Below are positions 1 to 64,000 of a stretch of 64,000 nucleotides of DNA, one piece after another. Positions within the stretch are counted from its first letter, which is position 1. Each line of letters begins with the position of its first letter. Origin of the DNA: an uncultured Candidatus Bathyarchaeia archaeon (lineage in GTDB: Archaea; Thermoproteota; Bathyarchaeia; Bathyarchaeales; Bathycorpusculaceae); assembly GCA_964603675.1 (NCBI GenBank), contig CAZRVS010000006.1, positions 19,587 through 83,586 on the forward strand, read 5' to 3'. Made by a program: the position numbers and the translations under genes. The notes under the pieces were generated by a model. The model was not told where the DNA came from. It saw nothing but the letters and a program-made list of their open reading frames with translations, and searched no databases.

Positions 1-12
1 GATTTTCAAGAG

Positions 13-300
13 CTATTCTTTCTTTTTAAGTTTCATTTCCATCTGTTTCGGTGCTGCCCTCTTTGTCAACTCAAAGGCTTGTTCATCGTTGAAGCCTTCT
101 TCCTTAAGCTTGTTGTGGTAAGACCACAGCATCTTAGCCTGTATGCCCATGAGTGCCTCCAAATCGGATCTTGCTTCGGTAAGTTGAGTAATTGCCTTCT
201 TCAGCTTCTCTCTTTCCAATCTGTGATCGCCCCCCTTTACATTTTGTTTCGTATCGTTGAAAGAGTGACTTTCAAACAACACCGATTCCTTATGTGCCAT
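13..300 (-). CDS. hypothetical small charged, probably coiled-coil protein
   Basis: 95-aa ORF with a lysine/glutamate-rich, helix-like composition. The overlapping plus-strand ORF (79-306) has an implausible composition. No family recognised. Confidence 0.4.
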   Translation of the reverse strand: MAHKESVLFESHSFNDTKQNVKGGDHRLEREKLKKAITQLTEARSDLEALMGIQAKMLWSYHNKLKEEGFNDEQAFELTKRAAPKQMEMKLKKKE

Positions 301-351
301 CTTTGAGAACTTAAAACTTGTTAATTCTATACATTAAGTCCTCTAAGACTG

Positions 352-1284
352 ATGTTTCGAAAGAAGTTTAAGAATCTAATGTATTCTTGTCTTATTATGG
401 CAGAACCAACTTTCTTGGTCATAACTACTGCAAAAAACGAGAAAAACGAGGGGCTCCTTGAAGAGACTTTTCAAAACTGGGAAACGGTCAAGCAGTTCTT
501 TGAGAAGAAGATGGGCAAGAAAATAGAATTCGTGATCGTTGACGCAGGAGGAAACGCAGATTTTCCAGAATTGAGCGATTCCAATTTAATAGCTTACGAA
601 ACTTATAAGAAATATAGATCAGGACTCTACAAATCTGGAAAGATCAAGTACAAGTCATGGGATTCTCCTACAATAGGCAGAAACCTCGGTTTTTCTTATG
701 CAAGAGGAAGCATTGTGGTCTTTCAGGATATAGATACCCGATTTTCTAGCGGCACTGAGTTGGATCTTAAGTATGTAACTCCAAAGCTTGACAAATATGA
801 TAACTACTTTGAGGTGATGTATAAGGCGTTAAGAAGTAAGAACATTGTAGGGGCAGCTCTTTCTGCCAGAGCGAGTAACACCCGGAAGCTCAGTCGTAGA
901 TTTGGAACCATTGGGGAGAACCACACTGTTTGGTTTTCGACAAAAATCCCGACCATAAAAATACGGGGCACTCCAATCTCGGGTCCAAGTGTTCCAGGAT
1001 TCAGTATTGCTGTTCTGCATGACGTAGCTCTTAGAATTTGTGCAGATGAGGGGTATCTGTACGATCCAGAATTAGCTGTGGCAGAAGACCACAAGTTTTC
1101 AAGGATTTTAGGCGAGTATGGAAGGGTTTCTTATGAAAAACGGGCAGGCGTATTTACGAGGACTATTAACAGGGTTAGTCCTGGTTTTGATTTGCTGAAA
1201 TCTTTTCTTTATCCTTTCATGTGGATAATTCCTTATTCATTTCCAGATGCTTGGAAATATAGAAGACACACTTTTTCGATATGA
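352..1284 (+). CDS. glycosyltransferase family 2-like protein
   Basis: The N-terminal FLVITTAKNE ... VIVDAGGN and the FQDIDTRF (DxD-like) motif resemble a GT-A fold. The real start may be the internal Met at MAEPTF. Confidence 0.5.
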   Translation: MFRKKFKNLMYSCLIMAEPTFLVITTAKNEKNEGLLEETFQNWETVKQFFEKKMGKKIEFVIVDAGGNADFPELSDSNLIAYETYKKYRSGLYKSGKIKYKSWDSPTIGRNLGFSYARGSIVVFQDIDTRFSSGTELDLKYVTPKLDKYDNYFEVMYKALRSKNIVGAALSARASNTRKLSRRFGTIGENHTVWFSTKIPTIKIRGTPISGPSVPGFSIAVLHDVALRICADEGYLYDPELAVAEDHKFSRILGEYGRVSYEKRAGVFTRTINRVSPGFDLLKSFLYPFMWIIPYSFPDAWKYRRHTFSI

Positions 1285-1527
1285 ATGCATGCCACATAGA
1301 TTGAATGCGCTCGCTAGAAAGAGCCGGCAAATTGCTATTACTTTGAGGTATCGCGTGAAAAGTGACTCTCTGGCTGTAGCCATAGCCAAAGACTCAATCG
1401 CGTGAAAACCCACCAGAAAGCTTAAGAATGAACAGAGTGAAGCATGCACTTTTCCCATGTCAAAAGCGCCTTAATGGAAATTTCAGAGTGCTAAAAAAAT
1501 TTTGCGACTACATATATTGTTCTCCAC

Positions 1528-1563
1528 AGTGTTTAGTTAGTTCAGACTAACGAAACACTTTTT
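1528..1563 (+). terminator. stem-loop followed by a T5 run (terminator-like)
   Basis: AGTGTTTAGTTAG / CTAACGAAACACT pairs at 12 of 13 positions with a 6-nt loop, followed immediately by TTTTT. It lies in a 500-bp ORF-free spacer. Confidence 0.3.
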
Positions 1564-1780
1564 CCGTGGTTTCTCGAGTGTCCGGGGGAAATTCTATTTA
1601 CACGCGCGCGCTAAAACAGGGCGGAAAGTGGAGTGCGGGGGTTCCCAACACACGTTTACCGGTAAAAACTTTTGATTTAAGGTGGAATTACCTGTTCCAA
1701 AGCTCAAATGCGATGAAGCCCAACCATTTGCTTTGCATGCATATAATCTGCCATCTGCAAAATAACTCTGTTACAAACAA

Positions 1781-2125
1781 TTAACTGGCTAATTGTTTGG
1801 CCAGTTCCGCGAAGAAAAGGTCAATTCGCTGCCTTGTTCGTCCAAATTCAACCATCGCCGTAATCGTCGTAATTGGTGTCTCTGCCGCAACTGAAACTCT
1901 CGTCGTGTTCTCGTCTACAGGCACCGCGTCAATTAGAAGTACTGAACTCCATGACATGAGACCTGCTTTCGTCTTTGCTTTAACGTGATGCGCTGTGTCA
2001 TCAATTTGTTCCATATTCCATTCTAGGCTGGTGAGCGCCTTTGGAATAGCCGTCCAAACCTTGTTTACGTGATAATCTATTTCTACTGTCTCCTTCTCTT
2101 TCCGCAGGTAAGCCATCTTATCCAC
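1781..2125 (-). CDS. hypothetical protein (possibly SRPBCC-like small ligand-binding fold)
   Basis: 114-aa ORF with normal composition. The fold guess rests only on the beta-rich pattern followed by a C-terminal helix. Confidence 0.4.
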   Translation of the reverse strand: MDKMAYLRKEKETVEIDYHVNKVWTAIPKALTSLEWNMEQIDDTAHHVKAKTKAGLMSWSSVLLIDAVPVDENTTRVSVAAETPITTITAMVEFGRTRQRIDLFFAELAKQLAS

Positions 2126-2436
2126 AGCAAATCCCTTCGGCGCCTTCTATTTAAAAACTTAGCGCGTGCTAAGAACAAAAAATGATAGAACGCTTTCTAG
2201 AGAATGGAGAAAAATTGGAAAACTGCAAAGTTCTCTTACACCGCTGCCGCGCATCCACAAAACAAATCGGCCAGGACAGAGTTCTTATTCAAAAATTCCT
2301 AGAGAAGGCTTCACTATAGTTCTAGAAACTCCATAGAAGTTTAAAGTCGAATTGTGCGGATGTACGCAGTAATATTGTACCAAATTTTTGCTTTTTTCCT
2401 ATTTCAATCGTGTTACTGCGCACGCGCTCAGTATTC

Positions 2437-3027
2437 TCATTGATTTTTCACCTCCGTTCGATTTTTCTTTTCTTTATTGAGTCCATATCTTCCAAACTCT
2501 TCTAGGCTTACGATTTTCTCCAGTTTTTTCTTTCTTCTGAAGAAATGCAAAACCTTGCTTGCCAAGTCCACTGTCTCACGACGATAACCTAATGCTAGAA
2601 GAGCTACTACTCTGAATCTTTCTGGGATTCTTAGAAGTTTTTTAACATGATCCTCGTTGAAGCTTCCAATCCAGCATGTAGCCAAGCCTTCGCTGGTAGC
2701 GGTCAAAACCATGTTTTGCATAGCAATAGTCGTATCAACCACATGCCAGTTGGGCGACGCTTTTTTATCTCCGCACCCCACCAATACAACAGGTGATTCC
2801 ACCAAGAACTTGGCGTATCTTTCTTTTGACAGCTTCTTCCTTTTCTGTTGGTCGGTGACAACTATGAAGTGCCATGGTTGTATGTTTCCAGCAGAAGGTG
2901 CCAAACGTGCGGCTTCCAAGATTTTTTTCAATTTCCCCCTCGGCACTTCACGGGACAGATATGACCTAACTGAATGTCTCTTTCGGATTGCCTCAAACAC
3001 TTCCATTGGATCTCCCCCATCGAGCAA
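2437..3027 (-). CDS. nitroreductase family protein
   Basis: The N-terminal EAIRKRHSVRSY ... ILEAARLAPSAGNIQPWHFIVV is the classic nitroreductase signature. Confidence 0.85.
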   Translation of the reverse strand: MLDGGDPMEVFEAIRKRHSVRSYLSREVPRGKLKKILEAARLAPSAGNIQPWHFIVVTDQQKRKKLSKERYAKFLVESPVVLVGCGDKKASPNWHVVDTTIAMQNMVLTATSEGLATCWIGSFNEDHVKKLLRIPERFRVVALLALGYRRETVDLASKVLHFFRRKKKLEKIVSLEEFGRYGLNKEKKNRTEVKNQ

Positions 3028-3229
3028 GACTTAGTCCGAATTAACTGATATGTGATTCAGCATGTATTGTGTGTGGGAAGGCTTAAATTTTAACCCCCAA
3101 ACCCAACAATTAGCGCGCGCGACAAAATCGTGCTTGTGGGAAACTTGTTTTATAGTTTCTTTGCGCTTCAATCTTTAAACTGTAGTATGGCATAGGTTAT
3201 TGTTAGTATGAGGTCAGGTTGATGGTTGT

Positions 3230-3577
3230 ATGGACATAGAAAGAGAGATTGTCTCATATCTTGTTAAATATGGAAATACCAAAGAAAGCGACATAGTCGA
3301 TTATGGCGCGAGGAAGTTTAATCACTCTTCAAAGGATATGAAAAAGGTTGTAGATCGAATGGTGGTTAAGGGCCGAATTCACCGTATTGTCCATGACAAG
3401 CTCAAACCGCCTGGAGTTTACGTTAGCTTGAAAGAGCCTTTTCATCCTGATGTTCTGAAAGCTCTAATTGAAGTTGACATATCGGAAGTTGCCGGGAAAG
3501 ACGCGCAGAAAATTCTCGAAGAGGCTGCAGCGATTGCAAAAAAGAGAATCAGAGAGATTGAATCAGCAGATATATAG
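3230..3577 (+). CDS. hypothetical protein, possibly winged-helix
   Basis: 115-aa ORF with plausible composition. No specific motif recognised. Confidence 0.4.
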   Translation: MDIEREIVSYLVKYGNTKESDIVDYGARKFNHSSKDMKKVVDRMVVKGRIHRIVHDKLKPPGVYVSLKEPFHPDVLKALIEVDISEVAGKDAQKILEEAAAIAKKRIREIESADI

Positions 3578-3854
3578 ACTACTTCTTTGGATTGTCAAGG
3601 AGCTAGGTTGCGCACCTGGAGACATAGAAGAAATATAGGCTGTCGTGAAGCGTGAAGCAAAAGAAAAGCCTAAAGCTGCTGAAGGTGAGCAAGCGAAGGA
3701 AAAACCCGCTGAAAAACGTGTAAAACTTTCCCGTTTTGCCTTTGTATGTGGCAAGGAAGGAACTGTTGTTCAAATTGGATAGCGCGTTTGTCTGCTCTGA
3801 ACCAAAGAGTATTTGTGACAAGAACTGCATTGGTTTTGGAGACGAGGTGAAACG

Positions 3855-4589
3855 TTGTTGAAGCAAAAAAGAGGCTACAGACGCGGCTATCCAGTTGCAA
3901 TCTTGACAGTATTAGAGGAGGACCGAGCTGTCTTATGGAAGATCTTCAGCAACGTTGTCAAGCCTGAAAGGACTCTTTGGCTTGACGGAACCAGAGATGA
4001 CCCGAAAGCCTTGTACAACTTTCACGAATCAATCGTCAACGCCTTGAGGCCCACGCTGAAAGAAGGCGTCAGAAGCATAATCCTTGCATCTTCGGCGGGG
4101 AACAATCACACCCAAAGATTCATTGATCACATTCGAGGGCATCATGCATGGCTCATCCAAGGCCCGAACAAGGCCGTATTCTCTGAGGCAACTGGGTCTG
4201 CAGGCACATTGTCTGAAGTAACCGTCCTGACAAGGACTCCTACGTTTCACCGGTTAATCTGCGAAACCACCTCAGAGGAGACAGAAAATCTCATTGAGCT
4301 GCTGGAAAAACGTCTCAACGCTCCAAGTCACGACACGGTTGTGCTGTATTCTCTTGAGGAAGTGGAGGACCTGATCCTTGGTCCGCGGAAGCCCAACAGG
4401 CCTAAGCCTGAATACCTCATGCTCACCGACAAGTACCTTTCGGACAGCAGCGAAAAGAATAGGATACACAGGCTGATGCAGATAGCCACAAACAAAAATG
4501 TCAAAACAAGAATAGTTGACGCAGAATCAACAGCAGGTCTGCGCCTTACACAACTGGGCGGACTTGTCTGTTTAGCACAGTTTGAATAG
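3855..4589 (+). CDS. eRF1/Pelota-like (aeRF1 superfamily) domain protein lacking the canonical N domain
   Basis: TTG start. VRSIILASSAGNNHTQRF, TGSAGTLSEV, VVLYSLEEVEDLILG and the C-terminal ESTAGLRLTQLGGLVCLAQFE follow the central and C-domain pattern of eRF1/Pelota. Confidence 0.5.
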   Translation: MLKQKRGYRRGYPVAILTVLEEDRAVLWKIFSNVVKPERTLWLDGTRDDPKALYNFHESIVNALRPTLKEGVRSIILASSAGNNHTQRFIDHIRGHHAWLIQGPNKAVFSEATGSAGTLSEVTVLTRTPTFHRLICETTSEETENLIELLEKRLNAPSHDTVVLYSLEEVEDLILGPRKPNRPKPEYLMLTDKYLSDSSEKNRIHRLMQIATNKNVKTRIVDAESTAGLRLTQLGGLVCLAQFE

Positions 4590-4709
4590 GCAACCACGGA
4601 ATTATACACGCGTTACATTGTTGGTAGGCCAGAGAAAAAAGGGGGTTGCGCGGGTGATATCTCCACTCGTCTCGGGTTCAAACCCGGCCCTCGGCACCAC
4701 AATGTACCG

Positions 4710-5123
4710 TCACTTGATGTTTTCTTTGAATGTTAAAGCGATATTGATGTGAGGAGTAATTTGAACTTCGCCACTTGGATTCGTTCTTAAAACTTTGAAC
4801 TGCATACTATGCGGGAAGGCTTGAATAATGTCTTCTAAGAAGTCGCTTGGAATTATTCCGACATCTCTGATTTCCAATGGATGCCAAAGCAGAAGGTAAT
4901 ACTTGATTTTTCTTGCTACGGTTCTTAGAATGTTTTCGTAGTGTGGATCTCTATGATGTTCTTGAATTAGATGTCTTTTTGTTGGTGTAGAAGTTAAGTA
5001 ACAGTCATCCAATTCGATAATAACTTCTTCCGCTTCCTTTATTCCAGAAATTCTTTGGTCAATTATTCGACTACTACTATTCACTTGCTGAGCCTTCTTA
5101 AGCGAATCTGAACCTACTGCCAA
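4710..5123 (-). CDS. hypothetical protein
   Basis: 137-aa ORF with no recognisable family. It is bracketed by direct repeats (see findings). Confidence 0.4.
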   Translation of the reverse strand: MAVGSDSLKKAQQVNSSSRIIDQRISGIKEAEEVIIELDDCYLTSTPTKRHLIQEHHRDPHYENILRTVARKIKYYLLLWHPLEIRDVGIIPSDFLEDIIQAFPHSMQFKVLRTNPSGEVQITPHINIALTFKENIK

Positions 5124-5857
5124 TTACTTTTTCGTTTTGTAGAATATGAAGGTAATGTCCAATAAAGAGAAAAGGGGGTTACGCTTGAGGCATCTCGGAC
5201 GGTCATATCTTCCGCCGAACCGTCATATTCTCGGTCCAAGCTCGTTTCTTAGCTGGATTCGAACCCTTTTGGGTATGGGCCCCGTCGGGCCCGCCATCTA
5301 CAGCGCGCTTAACTTATTGATTATTAGCATAGGTCATAATGAACAACCTTGACTGCCCGTAGTAACCTTACCACGTACATCATACCTTTGTATGTACGTA
5401 GTAACGAAAAAAGAGGGGAATCGCGGGAGACATTGCCAAGTGCATCTTATTGAATGCCTATAAATATGAGTTGCAGAAATCAATATGAGTAACTTCTTTT
5501 TCCGACCGATAAATCAGAGTTACTCGGACGGCAACTAGTGGCTAATTCTTACATGGTTCAATCATTGCGCATTTGTTCTCCTTTGAGAAGTGTAGTTTAG
5601 CCAATTTAAAATGCTAAGCGAATGCGCACAATATTACTGTGCGCGCGATGATGTTTTTACCCACAACTCACAAGAACTGAAGCCAAAAATAGCACACCAT
5701 AGAAGTCTCTTTGATTGTGAATAGTCAAATCAGAATCACACAGCAATTTAGAAACAGAAAAATAAGACATATTGATTTTCTAATCAGTTAGAAAAATCTT
5801 CGTTTGAATTTCACTTGTTCAATGAATAACTCCAACTTTGAGATGGGTTCTGGAACT

Positions 5858-6046
5858 TTATGTAACTATCTTTGATGCTTGTTCGCCACGCATTCCCCAG
5901 TTGCTTTTTGGAATCTCATGGATGATTATGTGTAGACTCTCAGCTTTAACGCCGATGCCCTCAAATGCTTTGGTAATTCCTTTTATAAGCTGGGATTTTT
6001 GCTCATCAGTTCTTCCAACCCACATCTCAACTATGACCACAGGCAC
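5858..6046 (-). CDS. 4-oxalocrotonate tautomerase family protein
   Basis: PVVIVEMWVGRTDEQKSQLIKGITKAF is a tautomerase beta-alpha-beta unit. A GTG at 6046 preceded by GGAGGTGA gives the mature Pro1 and about 62 aa. The ATG at 6076 adds 10 unlikely residues. Confidence 0.8.
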   Translation of the reverse strand: MPVVIVEMWVGRTDEQKSQLIKGITKAFEGIGVKAESLHIIIHEIPKSNWGMRGEQASKIVT

Positions 6047-6219
6047 AGAATCACCTCCAACTTTTACACATCTCAAATGGGCTCATACTTAATAAATTAT
6101 TACTTCGAGAATAGTCATGGAAAACGTTTTCATAGCTACGAAAGTTAATTTGCCAGAAGGTTCCGAACACTAGCAACTAACTGTTTATGATAATAGAATC
6201 AGTTGTTACTCAAGAGTTT

Positions 6220-6696
6220 CTAAGACTTCTTTCTCTTCAGGAAATCTGGGCGAGTGGAGTCATATGCAACAGAAGCCTCTTGGTCGCTAACGAGCGGTTC
6301 GAGAAACTTTTGTACATTCAGCCTGTCCCAATCACCTGCGGCCTCATGAGCGTCCACGTAATTCTTAGGCATTGGATGTGTTCCAACGACCACGGGTAGA
6401 CCCACGTAATTCTCGATGTACTGGATGAAATCACGAATATAAGGACATGGCGGATAACCAGCCAAGAATCCTGACGCAAGGTGTATGACCTCGGCTCCAT
6501 ATTTTTTCATCTCTGCAGGACTCGACTCCAAGCGCTCTCCAGGACAGCCACCACACGTCACCCAGCCAACAACCTCAATTGGCTCATCCTTGGAATATCT
6601 CGCGAAAGCTCCAGACCTATCTTTCAAAGCCATGAAACATTTTCCGCCAGTGCACGTTCTGTTCCTTTCACATATCACGATTCCCAGTTTGACCAT
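6220..6696 (-). CDS. CGGC domain-containing protein
   Basis: VTCGGCPG motif with additional conserved Cys residues; length typical of CGGC-domain proteins. Confidence 0.75.
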   Translation of the reverse strand: MVKLGIVICERNRTCTGGKCFMALKDRSGAFARYSKDEPIEVVGWVTCGGCPGERLESSPAEMKKYGAEVIHLASGFLAGYPPCPYIRDFIQYIENYVGLPVVVGTHPMPKNYVDAHEAAGDWDRLNVQKFLEPLVSDQEASVAYDSTRPDFLKRKKS

Positions 6697-6825
6697 GGCG
6701 AATCAAAGCTAATCTAAGAAACCCTCTAATAAATCTTTTTTTACAAGTTGAGCCTTTCTACCGACTATCTTAATATGTTATGATTTCTCAAGCATTTTCG
6801 GTTAAAGCAACACCACCATTACAAG

Positions 6826-7683
6826 CTACCGGTTTAGTATATATATGCCCAATGCAACGCATGAAATCCCTATGACTTCGGTGAAATGAACCGTTTCGCC
6901 TAGAAATAGCCACCCCAGAAACACGGCGAAAACCGGAATAAGGAATTGGTAAGGAGACACTTGAGTGACATCATAGTTTTTGAGCAAATAGAAATAGATG
7001 ATGAAACCCAATGCTGAACTCACGATAGCCAGATAGACTATTATTAGGGCAAGTTGAGGCGTGATTATCAGCGAGAATGTTGTTTGATCAAAAGAACTGC
7101 CAGTTAGGAGGAAAACGCCGCACGTGAGGGATACAACTGAGCTTATAAAAAGCAAATCTTCAGTCTTAATCAGTTTCTTGAACATTATAGTGAAGATTGA
7201 ATAACTGAAAGCAGCTAACAAAACGAGGAGACCTCCGAAACCAGCTAGACCTTCTGAGAGTTCCGCAAAAATTAACACCACTCCTAGAAAACCTCCCAAA
7301 TTAGCAACAGCCTTTTTCCAAGTAAAAGATTCCTTCAAAACAAAAATGGCTAGAACTGCAACCATGATGGGTTGCGTATTGAAAAGTATAGAAGCTGTAC
7401 CACCACTAATGTACTGCATGCCGAAATGCAAAAAGCCAAATTCCAATGTAGCGAAAACGCCCAAGAAAACGGGTACAAACAGCGCTCTCAAATTACTGGG
7501 ATGGTGACCACGAGCAAACATGAGTATCAAGAGTACTGTCCCGGCGAGAAGATAACGTAGGCCTGCAAAAATCAGCGGGGGACTGGTATTGAGACCGAGT
7601 TTTATCGCAACGAACTCAGACGCCCAAATCACAGAAAGCAAAGTGAAAAGGACAGCTAACCTTAGACTTGGTGTCAGGCGCAT
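6826..7683 (-). CDS. EamA/DMT family transporter
   Basis: About 10 hydrophobic segments with a duplicated EamA-like architecture over 285 aa. Confidence 0.85.
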   Translation of the reverse strand: MRLTPSLRLAVLFTLLSVIWASEFVAIKLGLNTSPPLIFAGLRYLLAGTVLLILMFARGHHPSNLRALFVPVFLGVFATLEFGFLHFGMQYISGGTASILFNTQPIMVAVLAIFVLKESFTWKKAVANLGGFLGVVLIFAELSEGLAGFGGLLVLLAAFSYSIFTIMFKKLIKTEDLLFISSVVSLTCGVFLLTGSSFDQTTFSLIITPQLALIIVYLAIVSSALGFIIYFYLLKNYDVTQVSPYQFLIPVFAVFLGWLFLGETVHFTEVIGISCVALGIYILNR

Positions 7684-7822
7684 CGTAATCTACCAATCTA
7701 CATTCAATATTTTGACTTGAAACAATTCTGTGTTTTGCTTCATCATCTTCTAAGACTATTTTTGACGGTAATGATAATTAGCCTTTTAAGTATTTTTCTC
7801 AATAGATATTTCACGATGGCCT

Positions 7823-8284
7823 TTGCGGAAAATTTCACGTGACCAGTTAGATTCTGCTACTATAGAAGCTGCTTTGAAAGGAAAAACTCTCCTTGTATAT
7901 TGGTACCTGTTGCAACAACCCATGCACTCCGTAGGCGTTCGCGAAGTTCAGCGCGCTCTGGACTTTTCCAGTCCAAGCATCGCAGCGCACCACCTTGAAA
8001 AACTGCAGGATTTGAAGCTCGTTGAAAAAAAGGGAACGGGCGATTATGTGCTTGAAGAAGAAGTAAAAGTCGGAATTTTACGGATGTTTACGCGAATGGG
8101 ACGTTTTCTAGTGCCTCGATACTTCTTCTATTCTGTCTTGTTTTCCACCATGCTTGTAGCTTATTTGGTTCTAAGCGTCTTAGGCCAAATAGCTCCTAGC
8201 CTATACGCCGTAGTGTTTAGCTCAATTGCAGTTCTTATTTTTTGGATTGAAACCGTCAGATTATGGAGGGCGAAGCCATTTTGA
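7823..8284 (+). CDS. winged-helix DNA-binding protein with C-terminal membrane segments
   Basis: VREVQRALDFSSPSIAAHHLEKLQDLKLVEKK looks like an ArsR-type wHTH. Two C-terminal hydrophobic helices follow. Confidence 0.55.
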   Translation: MRKISRDQLDSATIEAALKGKTLLVYWYLLQQPMHSVGVREVQRALDFSSPSIAAHHLEKLQDLKLVEKKGTGDYVLEEEVKVGILRMFTRMGRFLVPRYFFYSVLFSTMLVAYLVLSVLGQIAPSLYAVVFSSIAVLIFWIETVRLWRAKPF

Positions 8285-8342
8285 GACTACAACATACTGT
8301 TCTAAAATGTAGACTTAAAAGAAGCCAGTTGCACTATCCTCT

Positions 8343-8624
8343 ATGGAGGCAGACATTTTGAAGAAAATTCTGCTTTACTCTGCGATTGCTGTGGCTCTAG
8401 GACTACTACTAACGTTGGTTCCGCTGACAATACTATTTGAAACTATGGATGAAAGCAAGAGCGCATTTTTCATGGAAAATACGCCTCGCGGAACGATGGG
8501 AGGAAATGGTGACAGCGTTCTGCCCGCACTGAAATTCTCAATCACTGATTTTGGGATTCTAGCCACCAGCTTTGTGGTTGCACTAGTCGCTTACGCACTG
8601 ATTAGGTCAAGAATTCTGCGTTAA
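8343..8624 (+). CDS. small membrane protein
   Basis: 93 aa with an N-terminal and a C-terminal hydrophobic helix. Confidence 0.4.
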   Translation: MEADILKKILLYSAIAVALGLLLTLVPLTILFETMDESKSAFFMENTPRGTMGGNGDSVLPALKFSITDFGILATSFVVALVAYALIRSRILR

Positions 8625-8766
8625 ATATTCCTTCATTAATCTCAGCATAATTTTGAATAGTGATTATGAAGAATTATGTGGCAACAAGGCGCGAAGACAA
8701 AAGACGGCACCCTCAGACTTATAAAGTCTTCAAGAAGATAAGTCGTATCATCGGGGGTGATAATTT

Positions 8767-9264
8767 TTGACTGAGACAGAAAGTGGTAAACCGCCTAAGC
8801 AAGAAGAATTGGCAGGATTGCAGGAAAAAGCGACGCGATATTTCTGTGACCGGCCAAGCAACTTTCCTGTTGGACGACCGTTCAACTGTTGTGAAAGCGT
8901 GCTTTTGACTTTGAAAGATCGTATAGCTACGGAATCTGAGGTGATCCCCAAAGTTGGGACGGGTATCGGCGCAGGAGTATCGCTAAACGGATTGCTCTGT
9001 GGAGCTGTCTCAAGTGTAGTCATAGCAATAGGCCTGAAGTATGGCAGAACTAGCGCAGAAGTAAACCCTCAGCCAGTGTGGAATATGATTGACAAGTATG
9101 TATCAGAATTCAAGGACAAATTTGGCTACGTAAATTGCAGGGAGTTAACTGGTTTAGATATAAAAACTAAAGAAGGCTTAACGGAATACTTCACTAAAGT
9201 TCACGATTATGCCTGTGTTGCAAGACTAAAATTTGCAGTTCAGAAAGCGCTAGAAATTCTTTAG
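8767..9264 (+). CDS. C_GCAxxG_C_C family protein
   Basis: FNCCESVLL ... LCGAVSSVV ... YVNCRELTG ... YACV matches the Cys pattern of this family. TTG start. Confidence 0.7.
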   Translation: MTETESGKPPKQEELAGLQEKATRYFCDRPSNFPVGRPFNCCESVLLTLKDRIATESEVIPKVGTGIGAGVSLNGLLCGAVSSVVIAIGLKYGRTSAEVNPQPVWNMIDKYVSEFKDKFGYVNCRELTGLDIKTKEGLTEYFTKVHDYACVARLKFAVQKALEIL

Positions 9265-9355
9265 AAGCAACTTATCAGACTTTTCAAGATCTCACAAAAA
9301 ACAAATTTACTTATTTTTTATTAATATTAAAGAAAATAGGGTTTAATACTGACGC

Positions 9356-10162
9356 TCAACCCGCACCGCTTATTGCTTTTTGTGGAGGCTTTACAGCTTT
9401 GCAGGCGTGTGTAATGTAGCCTGTGTGCCCAGTCATCAGAGTCTGCGGACGCGTTTTTCCCCGTTCAATCTGCATTCCACGCATCAAGCATTCGACCGTT
9501 TCGATGCCAACAAAACTGTTTTCTTTCAAGGCCTCAACTGTTTTGACGACTTGATCTATCGTCGGGCTGAAAGAAACTATTGTACCTGAAGACTTCAGCG
9601 CTGTTTGAGCGGGTGATATGACGAGCCATGGAGTTGCCAAGTCCAATATTACCGAGTCAACTTCTCTTTCATCTATTCCCGCGGTCACATCTCTGCTTTT
9701 CAGTTCCACAAATTCAAACAGATTAGCGCGTTTCAAGTTTTTCTCCGCCGTTTTCAAGAACTCTTCCCGAATTTCGTAACTGTAGATTTTTCCGCTTGGC
9801 CTAACATAGTGGGCCAAGGCGGTTGTCAATGCTCCAGTCCCTGTTCCAGCCTCGACAACGCGGCTTCCAGGACCAATTCCGCTGAACATAACTATGAGGG
9901 CTATGTCTTTTGGGTATGTTATCTGGGTTCTTCGAGTAGATTTCATGATGTAGTCGCTTAACTGAGGCTTTAGCGCTGTGAACTCTGTGCCCAAACTGCT
10001 TGAAACAGTTGAACCATATTCCTTGCCGATTAAATCGTCAAATTTTATGAAACCCTTGTGCGTATGTAAAGTTTTTGCAGCTTCAACTTTAACCATGTAG
10101 GTTTTCCTCTGGCTTAGACAAAGAAGTACGTAGTCGCCTTCGTTTATCTTCTGATCTGTCAA
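9356..10162 (-). CDS. trmI: tRNA (adenine-N1)-methyltransferase, TrmI/Gcd14 family
   Basis: N-terminal beta domain followed by ITYPKDIALIVMFSGIGPGSRVVEAGTGTGALT (SAM motif I). Confidence 0.85.
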   Translation of the reverse strand: MTDQKINEGDYVLLCLSQRKTYMVKVEAAKTLHTHKGFIKFDDLIGKEYGSTVSSSLGTEFTALKPQLSDYIMKSTRRTQITYPKDIALIVMFSGIGPGSRVVEAGTGTGALTTALAHYVRPSGKIYSYEIREEFLKTAEKNLKRANLFEFVELKSRDVTAGIDEREVDSVILDLATPWLVISPAQTALKSSGTIVSFSPTIDQVVKTVEALKENSFVGIETVECLMRGMQIERGKTRPQTLMTGHTGYITHACKAVKPPQKAISGAG

Positions 10163-10172
10163 TTGCCTGTCA

Positions 10173-11651
10173 CTATGGTGTATATTTAAAGGGATGTTTT
10201 GAGCGATCCTTGTTTTCTATAAGCTCGTCTAGGCTTGGCCTGCCTTCAATCGCTTTTCGGACAGCGTGTCTCATCGCCTTATAATTGTTTATGTAAACAC
10301 GTTGTCTGTCAATAGCCGTTGGATGAACAAACACGTTGGCAATGATAATCAAATCTTCAGCAATCTCTCGCAAAATCGTGCCATCAGCAACGCTATCGAT
10401 AACTGCCTTGGCGACTGCAGTTTGTGCGGGGCCATAAACCATGCTTGCTTGACGCATACTCGTTATAGTGACCGTTGGGACAATTAGGGTCACGGGCTTA
10501 ACTGTTAAGTTTGGTTCCAAAATAGCCAATAATGGTTCATGCCCAGGGGTCGGAGTGGCTTTAGCCTTTACGAATGCTTCACCCACAGGGCCGTCTCTTA
10601 CTCCTATGACAAGGTCTATGTGGGCTACCTCTGCGCCTTGTCCAGCTAAAGCCTCGCCTACTCTCAACTTGAATTCGCTTATTGTTTCAGGTGCTATCTC
10701 GACAGCTGCAAAACGTTCTTCCAAGGGCTTTTCAGCCATTTCAACCTTTACAGGCTTAGGTGCTATCTTGCCTATTTTTTCCAAGTCAAGACGCAATTCC
10801 TCTCTAGCTTCGTAGGTCAATTCTCCGCCCACGCTTAACGGCTTTCTAACTGGTCCAACTTTGATTTTCATCATGTTCAACGCTTCCTTCGTGCCTACAG
10901 CGCCACTTCCAGCGATTATTCTGGCGATCTTCTGCACTTTGTATTGCAACTCACGGGCAGCCTGCAGCTCACCTTTCTTCAAGTGATTGTACATCTGAAC
11001 CCAGACATCCGGAATGACATTGGCGCTTGCCAAAATGGCGCCAGAGCATCCAGCGGCTAATGCTGCCACTACTACCTCGTCGTGTCCGCATAAAACATTA
11101 ATTTTGTCCCTCACTTTTTCCAGTACAGCTAAAATAAGACTTAATTGTCCACTACTGTCCTTTATGCCAACAATGTTCGGAATTTGAGCTAGATCCTCGA
11201 CCATTTGCCAAGGCAACGGCAAGCCTGTGCATTGAGGAATGTTATAGAGAATTATGGGCAAGTCAACCGCGTTCGCTATTGTGTGGAAGTGATCGTAGAT
11301 TCCACGGTCTGCTGGCTTCAGATAGAACGGCGTGACAATTAAGGCTGCGTCTGCACCAACATCTTTTGCGTATTTCGTCATTTCTACAGCTTGATCTGTT
11401 CCGCTGGCTCCTGTACCAGCAACCACAGGGACTTTTTCATTGGCTTCATCCACTACAATTTTGATTACTCGTTTTTTCTCTTCCGTTGTCAAATTCACAA
11501 ACTCGCCTGTCGTGCCGCATGGAACAACGCCGTGAACCCCTAATTCGATGCAGTGGCTAACCAAAAACCGCAATTTTTCTTCGTCAATGTTTTTTCCATC
11601 GTCTGTAAAGGGCGTAACCAAAGCAGGCAGTATTCCTTCAGGTTGGAACAT
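10173..11651 (-). CDS. fusion protein: DHDPS/NAL-family class I aldolase (DapA-like) plus formaldehyde-activating enzyme (Fae)
   Basis: The N-terminal ~295 aa carry GTTGEF, YNIP and IVGIKDSSG (Schiff-base Lys). The C-terminal ~165 aa carry VGEALAGQGAEVAHIDLVIG ... MVYGPAQTAVAKAV ... HPFKY, which resembles Fae. Confidence 0.85.
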   Translation of the reverse strand: MFQPEGILPALVTPFTDDGKNIDEEKLRFLVSHCIELGVHGVVPCGTTGEFVNLTTEEKKRVIKIVVDEANEKVPVVAGTGASGTDQAVEMTKYAKDVGADAALIVTPFYLKPADRGIYDHFHTIANAVDLPIILYNIPQCTGLPLPWQMVEDLAQIPNIVGIKDSSGQLSLILAVLEKVRDKINVLCGHDEVVVAALAAGCSGAILASANVIPDVWVQMYNHLKKGELQAARELQYKVQKIARIIAGSGAVGTKEALNMMKIKVGPVRKPLSVGGELTYEAREELRLDLEKIGKIAPKPVKVEMAEKPLEERFAAVEIAPETISEFKLRVGEALAGQGAEVAHIDLVIGVRDGPVGEAFVKAKATPTPGHEPLLAILEPNLTVKPVTLIVPTVTITSMRQASMVYGPAQTAVAKAVIDSVADGTILREIAEDLIIIANVFVHPTAIDRQRVYINNYKAMRHAVRKAIEGRPSLDELIENKDRSKHPFKYTP

Positions 11652-11825
11652 AGTGAATTTTCTCCTGTTAGACTAACCATAGTATTTCATATCATTTAAG
11701 CTTTGAATTTGCGTATTTGGCACGTTTAACCATCATAAGCGTGTGCGTAAAGCAGCTTGAAATTCGGTTTGCAAACGCTTAAATTTCAAGAGAACTGAAC
11801 AAAATACAGCGCGGGAGGAAACTTT

Positions 11826-13118
11826 TTGAAGAACCTCAGGGAAAAACTGAGAATAAAGGAAGATAACCTTAAGCAAGTTAACGATTTCCTTCTGAGAAAA
11901 GACAATCCCCTCGTAAACAGTTTATTAGAAATCGTTGACAAGTATGGCGGCGTCAACGAGATTAACCGCAAGGCAAAGGAAGCCCGCGAACTTGAAAACT
12001 TAATGGAGAGGCTTAGAAAGAAAAAATCTCCCTTTCTGAAGGATTTGGAGTGGTTAATTAAACAGCGTGACAAGAAAGCTTTCATTAGCATAATTGATTA
12101 CCGCAAAAAAGTCTTGGGAAAAAAAGCCGATTCCATAAAGTTTAACGAGCCATTTGCAGTCACGCTAGAAATCAGCGCATTCAACTTTTTCCCGTGGTTA
12201 TTAGAGGAAGCAAAACATGCGATTAAACAGCAAGACCTCATGCCTAGCCGATACATTCGTGTCCGCTCCATCAAAGAACAAGTTGAAGATAATGACATTC
12301 TCGCCTTCGCAGCCGCAATGCAGATCATAGGTGCCTCTTACGTTCAAACGTTAGACACGAAGGGAACGATGCCCGGACCAGACGGCAAACCAATCAACGT
12401 TCATCTGGGTGGTCCGGAGACCATGACAGGCTATTTCGGCGGAATTGGAATGCCAAATGATTACACTTTAAAGTGGGTGGAAGAGTTCCTTCACTACTAC
12501 ACGGAATACGGAGTTCAGCAAGTGCTAAACACTAATTCGGGCACTGTAATGTTAGGCTATCTGCTCCGCAAACTTGAAATAGACGTAGAATTCAAAATTT
12601 CAGTATTCCTAGGCAACGATAACCCCTACTCAGTCCTTTGGACACTAATAGGCGCAAAACTTTTCAGTTCAGAGGACGGCGTAACCCCCCTCATCGGTTT
12701 TAACCTTTCAAACGCAGTCAACAACGAAACAATTGAATTGACAGCCTACACTCGGAAAGCCTTCAACTTCGAAAACGTTGTCCGCATTGAACATCACATA
12801 ACAGAGGCTTACAAGAGCATTATAAGACAACCCTACGACCGCCTAGAGGAGCTCGTTGAAATTGCAGGACGCGTCAAGAACATAAGTGCCAAACATGAAG
12901 GCGGAGCGCCTGAAATTGAAAAAGTCAGGGAGCACCCATCCGATATATTGGACTATTTCATCCCAAAGAAAGACATCATTGCCAAGGAGTTGATGCCGAA
13001 ACTTCTGGTCAACTATCTTGACAAGCACGACGCAGTGAACAGAACAGCAAAAGCATTGACTGAGCACGGACTAACCTTTATCGCAGCCCAGAACTTGCAC
13101 AAGAAAACATCCGCTTAG
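11826..13118 (+). CDS. conserved-looking hypothetical protein (N-terminal coiled coil plus a ~330-aa globular domain)
   Basis: 430-aa ORF with good coding composition. It is divergent from the DapA-Fae gene. No family recognised. Confidence 0.6.
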   Translation: MKNLREKLRIKEDNLKQVNDFLLRKDNPLVNSLLEIVDKYGGVNEINRKAKEARELENLMERLRKKKSPFLKDLEWLIKQRDKKAFISIIDYRKKVLGKKADSIKFNEPFAVTLEISAFNFFPWLLEEAKHAIKQQDLMPSRYIRVRSIKEQVEDNDILAFAAAMQIIGASYVQTLDTKGTMPGPDGKPINVHLGGPETMTGYFGGIGMPNDYTLKWVEEFLHYYTEYGVQQVLNTNSGTVMLGYLLRKLEIDVEFKISVFLGNDNPYSVLWTLIGAKLFSSEDGVTPLIGFNLSNAVNNETIELTAYTRKAFNFENVVRIEHHITEAYKSIIRQPYDRLEELVEIAGRVKNISAKHEGGAPEIEKVREHPSDILDYFIPKKDIIAKELMPKLLVNYLDKHDAVNRTAKALTEHGLTFIAAQNLHKKTSA

Positions 13119-13151
13119 AAGACTCACGGTTAAATGGAGAAAAAGTGCATT

Positions 13152-13880
13152 TCACCAGTATTCTTTGGGCTTCCGCACGAGCAAATATATTGTTGTACCT
13201 ACAAAGAAGACGGTCGTTACGCCCAGAAGCAACGCCAATTGCCTTGTACTAGAAAATTCGTTCAAGCTCTCCTGAATGACAGTGTAGTTATGGTTAAGCT
13301 CCCAGTAAGTATTGTTAAGCTCGTCAAATAGGTTCTTCAACTGCCAAAAGGTGCTGTTCAACTGGCTATAGCTCTCGTTCAGGTTTTCAAAATCCTCTTG
13401 AAGTTTTTCATAATAGACGTTTCTGACGGTAGTTATCGAAAAGCTTGGGTTATCCTTAAAGTCTGAGCTGAAAATGGATGTTTTCAAATGCATGTCTGCG
13501 TAGGTTGGTCCCCAAACATCAGTTGGCACGAAAACATCGTACGAGTGTTCCTCTGTATAGTTGAAAACTAACGAACTGTTCACTATGACATCAAAATCGC
13601 CTAGCTGAACTTTTTCGAGACCGCCCACAAACCCATAGACACTAAAGTTGAGATAATCAACTTTAACACCCGTCGCAGTGCAATTCACAACCAATTTGAT
13701 AGTCAGATTTTCGCTCGGATCTACCTCTTGCGTGCCGTCAACTCTTATGGAGAGACCAACATAATCTTCTCTAAAGAATGTCGACATTTCGCTTGATGTT
13801 TGAGCGTTCACGCCCCTAACAATCGTTAATCCGAGGATTAATACCATTAGAATCTTGGTTGAAGTCTTATACACGTTCAA
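13152..13880 (-). CDS. secreted, C-terminally anchored surface protein rich in N-glycosylation sequons
   Basis: Signal peptide ending VRGVNAQ, a C-terminal TM helix followed by basic residues, more than 10 N-x-S/T sequons, and L-x3-[YFW] heptads near the C-terminus. Confidence 0.6.
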   Translation of the reverse strand: MNVYKTSTKILMVLILGLTIVRGVNAQTSSEMSTFFREDYVGLSIRVDGTQEVDPSENLTIKLVVNCTATGVKVDYLNFSVYGFVGGLEKVQLGDFDVIVNSSLVFNYTEEHSYDVFVPTDVWGPTYADMHLKTSIFSSDFKDNPSFSITTVRNVYYEKLQEDFENLNESYSQLNSTFWQLKNLFDELNNTYWELNHNYTVIQESLNEFSSTRQLALLLGVTTVFFVGTTIYLLVRKPKEYW

Positions 13881-14008
13881 TGTTTTTCTCCTCTTCTTCT
13901 CTGGATTTGCTTAGATTTAATGAAGGTGTTCTTAAGGTTTGTTGCTTTGCTCAAATATCTTACCAGCCTTTTGAAAACAAGTTTTGGCTTCTAATCTTTA
14001 AAAAGAGG

Positions 14009-14248
14009 CTATCTAACCGAACGGATTAAGCGCTGATATATGTATATGAAGTAAATAAGTGCGAAAGCTGTTAGGGCTATTTCAAATGCTAGTATTGCTG
14101 GGTTTTTCTCAACAGCCATGAAATACCCATGTTGGAGTATATCCGCAAAGACGAGAATTTGTAGGAATATGGCACCGCCTAGACAGCTTAACCCTAAGGT
14201 GTGAAAGAGCACTCGCATTCTGCGGCTAAGCGTTGGACTAGCGTTCAT
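14009..14248 (-). CDS. small membrane protein
   Basis: 79 aa with two hydrophobic helices. Confidence 0.4.
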   Translation of the reverse strand: MNASPTLSRRMRVLFHTLGLSCLGGAIFLQILVFADILQHGYFMAVEKNPAILAFEIALTAFALIYFIYIYQRLIRSVR

Positions 14249-14417
14249 CGCTATTCACGGATATTCAAAGTCTTCACAGTAGCTTATAGATTATGAATTA
14301 GAAAACAAGATGATACGTAATGATTCACGTTCACTTTCAATACACGCAAACAGTAGGCAATCTTAATAGCATTGAGCTAAGCTTGACTTACTCTATTCTT
14401 TTTTCCTGATGCAAATA

Positions 14418-14708
14418 TTAGGTCTGCTCTGCCTCGCTTTGCCTTTTCTCTTTTTCAGTAATGAAACGCTTTAGCTTCTTCGCCATTTTTAACTCGTAAA
14501 CGTGCTCCTTCGCTGGAGGAGGCAAACTTTTCTTCTTGAAGAGCAGGTTCGGACGGACAATACGTCTTCCTCCCATGTTCACCTTCACCTTTTCACCATC
14601 AACAACATCCTCAAATTCCTCCAAGGCTTCCACAATCCAGTATCCTTTACTCTCCGTCACAACCTTAACCTTATGCTTCCCTTTGTAGTATCGAATTTCT
14701 TCACTCAT
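14418..14708 (-). CDS. hypothetical basic protein
   Basis: 96-aa ORF with a beta-rich N-terminus and a Lys-rich tail. No family recognised. Confidence 0.4.
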   Translation of the reverse strand: MSEEIRYYKGKHKVKVVTESKGYWIVEALEEFEDVVDGEKVKVNMGGRRIVRPNLLFKKKSLPPPAKEHVYELKMAKKLKRFITEKEKRQSEAEQT

Positions 14709-14830
14709 AGCCCTTCACATTATAATCTTCGCACAGCGGCCGATATAAAACGCGTGAACTGCTACTTGTAGTAATTAGCCAGAATCAGTGAGTTGTACAC
14801 TAACCATGGGAAATGCTGCAATCCGTCATT

Positions 14831-15640
14831 TCATCCAGTTCCCGCCAGTCCACCACCGTCAACCACTAACGCTGTTCCGGTAACGAAGGATGATGCGTCC
14901 GTAGCCAAGTATAATACTGCTTGAGCAATTTCTTCTGGCTTGCCTATCCTCTGCAGAGGACGTTGCGCCGATTCGGATAAGAATTCATCCTCAGTTTTGC
15001 CTAACTGTTTGGCTTCGTTGCGTAACAGAGGCGTGTCTGTGTCACCAGGACATATGCAGTTGACGCGAATGTTTTGTGCACCGTGATCAAGGGCCATAGC
15101 CTTGGTCAGAAGCACCACTGCCCCTTTTGAAGCGCAGTACACTGCTGCCTTTCGTCCGCCAACCAGCCCCCATCCTGATGCAGTGTTAACGATCACACCC
15201 CCACCAGCGTTAATCATGACTGGAATCGCATATTTCGAGAGCAAAAAAACGGACTTAACGTTGACTGACATCACTCGATCCCATTCTTTCTCGTTCAGCT
15301 CCACAACTGACGCACGTCTGATGATGCCAGCATTATTAAAGAGAATATCTAGTTTACCCAGCTGCTCAACAGTCTGCCGCACAGCTGCTCGGCAGTCTTC
15401 CGCCTTTGACACGTCGGCGCGCAAAAAAATAGCTTTGCCGCCCCCTCCGATTATCTCCTGAACAAGAGCTTCTCCTTGAGTTTTATTCATGTCTACAACC
15501 GCGACTTTTGCACCTTCTCGGGCAAAAAGCAGCGCCGTCGCTCGTCCGATCCCTGAAGCAGCACCAGTGATCAAAGCGACCTTTCCATATAACAGTTCGC
15601 GACTTTGGCAATTTGAAAAATTTGGCATAGATCCAAGCAC
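14831..15640 (-). CDS. SDR family oxidoreductase
   Basis: TGAASGIGRA (TGxxxGxG), NNAG and YCASKGAV (YxxxK). Confidence 0.9.
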   Translation of the reverse strand: MLGSMPNFSNCQSRELLYGKVALITGAASGIGRATALLFAREGAKVAVVDMNKTQGEALVQEIIGGGGKAIFLRADVSKAEDCRAAVRQTVEQLGKLDILFNNAGIIRRASVVELNEKEWDRVMSVNVKSVFLLSKYAIPVMINAGGGVIVNTASGWGLVGGRKAAVYCASKGAVVLLTKAMALDHGAQNIRVNCICPGDTDTPLLRNEAKQLGKTEDEFLSESAQRPLQRIGKPEEIAQAVLYLATDASSFVTGTALVVDGGGLAGTG

Positions 15641-15892
15641 CCTTCGATTTTCATAAAGGTTAGAGTGCGTTATTAAACTTTAATTTCTATGTCTGTTGAC
15701 GCCGAGAAGTGGATAAGATGCAAGAGGGTTGGTGGAGGCGGTGGCTGATAGGTGCAGAAATTTTCAGAGCATTAAAGCAGATGGTAAAGGATGAAATTAT
15801 CAAGACACTTTACCCTACGCCGATACTTCGTATCACCCCTTCCTCAAGGGAGGGGGAACCCTACCGATTTTTAGCGCGCGGTACAATCATAG

Positions 15893-16816
15893 CTATCTTG
15901 TGTGTACGAATTTATCCTTTTCAACTGTAATTTTATAGACTATTCTCTCGTCTATGGATTGCTTCTCAGGGACTGTCTGAGCAGAAATTTCTATGTATTT
16001 ACCAGCTACGCCAGCGGTCAGCTTTTTGTAGAGTACCTCCTCCACTTGGAAGACCCCAGCGGAGTTTGTCATGTTAATTGTTATACCTATTGGTTTTTCC
16101 CTTCCCTTGGCTATCTCTACCTCGCCTATAGACATGGCGGAGACACAGTGAATGTTTACATTCCCCATCTCATAAGGCGTACGTCCTCTTCCCTTAGTCA
16201 TGTCGGTGCCATCAGCTACCTTTACTAAGCTGGCTTCTAGTGTGTAGCTTGGTATGAATTCCATATGAGTGTAAATACAGTGCAAAATGAAACCCCGGAT
16301 TATTCCCCTCTTCCTCTCGTCAACGTATATCGGAGTTATCACATTATTTAGTATTGGTATTGCCAATATTTCGCTGTGTAAGTTGTGATCTGACCTGTTC
16401 ACTTGGTTACCTATGTCATGCAGGAGTCCAGCCGAGAGAATAATGAGGTGGGCATCATCCAGATCTCCACTCTCGACAAGGTCTCCCCACTTTGAAGTTT
16501 CTTGTGTTGCCCTAATGATGTCAGGTTGCACCTCGGCCTCAAGCAAAAGATCCAGCATCTTCAGGGCGTTAGCCGTCACTACCTTTGCATGAATGTCACC
16601 GTGGGCATTGTATCTCATCTTGGTTACTGCGATGTAATCAGACATATCCCACTGAGCCGTCATAAAGGAATCATCGCGAAGTTTATCCCAGACTCTTTTT
16701 GTCTTTGGATACTTAGATACGATATTATCGATGGTCTCTTCAGACCGCATAAGCAAGGACGCATCTACAGTCTCTCTCCACTTACGGATTTCTTCAACCG
16801 ATAAAATCACACTCAC
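15893..16816 (-). CDS. HD domain phosphohydrolase
   Basis: HGDIHAKV ... LLHDIGN supplies the H...HD metal ligands. Confidence 0.75.
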   Translation of the reverse strand: MSVILSVEEIRKWRETVDASLLMRSEETIDNIVSKYPKTKRVWDKLRDDSFMTAQWDMSDYIAVTKMRYNAHGDIHAKVVTANALKMLDLLLEAEVQPDIIRATQETSKWGDLVESGDLDDAHLIILSAGLLHDIGNQVNRSDHNLHSEILAIPILNNVITPIYVDERKRGIIRGFILHCIYTHMEFIPSYTLEASLVKVADGTDMTKGRGRTPYEMGNVNIHCVSAMSIGEVEIAKGREKPIGITINMTNSAGVFQVEEVLYKKLTAGVAGKYIEISAQTVPEKQSIDERIVYKITVEKDKFVHTR

Positions 16817-17112
16817 CCTCTATAATAAATGACAAACAATTTATTTATTTGTAATTGCAATTTCTAAATTCTGTTATAAAACTTGCATGAATGCAATTTC
16901 TGTCTCAGAAGGAGAATAAGATTGCTTGAGTTTTTTCTGGAATCAATTTTCATTAATTCTTCCACCCCTACACAGGATTCTCTATTTTCTGATTGTGAGC
17001 GTTCAAATCCTCCGAGAGAACTGTTCTACGTTTTCGAACATACTGTTCTAAAATGTAGAAATAAGTTCATGAAATTTCTTACCAAGATATAATTAATAGG
17101 AGAATACGTACT

Positions 17113-18192
17113 TTGAAAACGTCTGAACAAACGAACAAATCGAATGTTCCCATTCTAAGTTTTCTAACCATTCTAGCATTCATCTTCACTGTAGCTTTGA
17201 CTTTTGCAACAATAGCGATACCTGGGGTATTGGCAATGATCTTGGCTGGGTACATTCCCGACGTCAACCCGGGGATTGAGCCAGAGTTTGTAGAGAATTT
17301 CATGAAAAGTGCGAGGCCCATAGGCTACGCCTGCCTTGGAGCAGTAATAGCCTTGATAATAGTAGGTTTCGTCACAAAAAGAAAGAAGCTTTCGTCCCTA
17401 GGGGCTTTCTTCTTCTTCTTGCCAACCTTCGGATACTTCGCAGGCTCTATGTTCTTCCTTGCGGGGTTAGGAATTTTGAGAGTGCCATGGATACCGTTCT
17501 GGGAACAATCCACCAACCTCGTCAAATTAGGAGACATAGCCTACCTTCCATATATGATTCTCACCTATCTCCCCGCTCTCGTAGGTCTAGATATCAGATG
17601 GTTCTTAGCCCTCGCAGTGACTGGTTTAGGTTTCTTCATATTTCTGGTAGGTACAATCGCGTGTTTCTACGGGAAACTCCAGAAGAGAGAAACAGTGACA
17701 TTCTGGATATACAAGTATTCGAGACATCCTCAGTATCTTGGTTATATCATTTGGAGTTATGGAGTCATGCTGCAAGCATCCCTCGCAGGATACTCCTGGG
17801 GAGGCACAAACCCTGGAGCAAGCCTGCCCTGGGTAATCTCGTCACTAATCGTGGTCTGTATAGCTTTGAGCGAGGAAATCAAAATGAGCAAGAAGGACAC
17901 AGATAGCTATCTGAAATACAAGGAAAGTGCGCCATTCTTGTTTCCTCTTCCCAAATTCGTAACTTCACTGGTAACCGCTCCTTTCAAAATAATGTTTGGC
18001 AAGGCCCAACCACAAAACAAAAAGGAAATCATCGCAACCTTTGTGGTCTATTATTCGATATTTGTCCTGTTGTCACTACCCTTTGTTCTCTTGAACTGGC
18101 CTCCAGGCGAGTGGTGGAGGTGGCCCTACAACGTATGGCCCTTCTGTGCCTCCCTAGGTCCTGTTCCAAAAATGTTTTTTGTTCCCAGGTAG
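17113..18192 (+). CDS. membrane methyltransferase, ICMT/PEMT-like
   Basis: Polytopic protein with YKYSRHPQYLGYIIW (RHPxYxG motif). Confidence 0.65.
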   Translation: MKTSEQTNKSNVPILSFLTILAFIFTVALTFATIAIPGVLAMILAGYIPDVNPGIEPEFVENFMKSARPIGYACLGAVIALIIVGFVTKRKKLSSLGAFFFFLPTFGYFAGSMFFLAGLGILRVPWIPFWEQSTNLVKLGDIAYLPYMILTYLPALVGLDIRWFLALAVTGLGFFIFLVGTIACFYGKLQKRETVTFWIYKYSRHPQYLGYIIWSYGVMLQASLAGYSWGGTNPGASLPWVISSLIVVCIALSEEIKMSKKDTDSYLKYKESAPFLFPLPKFVTSLVTAPFKIMFGKAQPQNKKEIIATFVVYYSIFVLLSLPFVLLNWPPGEWWRWPYNVWPFCASLGPVPKMFFVPR

Positions 18193-18333
18193 TTGAAGGC
18201 ACTGAAAAAAACCCAAGGCAAATGGAGATATGTCTCCCCAAGGCCCACTTTTTTAACGCGTGTTCTATAATCGCCATAATGGTTTGGGATTGAAGTTTAA
18301 TGCGCTAACGATCAAGTTCAATGCGCAACGTGT

Positions 18334-19473
18334 CTAGTATGATATTTTGTAGATGGTTTCTTCTTTGTATCCAGTTATTACTCTCATATAGCCACTTAGC
18401 ATTCTGTCAACTGCGCGATCACCAGTGTCAACCAAAAGAGGTCGTCCTCTCAGCGAATTGATTTTCTCTGGAGTAGCCACAACTATTATTTTGTCTCTTC
18501 CTACCTTCTTGATAACTTCTGGACTTATCTGCTGATTTCCTCTACCGAACAGGTAGCCTTGGCCTCCTATCGGAGTGATTATTAATTTTGCGTCGTGCCC
18601 CTCGAGAAGTTTGAGTAGTTGAACTTCGTTGACATCAACGCCAACCAATTTTCTTTTTGTTACCACATCTACACCTATCAGCGTCTTGTCCAATCCAAGT
18701 TTTGATGTTATAGCTCTGGTTGTCGTTCCAGGTCCGATGACGTAAATGTAATAGTCTTTCATTCTATCTACGATTTCACAAGCTATTGCATCCATCGCTT
18801 CCGCGTCCTCGCCACCACTCGGAACCTTTGATCCTTGGATCAACCTTCTCTCGAAGGGAACTTTGAGGTAGCCGTAGAGTCTTGAAGATACAACACCATG
18901 ACGAAGAGCATCCTCATCTATGTCTATAACCTCAGCTTCTCGTATTCCACATTTTCCCTGCAGATATAGCACAGCAAGGTCTCCAGCGCTTCTAGGGTTT
19001 GTCGCAAAAACAGCTGAATAAATCTTGACTCCTGTAGGTACACCGAGAGCTGGAATTCCTTGTCCAACTGCATCGTATATGTCCCTTGCAGTTCCATCTC
19101 CACCCGCAAAAAGAAGGAAACTTACGCCTAACCTCAGCATTTCCCTTGCAGCTTTTCTAGTATCCTCTGCAGTTGTTTGACCCTTCCTAATTGATCCAAT
19201 AACAGTGGGTTCAAAACCGCATTTCTCAGCCGCATCTTCTCCCATTTCAGCAGGATAGGTTACTATTTCAAGCGTTCGTTTAAATGAGGTAATTCTCTCC
19301 AGCGTTTGAATCGCCCGATTCAACGATTGCGGTACGGCGCCCAATTGTAGGGCTTTCTTTTGTATTTCTGGCCCGTCACTTCCTTTAAGTCCAACTCTGC
19401 CGCCTATACCTGCAATTGGATTCACGATCAAGCCAAGCTTTTTTCGTTCCACTTTGACTACCACATGGGTCAA
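18334..19473 (-). CDS. ATP-NAD kinase-like protein (COG3199 type)
   Basis: LLFAGGDGTARD is a diacylglycerol/NAD-kinase GGDGT motif; 379 aa. Confidence 0.7.
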   Translation of the reverse strand: MTHVVVKVERKKLGLIVNPIAGIGGRVGLKGSDGPEIQKKALQLGAVPQSLNRAIQTLERITSFKRTLEIVTYPAEMGEDAAEKCGFEPTVIGSIRKGQTTAEDTRKAAREMLRLGVSFLLFAGGDGTARDIYDAVGQGIPALGVPTGVKIYSAVFATNPRSAGDLAVLYLQGKCGIREAEVIDIDEDALRHGVVSSRLYGYLKVPFERRLIQGSKVPSGGEDAEAMDAIACEIVDRMKDYYIYVIGPGTTTRAITSKLGLDKTLIGVDVVTKRKLVGVDVNEVQLLKLLEGHDAKLIITPIGGQGYLFGRGNQQISPEVIKKVGRDKIIVVATPEKINSLRGRPLLVDTGDRAVDRMLSGYMRVITGYKEETIYKISY

Positions 19474-19498
19474 TAAATGTTAAATTGCATATTTCTTC

Positions 19499-21094
19499 TT
19501 ATTTTGGCTCCTTGCGCACTTTTTTGCGATATGCTCTCCAAGTGATTGCCCATCGTGAAGGGGCATCCAACGGCGCGTGATCAATTTTGTGCACAGTGCT
19601 GTTATGAGGTGCTGTTTTAACGAGTTCAGGATTAACGTATGCCTCTTCGGCTATGTGCCTAATTATTTCGATGTATTCGTCAATGTCTGCCTTGGAGTAT
19701 GATTCTGTAGGTTCAAGGGTGCAAGGCTCAGGAACTATCCACGGGTGATGGCTAGTCCAGTAATGGACACCAAAGTCCGCAGCTCTAAGCCCAATTTCTT
19801 CGGAGTGAACTCCAGTGTCCCTTGCCAGTTTCTCCCAGCTATACCTCACTTGCTCAATGCGACGTTTGCCTTTGGCATAAGGTGCGCTTGCTCCAAGTAT
19901 CTCCAATATCTTCTTCAGCAAATAGTTGTTGTTGAGAACAGCGATATCGGAAACTTCTCTCAGTCCTTCTGCGCCGAGACTCATAACCCACGCATATGCC
20001 TTCAGCACGACTGGTGCGACCCCATAAAAGGATCTTACTTTTCCAATGCTTGCTGGCCTATCATAGTTTAAATGATACTTTTTGCCATCGAACTCGATAA
20101 CTGGAATTGGCAAGAATTTCGCAAGTTCTTTTGTGGCACCAATGGCACCTACTGCGGGTCCACCACATCCGTGGGGCGATGAGAAGGTCTTATGCAAGTT
20201 AAAATGGCACAGGTCAAAGCCAGCTTCTCTTGCCCTAGTTATGCCCAATATTCCGTTAGCGTTTGCTTGGTCATAAACGCATATTCCCCCCGCTTCATGA
20301 ACGATCTTGACGAATTCCTCAATTTTCGGGTTAAAAATTCCCGTGTCCTCTGGGTTAGTTATCATCAGTCCAGCCGTACGTTTCGAGGTCGCTGTCTTCA
20401 ATCCCTCAAGGTCAGGATAACCATCTTCATCTGGATAGAGGGTAACAACCTTAAAGCCTGCGGTTTTAGCGCATGCCGCGTTGGAAGGATGAGAGAATAT
20501 CGTAGTGATTATCTCATTTCTTTGGGATAGTTCCTCCCGAGATGCGTGGTAAGCTCTTATGATTGATGCGTTTGCATATATTGCTTGGGAACCCGCGCCG
20601 GGTTGAAGTGAAAACTGGTCCATCCCTGAAATTGCTTTGAGGATTTGCTCGAACTTGTACATTACCTCCAGTATTCCTTGGACGGTATCTTCGTCTTGTA
20701 GTGGATGAATTTCCGTCATCTGGGGCAGTCTGGCTAGCTGCTCGTTGATCTTAGGGCTGTATTTCATTGTGCAAGTTCCTTGGCCCACATCAATGTTCAG
20801 ATCTGTTCCCAAGGTTTCCTGTGATAGCCTTATGTAGTGCCTTAACACTCGTGGTTGCGAAATTTCTGGCAGTTTAGGCATTTGTCTTCGACGCATCTTT
20901 TCAGGTATGGTTGAAATAACATCGTCAACTTCGTTTTTTATTTCATCCTCAACTTCTGGTACGAGGATTCCTCTCTCTCCTTCTTCGCTTAGTTCAAAAA
21001 TTATCGGTTCGTCCCATTTAGCTTGATGAAAACGCCTTAAGTTTGGTTTTCCACTAGTATATCTTTTCTTGGTTACGTCTTCCATTTTACTCAA
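19499..21094 (-). CDS. gcvPB: glycine dehydrogenase (decarboxylating) subunit 2
   Basis: Typical P-protein C-terminal-half sequence, with the PLP lysine context NLHKTFSSPHGCGGP. It overlaps gcvPA by 8 nt. Confidence 0.93.
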   Translation of the reverse strand: MSKMEDVTKKRYTSGKPNLRRFHQAKWDEPIIFELSEEGERGILVPEVEDEIKNEVDDVISTIPEKMRRRQMPKLPEISQPRVLRHYIRLSQETLGTDLNIDVGQGTCTMKYSPKINEQLARLPQMTEIHPLQDEDTVQGILEVMYKFEQILKAISGMDQFSLQPGAGSQAIYANASIIRAYHASREELSQRNEIITTIFSHPSNAACAKTAGFKVVTLYPDEDGYPDLEGLKTATSKRTAGLMITNPEDTGIFNPKIEEFVKIVHEAGGICVYDQANANGILGITRAREAGFDLCHFNLHKTFSSPHGCGGPAVGAIGATKELAKFLPIPVIEFDGKKYHLNYDRPASIGKVRSFYGVAPVVLKAYAWVMSLGAEGLREVSDIAVLNNNYLLKKILEILGASAPYAKGKRRIEQVRYSWEKLARDTGVHSEEIGLRAADFGVHYWTSHHPWIVPEPCTLEPTESYSKADIDEYIEIIRHIAEEAYVNPELVKTAPHNSTVHKIDHAPLDAPSRWAITWRAYRKKVRKEPK

Positions 21095-22505
21095 CCGCCT
21101 CCCTTAGTGCACTGGCTAAACTGTCAATGCCGTCTTTGCTGTGAATTTCGGTGACGCAGTACAGTGCGCTATTTCCCAGTTCTGGAAATCCTTTTATCAG
21201 ATCTTTTCCACCGAAAATTTTCTGTTTTAGAAGCTCCTTGTTAATTTCTGCAACAGTCTTGTCAGTTTTATCAAAGTTCACGACGAATTCTTTGAAGTGT
21301 GTCGCCTTGAAAGCAGGGCATTTGATGCCGGCTATTTTGGATATTTGCCGCATAGCGTAATGTGACCTTTGCATTATGCCTTCGCCGATTTCCCACATAC
21401 CTTGAGGACCCATGAGCGATAGGTAGACGCCGGCTGTTATGCCCATTAAAGCGGCTGCTGTGCCTACGAATTCTTTGCCTTCTTCCCTTAAAGCGAAAGA
21501 GGTTCTCTTGTAAGCTACGTCACCGAATCCATATTCTCCTCCAACCGAAGTCGGAGCTATCCCAAAAAGTCTAGAAGGATATTCCATCACGTACTTTTCT
21601 TCATCACGGGTGGCTATGAAACCAGCATGTCCACCTCCAAATTGCATGTGCATACCGAGTGGCTGTAAATCGCCACACACTATATCAGCGCCATAATCTA
21701 CTGGAGGGTTCAAAATTCCAAGGGAGATCGGATCGACGCCAACGACGCACAAGGCTCCTTGGTCATGGGCAATTCTGGAAATTTCAGCTCCATCAGCCTC
21801 GATAAAGCCGAGGTACGATGGATTCTTAAAATAGACAGCGGCGGTCTTTGAGGAGACCTTGAGTTTCAGGGAATCATGGTTTAATTGTCCTGTTTCGGAG
21901 TGGTAGTCTACCAACTTTACATTTATGTTAGGTTTGCAATAGTCTCTGATTTTTGACAATTCATCGCTGCCAATTGTTTTAGAAACTAACACTTCATAGC
22001 GTCCTGTAATTCTTGATGCCATACGAATAGAAGTAGCTGCTGCTTGAAAGCCATCATATGTTGGAACATTGACAACATCCATGTTTAGAAGTTCACCCAT
22101 CATACTGGCGTACTCGAAAAGAGCTTGAAACCGTCCATGATCGTCGTAAGGCTCGCCTGCGTACGCTGTTAGAAACTCACCCCGCTGATTTACTTCATCA
22201 CATACGGCCGGAACATAGTGTTGCCAACATCCAGCTCCCAAAAAACTGAGGTAATCTTCGCATGTCTTGTTCTTTGATAGAATTCCTTCCACGTGCCTTC
22301 TCAGAGAACATTCGGACAGGAAGGGGTTGGGCAAATCCAAGCTTCTTTTGACTCGGAGTTTGCCAGGGACATCCTCGAAGAATTCATCCACGCTTTTGGC
22401 CTTAACTTCTTTGAGTATCTGATTTTTTACCGCTGGTACAGAATTTGGGATGTATGGATAAACAATCGATTTCTTCTTGTTCATATACGCCATTCCTTTC
22501 TTCAT
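21087..22505 (-). CDS. gcvPA: glycine dehydrogenase (decarboxylating) subunit 1
   Basis: YIPNS ... FLGAG ... EYASMMGEL pattern of P-protein subunit 1. The start could instead be the internal Met at MNKKKS. Confidence 0.93.
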   Translation of the reverse strand: MKKGMAYMNKKKSIVYPYIPNSVPAVKNQILKEVKAKSVDEFFEDVPGKLRVKRSLDLPNPFLSECSLRRHVEGILSKNKTCEDYLSFLGAGCWQHYVPAVCDEVNQRGEFLTAYAGEPYDDHGRFQALFEYASMMGELLNMDVVNVPTYDGFQAAATSIRMASRITGRYEVLVSKTIGSDELSKIRDYCKPNINVKLVDYHSETGQLNHDSLKLKVSSKTAAVYFKNPSYLGFIEADGAEISRIAHDQGALCVVGVDPISLGILNPPVDYGADIVCGDLQPLGMHMQFGGGHAGFIATRDEEKYVMEYPSRLFGIAPTSVGGEYGFGDVAYKRTSFALREEGKEFVGTAAALMGITAGVYLSLMGPQGMWEIGEGIMQRSHYAMRQISKIAGIKCPAFKATHFKEFVVNFDKTDKTVAEINKELLKQKIFGGKDLIKGFPELGNSALYCVTEIHSKDGIDSLASALREAVE

Positions 22506-22664
22506 TTTTGTAAGATCAGTGCCATCGCACTGTTCTAATCAAGTTCGACAAAATCAAACTGGCGCATTTGATATATATTTATGATGCCCACTTGATTGAA
22601 TTTAGGATTCTTTCATAAGTTATAAAAATGATCGAGTGTCACTTACATAAAGTGGTGGCTATAA

Positions 22665-24011
22665 ATGAAGAAATGGTATTTGATCTGCTCGGTACTTGTT
22701 CTTGTGATAGTATTCGAATCGATAGCTCTTCTAAATCTAAATGAGATGTACAATTCACTAGCTTCAGACCATGCTTCGTTCAAGATGGAGTATGAAGCCT
22801 TAAAGCTAACATATGAAAACTTGTCCATGAACTATAGCGATTTGGAGACAAACTATACGAGGCTGAAATTGCAATATGATTGTCTTCAGATTGATTTTGC
22901 GGTGTTGCAATCAAACTATAGCGTTCTAGAAGCAAAATATACCGCAATAGCAACTAACGATAGCGACGTAAGAACACTTTACTATAATTTGTCTATTCAA
23001 TTTGAAGAACTGAAAGACAATTACACTACTCTGAAAAATCAGTATAACCAATTGATTTATGGCTACACAGTTTTAGAAAACGAGTTTAATGAGTTGAAGA
23101 CAAACTACAGTCTCTCACAAGCAATGTACCATGATCTTCAAGAAAATTATACTGACTTAGAAGTTCGGTACAGTTCCCTACAGTCAGACTTCACGTCCTT
23201 ACAAACTCAGTATCAAACTCTTCAAAGCCAGTATAACTTGTTGCTTTCAGACTACTCAACTCTTGAAGAAAGTCACAAAACACTTGAAACTCAATACAAC
23301 TCGTTGCAGGAATTGTACAATGATTTGCAGATTGAGTACGATCGTTATGTAACTGCGTATCAAAATCTGCGGAATATAATAAATCAAAGATCGCTCAAGA
23401 CAGATATAGAATCCTTCATAACACCCCAAAACCCAGACGTAATATCCATTGTATATAACATAACAGGAGGATGGAGCAACTCTTCTGACTGGAACGAATA
23501 TTGGAGTGATGTCAAGACAATGTATATGTGGATTAGAAACAACGTGAAATACAGGTACGACGGATTATATCCCATTCTTCCATCTGATCCAGCAGGTAGT
23601 TTACAGCATTGGGATGAAATGTGGCAGTTTCCAAATGAAACGCTGAGTTTGAGGAAAGGGGATTGTGAAGATCAAGCAATACTTCTTTGTTCTATGATAA
23701 GATGCTACTGCGGCATACAATACCAAGTCGAGTGTATCTGGATAACCAGTACTGAGTCAGGACACGTAGGAGTTCAAATTCCTGTCACGGAGCATAAACT
23801 GGTAATATTCGACCCTGCAGGAGGCTACTACAGCAGTGACGCTTGGGGGAACATAGTTTTCAATGATATTGCCGTAGGGATTAATAACTGGTTGAATTAC
23901 TGGAAACCGATAATGGGAAACGATGTTTACGTTTATCGAGTCTTTTCTGACTATATCGACAAATACTTCACATCAACAAATGAATACATAACATGGATGT
24001 ATAGTAGATAA
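22665..24011 (+). CDS. membrane-anchored protein with a Leu/Tyr heptad stalk and a C-terminal transglutaminase-like cysteine protease domain
   Basis: An N-terminal TM helix is followed by about 27 heptads of the form L-x3-Y-x2, with many NYS/NYT sequons. The C-terminal domain carries GDCEDQAILLCSMI, SGHVGVQ and IFDPAGG (Cys-His-Asp core). Confidence 0.75.
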   Translation: MKKWYLICSVLVLVIVFESIALLNLNEMYNSLASDHASFKMEYEALKLTYENLSMNYSDLETNYTRLKLQYDCLQIDFAVLQSNYSVLEAKYTAIATNDSDVRTLYYNLSIQFEELKDNYTTLKNQYNQLIYGYTVLENEFNELKTNYSLSQAMYHDLQENYTDLEVRYSSLQSDFTSLQTQYQTLQSQYNLLLSDYSTLEESHKTLETQYNSLQELYNDLQIEYDRYVTAYQNLRNIINQRSLKTDIESFITPQNPDVISIVYNITGGWSNSSDWNEYWSDVKTMYMWIRNNVKYRYDGLYPILPSDPAGSLQHWDEMWQFPNETLSLRKGDCEDQAILLCSMIRCYCGIQYQVECIWITSTESGHVGVQIPVTEHKLVIFDPAGGYYSSDAWGNIVFNDIAVGINNWLNYWKPIMGNDVYVYRVFSDYIDKYFTSTNEYITWMYSR

Positions 24012-24136
24012 AGACTCAACTTTGATCACGCGCGCGTTCGACAATGCTTCATTTCTAATGATACTATGAAGAAGCATACTTGTTATATACTGTGGCATTT
24101 TGAAGTGTACTATCAAAACTGAGAGAAAACAGACGC

Positions 24137-24757
24137 ATGGACTTCAATTTTCTGATTAACGGGATCATTCTCGGCTTTTCAATTGCCGCACCCATAGGGC
24201 CAATTGGCGTGCTGTGCATGAGGCGCACGTTAGCCGAAGGACGAGCTTATGGGTTAATTTCTGGATTAGGCGCTGCCACTGCCGACGCCATCTATGGCAG
24301 TATCGCCGGATTTGGACTAACCTTCATCTCAAATTTCTTGATCAGTCAACAAGTGTGCCTACGTGTTATAGGGGGCATTTTTCTGTGTTTTCTGGGCGTG
24401 AGAACTTTCCTATCTAAACCAGCTGAACAGGCAACCTCATTAAAGGAAATAGGATTAATCAACGCTTACACTTCCACATTTCTCCTAACTCTCACAAATC
24501 CAGTGACCATACTCTTCTTTCTAGGCATCTTCGCTGGACTAGGCGTAGGAAGCACGAGTGGAAACTATGCGTCTGCAGCAACCTTAATCCTTGGAGTGTT
24601 TACCGGCTCAGCCTTATGGTGGCTTGCACTAACCGAAAGTGTCAACTTGTTCAGAAGAAAGTTCACTCCCGCCAGATTGCGGTGGGTAAACAGGATTTCC
24701 GGAGTAATTATTGCAGCGTTCGGCGCGATGGCCCTCCTAAGCCTAACAGCTATCTGA
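24137..24757 (+). CDS. LysE/RhtB family amino acid exporter
   Basis: Six hydrophobic segments and an N-terminal PIGPIG motif. Confidence 0.85.
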   Translation: MDFNFLINGIILGFSIAAPIGPIGVLCMRRTLAEGRAYGLISGLGAATADAIYGSIAGFGLTFISNFLISQQVCLRVIGGIFLCFLGVRTFLSKPAEQATSLKEIGLINAYTSTFLLTLTNPVTILFFLGIFAGLGVGSTSGNYASAATLILGVFTGSALWWLALTESVNLFRRKFTPARLRWVNRISGVIIAAFGAMALLSLTAI

Positions 24758-24782
24758 ATTGCCATTGTCTATGAACATATCA

Positions 24783-26126
24783 TTAAATCGCATATTTTTT
24801 ACATTTCTCGGTAAGCGTCACTGGAGTTTTCAGGTCTCTCATGAACTTGGCGAATAATTCTGCATTTTCCGTGTGGACTGGGAAAATCTTTGCAGCGTTT
24901 ATTTCCCTGAGTGCCGTTTTCAGTTGTAGGGGCATTATGTGTCCAGAAACATGCACATGGTACTGCGGCAAGCCATAATGCCTAAGCCAGTTAACAAGCC
25001 GTTCAAAGTCAATCTCCATCTCCTCATTGAAGGGTTCAGATGCAGATAAGACGTAGCAACTACCTGCCGTTGGTTGCAGCGTTACGAGTTCTTCAAAATC
25101 ATAAAAAGATATGGTTAAGACCACTTTGCACTGTCGCTTCGAAACTTCGAACACATCGAGAATTTTGTCTTTACTCGCGTATCGTTCAATTATTTGTCTT
25201 TCCCATTTGTCATATTTTTTCTTCGATTTTCGAAACACCAAAATATCCTCGTCGTTTAAGTCCGGAACCGTTAAGCCCCTATCCCTACGCAAGGCATCCA
25301 GCAAATAAGCTTGTTTCAGTGAAACAGCTAAGCACCGCCTATTTTTCTTGGCGATTCGATAGAAGGAATTCAAACGGTCAACATCTGAATAGGAGAACTC
25401 TGCAAGCACTATACCGTCTGTCTGTGCGATAATGCTGTTCAACTTGCTCTCAACTTCATCCTCAGAAGATACAGACGCACCAGTCATGTTCGTGGCTTCA
25501 GTAACAACCACCACAGGGTCTGTTTCCTTCGCCTTTTCTACAAAATCACGAGTCATCTGAGGTTTGGCACCATGCTCTCTAAAATCGCCTGTATACACAA
25601 CAGCTCCATTCGAAGTGTAAATGACAAAGCCATAAGCGCCAGGGATTGAGTGGTCAACGTGAACGGGCTCAATTTCCAAATTGCCAATGATAATCTTATC
25701 ACCAGTTCTGAAAGCCTTGAACGCTATATCTTCAACGTTAAACTCTAAATCTGCTCGATGAGTTTCGTCTAGCGCTTGCAAAATGATTTTGGTGGTTTCG
25801 CCGCAGTACACGGGAATTTCCCGTTTTACGAAAGACAAGTAAGCGGAATGATCCAAATGTCCGTGGGAAATAAAAACAGCGTCAATCTTAGGAGAGCATG
25901 CGTCAAACTTGTAGATGCCCTCAATTTTTGGCAGAATTCCGAGCTCCTGCAAACTCCTTTCGCTTTTAGGCGAAAGAAACGGTGGCGAGTAAAATTGTTT
26001 TTTCATGGCAAAGGACATGCCGAAATCAAAGAAAACTCGAGTATCACCGTCTTGCAGCAAAATTTTGTTTCCGCCAATCTCGTTTACTCCACCATAAAAG
26101 GTCAGCGTTGTTTTATTCTTCACCAT
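24783..26126 (-). CDS. metallo-beta-lactamase/beta-CASP ribonuclease, aRNase J-like
   Basis: LTFYGGVNEIGGNKILL and ISHGHLDHSAYL (HxHxDH). The start is placed at ATG 26126, preceded by GGTGA and 5 nt after the upstream stop. The longer track ORF overlaps the upstream gene. Confidence 0.75.
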   Translation of the reverse strand: MVKNKTTLTFYGGVNEIGGNKILLQDGDTRVFFDFGMSFAMKKQFYSPPFLSPKSERSLQELGILPKIEGIYKFDACSPKIDAVFISHGHLDHSAYLSFVKREIPVYCGETTKIILQALDETHRADLEFNVEDIAFKAFRTGDKIIIGNLEIEPVHVDHSIPGAYGFVIYTSNGAVVYTGDFREHGAKPQMTRDFVEKAKETDPVVVVTEATNMTGASVSSEDEVESKLNSIIAQTDGIVLAEFSYSDVDRLNSFYRIAKKNRRCLAVSLKQAYLLDALRRDRGLTVPDLNDEDILVFRKSKKKYDKWERQIIERYASKDKILDVFEVSKRQCKVVLTISFYDFEELVTLQPTAGSCYVLSASEPFNEEMEIDFERLVNWLRHYGLPQYHVHVSGHIMPLQLKTALREINAAKIFPVHTENAELFAKFMRDLKTPVTLTEKCKKYAI

Positions 26127-26131
26127 AATTT

Positions 26132-27865
26132 TCACCGAACTGTTTCCGTGTTTCGGCAGACGTTTGAGATGGCAAACATAATAAGTGGAAAAGTGAAGAC
26201 GCTGAAAACTCTCGTGTACTTTGCGTTTCCAGCCTTCTTGATGACATTGATGTCCCCACCAGCGTTTAAATAACCACTGACGAAAGCTTTCGCAATGAGC
26301 TCTGCTTGCCGATTGCCATACAATGGCGGAAGATAGTGCCCAGAGTAGTACAAGAATTCGGCAACATCCCAAACTTTGTCGCCGCTTCTCGAGGCCTGTT
26401 CAAAATCCAAAAAATATACCTCTCCGTTTTTGTCGACCATAACGTTTTCTGGTTTTGTATCCCCCAAGGAAACGTTGATGGCGTGTATTTTAGCAAATAT
26501 TTCGCCCACCTTCATTAGGATGTTCAATTCTTTCTCTACTTTATCTTTGCTCCTCAATTTTGCGATTCGCTTAATAGCCTTATCAAGGCTTTCCCCCTCA
26601 ATATACTCCATAAAAAGTAGACGCTCATTGTGGCTTACAAACAAAATCTTTGGGACATTGAACCCTTGAGAAAGCAAAACTTCGTTTATGGCACATTCCC
26701 TTTCGAGCCTAGATCGGCCTAAGACAGTAAACGTCCGAGCCCCAATGGACCATAATGTGAGCGGAAACCATTTGAAACTCGACCAGTCTTTGAAACGTTT
26801 AACCAATGCTTTTTTTTCTGTGCTATCCGAAAAAGTCTTAATCAAGTAGACATCGTTCAAAACTCCACCAATTTCCTCAATTTCAACCTTTGAACCTTTG
26901 CCAGCCGAAAGTACTTTTCGCGCAAAGGCTTCGATGTCCATCTTTTCTGCCAGAGAGATAAGGCCACGCGCAGTGGGAACGTACAAGTATTTTTGGGGAT
27001 CCGCCAAGTGTCTATTGACGTCTCTTTCCCTTTTGCTCGTAGAATTTTGAAACCTAAGAAATGCTTCCGTGTTCTGCGAAAAGAAATTCAGCATTTGCGG
27101 AAAAATTGCGAGTAAAGAGGTAAATAGGGTTCTAGGCGCGCTTTTTGAAATGTTTATGAAGCGGACTCTGGGGTTTCGGTTTTCTTCCACAAATTTCTTG
27201 GGAATCCTCACGTAACCTTTTGAAACTTCAATCTTACCTTCTGTTTCAAGCTGCTTCAAGGCTTCCAAATATCCACGGAGGACAAATTCTGCTTTCTTTT
27301 CTCGTTCGCTACCATGCATAAAATTTGACAAGCTGTAGGCCAGTGGCGGAAAAACACGAACTCTGTTCAGCATTGCCTCGTACATGAAGTATTGAGGTTC
27401 AATGTGAATTTCGTAGGATAGTTCTGGAAAACTCAAAACAATGTTTTCCAGCAGTTCTAGAGCCAAGCGTTTTTTCAGCTTAACTTCTTGTACGTGCAAG
27501 TAGTTCTCGTTCAGTAATGTTATGTAGGGAAAAATTAGTACGCCAGCTAAGGCTTCACCTAAAAATCCTCGTTCAACATCCCTTTCAAAAACCCATTTAT
27601 CAACAGCGAAAACAACCACATTTCTTTCGTCAACAACTTTTACGTAATTCATCAACCTAGGCTGAAAATCGCGAATCACCAGCAAAACTTCTATTGTCGT
27701 GTATGTTTCCAGTACTCCCAAAGTACAACCACCACATAGAGACGCTGCTGTAATTTCAGAAGAGCCAGCAATATGCCTACAAAAATCAAGAATTTGCGTA
27801 GACACGTTCTCGTTTACGTGCTTTGAATATTGGATCAAAGTTTCACCTTGAATGTTAGCAACCAT
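26132..27865 (-). CDS. fusion protein: uncharacterised N-terminal domain plus a C-terminal RIO/Bud32/Kdo-kinase-like protein kinase fold
   Basis: The C-terminus has LLFMEYIEGESL and LGDTKPENVMVDKNGEVYFLDFEQA (catalytic loop and DFE metal-binding motif). The first ~300 aa were not recognised. Confidence 0.65.
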   Translation of the reverse strand: MVANIQGETLIQYSKHVNENVSTQILDFCRHIAGSSEITAASLCGGCTLGVLETYTTIEVLLVIRDFQPRLMNYVKVVDERNVVVFAVDKWVFERDVERGFLGEALAGVLIFPYITLLNENYLHVQEVKLKKRLALELLENIVLSFPELSYEIHIEPQYFMYEAMLNRVRVFPPLAYSLSNFMHGSEREKKAEFVLRGYLEALKQLETEGKIEVSKGYVRIPKKFVEENRNPRVRFINISKSAPRTLFTSLLAIFPQMLNFFSQNTEAFLRFQNSTSKRERDVNRHLADPQKYLYVPTARGLISLAEKMDIEAFARKVLSAGKGSKVEIEEIGGVLNDVYLIKTFSDSTEKKALVKRFKDWSSFKWFPLTLWSIGARTFTVLGRSRLERECAINEVLLSQGFNVPKILFVSHNERLLFMEYIEGESLDKAIKRIAKLRSKDKVEKELNILMKVGEIFAKIHAINVSLGDTKPENVMVDKNGEVYFLDFEQASRSGDKVWDVAEFLYYSGHYLPPLYGNRQAELIAKAFVSGYLNAGGDINVIKKAGNAKYTRVFSVFTFPLIMFAISNVCRNTETVR

Positions 27866-27916
27866 TAATAGAATTTACAGATCTACAAAATATAGTTACC
27901 GCGTGCTTGCAAAAGC

Positions 27917-28779
27917 TCATGTGTTCGGCAGATATAGTTCTCCTTTTGAAATAATCACCGCGTTGCCAATTAAATCTACCCTACCACTTTTTGGATGCAA
28001 ACACACAGTAAGCGTACCGCCTCGTTGCGATGCCTGATAGGCCAACATTTCCTTTTTCCTAGTATTTTTGACCAGTATAGAGCTAATACCGTGTGGGCTG
28101 ATCCAGTCACGGGATCTTCATTTATGCCAATTCGCGGGGCAAAAAAACGGGACACGAAATCGTAAGGTGGGCGACTTCTCGAAGTTACAATGACGCCCTT
28201 GATTTCTTTCTTTGTTGGCACTGTCTTCATTATTTCAAAATTTGGTTTTAAATTTCTCACCGCATTTTCATCTGGCAAACTAATCAAAAGCAAACCTGTT
28301 CTTCCAACATATTTTGCTTCTTTGAATATTGCAATGCCCATCGCGTCAAGAAGCCCTTGATCGGGATTAAGGGGGACAGACTGTTCCCCTGGAAAATCAA
28401 GAGCTATGCCATCTTTGTCTCTTCTAGCAATTAATTTTCCGCTTTTTGTTTCAAAAATCACTTCATCCCTTGAAATATTGATAGCGTAAAATAAAACAGC
28501 CGCAGTAGCAAGAGTTGCATGGCCACAGAGAAGCATTTCCACCTTTGGGGTGAACCAGCGCAAAGAAAAGGTTTTTGATTCTTTTAGGGGCTTTTCCTCA
28601 AGACTGTAGAAAAAAGCTGTTTCAGATAGATTCATCTCGGCCGCAATAGACTGCAGAACATGCGTTGCTACTGGGCGTTTTAGGACACAAACGGCCGCGG
28701 GATTACCTTTAAACGGTTCGTCGGTAAAAGCATCTACAAGGTAGATTGGAATTCTGTTGTTATTATTTTCTTTTTTCAA
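27917..28779 (-). pseudogene. PhzF family isomerase interrupted by a 1-nt frameshift at an A5 run
   Basis: IPIYLVDAFTDEPFKGNPAAVCVL ... GSAHTVLALYWSKILGK continues in another frame as KEMLAYQASQRGGTLTVCLHPKSGRVDLIGNAVIISKGELYL. The break is at T5, 28053-28057 on the plus strand. Confidence 0.8.
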
Positions 28780-29037
28780 CCCATCACCTTTCTACAGGTT
28801 AATTTTGCCCTTCTTCACAAACCGCTTGTCCAAACCTTTCAATTATGCTACTGTGAATTCTAAGGTTTTTAAGGCTTTAGCAGCGTTCAACGCGAATTGT
28901 AGGGAGATCTACTTGTACTGTCAAGAACTTGTTTCTTCGAGAGAAGACACAGATACGCATCAACTCCCGAATTTTTCAACCTCTGTCAAAGAAATGCTTG
29001 CCCGATCAATGTTCACGAGATTAACCATGTGATTGCG

Positions 29038-29823
29038 TTATTTTTGCGTTTCTTTCATATATACTATTGCTGCAAGTAGAGAGAAAACCAGAGCGAACAC
29101 TACTATATCTATGAACATTGTGGGCGTGAAAGGTGGGTTTCCTAACAGGAAAGCTCTGGTTATATCAGCTCCACAACTTAAAGGGTTGTATTGTGCTATT
29201 ACTACAAGAGGCTGCGGCAAGGCGCTTTGTATCAAGTTTATTGGATAAAACACGGTGCTGCAGAAAAAAAGCAGGTAGTACACCGCGCTTCTGGCAGTTA
29301 TATATTTCTCGAAGCTTGTCGTTGAGGTCGCGAACACTATGCTTAATCCTGAAGTTCCTAGAGACATCAAAAACAATGATACAATGACTAACAACAATTG
29401 CAGAGGAGATGGAACAATTCTTGCGTACATGCATGTTATGGTAAGTGTCGTTAAGAATAGAGGAGCCATGTAGACAATGCCCCTCATGCCTCCTGCTAAT
29501 ACTCTTCCAAAAGCCAATTCCCACCTTTTCACTGGCAAACTCAACATGTAATGCGAAATTTCGCGTCTAACTTCCATGTTTATCTCTCTTCCAATCATGA
29601 ACGCAGCCGCGAACAGAGCTGTAATTGTCAGACCTGGAGCAAAGAAAACGAAGTATGAAATGTAGTCCTTCGTGATTTCCGGATTGACCATCCCTGTGTA
29701 AACTACCGCCATTATGAACAAGTCCGCAAGGTTCATGCTTATCATTCCAGCCAGCCACCACTTATATCGGAAGAAATAACTGAAATCCCTCTCTACGATG
29801 TGCATTATTGCCCTTATTGCCAA
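29038..29823 (-). CDS. ABC-2 type transporter permease
   Basis: Six-TM protein whose start overlaps the upstream permease gene. Confidence 0.8.
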   Translation of the reverse strand: MAIRAIMHIVERDFSYFFRYKWWLAGMISMNLADLFIMAVVYTGMVNPEITKDYISYFVFFAPGLTITALFAAAFMIGREINMEVRREISHYMLSLPVKRWELAFGRVLAGGMRGIVYMAPLFLTTLTITCMYARIVPSPLQLLLVIVSLFLMSLGTSGLSIVFATSTTSFEKYITARSAVYYLLFFCSTVFYPINLIQSALPQPLVVIAQYNPLSCGADITRAFLLGNPPFTPTMFIDIVVFALVFSLLAAIVYMKETQK

Positions 29824-30617
29824 CTGCCACCCTCCAGTCTTCTCTCATGCAAAAATATGCCTAGAAAGGTAAAGATCGAAAAGAACAAAATTATTCCGAG
29901 TGCAGCTATGCCTGGAGAGGTTAGAAGAGCAGATTCGATGCCTGCTCCCCATCTGAAAAGGTCTGCGGCGAAGGTGAGAGGGTTGAATTTGGCTAGGCCC
30001 GCGTAATATGAAGGCATGTAAACGATTGGATATAGTGCGGTGCTCAATCTGACTATTAATGCGTCCAAGACACCCAGTAAGATGTCGAATCTATCAGAGG
30101 ATTTAATGCTTACCGCTAGGGTTATGCTAAGACCTGTTACGCCGAAGCTGAATAGAAAAAGGGATGCTATAGCCACGAGAAGTTGGAACGGATTGAAAAT
30201 TCCAATTAAGTAAAGGACGAAGAGCATAAGGGGGGTAACATACATAAAGCTTCTCAATCCGCCTCCAATGGATCTTCCTAGGACTAGTTCTTTGCGGGAA
30301 ACAGGAACGCTGAGCAGATATTCTATGACTCCATGGTCAGCCTCTTGGTAGATGTCATAGCCTATGAAAATGGCTGCGGAATAAAGCATTGTTGTAATTA
30401 TTCCTGCTGTGTAGAAGTTGAAGTAGTTGCCTCCGACGACCAGTTGAACGTCGGGGCGAAGCATCTTATTGACCACTAAGCCGAAGAGGGCTATTTGAGC
30501 TAGAAACCAAATGGCGCGAATTATTAACAGGAATTTGTATTGCAAAACGTCCGTATGTCTCTTTCTGCAACCGTCCAAACTCTGCGGAGACTTATCATTC
30601 AATCTATGCCTCTTCAA
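29814..30617 (-). CDS. ABC-2 type transporter permease
   Basis: Six-TM paralogue whose start overlaps the ATPase gene. Confidence 0.8.
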   Translation of the reverse strand: MKRHRLNDKSPQSLDGCRKRHTDVLQYKFLLIIRAIWFLAQIALFGLVVNKMLRPDVQLVVGGNYFNFYTAGIITTMLYSAAIFIGYDIYQEADHGVIEYLLSVPVSRKELVLGRSIGGGLRSFMYVTPLMLFVLYLIGIFNPFQLLVAIASLFLFSFGVTGLSITLAVSIKSSDRFDILLGVLDALIVRLSTALYPIVYMPSYYAGLAKFNPLTFAADLFRWGAGIESALLTSPGIAALGIILFFSIFTFLGIFLHERRLEGGSWQ

Positions 30618-31551
30618 TGCTTAGGCCAGTATAATGCACGAAAACATCATCAAGAGAAGGTTCACTCATTTTAATAGACTTCACTTGCACCCGCTCTTTT
30701 GTGAAGAACTCCGTAATTTGAGGCAGAACCTCCTCAGCATGGTTTAGATAAATTTTCAGGCGGTTTAGCTCTGACGCAAAAACATCTGCGACAAAATCTA
30801 TTTTCTTTAATTTCTCGATAGATTTCGATGAGAGATCTTGTTTTAAAAGCACTTCTATGATGTCTCCACCAGGAATTGTGTCCTTCAGTTTTTTGGGTTC
30901 GTCGCAAACCAACAGTTTGCCCTTATGCATTACTGCCACTCTGTTGGAAAGCACATCAGCTTCGTACAGATCATTTGTAGCCAGAAGAATCGTTGAGCCT
31001 TCCTTTCTCAAGTCGCGTATCATATTCCAAATTTTGTGTTTACCAACGATGTCAATCTGCGCTGTAGGTTCATCGATTATGGCAATTTTCGGTCTTTGAA
31101 TCAAAATTTTTGCTATCTCAACCCTTTTGCGCATTCCACCCGAAAAGGTGTGTATGCTTTTGTGTCGTTCATTCCATAATTCTAGTTCTTCTAATGCCCA
31201 CTTGACCCTTTTTTTGCGTTCGTCTGAGGACAATCCGCATACTTTGGCATGCCAGTCCAAAACGCCCCACGGCGTACTAACCCATAACATTTTTGGTTCT
31301 TGGAACGCCATACCAATTAAGGTCCGAGCCTTATCTGGTTCTTTTGCCACATCGAAAGAATCCATAAAGGCTGTGCCAGCGGTAGGCTTAATCACTGTTA
31401 TGAGCATTAGCAGTGCCGTTGTTTTTCCCGCTCCATTGGGGCCTAGGAGACCAAGAATTTCCTGATTTTCAACTTCCAAGTTTAGATGATCAACTGCCGT
31501 TAAGTCTCCAAATTTCTTCGTTAGGTTCACAATACGAATTATCGACGCCAT
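30604..31551 (-). CDS. ABC transporter ATP-binding protein (DrrA/CcmA-like)
   Basis: Walker A GPNGAGKTT, signature FSGGMRKR and Walker B IAIIDEP. Confidence 0.92.
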   Translation of the reverse strand: MASIIRIVNLTKKFGDLTAVDHLNLEVENQEILGLLGPNGAGKTTALLMLITVIKPTAGTAFMDSFDVAKEPDKARTLIGMAFQEPKMLWVSTPWGVLDWHAKVCGLSSDERKKRVKWALEELELWNERHKSIHTFSGGMRKRVEIAKILIQRPKIAIIDEPTAQIDIVGKHKIWNMIRDLRKEGSTILLATNDLYEADVLSNRVAVMHKGKLLVCDEPKKLKDTIPGGDIIEVLLKQDLSSKSIEKLKKIDFVADVFASELNRLKIYLNHAEEVLPQITEFFTKERVQVKSIKMSEPSLDDVFVHYTGLSIEEA

Positions 31552-31610
31552 TTTTGCACCAAAGTGACGAGCAAATACAATAATTGAACGATTAATTAAG
31601 ATTTGCGAAC

Positions 31611-31748
31611 TTATTTCACATTAATTTTTATTCTTGTGATCAAGTCATCAATCGTGGTTGGTGATCTGACATAATCTAATCTATCGTGTTCATCTTCATG
31701 AAAAACACATATTGTTTCTCCATAGTACTTTGCGAAAGCTTCAGCCAT
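31611..31748 (-). CDS. possible 45-aa protein
   Basis: Only the C-terminal part of the 128-aa track ORF (MAEAFAKYYGETICVFHEDEHDRLDYVRSPTTIDDLITRIKINVK) has protein-like composition. A weak GGTAGG lies upstream. Confidence 0.3.
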   Translation of the reverse strand: MAEAFAKYYGETICVFHEDEHDRLDYVRSPTTIDDLITRIKINVK

Positions 31749-32034
31749 TTTGATTCCTACCAGTGTTCTCAACGCAAATGAAAACGAGGTTCTGAATATT
31801 TCCAAGTATCCGCAACGGAGAGAGGACAACGGACTATTGGAGATAGCGAAGTGGCATTGAAAATAGTATCCATGTATACCTTGAATTAACGTAAAAAATG
31901 TGCAAACATGAAGCGGAGTTTCTAGTGATTTGGAAAAGCTGGGCATAGAAGTTAAGTATATGGGTGAGCCTTTGAAAGAACTCTTGAAAAGCAACAATTA
32001 TAGAATAACAACTTTCTATACTAGCAATCGCTAG

Positions 32035-32610
32035 TTATTTAGGAAACTCTTCTTTCAAGTATGGACAGTTTTTATCCTCTATGCGATCGTAATATCCTAT
32101 TTCCCAATGTGTTGTGCTCAATAAGCCGTATTCGGTGCAGCCAAGCATCGAAGACATAACGTGTGCTATTTCGACTCTTTCGCTAGAGTTGAAGTGGCGC
32201 TTCTTAATCATTTGCATGACTAGTTTGCTCATTTTGCTCAGGAAATCACAGAACTGGGTGAATTTCTCAGGTCCAAACTCAGCAATTCTTTTCTCAGGAC
32301 ACCATGCCACGTATTTCTCAAATGGGCTTTCAACGCTTGGATCCACAGCAAACTTGTCCTTAGAGAGTAAAGTTTCAAGTTTGTAAGCAATCTTGCTCTT
32401 TATGACTTCTTTAGCTTTAGGTTCCACTGAAACACGAAAACTGAAAACAATTTCGTCATTCACACGATCCCTAATCAGGAAATGCTGGTCAATCACGCCC
32501 TCAATGTCTTTCACGAAGGCATAAAGATCAAGAAGAACGCTTCTGATGTGTTCTGGCTTACATTTGAAAACAGCAACGCACCAGTCTGCACTTAACATAG
32601 CAACCACCAA
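32035..32610 (-). CDS. hypothetical protein, possibly lantibiotic-dehydratase C-terminal (SpaB_C)-like
   Basis: DWCVAVFKCKPEHIRSVLLDLYAFV ... QHFLIRDRVNDEIVFSFRV resembles the W-x-hydrophobic ... FFIRY-x-D ... hLRLR pattern of SpaB_C / thiopeptide-type bacteriocin biosynthesis domains. This was judged by eye only. Confidence 0.35.
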   Translation of the reverse strand: MVVAMLSADWCVAVFKCKPEHIRSVLLDLYAFVKDIEGVIDQHFLIRDRVNDEIVFSFRVSVEPKAKEVIKSKIAYKLETLLSKDKFAVDPSVESPFEKYVAWCPEKRIAEFGPEKFTQFCDFLSKMSKLVMQMIKKRHFNSSERVEIAHVMSSMLGCTEYGLLSTTHWEIGYYDRIEDKNCPYLKEEFPK

Positions 32611-32670
32611 ATATAGCCCGCTATCTAAGTCATAAAAGGTTAACTATATTTTATTTGAATTAATTGAGAT

Positions 32671-34044
32671 TTACCTTGATAGTAAATCTAAAGCGGTCTT
32701 TTCAGCCTCTTTCGTTACGGTCTGCTCATCCAGAGTTTTCACGTGTCTGTCAGCCATTATGATTTTTCCATCAACTATAACAGTATCAACATCGTTTCCA
32801 CGCGCAGAATAGACTATGCTTGCGTAAATGTTGTGTAATGGTTTTAGATGCGGCTTTGAAAAGTCAATTAAAACTATGTCAGCCTTTTTGCCAACTTCTA
32901 AGAAGCCTACACTATTGTCAAGTCTCAGAGCTTTGGCTCCTTGTATTGTTGCCATTCTTAAAACTTCTTTTGCCGGAAGCATTTTTGGATCTAAATAGAT
33001 GTGTTTTTGAAGCAAGGCCGCAACTTTCATGGTTTCAAACATGTCAAGGGTGTTGTTGCTGGCGGGACCATCAGTCCCTAGGCCCACGTTGACGCCTAAA
33101 TCGACTAGCTCGTTTATTCTTGCTCCGCCTAGACCTAGTTTCATGTTGGCCACTGGAACGTAAGCCACATTGACATTGCGCTCGGCTAGAACGTGCCTGT
33201 CTCTCTCAGACAAGTGAATGCAGTGGGCAACGAGAGTGTGACCTTTGAAAAAACCTATCCTATCCAAGAATTCAACCTCACTGAAATCATGCTCCTTTTG
33301 AACCTTACAAAACATTTTTTCCGATTCTGCCAAGTGCATGTGCACGCCAGACCCGATTTCATCGGCCTTTTCTCTAACCTTCAGGAGTAGTTCAGAGCTG
33401 CAACTATAAGCTGAATGGGGCCCTAGAAGAGTTGTCACCCTGCCATTGGCGTGTTCATGAAACGTTTTGGCAAAATCTGCGCTTGCCTTGAGCATTCTTT
33501 CGCCAAGTACCTTTTTACTAATCCCAATAATGCCTTCTGCCAAGACTGCTCTTAAGCCGCTTTTCTCTACCGCTTTTGCGGCCATGTCTTCGTGGAAATA
33601 CATGTCTGCGAAACATGTTGTTCCGCTTTTTATCATTTCTAAGCAGCCCAAGAGGACGCCAGCATAAATGTCACCTGATTTTAGTTTGGCTTCTAGGGGC
33701 CAGATGACTTCTTTCAACCAATTATCCAATTCTTGATCTTCGGCTATTCCGCGAAAAAGCGTCATAGGCACGTGGCTGTGGCAGTTAATTAGCCCTGGAA
33801 TGGCAACTTTTCCTTCAGCGTTTAACTTTGTTTCCGCGTCTATTTTATTGGCAGCTGAACGTCTGCCAATGTAAGTTATTTTACCATCCTTTATGGCTAT
33901 AGAGCCGTTGTTTATGAATTCTTGACGGGTCATTGGCAGAACCATGCAGCCTTCAATTAAAATGTCTGCTTTTTCCAACAGTTCACCGTAATATGATGAA
34001 AAACTGATAATTAAAAATGTTCTGACCGCACAGACCCATTTCAA
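32671..34044 (-). CDS. mtaD: amidohydrolase, 5-methylthioadenosine/S-adenosylhomocysteine deaminase-like
   Basis: IAIKDGKITYIG ... GLINCHSHVPMTLFRG ... HLAES ... GTDG. The true start is probably the in-frame TTG at 33978, preceded by GGTGA. Confidence 0.85.
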   Translation of the reverse strand: MKWVCAVRTFLIISFSSYYGELLEKADILIEGCMVLPMTRQEFINNGSIAIKDGKITYIGRRSAANKIDAETKLNAEGKVAIPGLINCHSHVPMTLFRGIAEDQELDNWLKEVIWPLEAKLKSGDIYAGVLLGCLEMIKSGTTCFADMYFHEDMAAKAVEKSGLRAVLAEGIIGISKKVLGERMLKASADFAKTFHEHANGRVTTLLGPHSAYSCSSELLLKVREKADEIGSGVHMHLAESEKMFCKVQKEHDFSEVEFLDRIGFFKGHTLVAHCIHLSERDRHVLAERNVNVAYVPVANMKLGLGGARINELVDLGVNVGLGTDGPASNNTLDMFETMKVAALLQKHIYLDPKMLPAKEVLRMATIQGAKALRLDNSVGFLEVGKKADIVLIDFSKPHLKPLHNIYASIVYSARGNDVDTVIVDGKIIMADRHVKTLDEQTVTKEAEKTALDLLSR

Positions 34045-34113
34045 AGAAAGGATTCTTTCGTTTCACCTGTTCCTTAGTAGCCGGAAGCTTTGGGATTTAT
34101 TCTATTCACAGCG

Positions 34114-34584
34114 TTAAATCAAGGATTTTGGGTGTCCAATCTTTTTCAAGATCGGACCTAATGGTGTTTGCTGGGTAGTCTCAACCGTCAAATCTTCTTT
34201 AGCCATTGTCGGAGTGCCTATTTTTCTGCATATTAAGCTAAGCGAGTCTTCTGTGAAGTTTAGCAGATCTTGTCCTTCGCGAGTCAGATTGTACACTTTT
34301 CTAGGTCGCTCGCTGTTCATATTCCATTCGCTTTTGACGTAGCCTTTCTTCTCTAGGGCGCTTAGGAGTGGATATATTGTGCTGGGTCCGAAGTATACTC
34401 CGAAGGATTTGCGGATTTTAGTGATTATTTGGTATCCGTGCATGGGTTGCGTGCTCAAGAACTGTAGGACTATAAGTTCTAGGAGGCCTTTCATCAACTT
34501 GACTTGAACTTCTTTTTGGATGTTAACCATTTTTTTCCCTTCTGTAGTTGTGTTTAACAGTTTTTTTGTTAGACTTGTGTACAA
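34114..34584 (-). CDS. PadR family transcriptional regulator
   Basis: LELIVLQFLSTQPMHGYQI ... GPSTIYPLLSALEKKGYV ... RKVYNLTREG. The start may be the internal Met at 34530. Confidence 0.85.
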   Translation of the reverse strand: MYTSLTKKLLNTTTEGKKMVNIQKEVQVKLMKGLLELIVLQFLSTQPMHGYQIITKIRKSFGVYFGPSTIYPLLSALEKKGYVKSEWNMNSERPRKVYNLTREGQDLLNFTEDSLSLICRKIGTPTMAKEDLTVETTQQTPLGPILKKIGHPKSLI

Positions 34585-34766
34585 TATGTCTTTTCCCAGA
34601 CATATCGCGTGTCTTTATAGAACATAAACGCCAATATAAAGGTTCATGCTTACCGTAAGCATAAAGAAGCATAACAAAGCATACTCTACGCATTCCATTT
34701 CTTACATAACCTAAATAAGCCAAAACATGAACAAGTTCAACATAGAGCCTAACAGAACGTGAAAAA

Positions 34767-35093
34767 ATGACAGAAGACTTCAAAAAGGAAATTGTTCAAC
34801 GCATAACCAAAAACTTGCTAGACATCCAATTACTAAGATTGATCCAAGCGCAGCCTGTATGGGGCTACAGAATAAAAAAGAAAATAGAGACAGAATTCCA
34901 CGTAAAACTCAGACACGGCGCCCTGTACCCCATGCTTAACTCCCTAGAGAAGAAAGGCTTCCTGACGAGCCAAAAGCAGCATCAAGGGGGAAGAGCAAGA
35001 AAAGTCTACACAATAACGAAAAAAGGAAAAGAGTACACCAACACGTATTATAACATATTAAAAGAACAAATAGAAAGAAAAGACATCAAATAG
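34767..35093 (+). CDS. PadR family transcriptional regulator
   Basis: LLRLIQAQPVWGYRI ... GALYPMLNSLEKKGFL ... RKVYTITKKG. It is divergent from the other PadR gene. Confidence 0.85.
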   Translation: MTEDFKKEIVQRITKNLLDIQLLRLIQAQPVWGYRIKKKIETEFHVKLRHGALYPMLNSLEKKGFLTSQKQHQGGRARKVYTITKKGKEYTNTYYNILKEQIERKDIK

Positions 35094-35649
35094 CACACTT
35101 GTCGGTGCATAATGATGTCTACTCAGGATTCTCAATGAAAGCCTCAACTAAGCTGCGCTGTAACAACAGAAGCCCAGAACACTTTCAGAAAATTAAAACA
35201 GGAATACCAAGTTGAGTCTAAGCCTGAGCGATTTGACTTAGTTCAGTTAGCCATGAACTAACCATCGAAATCTGTCCCATTTGATGTTATCTCCTGAGAC
35301 TGACTCCAACAGTCGGTCACTGCACCAGCTGTTCTTTGTCGAGTCGTCCAAGCGTGCTTCTCAACTTGGGTAGACATACTTAGGGGCTGACAGAATATAT
35401 AAAGCTGTTTGTACAGCCGAGCACTCACTTATTTCCGACACTGTGCAAGATTTTTACACAATCAGTGAAAAACGGGTATGCTGTTTTAGAGTCAGAGGCG
35501 ATGTCTATGGTGTCTATTTATAGTGGGCGACGGTTTAGGATTGTGCGATGGCATTGTTCTTGTTGTTTTTTGCTTTATATTTCGTGAAGGTTTTAAAAGT
35601 AGTGGTTGTAACTCAAAAAATTGAGGTTGGATTAACCTAGCTCCGAGGA

Positions 35650-36297
35650 ATGGAAACAAACATGGACAGCAAGGAAAGGTTCGAGCAAGATCTGACATCC
35701 TTAATGTCAAAGCTAGCTCAGAATGTTGGAAAAGAAACAGAAAACAAACTAAATGTGCTGAAGAATCGGCTTACCCAGCTTCAAAAAGAGAATGTTGTGA
35801 AGATAAATCACTCCGTTATGGAACTTGTCTGCGCCAAATATCTCATTTTAAAAGGCTACGAAGTGCTAGTGGAGCATCCCCTAGGCGAATTTTTGACTTG
35901 TGACTTGTATGCTGTAAAAGGCTACGGAGGCCTCATAGTGGAGATAGAAACAGGTTTCATACCGCCCGAACACGCGCTGGACCCGTTGACGTATACTTCG
36001 GCGCGAATAGCCAGCAAAATCATTAGGTACAGCAGTTATGCTGAAAAATTCGCATTAGGCATACCGCCGCACTATATTTTGCCGTTTCCCCCAACATTAA
36101 CGTTAACTCCCAGAGAAAGAACAACGGAAGACATAAAGTCAATCAAAAATCTTTGCGATTTGTACTATCACAATCCGCCAGTAACGATTGAAGAAATTAG
36201 GAACGCTCGCATACACGATATCTATATTATTGGCGTCGACCAAGCGAATGTTCAGGAAGTTGATCCAGAAGCCTACTTTAAACGCACTTTCACATGA
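35650..36297 (+). CDS. hypothetical protein with a YraN/Hjc-like PD-(D/E)xK nuclease motif
   Basis: ELVCAKYLILKGYEVLVEHPLGEFLTCDLYAVKGYGGLIVEIETG fits the E ... D ... E-x-[EK] restriction-endonuclease-fold pattern. An N-terminal coiled coil precedes it. Confidence 0.4.
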   Translation: METNMDSKERFEQDLTSLMSKLAQNVGKETENKLNVLKNRLTQLQKENVVKINHSVMELVCAKYLILKGYEVLVEHPLGEFLTCDLYAVKGYGGLIVEIETGFIPPEHALDPLTYTSARIASKIIRYSSYAEKFALGIPPHYILPFPPTLTLTPRERTTEDIKSIKNLCDLYYHNPPVTIEEIRNARIHDIYIIGVDQANVQEVDPEAYFKRTFT

Positions 36298-36383
36298 AAC
36301 CCGGTAGCCTTAGCTCCCATTTGATTCCTGAACGGCTCAGCAAAACAAGAAAAAAGGGAGGATGAGGTGAGGCGTCTGATAGG

Positions 36384-38537
36384 CTAGTAGGCGCAGAACC
36401 AATAATCTCCGCGAAGAATATGAGGCGCTGCGTTCCAGAAGACGGCCACAAACACGTGTCCTGTGTTCACATATTTTTTCGGAATCGTTAGCGAACCGCC
36501 GCTAAAGTCCCAAACATTGTGAAGCATTCCTGGTTGGAAGTTGATCATCTTGCCAGTGCGTATATTGTAACGAACGCTTGGGTTTCTGTAGGGCTGAATT
36601 CCCGTGACATCTATGACTGCGCCTAGCCAGTTGTTCGGTTCGAGCCCTGTGGTTCTAGTCCAGCCTTCGCTTGTCCAACCATCTTCACCTGGTTCAACGT
36701 CATCAAAGAAGCCGATTTCTGGAATTTCAATGTCATCGATGTAAATTCCTTGTTCGTTGTATGCTCCGTCAGTCCAGTAGACGAAGTATAGGTCTATGTC
36801 GTGTCCAGCAAAAGCCGTTAGATCCATTTCTTCTTGATAGTATCCTGGGCTGAATCCTGTTAGGGCATACCATTTACCAGCAGAGTAGTAGTCCTTTGGC
36901 TCTCGCCCATCTGGTGTGTTCGGATTATCTTGTTCGTGAGGTAAGGTTGAAGTTGTTTCAAGTCCTTCAAGGGTCGTCCACTCGTCGACCGTCTTGTCGT
37001 ATACTTCCACATATGCATAGTCCCAATCCTGTTCAATTTCATAGAAAGTATAAAACATCAGAGTTGCGCCACCGATCGGAATCGAGAACGTTTGACCCAG
37101 TTTTCGCCAAGCCCAGTTGCCCATGCCTCCATACCAGTGATAATCTCCGCTGTAGGCCGATTGCCCAGATATGGCGTCCCCTTCGTAGAGGAAATTGACT
37201 TTTTTTCCTGCTGGAGTGAACCAGAATTCCCAATAGTTCACGGTGTAGGGTTGAACTGTCCCAGGCCACAGAGATGCTTGCCAACTGAATCCTCGATTGA
37301 ACTCCATACCGATCCACCAGTTCCAAAGGAAATATTGAATTGAATAACCCCACGTGTCAGTTGAAGGAATATCTAAACTGAAGTAGCCGTATTTGCCATT
37401 TCCGAGGGATGTATCGTCGATGTAGTTGGCGATGGCCCAGTTATGGAAGACTGTATCAAAAGTGATCGCGTATCCGAGAGAATCGAGTGTATCTTCAATT
37501 CCTTCAATGCCGTTGAGTGGGTTTTGCACAAGTTGTGAAATAAAGTTTGCTCCACCATAGTGTTCAGAGAGATATAGGGTGAACAGGTAGCTGGCTCCAT
37601 AGTCTTCTAGCCCGCCACCCCAGAAGGTCAGGGAAGTGAATGGGTGATAGGCTAAGTAATTTACAATATGGTCCTGTGGATGTCCGTAGCCGCATAGAAA
37701 TCCAGCGAAATCTGAACATCCTTCATTAATCCAGTCATCCTCATCAGAGTCTATATCGAAATGGATTAGATGCTGGAATTCATGTGCCACAACGCCCTCA
37801 TACAAATATGGACGGTACGCAGGGCCTCCCAATGGCGGATTCGGTCCTAATCGCCATGTCAACTCGTACGTGTCAATGTGAATAATGTTCGCATCGTTGA
37901 GTTGACTAACTGCTGACGAGAAGTATCCAGCAATGTAGAATTCTGCTGTCTCAGGAGACCAAAATATCTCATCTCTAATGTTAAAAATCAATATGTCTAT
38001 CTTTGTGTTGCCTGCCGGCCGCTCATTTGGCATGCCGAAGTAGGTGGTGTCAGTTGGATAGATTACCTCGTCAAATTGTTCCAGTATGTACGTCAGGTTT
38101 TCACGGGATATGATATCATGATATCCTTGCCAAAGCCAAGAGGTGCCAGTGTCACTCCAAGGGTAGAAGAAGTGGAAATTTCCTTCAGCATCTTCATAGT
38201 CCGCGACAACAGTTGCGTTTGTCAATGTGATTGAATCGTTCAGTCCAATCCATATTCTTCCATGTTCTCCTTCATACACCAACTCAAAATCTTGTGCATA
38301 TTCGATGCCGAGATAGTCGTCATCTACCATTATGGTCCAGGGGTTCCCAGTGTCTGGCTCCATATTTCCATATTTTAACAAATATGCTCTGTTGTCAATT
38401 TTCGATGTGCCACAAATCCAATCCAAATCTCTTGAAAACGACTGTTCAGTTTCTGCTTGCGCAACCTGAACGAACGCCAACGAAAAGCTTGCAACAAGCA
38501 CCGTAATAGCAACTATTGAAAATAGTTTTTTATTCAA
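36384..38537 (-). CDS. secreted zinc metalloprotease, M6/InhA-like
   Basis: Signal peptide, then VAHEFQHLIH (HExxH) followed by WINEGCSDF. Confidence 0.7.
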   Translation of the reverse strand: MNKKLFSIVAITVLVASFSLAFVQVAQAETEQSFSRDLDWICGTSKIDNRAYLLKYGNMEPDTGNPWTIMVDDDYLGIEYAQDFELVYEGEHGRIWIGLNDSITLTNATVVADYEDAEGNFHFFYPWSDTGTSWLWQGYHDIISRENLTYILEQFDEVIYPTDTTYFGMPNERPAGNTKIDILIFNIRDEIFWSPETAEFYIAGYFSSAVSQLNDANIIHIDTYELTWRLGPNPPLGGPAYRPYLYEGVVAHEFQHLIHFDIDSDEDDWINEGCSDFAGFLCGYGHPQDHIVNYLAYHPFTSLTFWGGGLEDYGASYLFTLYLSEHYGGANFISQLVQNPLNGIEGIEDTLDSLGYAITFDTVFHNWAIANYIDDTSLGNGKYGYFSLDIPSTDTWGYSIQYFLWNWWIGMEFNRGFSWQASLWPGTVQPYTVNYWEFWFTPAGKKVNFLYEGDAISGQSAYSGDYHWYGGMGNWAWRKLGQTFSIPIGGATLMFYTFYEIEQDWDYAYVEVYDKTVDEWTTLEGLETTSTLPHEQDNPNTPDGREPKDYYSAGKWYALTGFSPGYYQEEMDLTAFAGHDIDLYFVYWTDGAYNEQGIYIDDIEIPEIGFFDDVEPGEDGWTSEGWTRTTGLEPNNWLGAVIDVTGIQPYRNPSVRYNIRTGKMINFQPGMLHNVWDFSGGSLTIPKKYVNTGHVFVAVFWNAAPHILRGDYWFCAY

Positions 38538-38718
38538 TTTACTTTCTTCTCCTTCACTCTTATCGGCACCCTATATTCTACCTGAACTTCAATATGACTC
38601 TTATGAAAAATTGTTCTAGACGCTGAGCGTATGAATCTGTGAGACAATTTTATATTGCTCGTCATGTCGCATATTTCTATTTAACAAAAATGACTCTGTT
38701 GTGGAGCGCTGATGATCG

Positions 38719-38970
38719 ATGCCCTATTATGTTTACGTCATATTATGCAAAGGCGGCAGTTTCTATACAGGACACACTAAAAACTTGGACATGCGCATGA
38801 GGCTTCACATGAATGGGAAAGGCGCCAAATACACAAGGATGCATAAGCCCCAGAAACTTGCTTACGTTGAAGAGTTCACCTCTCGAGCAGAAGCGATGAA
38901 AAGAGAGAGAAAAATTAAGAAAATGAATCACCATCAAAAACTTGGATTGATAAACTCGGAGGCTAAATAG
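38719..38970 (+). CDS. GIY-YIG nuclease family protein (UPF0213-like)
   Basis: YYVYVILCKGGSFYTGHTKNL ... RMRLH ... AMKRERKIKK. Confidence 0.85.
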   Translation: MPYYVYVILCKGGSFYTGHTKNLDMRMRLHMNGKGAKYTRMHKPQKLAYVEEFTSRAEAMKRERKIKKMNHHQKLGLINSEAK

Positions 38971-39070
38971 AGAACACCCTATCCTATCATTTTTGGCGGA
39001 TATTCTGTGAAGAGGAAGTCTTGTTGAAGACTTATTAGTAATTGCTGAAAGTTAAGATTGAGGAGAAGTT

Positions 39071-39541
39071 ATGCCAAAAAAGAAAACATGGACTGAAAAA
39101 TTGCACGATAGCAAGGACCTGCCTAAAGTGGAGAAAATTACTGACAAAATGAGCAAAAGATGGGGCACGGGCACAGTAGTTATTCCAGCGCCCATAGAAG
39201 TCAGTGAGATAATGAGAAGAGTGCCCGAAGGAAAACTTTTGACCATTAATGACATCCGCGCGGCCCTTGCCAAGAAACACGGAGCAACAATTGGCTGTCC
39301 AATAACTACTGGCATATTTGCTTGGGTCGCGGCCAACGCTGCTGAAGAACAAAAACAAAAAGGCGAAAAACAAATCACGCCATACTGGCGCACGCTGAAA
39401 AAGGGTGGACAGATAAACGAAAAATATCCAGGTGGCGTTGAAGCCCAAAGGCGACTTCTGGAAAAAGAAGGACACAAGGTAATTCAAAAAGGCAAAAAAT
39501 ACGTTGTTGTAGACTATGAAAAATCACTTGCGCAAATTTAG
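39071..39541 (+). CDS. MGMT-family DNA-binding domain protein (alkyltransferase-like, no catalytic Cys seen)
   Basis: VPEGKLLTINDIRAALAKKHGA ... TPYWRTLKKGGQI parallels the helix-turn-wing and PCHRV region of MGMT, with Tyr-Trp in place of Cys-His. Confidence 0.45.
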   Translation: MPKKKTWTEKLHDSKDLPKVEKITDKMSKRWGTGTVVIPAPIEVSEIMRRVPEGKLLTINDIRAALAKKHGATIGCPITTGIFAWVAANAAEEQKQKGEKQITPYWRTLKKGGQINEKYPGGVEAQRRLLEKEGHKVIQKGKKYVVVDYEKSLAQI

Positions 39542-39598
39542 AGTCACTTTAGCTTCTTTGAATGTCAACATAAATAATTAATTCTGCTCAAAAACTGT

Positions 39599-40843
39599 TT
39601 ACACAATGAAAGTCAGTGCTACACCTGTGATTAGAGGTATTGCAAGATTATCGTTCACTGGCAACGGCAGACACTCTATTATCATGGCTATCGCCGCGCC
39701 TATCATCGCACCTAGAGGGAATATGAAAAACAAACCTCCAAAAAAGGCAAAAAAGAATCCGATTGTTGACCCTACTAAAGTCTTACCTTTATTGAAAGGC
39801 AACGTTGGCCCCCGAAATAGGCCACCAAAAAATGACGCGGCGCTATCTCCAAGTGCAAAGATCGCGATAGCCGCGCTACTCGTCGGAGCAGGGAAGACCA
39901 GTAACGTAAGTAAGATGCCTAGGGCAAAAAATATAGGAGCAGTTGCGAATTCATGAAGTTCCGTTTGCGATACTGCGCGATGAGTTACTGAGGAAATTAA
40001 GGGCAAGTGTCTTTTTTCCATTCTTCCAAACTCGGATATCACGTACAAGATGGTAACGGTCAGGGTTATCAAAGCAAACGTGTAAAAGCCAATCAAGCTG
40101 GATACGGCCGGAACGAAAAAAGCAGAGGCGTGAACTGCCTCTCGAAAAATGTCATTTTTGGAGGGTGAACTTTCTTTCTTTGGCATTCCGCCCACTAAAG
40201 GCATTATATCCAGCAGCTTTCCCGTTACAACGTTATCTGCTCTAGTGCGTATCAAAAAGTCAGGGTTATACCCTATCTTCAGCGCTTTCCGAAGGAACAT
40301 TGATGCGTTGTTTCGATCATCAGCCACCACGATGCAGTCTTTTGGGGTTATCCCTTCCGTTTGCAAGATTCTTGATAGAACCTTGAACTTTCCATTATGC
40401 TTTATGACGTCACCCCAAATCTCACCTGTCAAAACGTCATTTTTAGTTTCTAGCTCAAGACCGAAAGCAAAGTCCGCTTTGAGTGTGCTGGCTAGATCCG
40501 TGACAACTACGCTTGGTAATCCAGAACTTATCAAAGCAGTTTTCCAGCCTTGAATCCTAAGTTTCTCAAAGACCCCTTGCGCGTCAGGCATCAAAGGAAC
40601 TTTTTTAAGAATTCGCACCAGCTCTTCGATTTTGATGCCCTTGAAAAGTTTGAAAACGTGTTTGAGAGCAGATTCTAATGAGATCAGGCCGAGTTCATAA
40701 AGAAAACCGTAAAGGATGATCCTTACCAATTGTGAAAAACCAAGAGATTTGCCGATTTCTAAAAAGTAGCGGTTCTTGGGTATTAGCACTCCTTCAACAT
40801 CGAAGATCACGAGTCTTGATTTGTTGTTTTGTAGCGTCGTCAA
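39599..40843 (-). CDS. fusion protein: HAD (SerB-like) phosphatase domain plus a polytopic dolichol/phytol kinase-like (CTP-transferase family) domain
   Basis: The N-terminus has LVIFDVEGVL (DxD/E HAD motif I) and VVADDRNN. The C-terminal ~190 aa are hydrophobic, with ALGDSAASFFGG ... KGKTLVGS. Confidence 0.65.
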   Translation of the reverse strand: MTTLQNNKSRLVIFDVEGVLIPKNRYFLEIGKSLGFSQLVRIILYGFLYELGLISLESALKHVFKLFKGIKIEELVRILKKVPLMPDAQGVFEKLRIQGWKTALISSGLPSVVVTDLASTLKADFAFGLELETKNDVLTGEIWGDVIKHNGKFKVLSRILQTEGITPKDCIVVADDRNNASMFLRKALKIGYNPDFLIRTRADNVVTGKLLDIMPLVGGMPKKESSPSKNDIFREAVHASAFFVPAVSSLIGFYTFALITLTVTILYVISEFGRMEKRHLPLISSVTHRAVSQTELHEFATAPIFFALGILLTLLVFPAPTSSAAIAIFALGDSAASFFGGLFRGPTLPFNKGKTLVGSTIGFFFAFFGGLFFIFPLGAMIGAAIAMIIECLPLPVNDNLAIPLITGVALTFIV

Positions 40844-40964
40844 TGGGTCTTCACGTCTGATGTCTGTTCTGCTCTTGTTATGTCGTGAATCTTTTTAAAT
40901 CTAACAATTCAGATTAAAACAAATTGGAAGGTTTGCAGATAACTTTGACGGTTCTGACATGGAT

Positions 40965-42311
40965 TTACTGAGCTTGAGCGCAAATGTAATTCTTGTTTTG
41001 CAATTCTAGGGGGCATCCTCCGCCGCAGATTTGCAGTTGTGGGCAGTTCTTGCATTTCGGCTCCACATATCCCCTCTGTCTTATCTGTGTTGCAAGGGGA
41101 TGGTTCCATATTTTTTGCCAGTCATCCTTAAGGATGTTTCCGAGGCTTTCGAAGTAGCTTTGACAGGGGTAAACGTCGCCGTTTGGCCCGACACACATGT
41201 TTATCATTGCGGCTGTGCAGAATTTCACGCCCAAGCCGAGTTTAACAGGATCAAGACGGCAATATTGAGTTGGCGTGTACCATAGAAACTTTAACTCGAG
41301 TTCGTTGGCTTTGTCGCGGATCTTGGGCAAAAGTTCGTTTAGCCTTTCCAATGGCATAGCGAATTCTTCGCTTATGGCGCTTGCCTTTCCAGAGTAGATT
41401 AGGCTGTTGCATCCAAAAGCTGCAATGTCGAGCTCTTTCAGGAAATCTATGGTTTCCAAAAAGTCGGGAGCGTTGTATTTGCTGAGGGTTGTGTTCGTGG
41501 TTACGTATATTTGCGTTTTAACAGCGTTTTTTATTCCGGCCACGCTTTCCTTCCAGTTTCCTTTAGCGCCAGTCATGAAGTCGTGAACCTTGGGCTTATG
41601 GGACTCCAAGGTTACTTGAACAAAGTCCAGTCCAGCTTTTTCCAAAGTTTCAACATACGCTTTGTCCTTTAGTCTTCTGCCGTTTGTGACGAGGCCGGTG
41701 ACCATGCCCTTGTTCTGCGCGTAAAGCAACAGTTCTGGCAGGTCCTCGCGTAAAGTGGGTTCGCCCCCAGTAAAGGTTAAGATGAAGATACCGATCTGGC
41801 TTAGAGTGTTTATCACTTCTTTCCATTGCGCCGCAGTTAGCTCTGGTGTCTCGTGAGGTCCGCCAGAGTAGCAGTGAATGCAGTTGTTTTGGCATCTAAA
41901 AGTGAGCGCCATGTCCATGCGCAATGGTGCTGAAAGCTGTTGGCTGAAGGGCTCAACGCTCTTTACGTCGAGGAAGGATATGGGACAAACCTTCTCAGTT
42001 TGGGCCAGCGTGCCAATCGTGTAAACGAGTTTCTCATAGTCTTCCTTTGCTTTCTCCGGGCCTACCCTGTACATGCGATGGATCTTTTTCAAGACCGCGT
42101 CTTCAGGCATTCCCTGCATGAAATAGTAGGCATAGGCCGTTGCCGTTTCATTAAGATGAAGAACAGTGTTAGCATTGATTACTATGATTCCCAACCCGCC
42201 TGCTTCAACGCGGAGCTGAAGCGCCAAACCTGCAAATTCATCCTTTCCCCTATAGGTATAACGTCCAATGGGAATTTCGGGCGGACGCAAAATCTTCCTA
42301 AAGAAGCTCAT
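40965..42311 (-). CDS. radical SAM/SPASM domain peptide-maturase-like enzyme with an N-terminal PqqD/RRE-like domain
   Basis: CQNNCIHC (CxxxCxxC), GGEPTL, and the C-terminal CTAAMINMCVGPNGDVYPCQ ... CKNCPQLQICGGGCP (SPASM). The N-terminal VLHLNETATAYAYYFMQGMPEDAVLKKIHRMYRVGPEKAKEDYEKLV resembles PqqD. ATG 42311 lies 2 nt after the upstream stop, with GGAGGTG 11 nt upstream. Confidence 0.88.
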   Translation of the reverse strand: MSFFRKILRPPEIPIGRYTYRGKDEFAGLALQLRVEAGGLGIIVINANTVLHLNETATAYAYYFMQGMPEDAVLKKIHRMYRVGPEKAKEDYEKLVYTIGTLAQTEKVCPISFLDVKSVEPFSQQLSAPLRMDMALTFRCQNNCIHCYSGGPHETPELTAAQWKEVINTLSQIGIFILTFTGGEPTLREDLPELLLYAQNKGMVTGLVTNGRRLKDKAYVETLEKAGLDFVQVTLESHKPKVHDFMTGAKGNWKESVAGIKNAVKTQIYVTTNTTLSKYNAPDFLETIDFLKELDIAAFGCNSLIYSGKASAISEEFAMPLERLNELLPKIRDKANELELKFLWYTPTQYCRLDPVKLGLGVKFCTAAMINMCVGPNGDVYPCQSYFESLGNILKDDWQKIWNHPLATQIRQRGYVEPKCKNCPQLQICGGGCPLELQNKNYICAQAQ

Positions 42312-42313
42312 TT

Positions 42314-43939
42314 TCAGCCTACACCTCCGCCTGCACAAGCGCAAGCACATGATACACAAGCACACGCGCAAGCGCATGCTGCGCATGCACAAACGCAACT
42401 TGCATCGTGACGTGCTGGTTCTGATGATGCCTTGGCTGCGGGCGCTGGCAGGATTGCGTTGGCGAACTTTTCCAGATTGGCCACGATGTTGTTCGAAGTT
42501 TTTTCCACGGCAGTTGCAATGTTGTTTGCAAAGTCAGCGCCTGGAACTGTCGGCGGCTTAGCTGATTGGGCGGGCGTCTCCACGTTTGGCTTGTACGTAG
42601 GATTGGGGTGATAATGTTGATAACTGTACCAGTACCAGAACCAAAAGGGACTAGGCTCGAAGGCTCTGTCGCGAAATGCAGTTTGTGTGCGGGATTGATA
42701 GTTTGGATCAAGCAAAAGCCATAACAGTTGCTCATCATAAGCTTTTGAAGCTAATTCAGGCGTCCCAGCCTGTTCCACTTGTTCCCATGCCTTAGCCGCA
42801 ATCTTCCTGTAGTAGTCTACAGTGTCACGTCTGCAGTATCCCCGCAGTTTTTGTTCCACAGTATCTCTTAGAAACATTACTGTTTTGGCTAGCTTTTCCT
42901 CGTCAAGGGTCCCGTCGTTTTTTATTGCGTCGAGAAAGTCGATTTCATAGTATCTAAGCTGCGTTTCTTCAGTTCCAGTTTTTTTCTGAAAAGATGGCAT
43001 AATCTTCAATTTGAGAGCGGGGTTTGTGGATTCGACCCATACGGCCCTTTTCTGTAAAAGGCTGTAAAGCATCTCTGTAACCAATTGCGTTGGTTTCATG
43101 TCTAACAGGTAAGATGCTTCCACCGCCGTCAAACCACGACTTATTCCCAAAGTTTCCATGCTGACCTTAGGCGTCAAATACGGTCGCTTGCGGACCGCAA
43201 CAACCCCGATGCCAACTATAACCACGAACATTCCGATTATCAAAAAGGCAGGCCAGTACCGTTGCAAAAAGACAAGTGCACCAGAAGGCGGCTCGTATTT
43301 CTGCACATAACCTTCTGGAAAAGAAATTCCCACAGGGTATTGCATATCTGGAACAAGACTGTCTTTCTGCCAGTAAACTACCAGTCTCCCATCTTCTACC
43401 GATGTGTTGTTCCAGAATACTTCAGTTGTTTTCACCATTTCTTGAGTAACGTTGGGCGGCAAAACAATGGAAATGCGAAGATCGGAGACTGGAACAGGCC
43501 ACCAAACTGGAATGAATAGCATTCCGTCGTTGCCTGGATTTTTCTCATCCGGCACCACCATGCCTGCAACGTTAGTGATAAGTGTGAACCAGATGGTTTG
43601 TCCAGCTTCTAAGGGTGTGCTGAGGCTAACGTTCGCCCTGTAATTGTCTCCGCTTGACGCGTCTGTAGCTACTAAGCTGTTGCCATACTGGTCTTTGGCT
43701 TCGCCTATGGTGAAGTCGCGCACAGGTTGACCTACGTAAACGAAGTTTATGTTTTTGCCAGAATCAAGCCTAAGTGTAATGTTGTAGAAGAGGTCTATTG
43801 ATCTGTTCTCGTTTATCCATATTTTCACCCATTGATGATCGATGTAATACACTCTTTCTTGTGCTGAGGCAACACTTGCAAGCATTGCAAAAATGAATAT
43901 TACGGATAATGCAATTAGTGGAAGACGCCTATTCACCAT
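42314..43939 (-). CDS. DUF2207-like membrane protein with a C-terminal Cys-Ala repeat tail
   Basis: A signal peptide and a ~200-aa ectodomain are followed by a TM helix (WPAFLIIGMFVVIVGIGVVAV) and a ~290-aa predicted cytoplasmic region ending CVCACAACACACACVSCACACAGGGVG. Confidence 0.75.
   Translation of the reverse strand: MVNRRLPLIALSVIFIFAMLASVASAQERVYYIDHQWVKIWINENRSIDLFYNITLRLDSGKNINFVYVGQPVRDFTIGEAKDQYGNSLVATDASSGDNYRANVSLSTPLEAGQTIWFTLITNVAGMVVPDEKNPGNDGMLFIPVWWPVPVSDLRISIVLPPNVTQEMVKTTEVFWNNTSVEDGRLVVYWQKDSLVPDMQYPVGISFPEGYVQKYEPPSGALVFLQRYWPAFLIIGMFVVIVGIGVVAVRKRPYLTPKVSMETLGISRGLTAVEASYLLDMKPTQLVTEMLYSLLQKRAVWVESTNPALKLKIMPSFQKKTGTEETQLRYYEIDFLDAIKNDGTLDEEKLAKTVMFLRDTVEQKLRGYCRRDTVDYYRKIAAKAWEQVEQAGTPELASKAYDEQLLWLLLDPNYQSRTQTAFRDRAFEPSPFWFWYWYSYQHYHPNPTYKPNVETPAQSAKPPTVPGADFANNIATAVEKTSNNIVANLEKFANAILPAPAAKASSEPARHDASCVCACAACACACACVSCACACAGGGVG
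42332..42397 (-). repeat. coding region for the (Cys-Ala)n tail, 10 Cys in 22 residues
   Basis: The codons are heterogeneous (TGC/TGT; GCA/GCT/GCG), so the repeat is maintained at the protein level and is not a DNA microsatellite. The tail is a local GC-rich island. Confidence 0.8.
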
Positions 43940-44271
43940 TTCGGTTCCTCAGCTACCTCAAAAGTCTGTCCACAATAAGGACAAGTGGCGTATGGCACGC
44001 CCGAAACAATTTTGATTTGGTCAGCGTTAACCGAGGCTGAACAGTTCGGGCATTTGAGCGCCACTGCCTTCATCTGCCCAGAAACTTCCAATCTTTGAAC
44101 TATCGTCTTCGGCTTTCGGGTTATATAATAGGCTATTCCGAAACCAACAATGAACAACATGCCCGCAACAATAAGCCTTGTAAGTTCGTAAACCGACGCA
44201 AGAGCAAAGATTATACCGAAAAAGAAAAGAACTGCAATCGCGATTGCACCCAACACTGTTTTGAGACTCAT
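43933..44271 (-). CDS. membrane protein with a C-terminal zinc ribbon
   Basis: Two TM helices followed by CPNCSASV ... CPYCGQTF. Its stop overlaps the start of the next gene (ATGGTGA). Confidence 0.6.
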   Translation of the reverse strand: MSLKTVLGAIAIAVLFFFGIIFALASVYELTRLIVAGMLFIVGFGIAYYITRKPKTIVQRLEVSGQMKAVALKCPNCSASVNADQIKIVSGVPYATCPYCGQTFEVAEEPKW

Positions 44272-44445
44272 AAATTATTTGATGTACTTCCTCCAAATTT
44301 AATTTTGCCCTTCATCTTACTAGTCAATTTACCATTCTTTTGCTGCTTGCTTAAAATATTTAGCCAGTGACCGTATCGCAAAAAACTATGGAAAAATACT
44401 GCACGCTTCGAAGTGAGTGTGGATGCTGAAATCTGGCTTTGAAAG

Positions 44446-45540
44446 TCACGTTTTCTCAGCTTGCTTTCTTGGGTGCATTGTAGCATACGTGGCAGTTATG
44501 GCAAGTAAGGTGAGTGCTGCTCCCGAGATTGCAACTAAAACCAGTAGGGCTTCCGCCACGTTACCGATTAGCGCACCATCAGGCAACGCGCCTTTCCAAG
44601 TGATCATCACATCCGAAGTTAGCTCGCTTACGTCACCTTCGTATGTCAAGCCATATAACCAAGCACCAGTCTTCATCAGTTCTCCCAGCCTTAGGTCTAT
44701 TTTGGAGATCTCGCTGTTCGAAAGCCAAGTGCTCAACACGCCTTCTTCACCGGAAGTATGATACGTTGTCAGTCGAAGTGGATAGTATTCGTAACTTGAC
44801 TGACTAATGTTAGTTTTAGTGAGAAGGAAGAGGTTTATGTTTGTGTTTCCACCCAAGGGGCTGGTTATTGCCATAGGATAGTAGAGAAAGCTTGTATTGA
44901 ACCAGTAGAGTATGGGCTCAACGCTTTTTTGCTCTGCAGAAACGGTTATTATGTCCAGAACGTAGTATCGGAATCCCCTCGCCATGTATTCTTGAACCAC
45001 TGGCTCAAAGTTCCGAAGAGAAACCTCTTGGGTAATGTTGTTATTTTTCAGAAAACTTTTCATCCAATCCACAAGCTCTGACGAATCACTAGCCATTACG
45101 ATTGTGATGTCGTGCGAGCCAATCTTCTCATGGAAGACAATTTGTGGAGCTTCAATTGCTCCACCTCGACCCATAAAATTGTCCTTGTATGTCTGGCGTA
45201 GCTTTTCATTGAGAATCTCCTGAAGTATTTCGAACGATTTGAAACTCGCAAGCTCCACTCTGCTGGGGTTTGACGGCAAAGGAAGTATTTCCACAACAAA
45301 AGTTTCGCCAGTTGAAAATACGTCGGTGGAAAGAATCAGTATTTCCTCTTTCCCATCCCAAGCGATGATTGCTTTCTGTCCTGGCTCATATATCGAAATA
45401 TCCGTGCTTACGGGGATCAGCCCCCTGTCAGCCTTGACAACTGAGATAGTGGCCGTTAGAAAAATTAGAACTGAGATCAGAAACATTATTTTTGATGTTG
45501 TCTTCAAATAGACCCCAAATAGAATTTGAAGTTGTTCCAT
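44446..45540 (-). CDS. DUF2330-like exported protein with a C-terminal membrane anchor
   Basis: N-terminal signal anchor, then ISIYEPGQKAIIAWDGKEEILILSTD ... VVEILPLPSNP (DUF2330-like onset) and a C-terminal TM helix. Confidence 0.55.
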   Translation of the reverse strand: MEQLQILFGVYLKTTSKIMFLISVLIFLTATISVVKADRGLIPVSTDISIYEPGQKAIIAWDGKEEILILSTDVFSTGETFVVEILPLPSNPSRVELASFKSFEILQEILNEKLRQTYKDNFMGRGGAIEAPQIVFHEKIGSHDITIVMASDSSELVDWMKSFLKNNNITQEVSLRNFEPVVQEYMARGFRYYVLDIITVSAEQKSVEPILYWFNTSFLYYPMAITSPLGGNTNINLFLLTKTNISQSSYEYYPLRLTTYHTSGEEGVLSTWLSNSEISKIDLRLGELMKTGAWLYGLTYEGDVSELTSDVMITWKGALPDGALIGNVAEALLVLVAISGAALTLLAITATYATMHPRKQAEKT

Positions 45541-45623
45541 TATTTAATACTAAAGATTAGAACAGAAAGCACTAAAGGTTAGAACAGAGGGCAAAACCAA
45601 ATCTGCAGAAAGAGCTCTGCGAG

Positions 45624-48419
45624 CTAAGGTTCCAGCTGTTTCTTGAGTGTTTCTTCAGCCTTTTTGACCGCTTCTTGCAGTTTTTCGGGTTGTGTTCCGC
45701 CGCCCTGAGCGAAGTTAGGTTTGCCTCCGCCTCCACCGCCTATGACTGGCGATGCTTCTCCAACTATTTCGCTGGCATCCGCGCCTTTTTCTATAGCGGT
45801 TTTTCCAGCCATGACCATTATCCTAGCGGTTTTTCCATCTGAACCATAAAACATTGCGACTGTTGCCTCATCCCTTTTTATGATTTCGTTTGCCGTTTGA
45901 ACCATGCGGTCGATGTCGATTTCTCGTTGAAAATTGCGCTTCAGAAGTTTTATCCCATTTATCTCCTGAACATCCTCTGCCGAAGCTGTTTCAAAAACCG
46001 TGCTTTCGCGGACTGCCAATTCCTTGATCAACTTTCTTCTCTCGGCGTTTGCTTCCTTCAATTCTTTAACGAGTTTTTCGGCTGTTTTATCGAGTTTCTC
46101 CAATGGCGCATTCAAGGTCTCCGAAACCTTCCACAGTAGCCGTTCGTTTTTCTGCACAGCCTTTAGTGCTGGAATTCCAGAAGAGTACGCAAGTCTTTCC
46201 ACGCCATCTTGAACTCTTTCTGTATAGATGATTTTAATAAACCCAATTTCGCCGGTGCTTTTCAGGTGGGTCCCAGCGCAAGCTTCAACATCCCAGTCTT
46301 TAGTTTTCACGACTCGAATCTCTTTGCCCGGGACTGCTCCGCCTTGATACAATCGGAAACCATAGCGGCTTTCCGCCTCATTTCTTGGCATCCAAGTAGT
46401 CTCAACTTCAATATTCCGGAGAACTGCCTTGTTCGCCAGCGTTTCTATTTTTTGCACTTCTTCGGGTGTTAATCTGCGGTAATGCGAAATGTCAAGCCTA
46501 GAGCTTTCTATTCCCTTTTGTGTTCCAAACTGCCAAACGTGTTGTCCTAGAACGCGCCTCGCTGCGCCACCAACTACGTGAGTGGCCGTGTGACTCTTCA
46601 TTAGGCTGTAACGCTTGTCCCAGTCGATAACTCCCTTGATTTTGTTGCCTTTTCTCGGAACAGTCTTGCCTTTGACTTTATGGACGATTACTCTTCCAAC
46701 TTTCTGAGCATCGACAACCTCTATCTTTGCATCATCAAAAAATAAGTAACCATTATCTGCTGGTTGTCCCCCGCCTTCTGGATAGAAGCACGTTTTGTCT
46801 AAGACAACGTATTCGCCATTTATTACTTTGAGAACTTTTGCTTCAAACTCTTTCATATACGAGTCCGTATGGTACAGTTTCTCGGTTTCGGTAAGTTCTG
46901 CTGTTCCTGTTTTAAGGTTTTCTTCTATGCTGGCTTGTTCTTCCTTTGGTTTAGATACTTGCATGTGCCTTTGCGCAATTAACGCGTAGAAGTTTTCTGG
47001 AATCTTTACTTTCAAACTCTCATTTTCTGCGGTTTGCTTGACAATTTCGGGAGGCAGTCCATGAGAGTCGTATAGTTCTGTCAGGGTTTCGTTCGGGACC
47101 TCATACACGTTCTTTGCTTTTAGCTCAGTGGCGATTCGTTTTACTAGTCCTTCGCCTCTTTTTATGGTGTCTTCGAATTTTTCTTCCTCAACTTTGAGCA
47201 TTTCCATTATTTCGTTTCGCATTGGCTTGATGTGCGGATAGTCTCTTGACCAAAAGTCAATCTGCATATCCATTACGTCATAGAGCCTTTCAGGTATTCC
47301 CAGAATTCTCAAGAGTCGGTATATTCTGCGGAAGAGCAGTCTAGCCAAATAGCCTTCTTGGATGTTCGAAGGAACAACGCCCTCCGAAAGTATGAAACTT
47401 AAGCATTTCGTGTGGTCTGCCACAGCAAAGGCGTTTTCAATTGGGACAAGAACCTTGTCCAGTTCGTTTACGTCCATTCCGACAAGTTCCGCCACCCTTC
47501 TTCGGGCTTCCAATCGATTTGCTGTTTTATCTACGCTCACTAAACCAGAATATTTCGCAACTTCTAACAGTAAGTCATTGTTAATCTTTGTTATTCCAGC
47601 CATTTTGAAAATTTTGTCAAGCAGGCCCTCATAAACAGCGTGAAAACAGCTCGGTGTTCCCTGAGAAAGCCAGGCGTAACGATCTATCCCGTAACCCGTG
47701 TCCACTGTTCGTATGGGCAGTTTGACAAACTCATCATTGACAACCTTGTATTGCATGAAAACGAGAGTGGCAACTTCTAACCCGCGGATGATACACTCAA
47801 CATCTGGACCAGCGTTTCCGCCGCCAACCCAAACGTCCTCCTTGTAGACTACTTCTTCAGATTTCACACCTAAGACTTCAGTGACCAATTCATGATGATA
47901 CCGTACCGTTTGGTCTTTCCAATAAACCTCCTTATCTGGGTAGTTAAACGCGTGATGCCCGCCCATTTCAAAAATCGTCAAGTGTCTGCCAAAAGTTGGA
48001 CCCGTATTGGATATGTCCACAAGTCGAATACAGGGTTGAGCAATCACGAGCGGATTCGCAGGGGGCGGAGCAATCCCCTCAGTTACGTACGGTTGAAAAT
48101 CGATTATGCTAGCGTGAGTTAGATAAATGTCGTCCCTCCACCTTGCTACAACAGGATAGGGTTTTATCCGTCTATGCCCGTACTTTTCGAAAAACGATAG
48201 AAAAAGTTCCCGCATCTCTCGCAGGTCATAACTTCGTTTCGTAGGGGAATTATTTATGAACGTGTAAAAGGCACATTCTTCTGAAGTTGCCTCCCCACAG
48301 GTTTCCTGTTCATGGTTCTGTGTCCAAAAATATTCGCCACATTTAGGACAAAGTTTTCTGACGTAGCCTTCCTCCTTAAAAAAAGGAAGAGCGTACTCTT
48401 CTACAGGAAACCTCTTCAA
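45624..48419 (-). CDS. alaS: alanine--tRNA ligase, archaeal type
   Basis: 931 aa with an N-terminal CPKCG zinc motif, the HxxxH ... CxxxH editing-domain pattern (SHTATHVV ... CAGTH) and a C-terminal GGGGGGKPNFAQGGG DHHA1 tail. Confidence 0.95.
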   Translation of the reverse strand: MKRFPVEEYALPFFKEEGYVRKLCPKCGEYFWTQNHEQETCGEATSEECAFYTFINNSPTKRSYDLREMRELFLSFFEKYGHRRIKPYPVVARWRDDIYLTHASIIDFQPYVTEGIAPPPANPLVIAQPCIRLVDISNTGPTFGRHLTIFEMGGHHAFNYPDKEVYWKDQTVRYHHELVTEVLGVKSEEVVYKEDVWVGGGNAGPDVECIIRGLEVATLVFMQYKVVNDEFVKLPIRTVDTGYGIDRYAWLSQGTPSCFHAVYEGLLDKIFKMAGITKINNDLLLEVAKYSGLVSVDKTANRLEARRRVAELVGMDVNELDKVLVPIENAFAVADHTKCLSFILSEGVVPSNIQEGYLARLLFRRIYRLLRILGIPERLYDVMDMQIDFWSRDYPHIKPMRNEIMEMLKVEEEKFEDTIKRGEGLVKRIATELKAKNVYEVPNETLTELYDSHGLPPEIVKQTAENESLKVKIPENFYALIAQRHMQVSKPKEEQASIEENLKTGTAELTETEKLYHTDSYMKEFEAKVLKVINGEYVVLDKTCFYPEGGGQPADNGYLFFDDAKIEVVDAQKVGRVIVHKVKGKTVPRKGNKIKGVIDWDKRYSLMKSHTATHVVGGAARRVLGQHVWQFGTQKGIESSRLDISHYRRLTPEEVQKIETLANKAVLRNIEVETTWMPRNEAESRYGFRLYQGGAVPGKEIRVVKTKDWDVEACAGTHLKSTGEIGFIKIIYTERVQDGVERLAYSSGIPALKAVQKNERLLWKVSETLNAPLEKLDKTAEKLVKELKEANAERRKLIKELAVRESTVFETASAEDVQEINGIKLLKRNFQREIDIDRMVQTANEIIKRDEATVAMFYGSDGKTARIMVMAGKTAIEKGADASEIVGEASPVIGGGGGGKPNFAQGGGTQPEKLQEAVKKAEETLKKQLEP

Positions 48420-48655
48420 TCTCTGATCGCTCCATGGAACAGTTTGACTTTTATGTTTTCAAATGGTTAATGAGCTACACAGATTTAAACTATTTCGCGA
48501 TCTATGTTCGCAAATAGCGCAACCATCAGAAATTCTTAAAATATCGAAAGCAAAAATTGGACAACTGTATGATGTTTATTGTTATCGATTGGAATCGCAG
48601 ATAAGGAGTGTTTACACTTTCGAAAATGGAACATCATGACGAGCTGACGGCTAAG

Positions 48656-48982
48656 CTACCCTATCTTGAAGCCAAGCAAGAAGGCTACCATGAAGCTCCC
48701 CATAAACGGTATGAGGGATAGCAGACCAATGAACCATGGCGCAAGTTGACCTACAAGACCGAGAAAACCCGTCAATGCGCTCCAAAGGGATTCGTAATTT
48801 ATGCTGATTATTCCACTTGTGCCAAGATATAGCAGAGCAATTATGAATAGGCCTAGTAGAATTATGAGAAGCTTAGTTAATTTCTTGAGCGCATAGCCAA
48901 CTATGAAGCCGCCTACAGCTCCTACACCTAATTGGTAGACAAGTGGTGATATAATTTCGCTCATCGAAGCCTTCCTTTCCAT
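48656..48982 (-). CDS. FUN14-like small membrane protein
   Basis: Three Gly-rich hydrophobic helices (GVGAVGGFIVGYALKK). Confidence 0.45.
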   Translation of the reverse strand: MERKASMSEIISPLVYQLGVGAVGGFIVGYALKKLTKLLIILLGLFIIALLYLGTSGIISINYESLWSALTGFLGLVGQLAPWFIGLLSLIPFMGSFMVAFLLGFKIG

Positions 48983-49083
48983 TATACTAGCAGTACAGTG
49001 TGGTTTAAATGCATTTTGCCCCTTAAAATACTTGAGACATACTAGTAAGGAGGTGAAGAATTACGGACTTAATTGACATATAC

Positions 49084-49314
49084 TTGCTAAATCTGGTGCT
49101 TACTTTGGGCATGTTTGCTGTTTTGATTTTTCGAGCTTGGATTGAACATAGGAACTATCGCATGATGTGGAAAGAACTTGAATGGAAACATACTTACGAA
49201 ACGATGGGGCGCATCTTAAAAGCAGAAAAAGACCTGTTCGCAAAAACGGAAGGCGGCGAAGAATTGTACAAAATATTATGCGAAATTTTCAACGTGGACT
49301 TCGACAGAACCTAG
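49084..49314 (+). CDS. hypothetical small protein
   Basis: 76 aa with one N-terminal hydrophobic helix. Coding status is uncertain. Confidence 0.3.
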   Translation: MLNLVLTLGMFAVLIFRAWIEHRNYRMMWKELEWKHTYETMGRILKAEKDLFAKTEGGEELYKILCEIFNVDFDRT

Positions 49315-50675
49315 GGAAGATGCCAATTTTCAATCAAGCTTTTGATTTTTATGTTGTGTTTCTCCTGTCCGTAACGCCTAAACGGCTTGGTCAGATGCCT
49401 CTGAGACCTCGTTGAAGTAATGTAGAGGCCCTTTCTCATTTCACGTTTCACTATGACTTCGACTTTTCTAAGCTCAGCATGCCTTGAACCACATTTTTCG
49501 CACCTGAAACCTTTGTCCTTTCCCATGGACTTCAATCGTTTACTGCATTTAGGACAAACTGGATTTTGATAGATAGTTTTTCGCGCAAGTTTCAGCAAGC
49601 GTATTTTTTCAAGGTTTATGGTTAAAGGATTGTTATGTGAAGGTTTACGAACACCGCCGTAAACATCCACATAATCTCCTACAATGATTTTGTTTGCAAC
49701 CTTGCGAAGAACGCCCGTGGGTTCATAAGCCGCACAGTCAACTTCTCCAGTTTCATCCCTGACCGAGAAAATCACATGCCTCAACGGAACCATACGCGGA
49801 TTTTTTGAAACAACTCCTTTTGCAATAACCAGATTATACGGTTTTATTTGGCTTAGGTTTTCAGCACGTTTCAGGTGCGCATCTGTCCCCTGATTTGTAC
49901 GGAAAATAACCCATCTTTCTATAGGCTCAAGGGCCTTCACCATTCCGAACGCTTTTTTGACGATTTCTGGTGTTTCCCCTCTTATGCCAAAAAGAATCGG
50001 ATCCGGCCCTCTCGGAGTAATAACGATTCTGCCTTTTTCCAAGTCAACATTGTTAAACGTGTAGGGCTGCGTCACTTCATCCATTTCAAAAATTGAGGTT
50101 TCATCCACTTTTCTTTTCAAGCCGTAGTTTTGCGGAATGCGATACGCGATTATTTCATATGTGTGGTCGCCCTGAAGGGTTTCGCCAATGGCCGCCAAAC
50201 CTCCTATTATCCCTCTGCATTTATTGAAACCTAAAGCTTCAGCTTCAAATTTCTTTATCAGCTTTAGTGCTTCTTTTAGGGTTACGATCCCAGTTATCGC
50301 GTTCCCAGCAAAAACTTCCACTTGTTTTGGAATTTCCGCTTTTTTGAAGAAAACTATTCCTGGATCTGTTCCTCTGAACTCCAAATCTGCTTGCTCTTCC
50401 ACAGCGTCTACCGCAATTTGTTTTATCTCATCTTCAAAGTCTTCTTTGTATTGGAATCTTAGGCATAATGCGCCATTCCCTCGTGTTTTCCACGGCACGT
50501 TGGGATTCAATCTAATCAAGTTCGGGTAGTCTATGAACTTGACATTTAGTTTTTGTAATCTTTCCACGAGGATAGCAGCAACGTAAGTTGTGCATCCTTT
50601 TCTCGTGGAATCTGTGTCGTCCAGTCCTATGTGCATCGTTTTCATGGTTATCAATGGCAACCTGTTCTTTGACAA
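49311..50675 (-). CDS. tiaS: tRNA(Ile2) 2-agmatinylcytidine synthetase
   Basis: MHIGLDDTDS onset, an OB-like middle domain and a C-terminal zinc ribbon (CPKCSKRL ... CEKCG). The start is probably Met at 50645 or 50636. Confidence 0.88.
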   Translation of the reverse strand: MSKNRLPLITMKTMHIGLDDTDSTRKGCTTYVAAILVERLQKLNVKFIDYPNLIRLNPNVPWKTRGNGALCLRFQYKEDFEDEIKQIAVDAVEEQADLEFRGTDPGIVFFKKAEIPKQVEVFAGNAITGIVTLKEALKLIKKFEAEALGFNKCRGIIGGLAAIGETLQGDHTYEIIAYRIPQNYGLKRKVDETSIFEMDEVTQPYTFNNVDLEKGRIVITPRGPDPILFGIRGETPEIVKKAFGMVKALEPIERWVIFRTNQGTDAHLKRAENLSQIKPYNLVIAKGVVSKNPRMVPLRHVIFSVRDETGEVDCAAYEPTGVLRKVANKIIVGDYVDVYGGVRKPSHNNPLTINLEKIRLLKLARKTIYQNPVCPKCSKRLKSMGKDKGFRCEKCGSRHAELRKVEVIVKREMRKGLYITSTRSQRHLTKPFRRYGQEKHNIKIKSLIENWHLP

Positions 50676-50894
50676 GTTTAGAGATTAGACTTTGAAGGAT
50701 AAAAAAGATAAATATTTAGCCAACTCAAAATAGGTTGCTACTAATCCAGAGATGCGTTTTCTTTAATGTTAACGCAAATTTTGGATTGGCGAGCATTAAT
50801 GCTGCAGAGCATGTTCAAGGTCAAGTATCACGATATTATGAGAGAAAGAAATAAAGATGTTGACACCAGTGAAAAGGTTATTGTACCTTGAGTC

Positions 50895-51962
50895 GTGGTT
50901 CTCATGCTATCTCTCAAAATAACATGTTCAGCTTTTTCTTTTGTTTTCCTGGCCCTACTACTTACCAACATTGGTTACTCAGCTACACAGATTACGGTAG
51001 AATACCTCTATTGGGACCCAAGCACGGAGCCTAACTACTGCGATACTTGTCCTTCTTGGGGTACGCTCTATTTCGATTTCATCAATAAGAACAAGACTGT
51101 AACACGTGTTAGCATCTACTATGCTGGAAGAGCCACTTTTGAATGGGTTGATATAACATCAGCTGATGGCATTGCAAGAAAACAATTGTATAATGTTAGC
51201 TCTCCAAACTCGTTGGTTATTAACAGTGAGTATAGGCTGGAAGGCAGCTTCAGTGAAACCACAGTAAAACAAGCAATTGACGCCACATTAGAAGGTTTAG
51301 CACCATCAAATTCAGCACCAACGAACCTCTTGCCTACTATAGCGCTGGCCTTCTCATTTGGTTTTTTTGAGACTTTTTCGCCTTGCCTAATCGCATTGTT
51401 ATCATTCGTGCTGAGCTATAGTATAGGAAAAGATCCCAATTTGCTTTACAATTTCTCAAAAGTCATGCTTTTTGGAGTTGGATTCGTTGTTGCAGCTTTG
51501 ATCGTGGGCCTATCGATGGGATTAACGTTTCTTTCTTTTCAGCCGCTAAACACAATTTCGATGTGGTTAATCTGTATATTTGCCCTCTTTTTTGGCATCA
51601 ACATGATCGGTATCTTTAAAACACCACTCGAAACCAAGCCTCTATTGCGAAAGATTGCAAAAAAGCATGCCTTCACTTTGAGCGGTCTCTTGTTTCTTGG
51701 TTTCATCTTCTATTTCCTTGATCCATGCGTTGCTCCTTTCTTCTTTGCTGCTCTACCTATTCTAGCCGCTAAAGCCTTACCCATCGTTGTCTTATTCTTC
51801 TGTTTGGGAGTTGTTATTCCATTCTTTTTTATGGGGCTTCTCGCAGGGTACATGTCAAGACTTGCTAGGCTAAGTTACAAGCATAAATCTACGATTCGTG
51901 TTATAAGCGGTTTGATATTAATCTCTTATGCTTTCTACATTATTCTTTTCCATATTATGTAA
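50895..51962 (+). CDS. CcdA/DsbD-family thiol-disulfide transmembrane protein with an N-terminal CxxC ectodomain
   Basis: The TM core has FSPCLIALL and FLDPCVAPFF (paired PC motifs). The ~140-aa N-terminal exported domain contains CDTC. Confidence 0.65.
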   Translation: MVLMLSLKITCSAFSFVFLALLLTNIGYSATQITVEYLYWDPSTEPNYCDTCPSWGTLYFDFINKNKTVTRVSIYYAGRATFEWVDITSADGIARKQLYNVSSPNSLVINSEYRLEGSFSETTVKQAIDATLEGLAPSNSAPTNLLPTIALAFSFGFFETFSPCLIALLSFVLSYSIGKDPNLLYNFSKVMLFGVGFVVAALIVGLSMGLTFLSFQPLNTISMWLICIFALFFGINMIGIFKTPLETKPLLRKIAKKHAFTLSGLLFLGFIFYFLDPCVAPFFFAALPILAAKALPIVVLFFCLGVVIPFFFMGLLAGYMSRLARLSYKHKSTIRVISGLILISYAFYIILFHIM

Positions 51963-52024
51963 AAGGCGCACTTTGTGCTTCTCTAAATTTATTGGCATTC
52001 CTTTGGAAAATGGAAAAAAGAGGT

Positions 52025-53431
52025 TTAAATGGGGACGTTTGCTTTTAGTTCTTCCCATTTAGTGACATAGTAGTCATTGTTGTCAGGCATATCGGGTCCT
52101 ATGAGATACCTTGTAGTTTGGAGTTTCTCATCAACCGAGCCCAAATCTCTCAGGTTGCCTTTTGAGTTAGGCGTTCCTGTTCGAGGTTGCTCTCCAGTCC
52201 AGAAATGTCGGAAATATACATCTGGTAAGAATAGACCTTGTTGTAGTCTCTCTGTTAATGAAGCGTATTCTGGATTGTCCGGAAAGACCTCTGACATTAT
52301 GTCTGAGATTGGGGTGTACGTGGCTTTGCCTAAGAAGAACCAGTTGTAGAATTCTTCTCCCATAGAGTTTTTGTAGTCATCCCATTTCCACGCTGGTGAA
52401 GGATAACCTTGCTTAGTGTAGAGAAGCTGCATCCATAGAGATAGCATCCAGTTCATCAACTGATACATATCTTCCAATGCGTCGGTATTGCAGTCTTTAC
52501 TTATATACTGTGCATTGAACCAGACATATGGTCCATTCTGGAGGGCTGCATAATAAGCTGGAACCCCAGCCTTTCTCGTATCGAAACATACGGGTTGCCA
52601 TGTGCTCGCTAGATAGACCTCTTTTGCGCTGAGTAAGTTTACGATGTCGCCATATTTTGACCAGTATGCTCGTATTTGCCCGCTTTTGATGATGGGTAGT
52701 AAGAAATTGTAGACCTGATCAACCTCTTCGTTCGTGAGATTTGATAGCGCCCCTGATACTGATACTTGCCCCGTAGCGTCTAGCTCATTTACCACTTCAC
52801 TAAAGGTCTGGTACCCCTCGTCTTGAAGTCCCGCTCTATCCTTCCACTCAGCATCCCATAGTTCAGAAAATGATATGCTCTTCTGTGCGCCATGCTCCTC
52901 ATACGGTAGGAACTCAGGCAGATATGTCACCGAATCAAAATTCCACATTACTGGCACGCAAATCAGCGATTTGCCCTTCTCATACCACAGTAGCGAATCG
53001 AATCGTTCTGCCTGAGCCGTTTCAAGGTACTTCCCTGCGTCGTTAAAGAAATCGAGCACTTTGTCGGATTGCCATCTCGGAATCTTCTCTATTGGTATGG
53101 GCCTTAGATTATTAGTTGTGACGAGCGGTCGGTGTCTGCAGCTGCTTCCGAAATCCCAGCTGCCCATCTCGGATATTTGTCTATTTGGGAGAATGAAACA
53201 TTCGTCTAAGGTTGCGTCTATTTCTTGTCCAGTTTGAGCCTTCCATTCCTCAATACCCTCTTGAGGCAAATGGAATGGGTAACCTAAAAACCTTAGATTT
53301 GGCTTTGGTTTTGGACCGGTTGTTGACATATACCAGTATGTTCCTCCTGCAACAATAGCTGCACCTACAATGCCGCCTGCAACATATTTCAGATACTTTC
53401 TCCTCGACATCTCCTCTGACAAGTATTTCAC
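52025..53431 (-). CDS. extracellular solute-binding protein (ABC-type), Tat-like signal
   Basis: SRRKYLKYVAGGIVGAAIVAGG leader, with size and composition typical of a family-1 SBP. No cognate permease or ATPase is adjacent. Confidence 0.6.
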   Translation of the reverse strand: MKYLSEEMSRRKYLKYVAGGIVGAAIVAGGTYWYMSTTGPKPKPNLRFLGYPFHLPQEGIEEWKAQTGQEIDATLDECFILPNRQISEMGSWDFGSSCRHRPLVTTNNLRPIPIEKIPRWQSDKVLDFFNDAGKYLETAQAERFDSLLWYEKGKSLICVPVMWNFDSVTYLPEFLPYEEHGAQKSISFSELWDAEWKDRAGLQDEGYQTFSEVVNELDATGQVSVSGALSNLTNEEVDQVYNFLLPIIKSGQIRAYWSKYGDIVNLLSAKEVYLASTWQPVCFDTRKAGVPAYYAALQNGPYVWFNAQYISKDCNTDALEDMYQLMNWMLSLWMQLLYTKQGYPSPAWKWDDYKNSMGEEFYNWFFLGKATYTPISDIMSEVFPDNPEYASLTERLQQGLFLPDVYFRHFWTGEQPRTGTPNSKGNLRDLGSVDEKLQTTRYLIGPDMPDNNDYYVTKWEELKANVPI

Positions 53432-54297
53432 CTAGTCTGCCACAGATTGCCAAGGGGTGATATTTTAAGTTTTTGAATAATTGTATTCAGCAATTCAAAC
53501 GTCATTCTACTCTTTGGCTAGTATGCCCTGTTCCATGAGCCGTTGTTTAGGTATTTTCCCCGTTTGCTTATCCCATCTGTGCAATTCATAGCATTGATTC
53601 ACTCCAAGGCATCGGCCTTGGTCTAAAACAAGAAGTTGATCTCCCTTACTCTTCTGTGACAAGTATCCTTAATTTTGAGTTAACCTTGCCTATCTTCTCA
53701 ATTTTTCGAGTTATGGTCTCCCTTAAGCTTGTCCTAAGTGTCTGCCTTGATGCTTGCAATTTCGAAGTTGGATTTTGAGGTTTAGGCGCCTCTCCACATT
53801 ACGGGGAAACAAAAATTAAATGTGGTTTTCTAAACCCCTCCATCCAACCTTCTAAAAAGTCGCGTGCACCTGCCAATAGTGAGAGTTTCTGATCCAGAAA
53901 GCGTTCTATTGAAGACACCCGGCGACATCTTCAATGTAGTTCCTTTCATGCCCTCACCACTTTTGGGCGCACATTTTTTTATCGTATTTAAAAAAATTTA
54001 AGCCTATGTGACTGTTTCACCACAGTAACAATTATGGCTGAAGGCGTTGTAGCTTTAGGTTTGTCTGTGGTGGGTTGATATGTTCTCATCTCGATTGCTT
54101 CAAAGGTAACGGTTCGTGATTCGTTCAAAACAAGAATACTTGATGAGCCTTTGCAAGGATCATTTAAAATATGGACGTTCTTCCAGCAAGGTTCTAGCTT
54201 ACCCGTATCTAAAGTGATTCAGTATTTTTCACCAGCCTACATTGGGCTTAAGATATCAGAATTACTACGTATTAATTTTAAAGACGAAAAATCAGTT

Positions 54298-54402
54298 TTA
54301 CAATAGCTCTGTTTTTGCATAATGTTTTCTGGCGTGGAGTTCTAGTTCTCTACAGTTTCGGAATGTGTTACCACACCAAGGACATTCAAACTTGTCGCTC
54401 AT
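54298..54402 (-). CDS. 34-aa C2H2 zinc-finger mini-protein
   Basis: Not in the ORF track because it is under 60 aa. Sequence MSDKFECPWCGNTFRNCRELELHARKHYAKTELL has a CxxC-x12-HxxxH pattern. GGGTGA lies 4 nt before the ATG and TTTAAAAAA about 35 nt upstream. Confidence 0.5.
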   Translation of the reverse strand: MSDKFECPWCGNTFRNCRELELHARKHYAKTELL

Positions 54403-54507
54403 GACTTCACCCATAATCGGTAAGTGTGAACAGTTTTTTAAAGTTGTGTGGCTGTAGTATAACAGTCACAGTACGATTTAATTTTTCAGATGATACTCTT
54501 CGAAAAA

Positions 54508-54568
54508 GAAGGGTTTCACGGGGGTCAAGGATAAAGAAGAGGGTTTCAAGTGGTGGAGTTATAAAGAA
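54508..54568. repeat. imperfect 30/31-bp tandem duplication
   Basis: GAAGGGTTTCACGGGGGTCAAGGATAAAGAA is followed by GAGGGTTTCAAGTGGTGGAGTTATAAAGAA. It sits between the Lrp-like gene stop and the C2H2 mini-ORF promoter. Confidence 0.5.
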
Positions 54569-54590
54569 AGGGAAAAATTGGGTACAGCTG

Positions 54591-54827
54591 CTATTTTTCC
54601 TCTACAACGATCATGGTTAATGTTGAGCGGACCTTGTCGAGTCTTCGAATCCGCCATGTCACTATTTCCTTCAGTTTATCCATGGTGTCTGCCTTAACCC
54701 TTGCAACTATGTCATAGACTCCGTAAACAGCGTGCGCTTCCTCAACGCCCTCAACTTTCTTCAAGTCTTTCAGAACATCTGCTTCAGAACCAATTTCCGT
54801 GTTTATCAACACAAATGCTGTTGGCAT
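54591..54827 (-). CDS. stand-alone Lrp/AsnC ligand-binding (RAM) domain protein
   Basis: 78 aa: AFVLINTEIGSEADVLKDLKKVEGVEEAHAVYGVYDIVARV. Confidence 0.85.
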   Translation of the reverse strand: MPTAFVLINTEIGSEADVLKDLKKVEGVEEAHAVYGVYDIVARVKADTMDKLKEIVTWRIRRLDKVRSTLTMIVVEEK

Positions 54828-55154
54828 TCAAATTCCTCAAGTATTGTTCTCTTCTTGTGAATTAAAATGTTTTTCTGCCCTATTGCAAAATTAGCAACGC
54901 AAATTGAAAAATTTCCATGTGAAGCAACGTTTGTGGAATGCGGAGAAGTGGAGGAGGCGGGCCCTATCGGCGCAGAAAAAAGCCAAAAACAGTTCTCCGG
55001 TTCCAGAGCCTCAAAAAAACGATGGGGGGTTATTTCCACAGTCGAAAAGGCCCCTAGGTTGAGGTTTACTTATGTTAGCCTTCGCTTGAAGCTTGTCGCT
55101 TTCATGGATAGGCTTATCTTCTTTTTCTAAGCATTAGATTGTTGGGGTTTAGGT

Positions 55155-56693
55155 ATGCAATCGCAAGATTACGTTACGAGTCGTGAGATGCGCGCGGTGG
55201 AGATTAACGCGGAGTACTATGGAGTTTCTCAGCTTCAATTTATGGAAAACGCTGGGCGCAACGTAGCTCTCGAAATCGCTGCTAGATTTGGACCCGACAA
55301 GACGATTGTCATTTTTTGCGGTTTAGGCGGAAACGGCGGCGACGGTTTCGTAATTGCAAGACACTTGTCATCAATGGGCTTCAAAGTCACGGTTATCCTA
55401 GCAGGAAAAGGCAAGGAAATCTCTCATAAGGCAGCCTTGAAAAACTGGTGTTCCATTCAGTTCTTAAAAGAAAGTATTTCCATTTACGAAGTTGATGATA
55501 GTTCTAGACTACCCTCGGTAGTAGGGGAAATTTGTGTTGATGCACTTCTTGGGACAGGCACAAAAGGGAAACTGAAACCACCGATCCTGCAATTAGTTGA
55601 AAGAATTAACGCTCTAAATGCTTTCAAAGTGGCAGTTGATGTCCCCTCGGGAATAGATTCGGACACCGGAGAAGTTTTAGGCAATGCTGTGAGAGCAAAC
55701 ATGACAATCACATTTTACAAAGCAAAAAAGGGATTGGAAAACGCTAGAGACTACGTAGGAGAACTGATCGTAAAGGACATAGGCTTGCCCAAGGAATTGG
55801 AAAGATATTCTGGACCAGGAGACGTTTCACTGGTGACGAAAACGCGTCCGTCGGAATCTCATAAGGGCGATTTTGGACGCTTATTAGTTGTGGGAGGAAG
55901 CGAAGTTTTCTCTGGGGCACCAACGTTGGTTTCTTTGGCGGCTTTGCGCACAGGTGTTGACATTGCGTATCTTGCGGCTCCATCGAAAACTTCATACGCC
56001 ATCGCTTCCATCTCGCCCAACCTAATAACTCTAAAGCTTGAGGGTGAACATCTAAATACGAACAACTTGCCCAGTTTAAAGCCATACATAGGATTGGTCG
56101 ATGCTGTCGCCTTGGGACCTGGCATTGGTTTGCATTCTGAAACAAAGGAATTCGTCAAGATCTTTATTGATGCAGTTGAAAGCGCTGGAAAGCCTTTGCT
56201 TTTGGACGCAGACGGTCTAAAGGCCTTCGCAGAATTTAAAAAGCCACTAAATATTCCCTTGGTTCTTACACCCCACGCGGGAGAATACGCGATACTCACT
56301 AGCAAGATGCCGCCTGAGAATTTCGGTGAGCGAGTTTTTGATGTGCAAAAAACAGCGACGGAGCTAGGCGCCGTAATATTGATGAAGGGTCCAGTAGACT
56401 TGATTTCTGATGGGAGAAGAGTCAAGCTTAATTTTACTGGTAACGCTGGAATGACTGTCGGAGGCACAGGTGATGTGCTCTCAGGAATTGTCAGTGCTTT
56501 TCTATCGCAGAAGATTGATCCGTTTGAAGCGGCGGTTGCAGGGGCTTTTGTTAACGGTGCCGCTGGAGATTTTGTTTTTGAAGATGTTGGTTTTCACATG
56601 ATGGCCACCGACCTCATTGATTGGATTCCGCATGTGCTAGATGATCCTATGAGCCATCTGAAGGTGCAAAAATCAAGTGCAAAGACTGCCTAG
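55155..56693 (+). CDS. nnr: bifunctional NAD(P)H-hydrate repair enzyme (epimerase / ADP-dependent dehydratase)
   Basis: N-terminal YjeF_N (GLGGNGGDG) and C-terminal carbohydrate-kinase domain (HKGDFGRLLVVGGS ... GGTGDVLSG). Confidence 0.92.
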   Translation: MQSQDYVTSREMRAVEINAEYYGVSQLQFMENAGRNVALEIAARFGPDKTIVIFCGLGGNGGDGFVIARHLSSMGFKVTVILAGKGKEISHKAALKNWCSIQFLKESISIYEVDDSSRLPSVVGEICVDALLGTGTKGKLKPPILQLVERINALNAFKVAVDVPSGIDSDTGEVLGNAVRANMTITFYKAKKGLENARDYVGELIVKDIGLPKELERYSGPGDVSLVTKTRPSESHKGDFGRLLVVGGSEVFSGAPTLVSLAALRTGVDIAYLAAPSKTSYAIASISPNLITLKLEGEHLNTNNLPSLKPYIGLVDAVALGPGIGLHSETKEFVKIFIDAVESAGKPLLLDADGLKAFAEFKKPLNIPLVLTPHAGEYAILTSKMPPENFGERVFDVQKTATELGAVILMKGPVDLISDGRRVKLNFTGNAGMTVGGTGDVLSGIVSAFLSQKIDPFEAAVAGAFVNGAAGDFVFEDVGFHMMATDLIDWIPHVLDDPMSHLKVQKSSAKTA

Positions 56694-57207
56694 GATCACT
56701 ATTTACCATGCAAGACAGTGCGATCCGAAAAAATGCACGGGTTTAAGACTTAAACGTCGGGGGCTGGTGAGATTGGTGAGTCAAATGAAGTTGTTGCCAA
56801 GAAGAGCTGTTGTGCTTAATCCTTTTTCGGAAATTGCTTTTTCGCCTGCTGACAGGCAACGTATGGAAGACTTTGGGCTGGTTGCCTTGGATTGTAGTTG
56901 GGAACACGCCGAGAAAGTTCTGCTAAAACGTGTGAGAGGAACTTCCCGTTGTTTGCCTATTTTAATCGCTGGCAACCCTGTTAATTTTGGCAAGCCAACC
57001 AAACTTACCACGGTCGAAGCTTTGGCTGCGGCCTTTTACATCGCTGGGTTTAAAGAAGAAGCCGTTAAATTACTGTCCATTTTCAAGTGGGGACACACTT
57101 TTATAGAAATAAATCGTGAAATGCTCGAGAACTATGCAACCGCGGAGGATAGTTCTGAGATAATAAGAATACAAAGCACTTTGATTGAAAAAACAGAAAA
57201 GCTGTAG
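56677..57207 (+). CDS. tsr3: 16S rRNA aminocarboxypropyltransferase Tsr3
   Basis: ITIYHARQCDPKKCTG onset and LDCSWEHAE are characteristic of Tsr3/DUF367. It overlaps the nnr stop. Confidence 0.88.
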   Translation: MQRLPRITIYHARQCDPKKCTGLRLKRRGLVRLVSQMKLLPRRAVVLNPFSEIAFSPADRQRMEDFGLVALDCSWEHAEKVLLKRVRGTSRCLPILIAGNPVNFGKPTKLTTVEALAAAFYIAGFKEEAVKLLSIFKWGHTFIEINREMLENYATAEDSSEIIRIQSTLIEKTEKL

Positions 57208-57219
57208 GGAAGATGCAAC

Positions 57220-57684
57220 GTGTCTTCAGAGGATTTGAAGAAATACCTTGAAAAAATAGGCGTTGATGCGAAATTTTTCAAATTTGAAGAGCACACTATG
57301 ACAGTGGACGCTGCTGCGAGTCGCCTGCGCATTGCTCGCGAAAAAATAATCAAAAGCATTCTTTTTATTGACAATTCTGGTCGGCCTGTATTAGCCATAG
57401 TGACAGGAGACAGTAAGGTAGACGAATGGAAACTTGCAAAAGTCTGTGGGGCTCAGAAAGTCAGAAGGGCAAACGCGGCTGAAGTAAAAGAATTCACTGG
57501 GTACGAGGTTGGCCCGGTTTCACCAATTCATCCTAAAAAGCAGGTAAAAACTTTTGTAGACCGGAAAGTTATGCGCTTTGGCATGGTAGTGGGGGGCGGT
57601 GGAGAAATAAATGCGCTTCTTGAAATAGGAACTGGCGATCTAAGAAGACTGACAAATTGTGAGGTCAATGATATAGGAACGTGA
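57220..57684 (+). CDS. YbaK/ProX-type aminoacyl-tRNA deacylase
   Basis: IKSILFID ... PVLAIVTGDSKVD ... TGYEVGPVSPI. Confidence 0.85.
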   Translation: MSSEDLKKYLEKIGVDAKFFKFEEHTMTVDAAASRLRIAREKIIKSILFIDNSGRPVLAIVTGDSKVDEWKLAKVCGAQKVRRANAAEVKEFTGYEVGPVSPIHPKKQVKTFVDRKVMRFGMVVGGGGEINALLEIGTGDLRRLTNCEVNDIGT

Positions 57685-58331
57685 AGGCTGTGGAACCCAC
57701 AATCATCACCGATTTCTATTTGTTTCTGATATCAGTCATTATCATATCCTTGTCAGGCGTCATGACGCCGGGTCCGCTTCTTGCGGTGACAATTGACAAA
57801 GCTTCTAAAAGCAAGACTGTTGGTCCTTTAGTCGCTTTTGGTCATGGAGTAATAGAGTTTCCATTGATGTTTCTCATTTATTTTGGTTTCACTCAGTTTT
57901 TGGCCCCAGAAACTGCCCAAGTAAGTGTAGGGCTGGTTGGTGGTTTACTAATGGTTTACATGGGTATTGAAACTTTTAGAAAAAGAAACAAAACAAACCA
58001 AAAATATGAAAGTTCAAAGCATGGCTCCTTAATTGCGGGGGTTCTAGCGACGGGTGGGAACCCCTTCTTTTTAGTATGGTGGTTAACAATTGGCACTGCT
58101 CTGGTGATAAATGCCAAGCTCTTCGGTTTCATGGGTTTTTCAATATTTGCTGTGACCCACTGGTTCTGTGACTTTCTATGGTACACTTTTGTGGCTCAAA
58201 TAGTTTTCAAGACACAGCGTTTCTGGACCAAGAAAGTGAATCTTGTGATAACTATCTTCTGCTTTGCCGTTTTAGTGGGATTTGGAGTATGGTTTGTTAG
58301 TTCAGCATTGTGGATGCTCATCTCTGTGTAG
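57681..58331 (+). CDS. LysE family transporter
   Basis: Six TM helices with a TPGP motif near the N-terminus. It overlaps the preceding stop (GTGA). Confidence 0.8.
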
Positions 58332-58351
58332 GTATAAAAGAGGTTGAAAAT

Positions 58352-58918
58352 ATGATTAGGAATGAATTCCAAGTTGGAAGGACGAAAATACTGTTGGTTA
58401 AAGGCGATGTAACTGAAATGGAAACAGACGCGATAGTGAACGCTGCTAACTCCACACTCATGGGAGGTGGAGGCGTAGACGGCGCAATCCACCGCAAAGG
58501 CGGATCGAAAATACTTGAAGAGTGCAAAAGAATAAGAGCTACGGAATGCCCTGGAGGTCTTCCCACAGGAAAGGCTGTAGTAACCTCCGGAGGCGATCTG
58601 AAGGCTAAGTACGTCATTCACACGGTTGGACCCATCTGGCGAGGAGGCAACCATGGCGAATCTGAACTTTTGACAGAAGCCTACCGCAACTCGCTCGCTC
58701 TTGCGGTTTCCAAAGGGCTGAAAACCATAGCTTTTCCGTCAATAAGCACAGGCGCATACGGCTACCCAATCGAAAAGGCAAGCAGAATTGCTCAGGCAAC
58801 TGTAAAGGATTTTCTAAAAAAGAAAGACAAACTTGACGAGATAGTGTTCGTTTTGTTCAGTGAACATGACTTGGAAATTTACAAAGAAGCAGCGGAACAA
58901 ATACTGAGACCCATCTGA
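58352..58918 (+). CDS. macro domain protein (O-acetyl-ADP-ribose deacetylase-like)
   Basis: [22 protein letters not shown] ... [14 protein letters not shown]. The start is placed at ATG 58352, after a GAGGT site and downstream of the LysE stop. Confidence 0.9.
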
Positions 58919-59037
58919 AATATTGCAGAAATTTGTCGATTTAAAATAGCGCAAACCAGTCTAGAATATATGTGCATAGGCGTACTGCCTAGAAAAACAT
59001 GCTATCCAGCGCCAAAGCATAACCAAAAGTTCAGTCC

Positions 59038-59155
59038 TTATATAAGAGCGCTATAGTCTTTTTCGAGCAGCTAGTCACAAACCTTCCAGTTCAGTCAAAC
59101 ACTGGTTCTACCTATATATAGAGGGGGTATAGTCTGTTTTTCACGCACTAGTTCC
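59038..59155 (+). promoter_or_regulatory. two ~43-bp imperfect direct repeats, each beginning with a TATA-like box
   Basis: TATATAAGAGCGCTATAGTCTTTTTCGAGCAGCTAGTCAC and TATATATAGAGGGGGTATAGTCTGTTTTTCACGCACTAGTTCC lie about 75 bp apart. Further TAGTCT motifs occur downstream, and the region sits upstream of the COG1395-like regulator. Confidence 0.4.
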
Positions 59156-59269
59156 TAGAATTCTAAAAACATTAGAGGGATAAAGGTCTGATTTTCCATG
59201 GGCTACCTACACAAAGTAGTCTGCAGACAGCACTAGTCTCCCTGCAAAAAGTATTGTTTATATTTTGCA

Positions 59270-60244
59270 GTGCAATGGATATTTCCAGTGGGCTTAATGA
59301 ACCATTGGGAAGCGGAAACCGCAATAGCCTTAGGCATAGCGTTGAAAGAAGCTGGTTTTGATGTTTCCCAAATCTGCTGCTCACGCCCAAGCTGCTTCGA
59401 TTTTGCAGCAAAAAAAGACAAAAACGTAATCTTAGTGAAATTCCACTCAGACGTAGACACCTTTTCTTCTAGCGAATCTCGGGACATAAGAACCATATCT
59501 GGTTGTGTTTCAGCCGCTTCAGTGCTCATAAGTCAAAGGACACATGAAAAACCTCTAGAAGACGATACAGTGTACTCAAGATACGATGTTTTCGCGATTA
59601 CTGCAAAAACCTTCGAAAACATAGCGTCTCGTGGCACATACCCACTGATTCATGCTGGCCCTGGTGGTTATTCCGTTGAGATTGAAGGTGAGTTGATAAA
59701 AAAGAGAAGACAAGAGTTGGGTCTCTCGATTGGCAAACTTGCCGAAATGGTAGGTGTGTCTCGAAGAACCCTTTATGGTTACGAAAAGGGCATGGCAAGA
59801 GCTTCAGTAGGCTCTGCGTACAACCTAGCAAAGACCTTGGGAATACCTGTAGCTCAACCGATAAACATTTTTGAAAAAATGAAAAAACACCATCAATGCC
59901 TCTTTGTAAAGGCCAAATATGCTATTGCCGGAAACGCTCTCCTTCAGAAAATCTTCAGAAAATTCACTCTCCGCGACGTTACTCCTGTCAGAAAGGCACC
60001 ATTCGATTTCATCATAAACTTCCCAAAGGAAAACGACGTAATTATTGGCGGCGTTGCGATGAATAGTGAACAGGAACTGGACAAGCGAGTGGATGAAATT
60101 TTGAGCTTAAGCAGAGTAGTTCAGGCGCATCCGGTTCTCATAACAGAAGGTCAGAAACCGTCAAGCAAGGACATATTTTGCATTCGCAAAGATGAATTAT
60201 CGGAAATCAAGACTCCCAAGGACTTTGTAGAGAGCTTCACATGA
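59270..60244 (+). CDS. archaeal COG1395-type HTH (XRE) transcriptional regulator
   Basis: The central IKKRRQELGLSIGKLAEMVGVSRRTLYGYEKG is flanked by N- and C-terminal domains typical of this ~320-aa archaeal family. Confidence 0.75.
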   Translation: MQWIFPVGLMNHWEAETAIALGIALKEAGFDVSQICCSRPSCFDFAAKKDKNVILVKFHSDVDTFSSSESRDIRTISGCVSAASVLISQRTHEKPLEDDTVYSRYDVFAITAKTFENIASRGTYPLIHAGPGGYSVEIEGELIKKRRQELGLSIGKLAEMVGVSRRTLYGYEKGMARASVGSAYNLAKTLGIPVAQPINIFEKMKKHHQCLFVKAKYAIAGNALLQKIFRKFTLRDVTPVRKAPFDFIINFPKENDVIIGGVAMNSEQELDKRVDEILSLSRVVQAHPVLITEGQKPSSKDIFCIRKDELSEIKTPKDFVESFT

Positions 60245-60911
60245 GCTTTTTTTGAACTGAATCTTTATGGCCTTTGGCTTCTTTTGCTGTTTTCCAAGAT
60301 TTTCTCACAAAATCAGGATATTCGCCGAATTTTTCTATCCACTGTTTAAGGAAGTCAGTGGTTTTGGGGTCTGTTGCGTAGCCACTGCCGAAATCACCGT
60401 ATTTGGCGGCCAATTCTGCTATTTCCTTGTCTCTTTCTACTTTTGCGATGATGGAAGCAGCTGAAACTATGGGGTAATTTCTGTCAGCTTTATGTTCCGA
60501 GATTATTTCTGGTCTGAAGCTCAATCGTTCTAGTATATGCTGTTTGAATCGTTGCTCTAGAACATCCGAAGCATCCACGTAGGCTTTGTCCGGTCTGAGG
60601 CTTTCTATAACCTTTGCCATTGCATGGGCTTCGAGCCTGTTCAGTTTGTGGAGTTTTCTGCCGCTTTCAACAACATCATCTATTTCTTTCGGCAACAATT
60701 TCACCACGGTATATTTTTCTGCCACACGTATGATCTCTGCTGCCAAAATTACACGTCTATGAGGCGATAGAAGTTTTGAGTCTCGAACGCCCAACCGCCG
60801 AAGCTTAGGCAAGTCCCCTTCTTTCATTAGAACCCCTGCAATTGCTAAAGGACCAATCACGCATCCGCGACCCGCATCATCAACACCAGCAACCAACACG
60901 CAAAGCCACAC
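60237..60911 (-). CDS. rnhB: ribonuclease HII
   Basis: VAGVDDAGRGCVIGPL ... DSKLL ... KADRNYPIVSAASIIAKV. Confidence 0.92.
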   Translation of the reverse strand: MWLCVLVAGVDDAGRGCVIGPLAIAGVLMKEGDLPKLRRLGVRDSKLLSPHRRVILAAEIIRVAEKYTVVKLLPKEIDDVVESGRKLHKLNRLEAHAMAKVIESLRPDKAYVDASDVLEQRFKQHILERLSFRPEIISEHKADRNYPIVSAASIIAKVERDKEIAELAAKYGDFGSGYATDPKTTDFLKQWIEKFGEYPDFVRKSWKTAKEAKGHKDSVQKKLM

Positions 60912-61190
60912 CTTTTCTACAAAAAAGCCAGTCTAAGCTTATAAACTAATAACTTTTCAGATCTCAAACAACATAATCAACACATTATCTACGCCAAAGC
61001 GCCTACCACCACCACATACACACCGAACTTCTGGCACACATACCGCTCGAAAATCGCATGTCTAACTTTTAATTAAGAACAGAACATCTCTACATGAAAT
61101 TTACATTACGCCCAGTTGACATTACGTCGTAAGCAAAGAAATGCTTATAGGCTATTGCTGAGGGTTAAAGTTTCAGAAACAACCCTTAAC

Positions 61191-61265
61191 GGGCGGGTAG
61201 ATCAGCTTGGTATGATCGCCACGTTGGCATCGTGGAGGCCGCGGGTTCAAATCCCGCCCCGTCCA
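61191..61265 (+). tRNA. tRNA-Ala (anticodon GGC)
   Basis: A 75-nt cloverleaf folded by hand. Acceptor stem GGGCGGG/CCCGTCC includes G3:U70. D stem GATC/GATC. Anticodon stem CCACG/CGTGG with loop TTGGCAT. T arm GCGGG-TTCAAAT-CCCGC. Discriminator A. No encoded CCA. Confidence 0.93.
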
Positions 61266-61493
61266 CTCCATTTTCTTTTGGAAAAAAGCCTTGACTGAGA
61301 AATTCGAAAAGAATTTTGTAGTCTCTTCCCAAAAAAGTAAGTACAACAAATCAAGCAAAATGCAGATTGAAAACGGCACAAGGCAATGCTTATAACAGCT
61401 GAACAGTCTATGCTAAAAAAGAATCTGATGCCAAACCTAATACATGTCATTGTTGAATAATGAAAAACCAACGCGAAAAAAGGAGGTGAACAA

Positions 61494-61850
61494 ATGGAAA
61501 CACTGACAATAGTCCTCAATGGGGCACCATACGGAGATGAGAAAGTCTGGAATGCTTTGAGACTAGCAAGAGCGCTGGTTTCTTCTTCAATAAAAATTAA
61601 ACTAAGCATTTTCCTCCTTGGAGATGCTGTGTCTGTCGCAAAAAAAGGGCAGAAAACTCCTGAGGGTTATCCCAATCTGGAAAAAATGTTGTGGGAACTT
61701 ATCGAACAAGGCGTAGAGGTTGTGGCATGTAGCACATGCACCAGTGCAAGAGGACTAACTTACGAAGACATAATTGAAGGCGTACAGCCTGGGACTATGA
61801 TGCAGCTTGCACATTGGCTTAAAGAGAGTGATGGGGTTCTGTCTTTTTGA
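61494..61850 (+). CDS. DsrE/DsrF family sulfur-relay-like protein
   Basis: LTIVLNGAPYGDE ... IFLLGDAVSVA ... VVACSTCTSARGL. AGGAGGTGA lies 5 nt upstream of the ATG. Confidence 0.8.
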   Translation: METLTIVLNGAPYGDEKVWNALRLARALVSSSIKIKLSIFLLGDAVSVAKKGQKTPEGYPNLEKMLWELIEQGVEVVACSTCTSARGLTYEDIIEGVQPGTMMQLAHWLKESDGVLSF

Positions 61851-61865
61851 TTCAGTGCATAGCGC

Positions 61866-61907
61866 GCGAGTCCAAATCCCGCCCTGTTCGCTCCATTTTC
61901 TTGGAAA
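61866..61907 (+). repeat. degenerate duplicate of the tRNA-Ala 3' end (T arm, acceptor 3' strand and ~20 bp of flank)
   Basis: GCGAGTCCAAATCCCGCCCTGTTCGCTCCATTTTCTTGGAAA compares with GCGGGTTCAAATCCCGCCCCGTCCACTCCATTTTCTTTTGGAAA at 61241-61285. Confidence 0.7.
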
Positions 61908-62044
61908 GAACGTGGACCAAAAACTGAGAGCTTGTTTCATTATTTTAAGCTTCCAAATAGTTCAGAATTGAGTTTAAGGCTTGTTCAAGATCATCTCGAA
62001 TTGATAGGTAATCCTAAGGGTAAGCTGTTCAGAAAACTAAAATA

Positions 62045-62245
62045 GTGTTCTCTTTTTTATTAGGCCCTGAGGGTGAAAATGCTTTGAAAGAATGGAAATG
62101 CGTTAAGATTGCTCATCACAAAGATGTTGCCAGAACCATCGAGGAGTATCAAGAGAAAGGCTGGAGGCTTCACACGTACACTTGCGCTCAAGCTGGCATG
62201 GGCGAAATAATCAATCATTACTTACTGTTTGAAAAAGGCGAATAA
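62045..62245 (+). CDS. hypothetical small protein
   Basis: 66-aa ORF; the start is uncertain and no family was recognised. Confidence 0.3.
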   Translation: MFSFLLGPEGENALKEWKCVKIAHHKDVARTIEEYQEKGWRLHTYTCAQAGMGEIINHYLLFEKGE

Positions 62246-62482
62246 AACCAAACCATCTCTTTTTTTACAGACGCTACGTGCATAAGATTCTTTGTGCTTG
62301 AGCGAATATCTTGTTAAAGCCTAACGGGGCATGTTTTTCAAGATGTGGTTTGATTTGAGCAAGCCTGAAGAGCGTACTACAAGTTCATCCCAACTAATTC
62401 TACATTTACTTTGAAAATTGAGACTAAATTTTTATATTTCTATCATTCTGTAATTGTTGAGGTAAACTTGAGGTTTGGGTAG

Positions 62483-63916
62483 TTGAAGTTTTCTTTTGTC
62501 AATGCAGGTCCTTATGAAGGATTAGATGAGCGTGAAGCAAGAAAATTTATTGCTTCATTTCCACCTTTAGGCATTTTATATTTGGCTTCTGTGCTCGAAG
62601 AAAGAGGTATCGAGATTTCTGTCTTGGACCAACCAGCGCAAGGTTTTACAATAAATGAAACAGTTAACTGGATAGAGAAAGAAAACCCTGACATTCTCGG
62701 TTTCTCAACATTCTCGAGTTCCGGTCGCACAGCCGCATTAATCAGCGAAAAGGTTAAAGAAAAAAACCCGAACGTCGTTGTCGTATTCGGCAATCATTAC
62801 GCAACATTCAATTCTGAACGGATTCTCCGAAAATACCCTTCCGTTGATATCACGGTTCGAGGAGAAGGAGAAAATACAGTGGTTGACCTTGTCAGTTGCT
62901 TGGCGAACAAAGGTAAGCTCAAACACGTTCAAGGAATTACCTTCAGAAATAACGAAAGCATTATTTCTACCCCTGAGCGTCCACTGATAAGGGATCTGGA
63001 TTCTCTTCCTATCCCTAAGCGTAATTTATTGGACATAGACTATCATTCGGTGGTTGCTGGGGTAAATGTTGCTCCAAAGAAGTTCACAAGTATTGTCTCT
63101 TCACGTGGATGCGTTTATAGATGTCGCTTTTGCAGTTGCACTCAGTTTGCTCGCAACGCATGGAGACCAAGGTCTGTAGAAAATGTTCTGGAAGAACTTC
63201 ATCTTCTTGCTAGTGAAGGATACAAACAGTTCATTTTTGTAGACGACAGTTTTACGCTGAACCAGAAAAGAGTAATCAAGCTCTGCAGAGCTATGAGAAA
63301 GGAAAAAATAGATATGGAATGGATCTGCGAAGGGAGAGTTAACAATTGCTCCTATGAAATGTTGTATGAAATTGCAAAGGCAGGTTGTAAACTCCTATAC
63401 TTTGGCATTGAAAGCGCCAATCAAAGAATTCTAGACTACTATGACAAACAAATAACACCCCAGCAGTCCAAAACTGCTGTGAAAACAGCCAGGAAAGCTG
63501 GAATAGATGTAATAGTTGGGTCTTTTATTGTAGGAGCCCCAGACGAGACAAAAGAAGAAATTCGCAACACAATCGAGTTTGCAAAACAAATTCCGATAGA
63601 TATTCCCCAATTCAACCTATTGGGTATTTACCCTGGAACAGACCTTTGGAGAGAATTCGAAATGAAGGGTCTTATAAATGTAGAAGAGGACTATTGGGAA
63701 ACAGGTATTGCTGTTTCTGAGATATGTTCAACATTAGTACAGCCTAGCGAAAGCAGACAAATGATTCATCAAGCCTTTTATGATTTTTTCCGTCGTCCAG
63801 ACTTCATATTGAAGCAAATAGCAAGAACACTGAGAAGTTCCTACCGAACTCAAATCATACTTAACAGCCTGAGCGGAATAGGGGCAATCCGAGAAAATAT
63901 CCGTAATGTTGCGTAA
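62483..63916 (+). CDS. B12-binding domain radical SAM protein
   Basis: The N-terminal Rossmann-like PPLGILYLASVL ... DILGFS is followed by SSRGCVYRCRFCSC (CxxxCxxC). TTG start. Confidence 0.88.
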   Translation: MKFSFVNAGPYEGLDEREARKFIASFPPLGILYLASVLEERGIEISVLDQPAQGFTINETVNWIEKENPDILGFSTFSSSGRTAALISEKVKEKNPNVVVVFGNHYATFNSERILRKYPSVDITVRGEGENTVVDLVSCLANKGKLKHVQGITFRNNESIISTPERPLIRDLDSLPIPKRNLLDIDYHSVVAGVNVAPKKFTSIVSSRGCVYRCRFCSCTQFARNAWRPRSVENVLEELHLLASEGYKQFIFVDDSFTLNQKRVIKLCRAMRKEKIDMEWICEGRVNNCSYEMLYEIAKAGCKLLYFGIESANQRILDYYDKQITPQQSKTAVKTARKAGIDVIVGSFIVGAPDETKEEIRNTIEFAKQIPIDIPQFNLLGIYPGTDLWREFEMKGLINVEEDYWETGIAVSEICSTLVQPSESRQMIHQAFYDFFRRPDFILKQIARTLRSSYRTQIILNSLSGIGAIRENIRNVA

Positions 63917-64000
63917 TCTTACAAAATCCAAGATTTTTGTGCTTCTAAATGATTGTTTTTGGATTCTTCCGCGCTACATCCTTCTATGTAATTTCAAAGA

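Follow-up and report, generated by a model that had tools for sequence, protein, structure and literature searches.

A predicted class I aldolase fused to formaldehyde-activating enzyme in Bathyarchaeia, other sediment archaea and some bacteria

We analyzed 64,000 nucleotides of DNA from an uncultured Candidatus Bathyarchaeia archaeon (the whole stretch is called the window here). One gene encodes a fusion of a DHDPS/NAL-superfamily aldolase with formaldehyde-activating enzyme (Fae, EC 4.2.1.147). We confirm the fusion, and it is widespread, occurring in sediment archaea and some bacteria. The earlier note, made from the letters of the window, knew of no described DapA-Fae fusion, and no paper describing an aldolase-Fae fusion was found in the literature searched.

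Domain structure of the fusion protein

The gene is an open reading frame on the minus strand (10173-11651, from ATG to stop), and its translation is a protein of 492 amino acids, P0001. The features of the locus are as follows.

10173..11651, minus strand: aldolase-Fae fusion gene P0001 (open reading frame translation; both Pfam domains; full length in 80 genomes)
10779..11642, minus strand: DHDPS/NAL-superfamily class I (Schiff-base) aldolase domain, residues 4-291 (Pfam PF00701; alignment to DapA structures; census of site residues)
10662..10778, minus strand: inter-domain linker, residues 292-330 (gap between the Pfam envelopes; pLDDT; weak alignment conservation)
10188..10661, minus strand: Fae domain, residues 331-488 (PF08714; TIGR03126; full-length alignment to PDB 1Y5Y)
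11652..11825, no strand: divergent intergenic region of 174 bp between the fusion gene and P0305, presumed shared promoter region (coordinates)
11826..13118, plus strand: partner gene P0305, 430 amino acids (no family match; AF2 model; next to the fusion at 51 of 80 loci)

The earlier note had proposed that a single 492-residue reading frame joins an aldolase to a complete Fae domain, without giving the strand, and had suggested HMM searches of both domains. Profile matches, all above curated cut-offs for DHDPS and Fae, confirm the prediction that both domains are intact and complete. PF00701 (DHDPS) matches residues 4-291 with an E value of 1.7e-81 (profile positions 2-287 of 289), and PF08714 (Fae) matches residues 331-488 with an E value of 1.2e-60 (204.6 bits against a cut-off of 27, profile positions 1-158 of 159). 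The NCBIfam Fae model TIGR03126 gives 215 bits against a cut-off of 118; the concern that the C-terminal domain might fail Fae models is dispelled by these two full-length matches. P0001 also matches the NCBIfam models for NAL, KDG aldolase and HpaI-like proteins, all below their cut-offs, and it matches NF009833 (Fae-Hps) only through the Fae half (positions 2-161 of 392, 176 bits against a cut-off of 274).

Every motif that the earlier note quoted is found in P0001. The aldolase domain has GTTGEF (residues 46-51), YNIP (136-139) and IVGIKDSSG (160-168), which includes Lys164; the Fae domain has AEVAHIDLVIG (340-350), YGPAQTAVAKAV (406-417) and HPFKY (486-490). Alignment to solved DapA structures indicates that the aldolase keeps Thr47/Thr48, Tyr110, Tyr136 and Lys164, which correspond to the DapA catalytic positions. 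In the Fae domain, His344 and Asp346 align with His22 and Asp24 of M. extorquens Fae (PDB 1Y5Y), which we take to be active-site residues in the 1Y5Y/1Y60 structure (M. extorquens numbering), and the HPF tail (486-488) aligns with the tail of 1Y5Y. The codons of Lys164 (11160-11162) and Cys141 (11229-11231) were checked; that of His344 is at 10620-10622.

The linker is somewhat longer than the roughly 25 residues first estimated. There are 39 residues between the Pfam envelopes (292-330), of which 301-327 are disordered in the AF2 monomer model (pLDDT < 50), giving a disordered stretch of about 30 residues. Its sequence is poorly conserved in the alignment of fused proteins. The same model has two well-folded domains joined by this disordered tether. 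Fae itself is a homopentamer with active sites located between subunits. Going by the known oligomers of both enzymes, the fusion might be expected to form a D5 decamer in which aldolase dimers bridge two Fae pentamers.

Distribution and assembly support

The earlier note had asked how widely the fusion is distributed, and it is far from rare. Both domains are joined in over 120 independent clusters at 90% identity (492-505 amino acids), and about 16 distant clusters share the architecture, across several phyla: Bathyarchaeia, Asgard archaea, Thermoplasmata, Korarchaeota-like archaea, Chloroflexota, and other bacteria carry it. A search with a six-sequence alignment of fused proteins as the query gave a set of 80 species-level genomes with the full-length fusion. 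The aldolase domains of the fused proteins group in what is essentially a single clade (support 0.78). Fusion-bearing species make up about 44 of 151 Bathyarchaeia (about 29%), and 2 of 15 within the window's own family. Such a patchy distribution would suit an accessory role in catabolism or detoxification.

A mis-assembly or frameshift that joined two genes, which the earlier note had raised as a possible refutation, has a negligible likelihood. Hundreds of assemblies made independently, and spread over several phyla, show the same architecture. A 29-kb contig from run X1, possibly the source sample itself, matches the stretch exactly. The linker region is covered by contigs from the independent runs X3 and X7, and the open reading frame has no listed indel. 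Stand-alone domain pieces among the representatives resemble contig-end fragments.

The aldolase is not DapA

The fusion is labeled DapA in databases (NCBI and IMG). A genuine DapA (4-hydroxy-tetrahydrodipicolinate synthase, EC 4.3.3.7) that simply carries a fused Fae would agree with these source annotations, with the top PDB sequence matches, which are DapA enzymes, and with the score of 253 bits to the equivalog model TIGR00674 (NCBIfam dapA, cut-off 206.15). P0001 has the same fold as DapA (TIGR00674; PDB 2YXG, 3PUD and 1DHP), the Thr-Thr/Tyr/Tyr/Lys set is common to both, and the identity is roughly 40-45%, a by-eye estimate from printed alignments.

In DapA, Arg138 (E. coli numbering) binds the carboxylate of aspartate semialdehyde. 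YNIPQCTG of P0001 aligns with YNVP(S/G)RTG of the solved DapA structures, which places Cys141 where Arg138 would be. Among 93 fused proteins the equivalent position holds Cys in 63, Val in 14, Thr in seven, Ala in five and Leu in four, and Arg in none; of the 124 unfused DHDPS representatives closest to them, 52 have Arg. All 93 genome-derived fused proteins retain Lys164. The genome encodes four DHDPS paralogues, the fusion included, and the DapA arginine is absent from all four. The three unfused Arg-less paralogues score 190-260 bits with TIGR00674. Two of these exceed the cut-off, and the model is therefore not discriminating here.

The genome, which is 99.9% complete, has no match to TIGR00036 (DapB), and it encodes LysW, LysX and LysM of a LysW-type route. 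On these residues and this gene content we conclude that P0001, which also differs from DapA in its C-terminal Fae, is not DapA. The missing arginine, the lysine genes present, and the patchy distribution of the fusion all stand against the annotation, and a true DapA is highly improbable. The DapA label wrongly implies a diaminopimelate route to lysine and hides a second Fae-linked enzyme. The change from Arg to a small neutral residue suggests a small uncharged aldehyde partner.

A conserved partner gene and other neighbors

Divergently transcribed from the fusion gene is P0305, whose predicted product has an N-terminal helical domain (residues 1-105) followed by a TIM barrel (106-423), in an AF2 model with a pLDDT of 86.6. 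A Gly-rich loop of the barrel (180-210) is highly conserved, and together with conserved His and Asp residues it points to a possible site for metal or phosphate. A P0305-type gene adjoins the fusion at 51 of 80 loci, and most partner-bearing loci of Bathyarchaeia have the divergent layout seen here. Each of 19 sampled Bathyarchaeia genomes with a P0305 homologue also has the fusion, even where the homologue is on another contig. Searches of Pfam, NCBIfam and PDB sequences (including a profile search of PDB) gave no match to P0305. By structure, Foldseek found class II FBP aldolases at TM 0.30-0.48 only, Atlas gave TM 0.76 to a cluster with the U32 family in 17% of its members, and VIA-align returned many unrelated TIM barrels (Z 11-12.7). 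The family has more than 8000 database matches and no Pfam model. P0305 is a conserved partner of the fusion and apparently a TIM barrel outside known families, and its link to the fusion makes the function of its family testable. A protein-atlas feature search pointed to replication-protein clusters with low recognition, and we treated this as noise.

In many lineages the fusion (A-type) is accompanied in tandem by a second paralogue (B-type) with a degenerate Fae domain, from which the tail is lost and in which the His position is Q, R, K, G, S or T. A-type fusions, including those of bacteria, keep His344, Asp346, VFVHP and the HPF tail. Two distant fusion members are without the Schiff-base Lys. 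The degenerate paralogues and the Lys losses hint at structural or regulatory roles.

Beyond the partner and the B-type paralogue, fusion neighborhoods are heterogeneous and lineage-specific. In independent lineages, the fusion lies near M20/M28 peptidases, and in one it is in an operon with an aminotransferase and a Liv-type ABC importer. PALP enzymes are directly downstream of it in one Bathyarchaeon and one Anaerolineales genome. Other lineage-specific neighbors include UDP-glucose dehydrogenase, a peroxiredoxin, MoaA/MoaC, IF-2B with a class II aldolase, a transaldolase, and MttB with an enolase-family protein.

Tetrahydromethanopterin and the role of the Fae domain

The earlier note had pointed to tetrahydromethanopterin (H4MPT) biosynthesis and a methyl branch of the Wood-Ljungdahl pathway as the expected genomic setting, and we find this setting in part. 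The genome encodes the H4MPT-dependent enzymes Mch, Mtd and two Ftr; RFAP synthase was not detectable in this 99.9%-complete genome, nor was a true Mer detected in it. A separate canonical Fae-Hps is encoded elsewhere in the genome (G000:C1:539803), so the fusion is an additional Fae.

Most of the 44 Bathyarchaeia carriers and four of five other archaeal carriers have Mch. Since 121 of the 151 Bathyarchaeia genomes encode it, its presence does not set carriers apart in that class. Mch was found in none of five bacterial carriers and not on the complete chromosome of a Thermoplasmata carrier, and RFAP synthase was not found in the five bacteria. Since these bacterial and Thermoplasmata carriers keep the A-type Fae residues, H4MPT cannot be the co-substrate in every carrier.

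These absences speak for another reading, in which the Fae-like domain of this family does not work with H4MPT. It might be a pentamerizing scaffold or regulatory module, or act with another nucleophile or pterin such as tetrahydrofolate, and the aldehyde need not be formaldehyde. B-type paralogues that have lost the Fae His and tail and are yet conserved in tandem with the A-type would suit such a role, as would the lack of a detectable RFAP synthase in the genome studied here. The retention of the Fae residues in A-type proteins, bacterial ones included, argues for retained Fae chemistry, and Mch is nearly always present in archaeal carriers. We consider this reading unlikely, while giving it real weight.

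We considered whether the fusion substitutes for RFAP synthase and do not accept this as generally true. Within the order to which the window belongs, no sampled genome had both (RFAP synthase in none of 10 fusion carriers and in 13 of 24 non-carriers). Class-wide, RFAP synthase is as frequent in carriers (19 of 44) as in non-carriers (51 of 107), and both occur together in families f18 and f20.

Proposed function

We tentatively propose, at a little short of even confidence, that the enzyme cleaves a 4-hydroxy-2-oxo acid by a retro-aldol reaction, giving pyruvate and formaldehyde, and that Fae loads the formaldehyde onto H4MPT, together with P0305. Lys164 in the aldolase half would form a Schiff base with the pyruvate-type substrate, followed by retro-aldol cleavage. 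The simplest candidate substrate is 4-hydroxy-2-oxobutanoate, which could arise from transamination of homoserine or another gamma-hydroxy amino acid. The formaldehyde released would be condensed with H4MPT at neighboring Fae sites, to which the aldolase is tethered by the flexible linker of about 30 residues. The resulting methylene-H4MPT could then be processed through Mtd, Mch and Ftr in this organism, and P0305 may act together with the fusion enzyme. We infer the substrate, direction, channelling and role of the partner, and also formaldehyde as the aldehyde, the last from the fused Fae only. This proposal is supported by neighbors in independent lineages that process amino acids; the heterogeneity of the neighborhoods counts against it.

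The reactions of Fae and of class I aldolases are both reversible, and the fusion might instead run in the anabolic direction. Fae would then free formaldehyde from methylene-H4MPT, which the partial methyl-branch pathway could supply, and the aldolase would add it to pyruvate or another 2-oxo acid, either in a PanB-like reaction or to form 4-hydroxy-2-oxobutanoate on the way to homoserine. The PanB gene of this genome is interrupted by a TAA in this assembly, which would favor this direction. Against this, the genome encodes a homoserine dehydrogenase, a relative (G130) has an intact PanB along with the fusion, and the recurrent neighbors are catabolic in type (peptidases, aminotransferase with importer, PALP enzymes). 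Nor does the sparse distribution look like that of a core biosynthetic step, since about 29% of the Bathyarchaeia species sampled have the fusion and, within the window's own family, 2 of 15. We regard the anabolic direction as quite improbable. Replacement of PanB or of the aspartate route to homoserine by the fusion was rejected, given the presence of homoserine dehydrogenase and PanB here and of PanB in the relative.

Comparison with known enzymes

The nearest known arrangement is the bifunctional Fae-Hps of methanogens (NF009833), where Hps is 3-hexulose-6-phosphate synthase and in which a canonical Fae is likewise fused to a C-C lyase able to release or consume formaldehyde, so that in both cases formaldehyde is presumably captured on H4MPT beside the lyase. 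Fae is N-terminal in Fae-Hps and C-terminal in P0001; the partner domain is an OMP-decarboxylase-fold Hps in the former and a DHDPS-family Schiff-base pyruvate aldolase in the latter, and the substrate is a sugar phosphate in Fae-Hps and presumably a 2-oxo acid in P0001.

The reaction proposed for the aldolase half resembles those of KDG aldolase, YagE/YjhH (2-keto-3-deoxy-xylonate aldolase), HOGA1 (4-hydroxy-2-oxoglutarate aldolase) and N-acetylneuraminate lyase, which use Schiff-base retro-aldol chemistry to give pyruvate and a small aldehyde. To our knowledge, none of these needs the DapA arginine. P0001 does not reach the cut-off of any specific subfamily model of those aldolases, and none of them is fused to Fae. 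We know of no case in which formaldehyde is an established physiological aldehyde of the DHDPS/NAL family.

PanB and the aldolase step of the homoserine cycle are functional analogues of the reverse direction, in which a C1 unit at the oxidation level of formaldehyde, either free or bound to a pterin, is added to a 2-oxo acid. PanB is metal-dependent, belongs to another family and occurs in this lineage, with no homology to P0001 implied. The homoserine cycle is synthetic and has an engineered 4-hydroxy-2-oxobutanoate aldolase step.

Implications

Metabolic engineers have built the pyruvate-formaldehyde aldol reaction from promiscuous enzymes. If our proposal is true, a natural aldolase would link pyruvate with formaldehyde and with a C1 carrier of the pterin type, which would be a new entry or exit point in the archaeal Wood-Ljungdahl/H4MPT network. 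It is possible, though we hold this more doubtfully, that the fusion, its TIM-barrel partner and, in many lineages, the second paralogue with its degenerate Fae domain form an undescribed, widespread module that interconverts a 2-oxo acid and pterin-bound C1 through enzyme-bound formaldehyde. The synthetic aldolase routes from pyruvate and formaldehyde would then have a natural counterpart. Bathyarchaeia and Asgard archaea rank with the most abundant microbes of the subsurface, and the picture of their carbon metabolism comes almost wholly from annotation. In these archaea the module may be used for the catabolism of gamma-hydroxy amino acids or sugar acids, or for C1 assimilation.

The fusion gene and its distribution

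The fusion gene is a single ATG-to-stop ORF of 492 amino acids (ORF list and translation). The earlier note had described an apparently intact aldolase domain joined to a complete Fae-like domain, and this holds: the motifs it quoted are all in the translated protein, both domains are full length by Pfam, and the NCBIfam cut-offs are exceeded for dapA (TIGR00674, 253 bits, cut-off 206) and for Fae (TIGR03126, 215 bits, cut-off 118). The match to the NCBIfam Fae-Hps model is confined to the Fae half of that model. An AF2 model built with 26 homologues has two well folded domains (pLDDT mostly 80-97), a disordered tether between them at residues 301-327, and a C-terminal tail of low confidence.

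Domains of the fusion protein and genes around it in the window
Residues 4-291 of the fusion protein, - strand: DHDPS domain (Pfam, complete, E 1.7e-81)
Residues 331-488 of the fusion protein, - strand: Fae domain (Pfam, complete, E 1.2e-60)
6220-6696, - strand: CGGC-domain protein, a few kb from the fusion
6826-7683, - strand: EamA transporter, a few kb from the fusion
8767-9264, + strand: C_GCAxxG_C_C redox protein, a few kb from the fusion
9356-10162, - strand: TrmI/GCD14-type tRNA m1A methyltransferase, 10 bp downstream of the fusion
10173-11651, - strand: aldolase-Fae fusion
11826-13118, + strand: P0305, the partner, 430 amino acids

In a word-indexed protein search, clusters at 85-90% identity numbered more than 120, all of 492-505 amino acids with both Pfam domains; most are labelled 4-hydroxy-tetrahydrodipicolinate synthase and stem from Bathyarchaeia MAGs. 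An exhaustive search of 50%-identity representatives added about 16 full-length fused clusters at 35-55% identity, whose named members are Lokiarchaeota/Promethearchaeota, Korarchaeota/Thermoproteota, and Anaerolineae. With one genome per GTDB species, every one of the best 80 matches is a full-length fusion: 36 Bathyarchaeia, 27 Asgard, 3 Thermoplasmata/Thermoproteota, and 14 bacteria (Chloroflexota/Anaerolineae, Thermodesulfobacteriota, and Myxococcales). The recurrence of fused clusters across phyla, and contigs from the independent sequencing runs X3 and X7 that span the linker, rule out an assembly artefact. No indel inside the ORF is listed in the contig comparison (runs X1, X3, and X7). 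A 29-kb contig from run X1, possibly the source sample, is an exact match to the stretch.

The fusion occurs in about 44 of 151 sampled Bathyarchaeia species, but in only 2 of the 15 sampled from the family to which the window belongs. It is therefore accessory and patchy in its distribution. A FastTree phylogeny groups the fused aldolase domains into what is essentially a single clade (support 0.78); three "unfused" sequences fall within it, two of them apparent fragments. From this sequence evidence, we infer that the fusion arose once and was later transferred across the divide between archaea and bacteria.

The aldolase domain

The aldolase domain is very unlikely to be a DapA. HMMER aligns YNIPQCTG of the fusion with the conserved YNVP(S/G)RTG of solved DapA structures, and Cys141 occupies the position of Arg138 (E. 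coli numbering), which in DHDPS binds the carboxylate of aspartate semialdehyde. None of 93 fused proteins has Arg here (C 63, V 14, T 7, A 5, L 4), compared with 52 of the 124 nearest unfused DHDPS representatives. A site census finds the Schiff-base Lys and the Thr-Thr/Tyr/Tyr set retained in fused proteins. The genome of the window's organism, G000 (2.52 Mb, 99.9% complete), has no DapB but encodes a LysW, LysX, and LysM cluster. It contains four DHDPS paralogues including the fusion, none with the Arg138 equivalent. The TIGR00674 cut-off is passed by proteins without a defining DapA feature, and therefore the name given in databases is probably wrong.

The other three paralogues (G000:C2:231108, C3:161586, and C2:146150) have varied contexts. 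One has a class V aminotransferase on one side and an EamA transporter on the other, another adjoins an ornithine cyclodeaminase/mu-crystallin protein in a context like hydroxyproline or proline catabolism, and the remaining one adjoins a relative of the large subunit of acetolactate synthase, a TPP enzyme.

The Fae domain and H4MPT

The Fae half aligns end to end with M. extorquens Fae (PDB 1Y5Y, E 4.5e-36). His344 and Asp346 are equivalent to Fae His22 and Asp24, and the C-terminal HPF motif is also kept. G000 also encodes a canonical Fae-Hps (585.8 bits; NF009833 cut-off 274). An H4MPT pathway in this genome, raised in the earlier note, is found in part. Mch, Mtd, and two Ftr are encoded, and therefore methylene-H4MPT could be processed, but neither a true Mer nor RFAP synthase (TIGR00144, best match 20 bits) was detected in G000. 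RFAP synthase occurs in 70 of 151 sampled Bathyarchaeia. In the sample of the window's own order, it is present in 0 of 10 fusion carriers versus 13 of 24 non-carriers, with no overlap; the two genes co-occur elsewhere in the class.

H4MPT is not universal among fusion carriers. Mch is present in two Lokiarchaeota-type carriers, one Thorarchaeon, and one Thermoproteota. Neither Mch nor RFAP synthase was found in five of five bacterial carrier genomes, nor Mch in one complete Thermoplasmata chromosome with the fusion; in carriers without Mch, the Fae domain may either work with another pterin or play a non-catalytic role.

Fused proteins are of two types. In A-type proteins, including the window's, the Fae domain is canonical. 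In B-type proteins, the aldolase Lys is retained, the Fae His is replaced by Q, R, K, G, S, or T, and the tail is missing. Bacteria, Thermoplasmata, Thorarchaeota, and some Bathyarchaeia have B-A tandem pairs; G000 has the A type only. In a distant tandem pair (L095:6544-9449), the Schiff-base Lys is lost in both copies (Ala and Leu). This pair lies downstream of a RibD_C-family gene and upstream of an IF-2B and class II aldolase pair. Another distant pair (L097:6715-9398) is near MoaA/MoaC and a radical-SAM/SPASM gene. In a Thermodesulfobacteriota MAG (L082:4496-11578), the genes flanking the tandem fusion pair are two of the MttB methyltransferase family and one of the enolase superfamily (MR_MLE).

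Neighboring genes

Synteny analysis of the 80 loci identifies a single conserved neighbor, the P0305 homologue, which adjoins the fusion in 51 (28 Bathyarchaeia, 22 Asgard, and one Anaerolineae). It is divergent from the fusion, as in the window, in most of the Bathyarchaeia loci; in the Asgard loci it has the orientation of the fusion and lies immediately upstream, at a distance of about 35 bp. Bathyarchaeia and Asgard partners share 62-77% identity, exceeding the conservation of the fusion. All 19 of the 151 sampled Bathyarchaeia genomes with the partner have the fusion, and in several of them the two genes are on separate contigs.

P0305 has no match in Pfam, NCBIfam, or PDB sequences. Its more than 8000 database relatives, where named, are hypothetical proteins except for two IMG entries annotated as DNA-binding phage protein. 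The AF2 model (pLDDT 86.6) combines a helical N-terminal domain with a TIM barrel; a Gly-rich loop at residues 180-210 is strongly conserved but disordered. Structural searches return generic TIM-barrel similarity only: TM 0.30-0.48 to class II FBP aldolases, TM 0.76 to a cluster partly annotated U32, and Z 11-12.7 to many unrelated barrels. A 316-amino acid neighbor in bacterial, Thermoplasmata, and some Bathyarchaeia loci is a distant homologue (BLASTP 6e-6). In two loci from Chloroflexota, L078 and L085, this short partner follows a transaldolase/FSA gene.

The TrmI/GCD14 arrangement is found in about 22 Bathyarchaeia loci and is absent outside the class, and therefore probably reflects lineage synteny rather than a functional link. 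No link of the CGGC-domain, C_GCAxxG_C_C, or EamA genes to the fusion was seen in other loci.

Proposed function

The closest known system is Fae-Hps, in which a formaldehyde-linked lyase is likewise joined to Fae, but the window's fusion has a lyase of another superfamily and the opposite order of domains. The earlier note knew of no described DapA-Fae fusion, and the literature searched likewise contained no description of a DHDPS-Fae protein; Bathyarchaeia genomic papers mention only "fae".

By analogy with Fae-Hps, the best-supported prediction is a lyase that frees formaldehyde coupled to a trap. The class I pyruvate aldolase half would split 4-hydroxy-2-oxobutanoate or a related 4-hydroxy-2-oxo acid, and the Fae half would capture the formaldehyde on H4MPT. 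Chemistry would also allow the reverse, anabolic direction, but this is disfavored, given that homoserine dehydrogenase and PanB (ketopantoate hydroxymethyltransferase) are both present in G000 and that the fusion is accessory. The PanB match (G000:C4:274811-275516) is in two pieces with a TAA within the longer, which could mean either a pseudogene or an error in sequencing; the relative genome G130 has an intact copy.

For the formaldehyde-freeing lyase, we infer the substrate, the reaction direction, channelling, and the step of the partner. In L101, a tandem fusion pair and an aminotransferase gene are translationally coupled, and a Liv-type ABC importer comes next. PALP enzymes are directly downstream of the fusion in a Bathyarchaeon (L036) and an Anaerolineales (L088), four fusion loci contain M20/M28 peptidases, and in L065 the gene pair is followed by a Pab87-type hydrolase and SHMT. 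These neighborhoods hint, weakly and independently of one another, that the substrate may be a 2-oxo acid derived from an amino acid.

Follow-up and report, generated by a model that had tools for sequence, protein, structure and literature searches.

Gene anatomy and conservation of a radical SAM/SPASM enzyme paired with a Cys-Ala-tailed membrane protein in Bathyarchaeia and bacteria: a candidate system for modification of a protein tail

Described relatives and layout of the locus

Radical SAM/SPASM enzymes guided by a RiPP-recognition element (RRE) are known for producing small secreted peptides. Among the maturases of this kind, AlbA, ThnB, CteB and PapB (sactipeptides and ranthipeptides) have a fused N-terminal RRE, and SkfB has an N-terminal domain of another kind. 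The enzyme surveyed here shares with all of them a radical SAM core with a SPASM or twitch domain and an N-terminal extension of ~100-125 residues, and, as with the sacti- and ranthipeptide maturases, a Cys-rich sequence (here a candidate substrate) is encoded next door. The substrates of those maturases are peptides of 30-60 aa, whereas here the candidate forms the tail of a membrane protein of 541 aa. The cassette also differs from theirs in being single-copy, highly conserved and housekeeping-looking and in having no protease or exporter, and its Cys-Ala core is almost without conventional acceptor residues.

The SuiB/StrB enzymes share the three-domain layout of RRE (putative in the present enzyme), radical SAM core and SPASM, with a full-length fold alignment of ~440 columns, but the Cys-Ala core holds no Lys or Trp and a K-W pair is found only at the end of a small zinc-ribbon protein. 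PqqE/PqqD and MftC/MftB combine a SPASM enzyme with a PqqD-type RRE, and PqqE and MftC are among the best NCBIfam matches (PqqE E 1e-33, MftC 8e-32); their RRE is a protein of its own, while the putative counterpart here is fused to the enzyme, and nothing in the tail corresponds to their substrates (Glu/Tyr and a C-terminal Val-Tyr). Precedents for SPASM enzymes that modify functional proteins are QhpD, which makes thioethers in the QhpC subunit, and anSME, which turns Cys or Ser of full-size sulfatases into formylglycine. The QhpC subunit, at ~80-110 aa, is small and not a membrane protein. The QhpD and anSME families are not among the best 25 of 71 NCBIfam matches of the enzyme, the anSME target motif (C-x-[PA]-x-R, or (C/S)-x-(P/A)-x-R) is absent from the tail, and the CAGGGR in which type-2 tails end does not fit it. 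In the literature that was searched no description of the enzyme-tail system was found.

The window, which is the whole stretch of 64,000 nt that was analysed, holds one cassette of three genes on the minus strand, and no second cassette. The features of the cassette, in the direction of reading, are given below.

43933..44271, minus strand: gene of a 112-aa protein carrying two TM helices and, on the cytoplasmic side, a zinc ribbon (CPNC...CPYC), from the ORF and weak zinc-ribbon matches
42314..43939, minus strand: gene of the 541-aa single-pass membrane protein with the Cys-Ala tail, from the ORF and hydropathy
42449..42559, minus strand: conserved segment KPPTVPGADFANNIATAVEKTSNNIVANLEKFANAIL, residues 461-497 of the tail protein, from conservation; proposed leader-like docking site for the RRE
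42332..42397, minus strand: Cys-Ala core CVCACAACACACACVSCACACA, residues 515-536, from conservation; proposed modification site
42322..42328, minus strand: GGAGGTG, Shine-Dalgarno-like site of the enzyme gene, within the GGGVG codons of the tail gene
40965..42311, minus strand: radical SAM/SPASM enzyme gene, 448 aa, stop codon included, from the ORF, its translation and Pfam
41997..42284, minus strand: putative PqqD-like RRE of the enzyme, residues ~10-105, from the AlphaFold model, Foldseek and Pfam matches in relatives
41871..41894, minus strand: CQNNCIHC (CxxxCxxC), the radical SAM [4Fe-4S] cluster motif, residues 140-147, read from the sequence
40980..41261, minus strand: SPASM region with the auxiliary-cluster cysteines C351, C365, C373, C383, C420, C423, C429, C433 and C444, from Pfam SPASM

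The 112-aa gene, which the preliminary description of this DNA had left out, belongs to the same unit as the other two and is usually the first gene of the cassette; it shares 7 nt (ATGGTGA) with the beginning of the 541-aa gene. It is present in 71 of 80 archaeal loci, and the bacterial loci L083, L085 and L086 have the small protein at 35-40% identity. The TGA of the tail gene (42316-42314) is followed by AA and then by the ATG of the enzyme (42311-42309), so that the spacing of 2 nt which had been described is correct, and the GGAGGTG is indeed situated inside the last codons of the tail gene. Of the 63 loci scored, 47 have a GGAGG in the 30 nt ahead of the enzyme start; loci with a spacer of 16-23 nt have a separate GGAGG in that spacer, and their tails nonetheless end in GGGVG. 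A scan for bacterial-type promoters and terminators did no better than shuffled sequences.

The enzyme and its N-terminal domain

The enzyme is a radical SAM/SPASM protein, as had been read from its CQNNCIHC motif. Pfam Radical_SAM (PF04055) matches residues 136-291 (E 4.2e-25, 89 bits against a gathering score of 29.5) and SPASM matches residues 365-424 (E 2.8e-11, 44 bits against 21.5). The CxxxCxxC motif with the PF04055 score places it in the radical SAM superfamily, and the seven-Cys motif Cx9-15Gx4C ... Cx2Cx5Cx3C ... C places it in the SPASM subgroup (PF13186/TIGR04085), the full pattern being C365-x12-G378-x4-C383 ... C420-x2-C423-x5-C429-x3-C433 ... C444, plus C351. Among 34 homologues C140, C144 and C147 are invariant and the SPASM-pattern cysteines are invariant or nearly so. 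Bacterial orthologues also keep C351, C365, C383, C420, C423, C429 and C433; the L087 enzyme has its C351 equivalent displaced by two residues and the bacterial L083 enzyme is without the last SPASM Cys. More than 120 homologues were found at 77-97% identity, and the enzyme has neither a signal peptide nor a TM helix.

No family reaches its curated NCBIfam cut-off with this enzyme. The best is NirJ2 (140 bits, cut-off 500), with PqqE at 117 against 381, MftC at 111 against 265 and KxxxW at 75 against 500; the enzyme is also far under the cut-offs of AlbA (74 against 850) and SkfB (81 against 300). By these cut-offs it belongs to none of the named SPASM maturase families AlbA, SkfB, KxxxW, PqqE, MftC, ScmE, GeoRSP and NirJ/Ahb. 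The nearest solved structures by sequence are peptide maturases, namely SkfB (E 3.2e-19), SuiB (1.5e-16) and PqqE (5e-11), and the fold search also gave SkfB and SuiB as the closest solved relatives, SkfB being the best PDB match on both counts; the full-length AlphaFold model is poor (pLDDT 57) and served for coarse fold ranking only.

Bathyarchaeia make tetraether lipids, and we know of no bacteria which make archaeal lipids of the tetraether type. GDGT-MAS (Tes, 7tol) is among the sequence and fold matches of the enzyme, which could accordingly be supposed to act on archaeal lipids or on a cofactor, in the way of Tes, Gms, GrsA or NirJ, with its place beside the tail gene as an inherited order without function. 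This is very improbable, as the Tes match is confined to the radical SAM core (residues 130-237, E 1.9e-9), the N-terminal domain is RRE-like with a beta-sheet and three helices, unlike the six helices of the Gms N-terminal domain (PMC11186832), and the same gene pair is found in bacteria and persists despite complete turnover of the flanking genes. Owing to the core-only Tes match and the different N-domain of Gms, the lipid radical SAM enzymes were rejected as the identity of the enzyme.

The N-terminal extension had been put at ~150 aa with a PqqD/RRE pattern. It is in fact ~125-135 aa long, with its folded part at about residues 10-105, and the PqqD relationship appears in the relatives and in the fold, while the window protein itself stays below the threshold of PqqD (PF05402), with 13.4-13.7 bits against a gathering score of 23.4 (E 0.08-0.1). 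PqqD is the top Pfam family for 12 of 18 archaeal N-domains (best E 8.8e-4) and for 8 of 10 N-domains taken across both domains of life (best E 1.9e-6). The AlphaFold model of residues 1-130 (pLDDT 72, ~80-89 across residues 11-100) has a beta-sheet with strands at 16-21, 30-35, 41-45 and 49-53, then three helices at 55-65, 70-81 and 85-104. An RRE was taken as a winged-helix fold of a three-stranded sheet and three helices together with PqqD sequence similarity; the model shows four strands and then three helices. Its best PDB fold matches are stand-alone leader-bound RREs, TbiB1 (5v1u/5v1v, probability 0.90-0.98) and lasso B1 (6jx3), at TM 0.60-0.70 on the target and with weak Foldseek E-values of 0.065-0.6. 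TfuB1, which is also among the fold matches, is the best PDB sequence-profile match of the N-domain when the more diverse alignment (A4) is used; an archaeal-only N-domain profile found no match among PDB sequences. In addition, the NCBIfam models of AlbA (from residue 49) and of the KxxxW maturases (from residue 43) align ahead of the radical SAM core at 136. These lines are individually weak but concordant, and they favour a PqqD-like RRE in the N-terminal ~105 residues; the assignment rests on this concordance and not on one strong match, because the protein's own PqqD score is below threshold.

The Cys-Ala-tailed protein and its linkage to the enzyme

The 541-aa protein ends in SCVCACAACACACACVSCACACAGGGVG, its end reading ...ARHDASCVCACAACACACACVSCACACAGGGVG, with 10 Cys among 22 residues arranged in three CxC runs of 3, 4 and 3. 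Hydropathy gives a signal-like N-terminal segment and a TM helix at ~221-252 followed by RKRPY, which suggests a layout of signal peptide, ectodomain, TM helix and cytoplasmic domain with the Cys-Ala tail. The tail is read as cytoplasmic because of the RKRPY after the helix and because the enzyme lacks both a signal peptide and a TM helix.

Proteins of the DUF2207 (PF09972, PF20990)/TIGR04222 type have a comparable order of signal peptide, beta-rich ectodomain, TM helix and cytoplasmic domain starting with G(I/V)xRGLTAxEAA, and they often end in low-complexity Gly/Cys/Ser tails; we are not aware that a precise, invariant Cys-Ala motif or a radical SAM linkage has been reported for them. The 541-aa protein had been called DUF2207-like. 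It has no DUF2207 match in Pfam even at E<=10 and none to TIGR04222; Pfam and NCBIfam gave no usable match with the protein, nor did a profile of its family against the PDB. What is left of the label comes from relatives, some of which are named DUF2207 by NCBI: DUF2207_N was seen in 3 of 35 (best 23.9 bits against 24.4) and DUF2207_C in 6 of 35 (best E 0.0013), all sub-threshold, as are the TIGR04222 matches. A distant DUF2207/TIGR04222-like family is thus weakly supported.

The tail itself is highly conserved. All 10 Cys are kept in 120 of 120 close homologues (66-100% identity), the family comprises 554 clusters at 50% identity (E<=1e-3), and CACACA-x-GG is invariant in archaeal and bacterial tail proteins. 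Across 80 loci the first and second codon positions are invariant for 17 core codons (9 Cys, 6 Ala, one Val and one Ser), and the third positions vary freely and are saturated, with minor-allele frequencies of 0.15-0.72. The Ala, Val and Ser between the cysteines are therefore fixed as firmly as the cysteines, and the tail is under purifying selection at the protein level.

A Cys/Ala/Val tail might also be a mere hydrophobic membrane anchor, or a DNA or RNA feature such as TGCGCA palindromes or a hairpin which tunes the coupled translation, since Kyte-Doolittle windows exceed 1.6 across residues 510-541 and the tail DNA is capable of hairpins. This explanation is already largely refuted and hardly deserves credence: the bacterial hydrophobic run is only ~15-17 residues long and is interrupted by Gly, and in P0275 and P0298 the motif is internal, with a soluble domain of ~90 aa after it, for which reasons a C-terminal TM anchor was rejected. 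The free third positions mean that no nucleotide repeat is conserved, and these, with an RNA fold z-score of -1.05, led to the rejection of a nucleotide-level explanation.

A second conserved block lies upstream. Residues 461-480 have a mean identity of 0.95 and are among the most conserved of the protein, and a motif PG[AS]xFA..(V/I)..(E/Q) recurs 47-65 residues ahead of the Cys core in bacterial and archaeal members; a narrow pattern finds it in 87 of 211 proteins, and a looser version was recognised by eye in the rest.

The enzyme (archaeal type) is carried by 222 GTDB species genomes. Among the best 80 of these, 79 Bathyarchaeia species loci are informative in having upstream DNA, and in all 79 the tail gene ends between -4 and +23 nt from the enzyme start. 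The genes flanking the cassette differ between loci, and the pair survives complete turnover of the flanks. In Chloroflexota, Zixibacteria and Deltaproteobacteria, relatives of the tail protein at 26-50% identity end in CACACACAGCACACAGGGR, and the enzymes beside them are 44-48% identical and have the same N-domain; for the bacterial and type-3 tail proteins (26-37% identity) the enzyme, of 440-456 aa, is directly downstream and the 44-48% extends over residues 5-447. In metagenome loci holding the enzyme it is downstream of the tail gene in 12 of 13, and in the rearranged loci L088, L100 and L107 it is still within ~2-3 kb of it; adjacency is not universal, since the type-4 loci L103, L104 and L106 have no enzyme within 2.3-3.5 kb downstream of the tail gene. 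Because the arrangement recurs in all informative archaeal loci and also in bacterial loci, it is far beyond chance. Synteny with Cys-Ala-tailed genes, on which the preliminary description had made its proposal depend, therefore holds also for distant bacterial pairs, and the linkage is near-obligate across two domains of life. RRE homology of the N-domain, the other computational condition which it had set, did not go against the proposal either. The span from Bacteria to Archaea lay beyond the knowledge of that description.

Candidate substrates and the proposed modification

The tail had been named as the only Cys-rich candidate substrate, and this stands: the 64,000 nt contain no other Cys-repeat ORF, and the cassette leaves no room for a separate precursor gene. 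The candidate differs from a classical RiPP precursor in being a 541-aa membrane protein with the leader-like segment and core embedded in its C-terminus. Neither in archaeal nor in bacterial loci is a protease or transporter gene for leader removal and export conserved with the cassette, and for want of a protease or exporter it is not a classical RiPP pathway.

The other peptide end to be considered is that of the small zinc-ribbon protein, which is EEPKW (EQPKW in L086) in all 78 copies read, bacterial ones included. If this near-invariant C-terminus were the true substrate, with the tail protein as a partner or scaffold, the reaction could either join Lys and Trp, as SuiB/StrB do in streptide, or decarboxylate the last residue oxidatively in the manner of MftC; SuiB is among the top PDB matches of the enzyme and the KxxxW cyclic-peptide maturase model aligns over its residues 43-440 (E 3.9e-21). 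We hold this to be quite improbable, because the small gene is missing beside the cassette in L025, L084 and L087 while the tail gene is present in each, the enzyme gene is coupled to the tail gene rather than to the small gene, and the KxxxW score remains far below its cut-off.

The tail might, on the other hand, be an unmodified metal- or iron-sulfur-binding module, similar to the CxC clusters of metallothionein, with the enzyme linked in some other way, for example through the tail as scaffold or donor or through action on a non-peptide substrate close to the membrane. Such a tail would equally be expected to show invariant Cys in CxC spacing. With ten Cys in 22 residues, all invariant and in three CxC runs, CACACA-x-GG would align three thiols along one side of an extended strand, and the best NCBIfam scores of the enzyme go to the tetrapyrrole enzymes NirJ2, AhbC and AhbD. 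We regard this reading as unlikely, since a simple thiolate cluster would not require fixed Ala, Val and Ser, the enzyme bears an RRE-like peptide-binding domain, which to our knowledge the NirJ/Ahb-type enzymes do not have, and a conserved leader-like segment is held at constant distance from the core.

Our preferred reading, to which we give a probability of about 0.6, is that the three genes form a unit for post-translational modification of the tail, in which the RRE would dock on the upstream segment and the enzyme would modify the Cys-Ala core. The 541-aa protein would be exported N-terminus-out and anchored by its one TM helix, and its conserved C-terminal half, tail included, would stay in the cytoplasm, where the enzyme would be produced by coupled translation just after the tail. 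The PqqD-like RRE may then bind the PGADFAN...E segment ~50 residues upstream of the tail, and we infer from its conservation and position that residues 461-497 serve as this docking site. Radical chemistry (5'-deoxyadenosyl) with two auxiliary Fe-S clusters would follow on the (Cys-Ala)n core, the putative substrate. The product would most likely be intramolecular thioether cross-links from Cys sulfur to carbon, of sactionine or ranthionine type, although the chemistry may differ from that of the known sactipeptides and ranthipeptides because the acceptors available in the core are limited to Ala, Val, Ser and Gly. The membrane protein would thereby acquire a rigid, cross-linked or metal-binding end; for the small zinc-ribbon membrane protein an accessory or partner role is probable.

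A wider proposal, to which we would give somewhat less than even odds, is that this is a housekeeping system of Bacteria and Archaea in which the RRE-guided enzyme would turn the near-invariant (Cys-Ala)n tail of a DUF2207-like membrane protein into a new cross-linked structure, so that a full-size protein would in effect carry a RiPP core; the product might be a ladder of thioethers, a segment of alternating D and L residues or a metal-binding cofactor formed within the protein. The degree of conservation is sufficient for a housekeeping role, with enzyme identities of 77-97% among the 120 closest relatives and 44-48% between archaea and bacteria, and the system is widespread: the archaeal type by itself is found in 222 GTDB species, and the tail proteins form 554 clusters at 50% identity.

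In this system machinery of the RRE-guided SPASM kind seems to be wired firmly to a large membrane protein through its cytoplasmic tail, and the pairing points to a protein modification which has not been described. Should the tail prove to be modified, the modification would be new and its target an unusually simple, invariant motif; the system would then supply a defined and easily testable pair of substrate and enzyme and the first functional handle on DUF2207/TIGR04222-type proteins with low-complexity tails. If it is unmodified, a strongly selected Cys-Ala motif still has to be explained.

Two minor observations concern the surroundings of the cassette. The only Rfam match was a distant tRNA-Ala. 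Six bacterial loci have a class-I methyltransferase gene directly after the cassette or after the tail gene, which is consistent with the tail as a modification hub.

Layout and spread of the cassette

Three closely packed genes on the minus strand form one unit, in which the stop of the small protein gene overlaps the start of the tail protein gene as ATGGTGA.

43933-44271, minus strand: small protein gene, 112 aa; two hydrophobic helices, then a CPNC...CPYC zinc ribbon, and an EEPKW end
42314-43939, minus strand: tail protein gene, 541 aa; C-terminal end SCVCACAACACACACVSCACACAGGGVG
42322-42328, minus strand: GGAGGTG, within the final codons of the tail gene
40965-42311, minus strand: enzyme gene, 448 aa; ATG at 42311, 2 nt past the TGA of the tail gene

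On re-reading, the sequence statements of the preliminary description on this locus were all borne out except the length of the N-terminal extension of the enzyme, which was put at ~150 aa and is actually ~125-135 aa. Through the tail-coding DNA (42312-42398, minus strand) the enzyme frame has no stop as far upstream as a TTG at 42398, and database homologues such as P0009, P0024, P0039 and P0074 are annotated at 456-474 aa with spurious N-terminal extensions; 448 aa is the correct length because of the conserved MSF(L/F)RK start and the GGAGG site.

With each GTDB species represented by one genome, a scan gave 222 species genomes that carry the enzyme; the best 80 of these 222 are all Bathyarchaeia save one record labelled Krumholzibacteriaceae. 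The predicted synteny with Cys-Ala-tailed genes recurs in other genomes, in bacterial loci too: such an ORF stops -4 to +23 nt from the enzyme start in 79/79 archaeal-scan loci holding upstream DNA, and among these the first Cys is the sole one ever lost (in L042 and L082). The small zinc-ribbon gene was found in 71/80 loci; those without a match mostly have too little upstream DNA, and only L025 has room yet no such gene. Outer neighbour genes vary from locus to locus. The record L009 (DATKLC010000030.1), labelled Candidatus Krumholzibacteriaceae bacterium, has an archaeal-type cassette with an enzyme 81% identical to that of the window and is probably a mis-binned Bathyarchaeia contig; the database protein P0143 bears the same label.

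An exhaustive search (50%-identity representatives) gave 554 clusters of tail-protein relatives. Among the best 150 of these, 113 have the Cys-Ala tail and the remainder are fragments, frameshifts or proteins that match in the ectodomain only. The tails take an archaeal 10-Cys form, the bacterial form GGGG-CACACACAGCACACAGGGR, the form CACACACVSCACACACAGGGGCT or minor variants, and CACACA-x-GG is invariant in all of them. A bacterial member has 977 relatives, with the names Anaerolineae/Chloroflexi, Zixibacteria and Deltaproteobacteria, and (CA)n-G-CACACAGGGR fits 116/116 tails examined among them.

Bacterial and metagenome contexts were sampled from the tail-protein side. In five loci (L083-L087) the gene after the tail encodes a 440-456-aa Radical_SAM/SPASM protein, 44-48% identical to the window enzyme, and in three of them a homologous small protein is encoded upstream. 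In L083-L086 the identity spans nearly the full length (residues 5-447), so the N-domain is part of this homology. The enzyme lies 2.7 kb off on the opposite strand in L088. Of 19 metagenome loci, 13 contain it: in 11 it lies immediately downstream of the tail gene, in L100 it is 1.9 kb further down and in L107 it is upstream; two of the 19 contigs stop at the tail. Three "type-4" loci (L103, L104, L106) have no enzyme within 2.3-3.5 kb downstream, their upstream side being cut by the contig end; in these loci, tail-protein paralogues stand in tandem ahead of a class-I methyltransferase gene. The enzyme-tail linkage is therefore near-obligate, but strict adjacency is not, given the rearranged (L088, L100, L107) and type-4 loci. 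The type-4 tail on the two tandem paralogues of these metagenome contigs is CACACAGCACACACAGGGR.

The enzyme and its RRE-like domain

In the window enzyme, Pfam places Radical_SAM at residues 136-291 (E 4.2e-25) and SPASM at residues 365-424 (E 2.8e-11), and CQNNCIHC together with the full SPASM cysteine set is invariant or nearly so among 34 homologues. It lies outside every named family, because no NCBIfam cut-off is approached: the top model is NirJ2 (140 vs 500 bits), and scores for the PqqE, MftC, SkfB, AlbA and KxxxW maturase models are all far under their cut-offs. Among solved structures, those nearest in sequence belong to the peptide maturases SkfB, SuiB and PqqE; SkfB and SuiB also top the fold search, for which the full-length model was poor (pLDDT 57). 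Action on a lipid or cofactor is unlikely, since the match to Tes is limited to the radical SAM core, the gene pair occurs in bacteria too, and the Gms N-domain is a different, six-helix domain unlike that of the enzyme (PMC11186832).

The PqqD match of the window enzyme alone is sub-threshold in Pfam (E 0.08-0.1), and PqqD ranks first among Pfam families for 12/18 archaeal and 8/10 cross-domain N-domains (best E 1.9e-6). A separate model of residues 1-130 has four strands and then three helices (pLDDT 72, about 80-89 over 11-100), and TbiB1 and lasso-peptide B1, stand-alone RREs in leader peptide-bound form, match it best in the whole PDB (prob 0.90-0.98). A cross-domain sequence profile ranked TfuB1 first, and the alignment carries the typical G-x-(I/L)-x-(I/L)-N-A...L-x-L-N-x-T-A ... 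Y-x-V ... D ... L pattern. As these independent lines agree, we concluded that the N-domain is a predicted PqqD-type RRE with putative peptide binding, and the RRE homology first proposed for it holds, with the window protein itself sub-threshold.

The Cys-Ala tail as a candidate substrate

Hydropathy points to a single TM segment in the tail protein, at ~221-252 with RKRPY directly after, and to a signal-like N-terminus, which implies an ectodomain outside and a C-terminal half in the cytoplasm, where a radical SAM enzyme without signal peptide would act. Conservation of the protein peaks in this cytoplasmic part, at residues 261-300, 361-420 and 461-480 (KPPTVPGADFANNIATAVE) and in the tail. 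The earlier label "DUF2207-like" appears reasonable but distant, because DUF2207_N, DUF2207_C and TIGR04222 match relatives sub-threshold and NCBI names some homologues DUF2207, whereas the window protein matches no Pfam or NCBIfam model.

Across 80 loci, codon positions 1 and 2 are unchanging for nine Cys, six Ala, Val14 and Ser15, whereas minor-allele frequencies span 0.15-0.72 at third positions; selection therefore holds the repeat at the peptide level and not as a TGCGCA DNA repeat. A nucleic-acid explanation fails on this codon pattern and on the unremarkable RNA fold of the region (z = -1.05). The GGGVG end is not explained by Shine-Dalgarno overlap alone, because it is kept even where a longer spacer holds a separate GGAGG. 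A membrane-anchor explanation fails on the tail variants, including P0275 (659 aa) and P0298 (675 aa), in which the Cys core (..CHCVCACVSCACVCACVSCACACASGGG..) lies inside the chain, ahead of a conserved extra domain of ~90 aa, so the motif need not sit at the extreme C-terminus. An unmodified metal- or Fe-S-binding module would agree with the invariant Cys but does not account for the fixed Ala, Val and Ser, nor for the RRE or the leader-like segment.

In archaea and bacteria alike, that segment, a conserved amphipathic PG(A/S)xFA..(V/I)..(E/Q)..., lies 47-65 residues ahead of the Cys core; the linker between them is variable, rich in Pro in archaea and in Gly/Ser in bacteria, and leads into the invariant core. 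By analogy this layout may copy RiPP logic within a protein: the RRE would dock onto the PG(A/S)xFA segment and the radical SAM/SPASM core would act on the Cys-Ala run. We put the probability that the enzyme acts on the tail at about 0.6. SPASM enzymes with Cys-rich substrates usually make sactionine or ranthionine links. Thioether cross-linking would be the most likely chemistry, given this usual chemistry and nearest characterised relatives that include the thioether-forming SkfB and AlbA, and as a specific claim it is tentative; the chemistry may instead be another, such as Cys oxidation or an epimerisation that leaves alternating D and L residues. The interpretation in the preliminary description is supported as far as computation can go, and the modification itself is putative.

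As a substrate, the small protein with its near-invariant EEPKW end is a genuine alternative or addition to the tail. The small gene is dispensable beside the cassette in L025, L084 and L087. This end (EQPKW in L086) closes 78/78 copies, archaeal and bacterial, and with a SuiB-like radical SAM enzyme encoded nearby, such a fixed C-terminal Lys-Trp may serve as a docking tag or second substrate. Further copies are as follows.

L083, 5469-5834: small protein
L085, 5569-5973: small protein
L086, 5606-6007: small protein

An RRE-guided radical SAM/SPASM enzyme beside a Cys-rich substrate is known. What is new with the tail as putative substrate is the context of a full-size membrane protein without protease or exporter, the extremely simple and invariant core, the conserved zinc-ribbon partner and the span across Bacteria and Archaea; no curated family (Pfam/NCBIfam) and no paper in the literature searched covers the system.

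Accessory and neighbouring genes

In three bacterial loci the gene right after the enzyme encodes a class-I SAM methyltransferase (Methyltransf_11, UbiE-like); in three further loci such a gene comes right after the tail gene, and the cassette of the window has none. In L107 an enzyme paralogue separates the active enzyme from the tail gene (Pfam Radical_SAM 29.3 bits, just sub-threshold).

L085, 9138-9800: methyltransferase after the enzyme
L086, 9061-9846: the same, with a 4-nt overlap
L101, ~2470-3105: the same
L103, ~2400-2920: methyltransferase after the tail gene
L104, ~2350-3010: the same
L106, ~2110-2650: the same
L107, 1755-3101: 448-aa pseudo-radical-SAM paralogue, RRE-like N-terminus and fold kept, without CxxxCxxC

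Other genes near the cassette in the window are listed below; neither of the two predicted envelope proteins is kept beside the cassette in other genomes.

36384-38537, minus strand: predicted envelope protein, 717 aa, HEFQH metalloprotease-like, with InhA-like MAM domain (E 5.8e-22)
44446-45540, minus strand: predicted envelope protein, 364-aa DUF2330, C-terminal hydrophobic segment
38719-38970, plus strand: stand-alone 83-aa GIY-YIG nuclease-domain protein (E 2.8e-19), near the cassette in 41/80 loci
39071-39541, plus strand: 156 aa, DNA-binding domain only of O6-methylguanine methyltransferase (28.4 vs 27 bits), 20/80 loci
39599-40843, minus strand: 414 aa, with an N-terminal HAD/phosphoserine-phosphatase-like domain (SerB model E 8e-29, under cut-off) fused to a C-terminal multi-pass membrane domain with no family match, downstream of the cassette in 33/80 loci

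Follow-up and report, generated by a model that had tools for sequence, protein, structure and literature searches.

Several of the described systems that come closest to the locus analysed here are built around radical-SAM enzymes that modify a peptide or protein partner. In sactipeptide and ranthipeptide maturation (AlbA-SboA, SkfB-SkfA, CteB-SCIFF and PapB-freyrasin) the substrates are Cys-rich peptides of 30-60 aa encoded beside the enzyme, and we know of no sactipeptide or ranthipeptide with CxC spacing or with a substrate of ~500 aa. QhpD is a radical-SAM/SPASM enzyme that introduces thioether cross-links into QhpC, the small subunit of quinohemoprotein amine dehydrogenase. In the HXS system (HxsA-D), a protein with short-period His-Xaa-Ser repeats is matured by co-encoded radical-SAM enzymes; two radical-SAM paralogues and a small accessory protein belong to it, and HxsA is cleaved and acts as a periplasmic antiphage effector (PMC13128918).

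Here we describe a protein of an uncultured Bathyarchaeia archaeon that ends in a tail of alternating Cys and Ala and whose gene adjoins that of a radical-SAM/SPASM enzyme. The features are listed in Table 1, with positions counted in the window, i.e. the whole stretch of 64,000 nucleotides that was analysed. The conservation of this tail together with the neighboring gene for a putative peptide-modifying radical-SAM enzyme, in archaea as well as in bacteria, points to an undescribed protein modification system.

Table 1. Positions of the Cys-Ala tail cassette and its parts in the window
Feature	Position	Strand	Basis
Small membrane protein of 112 aa; its gene opens the cassette and ends in a stop that overlaps the tail gene's start	43933..44271	(-)	ORF
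Tail-bearing type-I membrane protein, 541 aa	42314..43939, stop codon included	(-)	ORF calling
N-terminal signal peptide / TM segment, residues 6-24, then ASA-QE	43868..43924	(-)	Hydropathy
Extracytoplasmic β-sandwich domain, residues 30-210	43310..43852	(-)	AF2, pLDDT 95-98
Lone membrane-spanning helix, residues 225-250, then RKRPY	43190..43267	(-)	Hydropathy, AF2, positive-inside rule
Cytoplasmic globular domain, residues 258-430	42650..43168	(-)	pLDDT ~90, deep alignment
PGADFA...helix, residues 466-497, candidate recognition (“leader-like”) segment	42449..42544	(-)	AF2, pLDDT ~70
Variable Pro/Ala/Ser linker, residues 498-514	42398..42448	(-)	Mostly non-synonymous changes
Cys-Ala core CVCAC-AA-CACACAC-VS-CACACA, 22 residues	42332..42397	(-)	Sequence, alignments
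GGGVG C-terminus	42317..42331	(-)	GG nearly invariant across the family
Radical-SAM/SPASM enzyme, 448 aa, putative tail maturase	40965..42311	(-)	Pfam Radical_SAM 4.2e-25, SPASM 2.8e-11
PqqD-like domain of the enzyme, residues 43-96	42024..42185	(-)	Pfam PqqD, sub-threshold
CX3CX2C of the enzyme (RCQNNCIHC)	41871..41894	(-)	Motif
SPASM domain of the enzyme, residues 365-424	41040..41219	(-)	Pfam
Protein with a HAD-phosphatase domain joined to a polytopic membrane domain	39599..40843	(-)	HAD family matches

Conservation of the Cys-Ala tail

In minus-strand translation the C-terminus of the 541-aa ORF reads ...HDAS-CVCACAACACACACVSCACACA-GGGVG*. The ten Cys residues of the core form CxC blocks of 3, 4 and 3, which are linked by CxxC. 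Because the other 513 residues contain only one Cys, the density of Cys in the core is not a matter of chance composition. The ORF and its tail, with ten Cys in 22 residues, had been placed correctly by the original prediction, and the mixed use of synonymous codons that it described agrees with our count (TGC x5, TGT x5, GCA x4, GCT x4 and GCG x1). It had further described the core as a GC-rich island in a window of ~40% GC; the GC content is 56% in the core and 46.9% in the ORF, and at 42.9% that of the window is slightly above the stated figure.

Is the peptide under selection, or does the tail merely reflect the repetitive DNA that encodes it? Tandem Repeats Finder returned only an imperfect period of 27 nt (2.6 copies, 75% matches), which corresponds to a nine-residue unit (CACACACVS / CACACAGGG) and is no microsatellite. 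Among 74 distinct tail DNAs at the species level, the synonymous sites are saturated while the peptide is fixed: every Cys column shows both TGT and TGC, and the Ala columns show all four codons. Pairwise comparison of the tails gives 35,297 synonymous versus 4,306 non-synonymous codon differences, and in the 20 codons upstream of the tail the proportion is reversed (13,555 vs. 31,479), which supports the earlier claim that the tail is kept as protein and does not arise by slippage.

All complete orthologues carry the tail, so that the objection raised beforehand, that orthologues might be without it, fails. The number of Cys residues ranges from 5 to 12 depending on the lineage, the length of the tail being constant within each lineage; the core comprises 15 aa in Anaerolineae and 11 aa in the korarchaeal proteins, and in some members the tail lies internally and is followed by another domain. 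One long-read MAG (L078) has a frameshift inside the tail. Among 84 representatives sharing <50% identity, CAC.CAC..CACACA.GG is by far the most conserved stretch, with column identities of 0.81-0.95 compared to 0.1-0.7 elsewhere. The residues C526, C531, C533, A534, C535, A536 and G538 are invariant throughout the family, and a shorter conserved core, CAC..CACACA.GG, emerges that had not been part of the original prediction.

The imperfect 27-nt periodicity and the L078 frameshift might be taken to mean that the tail is an artefact or neutral low complexity, produced by slippage of the hexanucleotide TGYGCN or by mis-assembly. However, the same peptide recurs, with synonymous variation at saturation, in thousands of independent assemblies drawn from two domains of life, and the length of the tail is fixed per lineage. 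The codons of the 74 distinct DNAs and the thousands of independent sequences rule out slippage and assembly error, and the probability that we leave to such an origin is negligible.

Architecture and topology of the tail protein

The family, whose size and spread over two domains of life had not been part of the original prediction, comprises thousands of sequences; its close homologues number at least 1,779, and clustering at 50% identity leaves 554 representatives. It is present in Bathyarchaeia, Korarchaeota and Methanofastidiosa as well as in the cultured bacterial class Anaerolineae, in which the tail reads CACACACAGCACACAGGGR; a homologue search with the GGGGCT tail class returned only five proteins. 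No Pfam or NCBIfam family matched the 541-aa protein at E<=0.01, and no family in Pfam, NCBIfam or PADLOC covered the tail protein when the whole protein and the isolated tail were searched down to E<=10. A literature search on Cys-Ala RiPPs, on DUF2207 with radical SAM and on Bathyarchaeota/Anaerolineae SPASM proteins returned nothing on a Cys-Ala-tail cassette, and motif strings brought up DNA primers alone.

According to the AF2 model, built from a deep alignment, the protein is predicted to consist of an extracytoplasmic β-sandwich, a transmembrane helix, a cytoplasmic domain, a further helix, a linker and a flexible tail. The N-terminal signal or TM segment is modeled as a helix at residues 5-20. 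Foldseek matches the β-sandwich to ribophorin I/Ost1 (luminal domain) and to M1 aminopeptidases (N-domain). The cytoplasmic domain opens with a helix-helix-β-hairpin unit (GLTAVEASYLL...); in the conservation profile of the family this unit ranks second. The PGADFA motif is common to the tail proteins of Bathyarchaeia and Anaerolineae, the region of the helix at residues 467-496 is moderately conserved across the family (column identity ~0.4), and the linker that follows is Gly/Ser-rich in bacterial members. We infer that this helix serves as the recognition or leader segment for the PqqD-like domain of the enzyme.

The original prediction had proposed a single internal TM helix, a leader-like helix ahead of the tail and a cytoplasmic location of the tail. 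The first is upheld by hydropathy and by the AF2 model, which place a signal or TM segment at residues 5-24 and the TM helix at about 221-250, and the second is predicted at residues 467-496, albeit with moderate confidence only (pLDDT ~70). The predicted cytoplasmic side fits the RKRPY stretch after the sole internal TM helix, following the positive-inside rule, and is also supported by the disorder that AF2 predicts for the tail and by the zinc ribbon that is inserted in the neighboring domain in Methanofastidiosa.

The mean Kyte-Doolittle hydropathy of the tail, at least 2.0 over 19 residues, is comparable to that of the true TM helix of the protein. The DeepTMHMM check that had been proposed could therefore mislead, and in annotation hydropathy-based TM predictors may miscall the tail as a membrane helix. 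A hydrophobic tail could associate with the membrane, either as a tail-anchor helix or through acyl or prenyl S-lipidation at multiple sites, with the radical-SAM enzyme functionally unrelated or only indirectly involved. The hydropathy speaks for such a membrane element, as does the core length of 22 residues, which would fit a membrane span, and the polytopic membrane protein often encoded downstream of the cassette in Bathyarchaeia. On the other hand, the cores of the Anaerolineae and korarchaeal proteins are too short to span a membrane and AF2 shows no helix in the tail, and predicts disorder, so that we rejected a TM helix despite the high hydropathy. Moreover, a plain anchor needs neither an invariant alternation of Cys and Ala nor a dedicated radical-SAM/SPASM partner, and the cassette has no conserved acyl- or prenyl-transferase. 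We consider a membrane element to be very improbable.

The radical-SAM/SPASM enzyme

The SPASM domain of the enzyme has the complete 7-Cys motif for auxiliary clusters (C-x12-G-x4-C ... CxxCx5Cx3C), which is kept in all lineages. PqqD is the sole Pfam match to the N-terminal region. The enzyme of the window (13.8 bits, E 0.076) and that of locus L001 (16.6 bits) both score below the gathering score of 23.4, and two orthologues from Anaerolineae reach 26.0 and 29.0 bits; the matches fall at the same position in the window and bacterial enzymes, and the alignment is conserved.

The nearest sequences in the PDB are the sactisynthase SkfB (2e-31, the best match) and PqqE (3e-27), and SuiB and CteB are also among them; all four are SPASM enzymes that modify peptides. 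The top NCBIfam scores were obtained for NirJ2, AhbC and AhbD (1e-40 to 1e-35), all far under their cutoffs; these are tetrapyrrole enzymes and not peptide modifiers. None of the curated maturase models was passed, with 81 bits for SkfB (cutoff 300), 74 for AlbA (850) and 71 for StsB (625). Independently of Pfam, no family cutoff was reached in NCBIfam or PADLOC, where only generic radical-SAM matches below cutoff were found. Between Bathyarchaeia and Anaerolineae the enzymes are 45% identical and the tail proteins 25%, and the core of the tail is nearly identical.

Gene pairing and composition of the cassette

The ATG of the enzyme gene lies at 42311, 2 nt past the stop of the tail gene, and the distance from stop to start is between -11 and +23 nt in 66 of 67 loci. 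The Shine-Dalgarno sequence of the enzyme gene (GGAGGTG, 42322..42328) sits in the GGGVG codons of the tail. GGA occupies codon 24 in 65 of the 74 sequences, and a separate Shine-Dalgarno sequence is present at loci with a gap of 9 nt or more. These sequences show that the enzyme gene is translationally coupled to the tail gene. The TGYGCN repeat is free of stops in any forward frame, and gene callers therefore extend the radical-SAM ORF into the tail; the open frame upstream of the radical-SAM gene is a by-product of repeat composition. A programmed frameshift, or a fusion that joins the tail protein to the enzyme, was rejected, as spacing and frame offset differ among loci.

The two genes adjoin in every lineage examined, i.e. 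at 80 species loci of Bathyarchaeia, in Anaerolineae including the complete genome of Leptolinea sp. HRD-7, in a third bacterial tail class, in Methanofastidiosa, in Korarchaeota and in an archaeal variant with an internal tail; the flanking genes differ. Tailless relatives, in which the N-domain is all that is shared, served as negative controls, and these have no radical-SAM neighbor. The coupling of the tail to a radical-SAM enzyme, as originally proposed, is thus borne out by the adjoining radical-SAM/SPASM gene with its putative PqqD-like domain of the RiPP-recognition type.

The small membrane protein encoded upstream, a partner that the original prediction had not included, has two N-terminal TM helices and a C-terminal CxxC...CxxC zinc ribbon with weak matches to zinc-ribbon families. 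Its gene is found upstream in 76 of the 81 listed loci, with gaps only at contig cuts, and the homologue in Anaerolineae is 31% identical (E 8e-20). In the Methanofastidiosa protein P0280 the zinc ribbon is fused into the tail protein, where it is inserted in the cytoplasmic domain. The zinc-ribbon protein is missing at L085 and L090 and is therefore not universal. In Anaerolineae the cassette consists of the small protein, the tail protein, the radical-SAM enzyme and a radical-SAM paralogue.

The gene for the HAD-membrane protein follows the radical-SAM gene in ~35 of 80 loci of Bathyarchaeia and is absent from other lineages. Because it is a frequent but not a universal downstream neighbor, its membership in the system is uncertain. 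The idea of a dolichol-kinase-like lipid enzyme was discarded, as the membrane half has no Pfam match even at E<=10. The upstream DUF2330 protein and AlaRS were dismissed as partners since they are not conserved at other loci.

With RiPP-type pairs the locus shares the radical-SAM core, the SPASM domain and the adjacent, co-conserved substrate gene. A short precursor with a cleavable leader, accompanied by a protease or exporter, is not seen: the putative substrate proteins span 520-770 aa across lineages, and in none of the lineages and contexts examined does the cassette have a conserved protease, exporter or transporter. One could nevertheless imagine that the tail is a true RiPP core, which is modified, cut from a giant membrane protein that acts as leader or scaffold, and then released or exported. 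The succession of recognition helix, linker and Cys-rich core beside an RRE-rSAM-SPASM enzyme would suit such a scheme, and long leaders occur in other RiPP classes. However, besides the lack of a conserved protease or transporter, the body of ~510 residues is conserved, folded and anchored in the membrane with an extracytoplasmic domain, some tails are internal and precede another domain, and the cassette is a stable gene set in at least 80 species representatives of Bathyarchaeia, unlike a patchy biosynthetic island. We regard a released product as very improbable.

Proposed modification of the tail in cis

The explanation that we favor, and hold to be fairly probable, is that the cytoplasmic tail of this type-I membrane protein is an in-cis substrate of the co-encoded maturase, which most likely introduces thioether cross-links. 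The Cys-Ala tail would be the substrate end of a conserved cassette of two or three genes. The enzyme may dock via its PqqD-like domain onto the segment upstream of the tail and modify the latter in cis, on the full-length protein; because the cassette contains no protease or exporter, release of the tail as a peptide is unlikely. Going by the nearest characterized enzymes, the likeliest chemistry would be the radical formation of thioether bridges from Cys-S to carbon. In the opposite CxC block the invariant Ala residues, along with Val, Ser or Gly, would act as acceptors. Cross-linking would yield a rigid hairpin or meander that may bind metal too, and the zinc-ribbon protein probably acts as an accessory subunit by binding to the cytoplasmic domain. 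The support given by gene adjacency and by the RRE-like domain is circumstantial, thioether formation is only one among several reactions of SPASM enzymes, and the invariant Ala residues could mirror packing constraints instead of acceptor sites. The tetrapyrrole enzymes at the top of the NCBIfam scores, the sub-threshold PqqD match of the window's enzyme, the absence of such a substrate among known sactipeptides and ranthipeptides and the hydrophobicity of the tail also speak against this explanation.

The main rival is a tail that binds metal or Fe-S. According to this explanation the tail is an unmodified poly-thiolate ligand, either metallothionein-like for Cu, Zn or Cd or for an Fe-S or other metal-sulfur cluster, folded as a β-hairpin or meander with all Cys on one face, and the radical-SAM/SPASM enzyme uses it as a scaffold for clusters or sulfur or as a partner, or acts on another substrate. 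The CxC and CxxC spacing and the content of 45% Cys are in line with this, and the alternation would put all thiols on one face of a strand. Furthermore, all lineages that carry the tail are anaerobes rich in Fe-S proteins, and the top family scores of the enzyme belong to the cofactor-biosynthetic NirJ/Ahb enzymes. However, metallothioneins and metal-binding tails normally tolerate variation in their non-Cys positions, whereas here Ala is invariant over two domains of life. The enzyme has a putative PqqD-like peptide-recognition domain and tracks the tail and not the remainder of the protein, and a range of 5 to 12 Cys among lineages is awkward for a single defined cluster. We therefore judge a purely metal-binding tail to be unlikely.

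Modification in cis and the binding of a cofactor could also meet in one structure. The tail, once processed by the radical-SAM enzyme, might be a hitherto unknown protein-derived structure, a thioether- or thiolate-laddered β-hairpin that provides a built-in site for a cofactor or metal cluster on the cytoplasmic face of a ribophorin-I-like single-pass protein common to widespread anaerobes of sediments (Bathyarchaeia, Anaerolineae, Korarchaeota and Methanofastidiosa), a speculative possibility to which we give a low probability. If true, it would represent a new class of RiPP-like modification that acts on large membrane proteins and not on peptides.

A conserved and widespread cassette thus exists in Bathyarchaeia and Anaerolineae that is covered neither by a curated family nor by the literature. 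Both groups count among the most abundant anaerobes of sediments that are uncultured or grow slowly. Should the proposed modification hold, radical-SAM chemistry of the RiPP type would reach the end of a large membrane protein, and (CA)n-xx-(CA)3-GGG would be a new substrate motif. Cultured strains of Leptolinea and Thermanaerothrix carry the cassette, which opens the system to direct tests.

Comparison with known systems

The enzyme resembles the maturases of sactipeptides and ranthipeptides in its radical-SAM CX3CX2C motif, its SPASM domain for two auxiliary clusters and its putative N-terminal PqqD-like RRE, and as in those systems the Cys-rich, here putative, substrate is encoded beside the enzyme. 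In contrast to their short peptides, a type-I membrane protein of 541 aa would here offer its tail, with CxC spacing and invariant Ala, as the substrate, the cassette is without protease or exporter, and no NCBIfam model of those families comes near its cutoff for the enzyme.

The small protein and the two radical-SAM paralogues of the HXS system have a parallel in the Anaerolineae cassette. However, the chemistry of the repeat differs, and the cassette is stable and not part of a variable defense island. A role in defense by analogy to HXS was rejected, given this stability in the Bathyarchaeia representatives and the lack of support from PADLOC, which gave only generic matches to the viperin radical-SAM core and none for the tail and small proteins.

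In its architecture the tail protein is similar to DUF2207/YciQ-like proteins (PF09972, PF20990), which also have a signal peptide, an extracytoplasmic β-sandwich, a TM helix, a cytoplasmic domain and a low-complexity C-terminal tail, and some database sources label homologues as “DUF2207 domain-containing”. DUF2207 did not match the 541-aa protein, for which only the unrelated DUF2651 was found at E<=1 (E 0.65), and a bacterial member matched DUF2207_C with an E of 0.047 and 13.8 bits, under the cutoff of 33. Typical DUF2207 tails are Gly-rich, not Cys-Ala. Metallothioneins and the Cys-rich tails of metallochaperones are likewise dense in Cys, with CxC and CxxC motifs; here, in contrast, strict conservation extends to the register and to the residues other than Cys, the tail sits on a large membrane protein and a radical-SAM partner is obligatory.

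A sequence relationship to QhpC was not detected, and QhpC differs in being a small exported subunit with links from Cys to Asp or Glu. Nevertheless, QhpD-QhpC provides a precedent: a SPASM enzyme installs several thioether bridges at Cys residues, and the polypeptide remains within a functional protein and is not a secreted product.

Conservation of the Cys-Ala tail

The tail protein holds ten cysteines in its 22-residue C-terminal core, compared to one in its other 513 residues. The core lies precisely where the original prediction had placed it, and its mixed synonymous codons were borne out: cysteine is encoded by TGC and TGT five times each, and alanine by GCA (four), GCT (four) and GCG (one). 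The proposed GC-rich island is likewise present (56% GC in the core), the GC content of the window being 42.9% and not ~40%. The sole detection of Tandem Repeats Finder in the tail DNA was an imperfect 27-nt period with 75% matches. It corresponds to a 9-residue unit, CACACACVS / CACACAGGG, and suggests an old internal duplication rather than a microsatellite.

Homologues returned by a word-indexed search numbered over 1,779, and the top 120 (66-74% identity) all carry the Cys-rich tail in the form C[VI]CAC[AH][AST]CAC[AV]CACV[SG]CACACA[GS]GG.., with the ten cysteines at fixed positions. Scanning one genome per GTDB species gave 80 loci, all from Bathyarchaeia except two or three evidently mislabelled bins, and together with the further locus L001 and the window these formed a comparison set of 82 tail sequences. 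The exact cysteine pattern is present in 75 of them. Of the seven exceptions, two are contig ends, one is a frameshift in a long-read MAG, three are related species with Ser in place of the first Cys, and one species is a single CA unit shorter.

Among the 74 distinct tail DNA sequences, both codons occur in every Cys column and all four in every Ala column. In the tail, most pairwise codon differences are synonymous (35,297 vs. 4,306 non-synonymous), whereas the 20 codons directly upstream show the reverse (13,555 vs. 31,479). The tail peptide is under strong purifying selection, and therefore both slippage, which the original prediction had also rejected in favor of conservation as protein, and an assembly artefact are excluded.

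Tail classes across the family

Of 1.84 billion cluster representatives searched exhaustively with HMMER, 554 matched at E<=1e-3, and 156 still did so at E<=1e-30. Three tail classes were found among them: class (i), archaeal, with 10 Cys; class (ii), with a Gly/Ser-rich linker followed by CACACACAGCACACAGGGR (7-8 Cys; many representatives, 26-35% identity to the query); and the rare class (iii), PPSCACACACVSCACACACAGGGGCT. Class (ii) corresponds to Anaerolineae (Chloroflexota) and comprises over 4,731 proteins; an identical tail occurs in 109 of 119 sequences, and cultured carriers include Leptolinea tardivitalis, Leptolinea sp. HRD-7 and Thermanaerothrix. Further named carriers are Korarchaeota and Methanofastidiosa. 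At the extremes stand the korarchaeal CACASCACACAGGGR, with 5 Cys, and an internal-tail variant (P0155 / L090:5001-6980; P0178), in which a Cys-Ala block CHCVCACVSCACVCACVSCACACASGGGF of 11-12 Cys is followed by an extra domain of ~90 residues. Even there, the rSAM gene overlaps the stop codon of the tail gene.

The register of the cysteines is constant, CxC blocks being linked via CxxC. Over 84 full-length representatives, the mean column identity in the segment CACACAC..CACACAGGG is 0.81-0.95, compared to 0.1-0.7 in the remaining protein, and the invariant columns of an 83-sequence alignment are P161, P208, W407, C526, C531, C533, A534, C535, A536 and G538. The tail is thus the functional center of the family.

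Gene neighborhood

In Bathyarchaeia, every locus whose contig permits has the order small zinc-ribbon protein, tail protein, radical-SAM (rSAM)/SPASM enzyme, with variable flanking genes; identities across these loci are 59-84% for the enzyme and 48-74% for the tail protein. In 66 of 67 loci, the enzyme gene starts between -11 and +23 nt from the tail-gene stop. Tail and enzyme genes are also adjacent in Anaerolineae (L082 and L084, the latter part of the complete genome AP024710.1), a class (iii) bacterium (L085), Methanofastidiosa (L086), Korarchaeota (L087) and the archaeal internal-tail variant (L090 and L091). No rSAM neighbor was found for the negative controls, relatives with the N-terminal domain only and without a tail. 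Compared to the window, the Anaerolineae small protein, tail protein and enzyme show identities of 31% (8e-20), 25% (1e-39) and 45% (1e-124), respectively, and the two trios are truly homologous. In the Methanofastidiosa tail protein (P0280 / L086:6001-7647), a zinc ribbon CPNC...CDYC is inserted within the cytoplasmic domain, a Rosetta-stone (fusion) link to the upstream small-protein gene that ties the two proteins together in function. Tail and enzyme, as well as the coupling between them, have been conserved together across two domains of life.

In the window, 2 nt separate the tail-gene stop TGA from the enzyme ATG at 42311, and GGAGGTG inside the last tail codons forms the Shine-Dalgarno sequence of the enzyme gene. 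Where the intergenic gap is 0-3 nt the GGGVG codons serve this second purpose; GGG is kept even where a separate Shine-Dalgarno sequence is present, and in bacteria. Since none of the forward frames of the TGYGCN repeat contains a stop codon, the rSAM frame is open upstream across the tail, and gene callers at times add a false N-terminal rSAM extension there (e.g. L084 9623-11086, 487 aa).

The DUF2330 and AlaRS neighbors of the window are not conserved beside the cassette in other genomes. The HAD-membrane gene follows the enzyme in ~35 of the 80 Bathyarchaeia loci and in none of the other lineages. In Anaerolineae, a second rSAM paralogue lies directly after the maturase (L082:10059-11237, L084:11104-12264), followed by a class-I methyltransferase. 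This paralogue no longer has CX3CX2C or any of the SPASM cysteines and retains the PqqD-like N-domain; it is apparently a pseudo-enzyme or chaperone. Some Bathyarchaeia MAGs hold two paralogous whole cassettes on separate contigs (L035+L077, L046+L079, L008+L051).

Features of the window and of the tail protein
Feature	Position	Strand	Remarks
Secreted HExxH metalloprotease	36384..38537	-	717 aa; InhA-like MAM domain (Pfam 5.8e-22)
HAD-type phosphatase fused to polytopic membrane domain	39599..40843	-	Membrane part without Pfam match even at E<=10
rSAM/SPASM enzyme	40965..42311	-	448 aa
Open rSAM frame across tail	42312..42398	-	TTG at 42398; reads MRLCMRSMRLRVCLC...
Tail protein ORF	42314..43939	-	541 aa; C-terminal end HDAS-CVCACAACACACACVSCACACA-GGGVG
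Cys-Ala core	42332..42397	-	22 residues, 10 Cys
Small zinc-ribbon membrane protein	43933..44271	-	112 aa
DUF2330 protein	44446..45540	-	Pfam 3e-10; signal peptide, C-terminal TM helix; just upstream of cassette
tRNA-Ala(GGC)	61191..61266	+	Sole RNA gene detected in window (ARAGORN, Rfam)
Open frame with CX3CX2C	near 63110	+	Possibly another radical-SAM gene
Signal or TM helix	residues 5-20		AF2
Beta-sandwich	residues 30-210		AF2, pLDDT 95-98
TM helix	residues 221-250		AF2; RKRPY next
Globular cytoplasmic domain	residues 260-430		AF2, pLDDT ~90; helix-helix-hairpin unit at start
Helix	residues 467-496		AF2, pLDDT ~70
Disordered tail	residues 500-541		AF2, pLDDT ~35

The putative maturase

According to Pfam, the enzyme contains Radical_SAM (4e-25) and SPASM (3e-11) domains, with CX3CX2C and a complete set of SPASM cysteines. 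For its N-terminal 126-140 residues the only Pfam match is PqqD, a RiPP recognition fold, at a constant position and with 26 and 29 bits in Anaerolineae, 16.6 in L001 and 13.8 in the window (gathering score 23.4). No NCBIfam model matched at cutoff, the best being NirJ2, AhbC, AhbD, PqqE, GeoRSP and MftC. The nearest solved sequences in a profile search are SkfB (2e-31), PqqE (3e-27), BlsE (1e-22), SuiB (5e-19), CteB (7e-11) and anSME (1e-7). Apart from a PqqD-like domain whose match in the window lies below the gathering score, the enzyme bears all sequence hallmarks of a peptide-modifying SPASM maturase.

Predicted structure and location of the tail

The tail protein matched no family in Pfam or NCBIfam, and a bacterial member matched DUF2207_C no better than E 0.047. 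Its AF2 model (mdd6b9c60c518; deep alignment, mean pLDDT 81.5) has as best PDB matches in Foldseek ribophorin I/Ost1 (7e-11, 443 aligned columns, TM-score 0.29) and the N-domains of M1 aminopeptidases. The model shares a beta-sandwich, a TM helix and a cytosolic helical domain with eukaryotic ribophorin I/Ost1 of the oligosaccharyltransferase complex. We take these matches as an architectural lead and not as evidence for membership.

On the Kyte-Doolittle scale the tail is hydrophobic (mean of at least 2.0 across 19 residues), and TM predictors may put it in the membrane. A membrane span is unlikely given the 11-15 residue cores in Korarchaeota and Anaerolineae and the disorder predicted by AF2. 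We infer a cytoplasmic location on three grounds: the positive-inside rule, a zinc ribbon inserted into the neighboring domain, and a partner enzyme that is a cytosolic Fe-S protein.

Proposed modification and comparison with known systems

We hypothesize that the enzyme modifies the tail in cis, probably on the full-length protein, because no conserved protease or exporter was found next to the cassette in the examined lineages. The most probable chemistry, still speculative, would be thioether links from Cys sulfur to carbon atoms in the invariant residues Ala, Val, Ser or Gly. Could the tail instead remain unmodified and bind metal or Fe-S? This is the main rival, and a (CA)n-xx-(CA)n hairpin in even register, with Cys opposite Cys, would suit metal binding or disulfides. 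In a register offset by one, every Cys would face an Ala of the other strand, an arrangement suited to a thioether "zipper". That Ala is invariant may, speculatively, fit acceptor or tight-packing roles better than plain metal chelation.

As a candidate modification system, the cassette has no curated model in Pfam, NCBIfam or PADLOC, and we found no description of it in the literature. Cultured carriers exist, and therefore it is directly testable. It fits best as RiPP-type rSAM/SPASM maturation whose putative substrate is the tail of a large and conserved membrane protein. Its substrate motif is new, and it is widespread in sediment anaerobes. Its nearest known counterparts are the maturation of sactipeptides and ranthipeptides and QhpD-QhpC, and the HXS system (PMC13128918) is close to the cassette in architecture.
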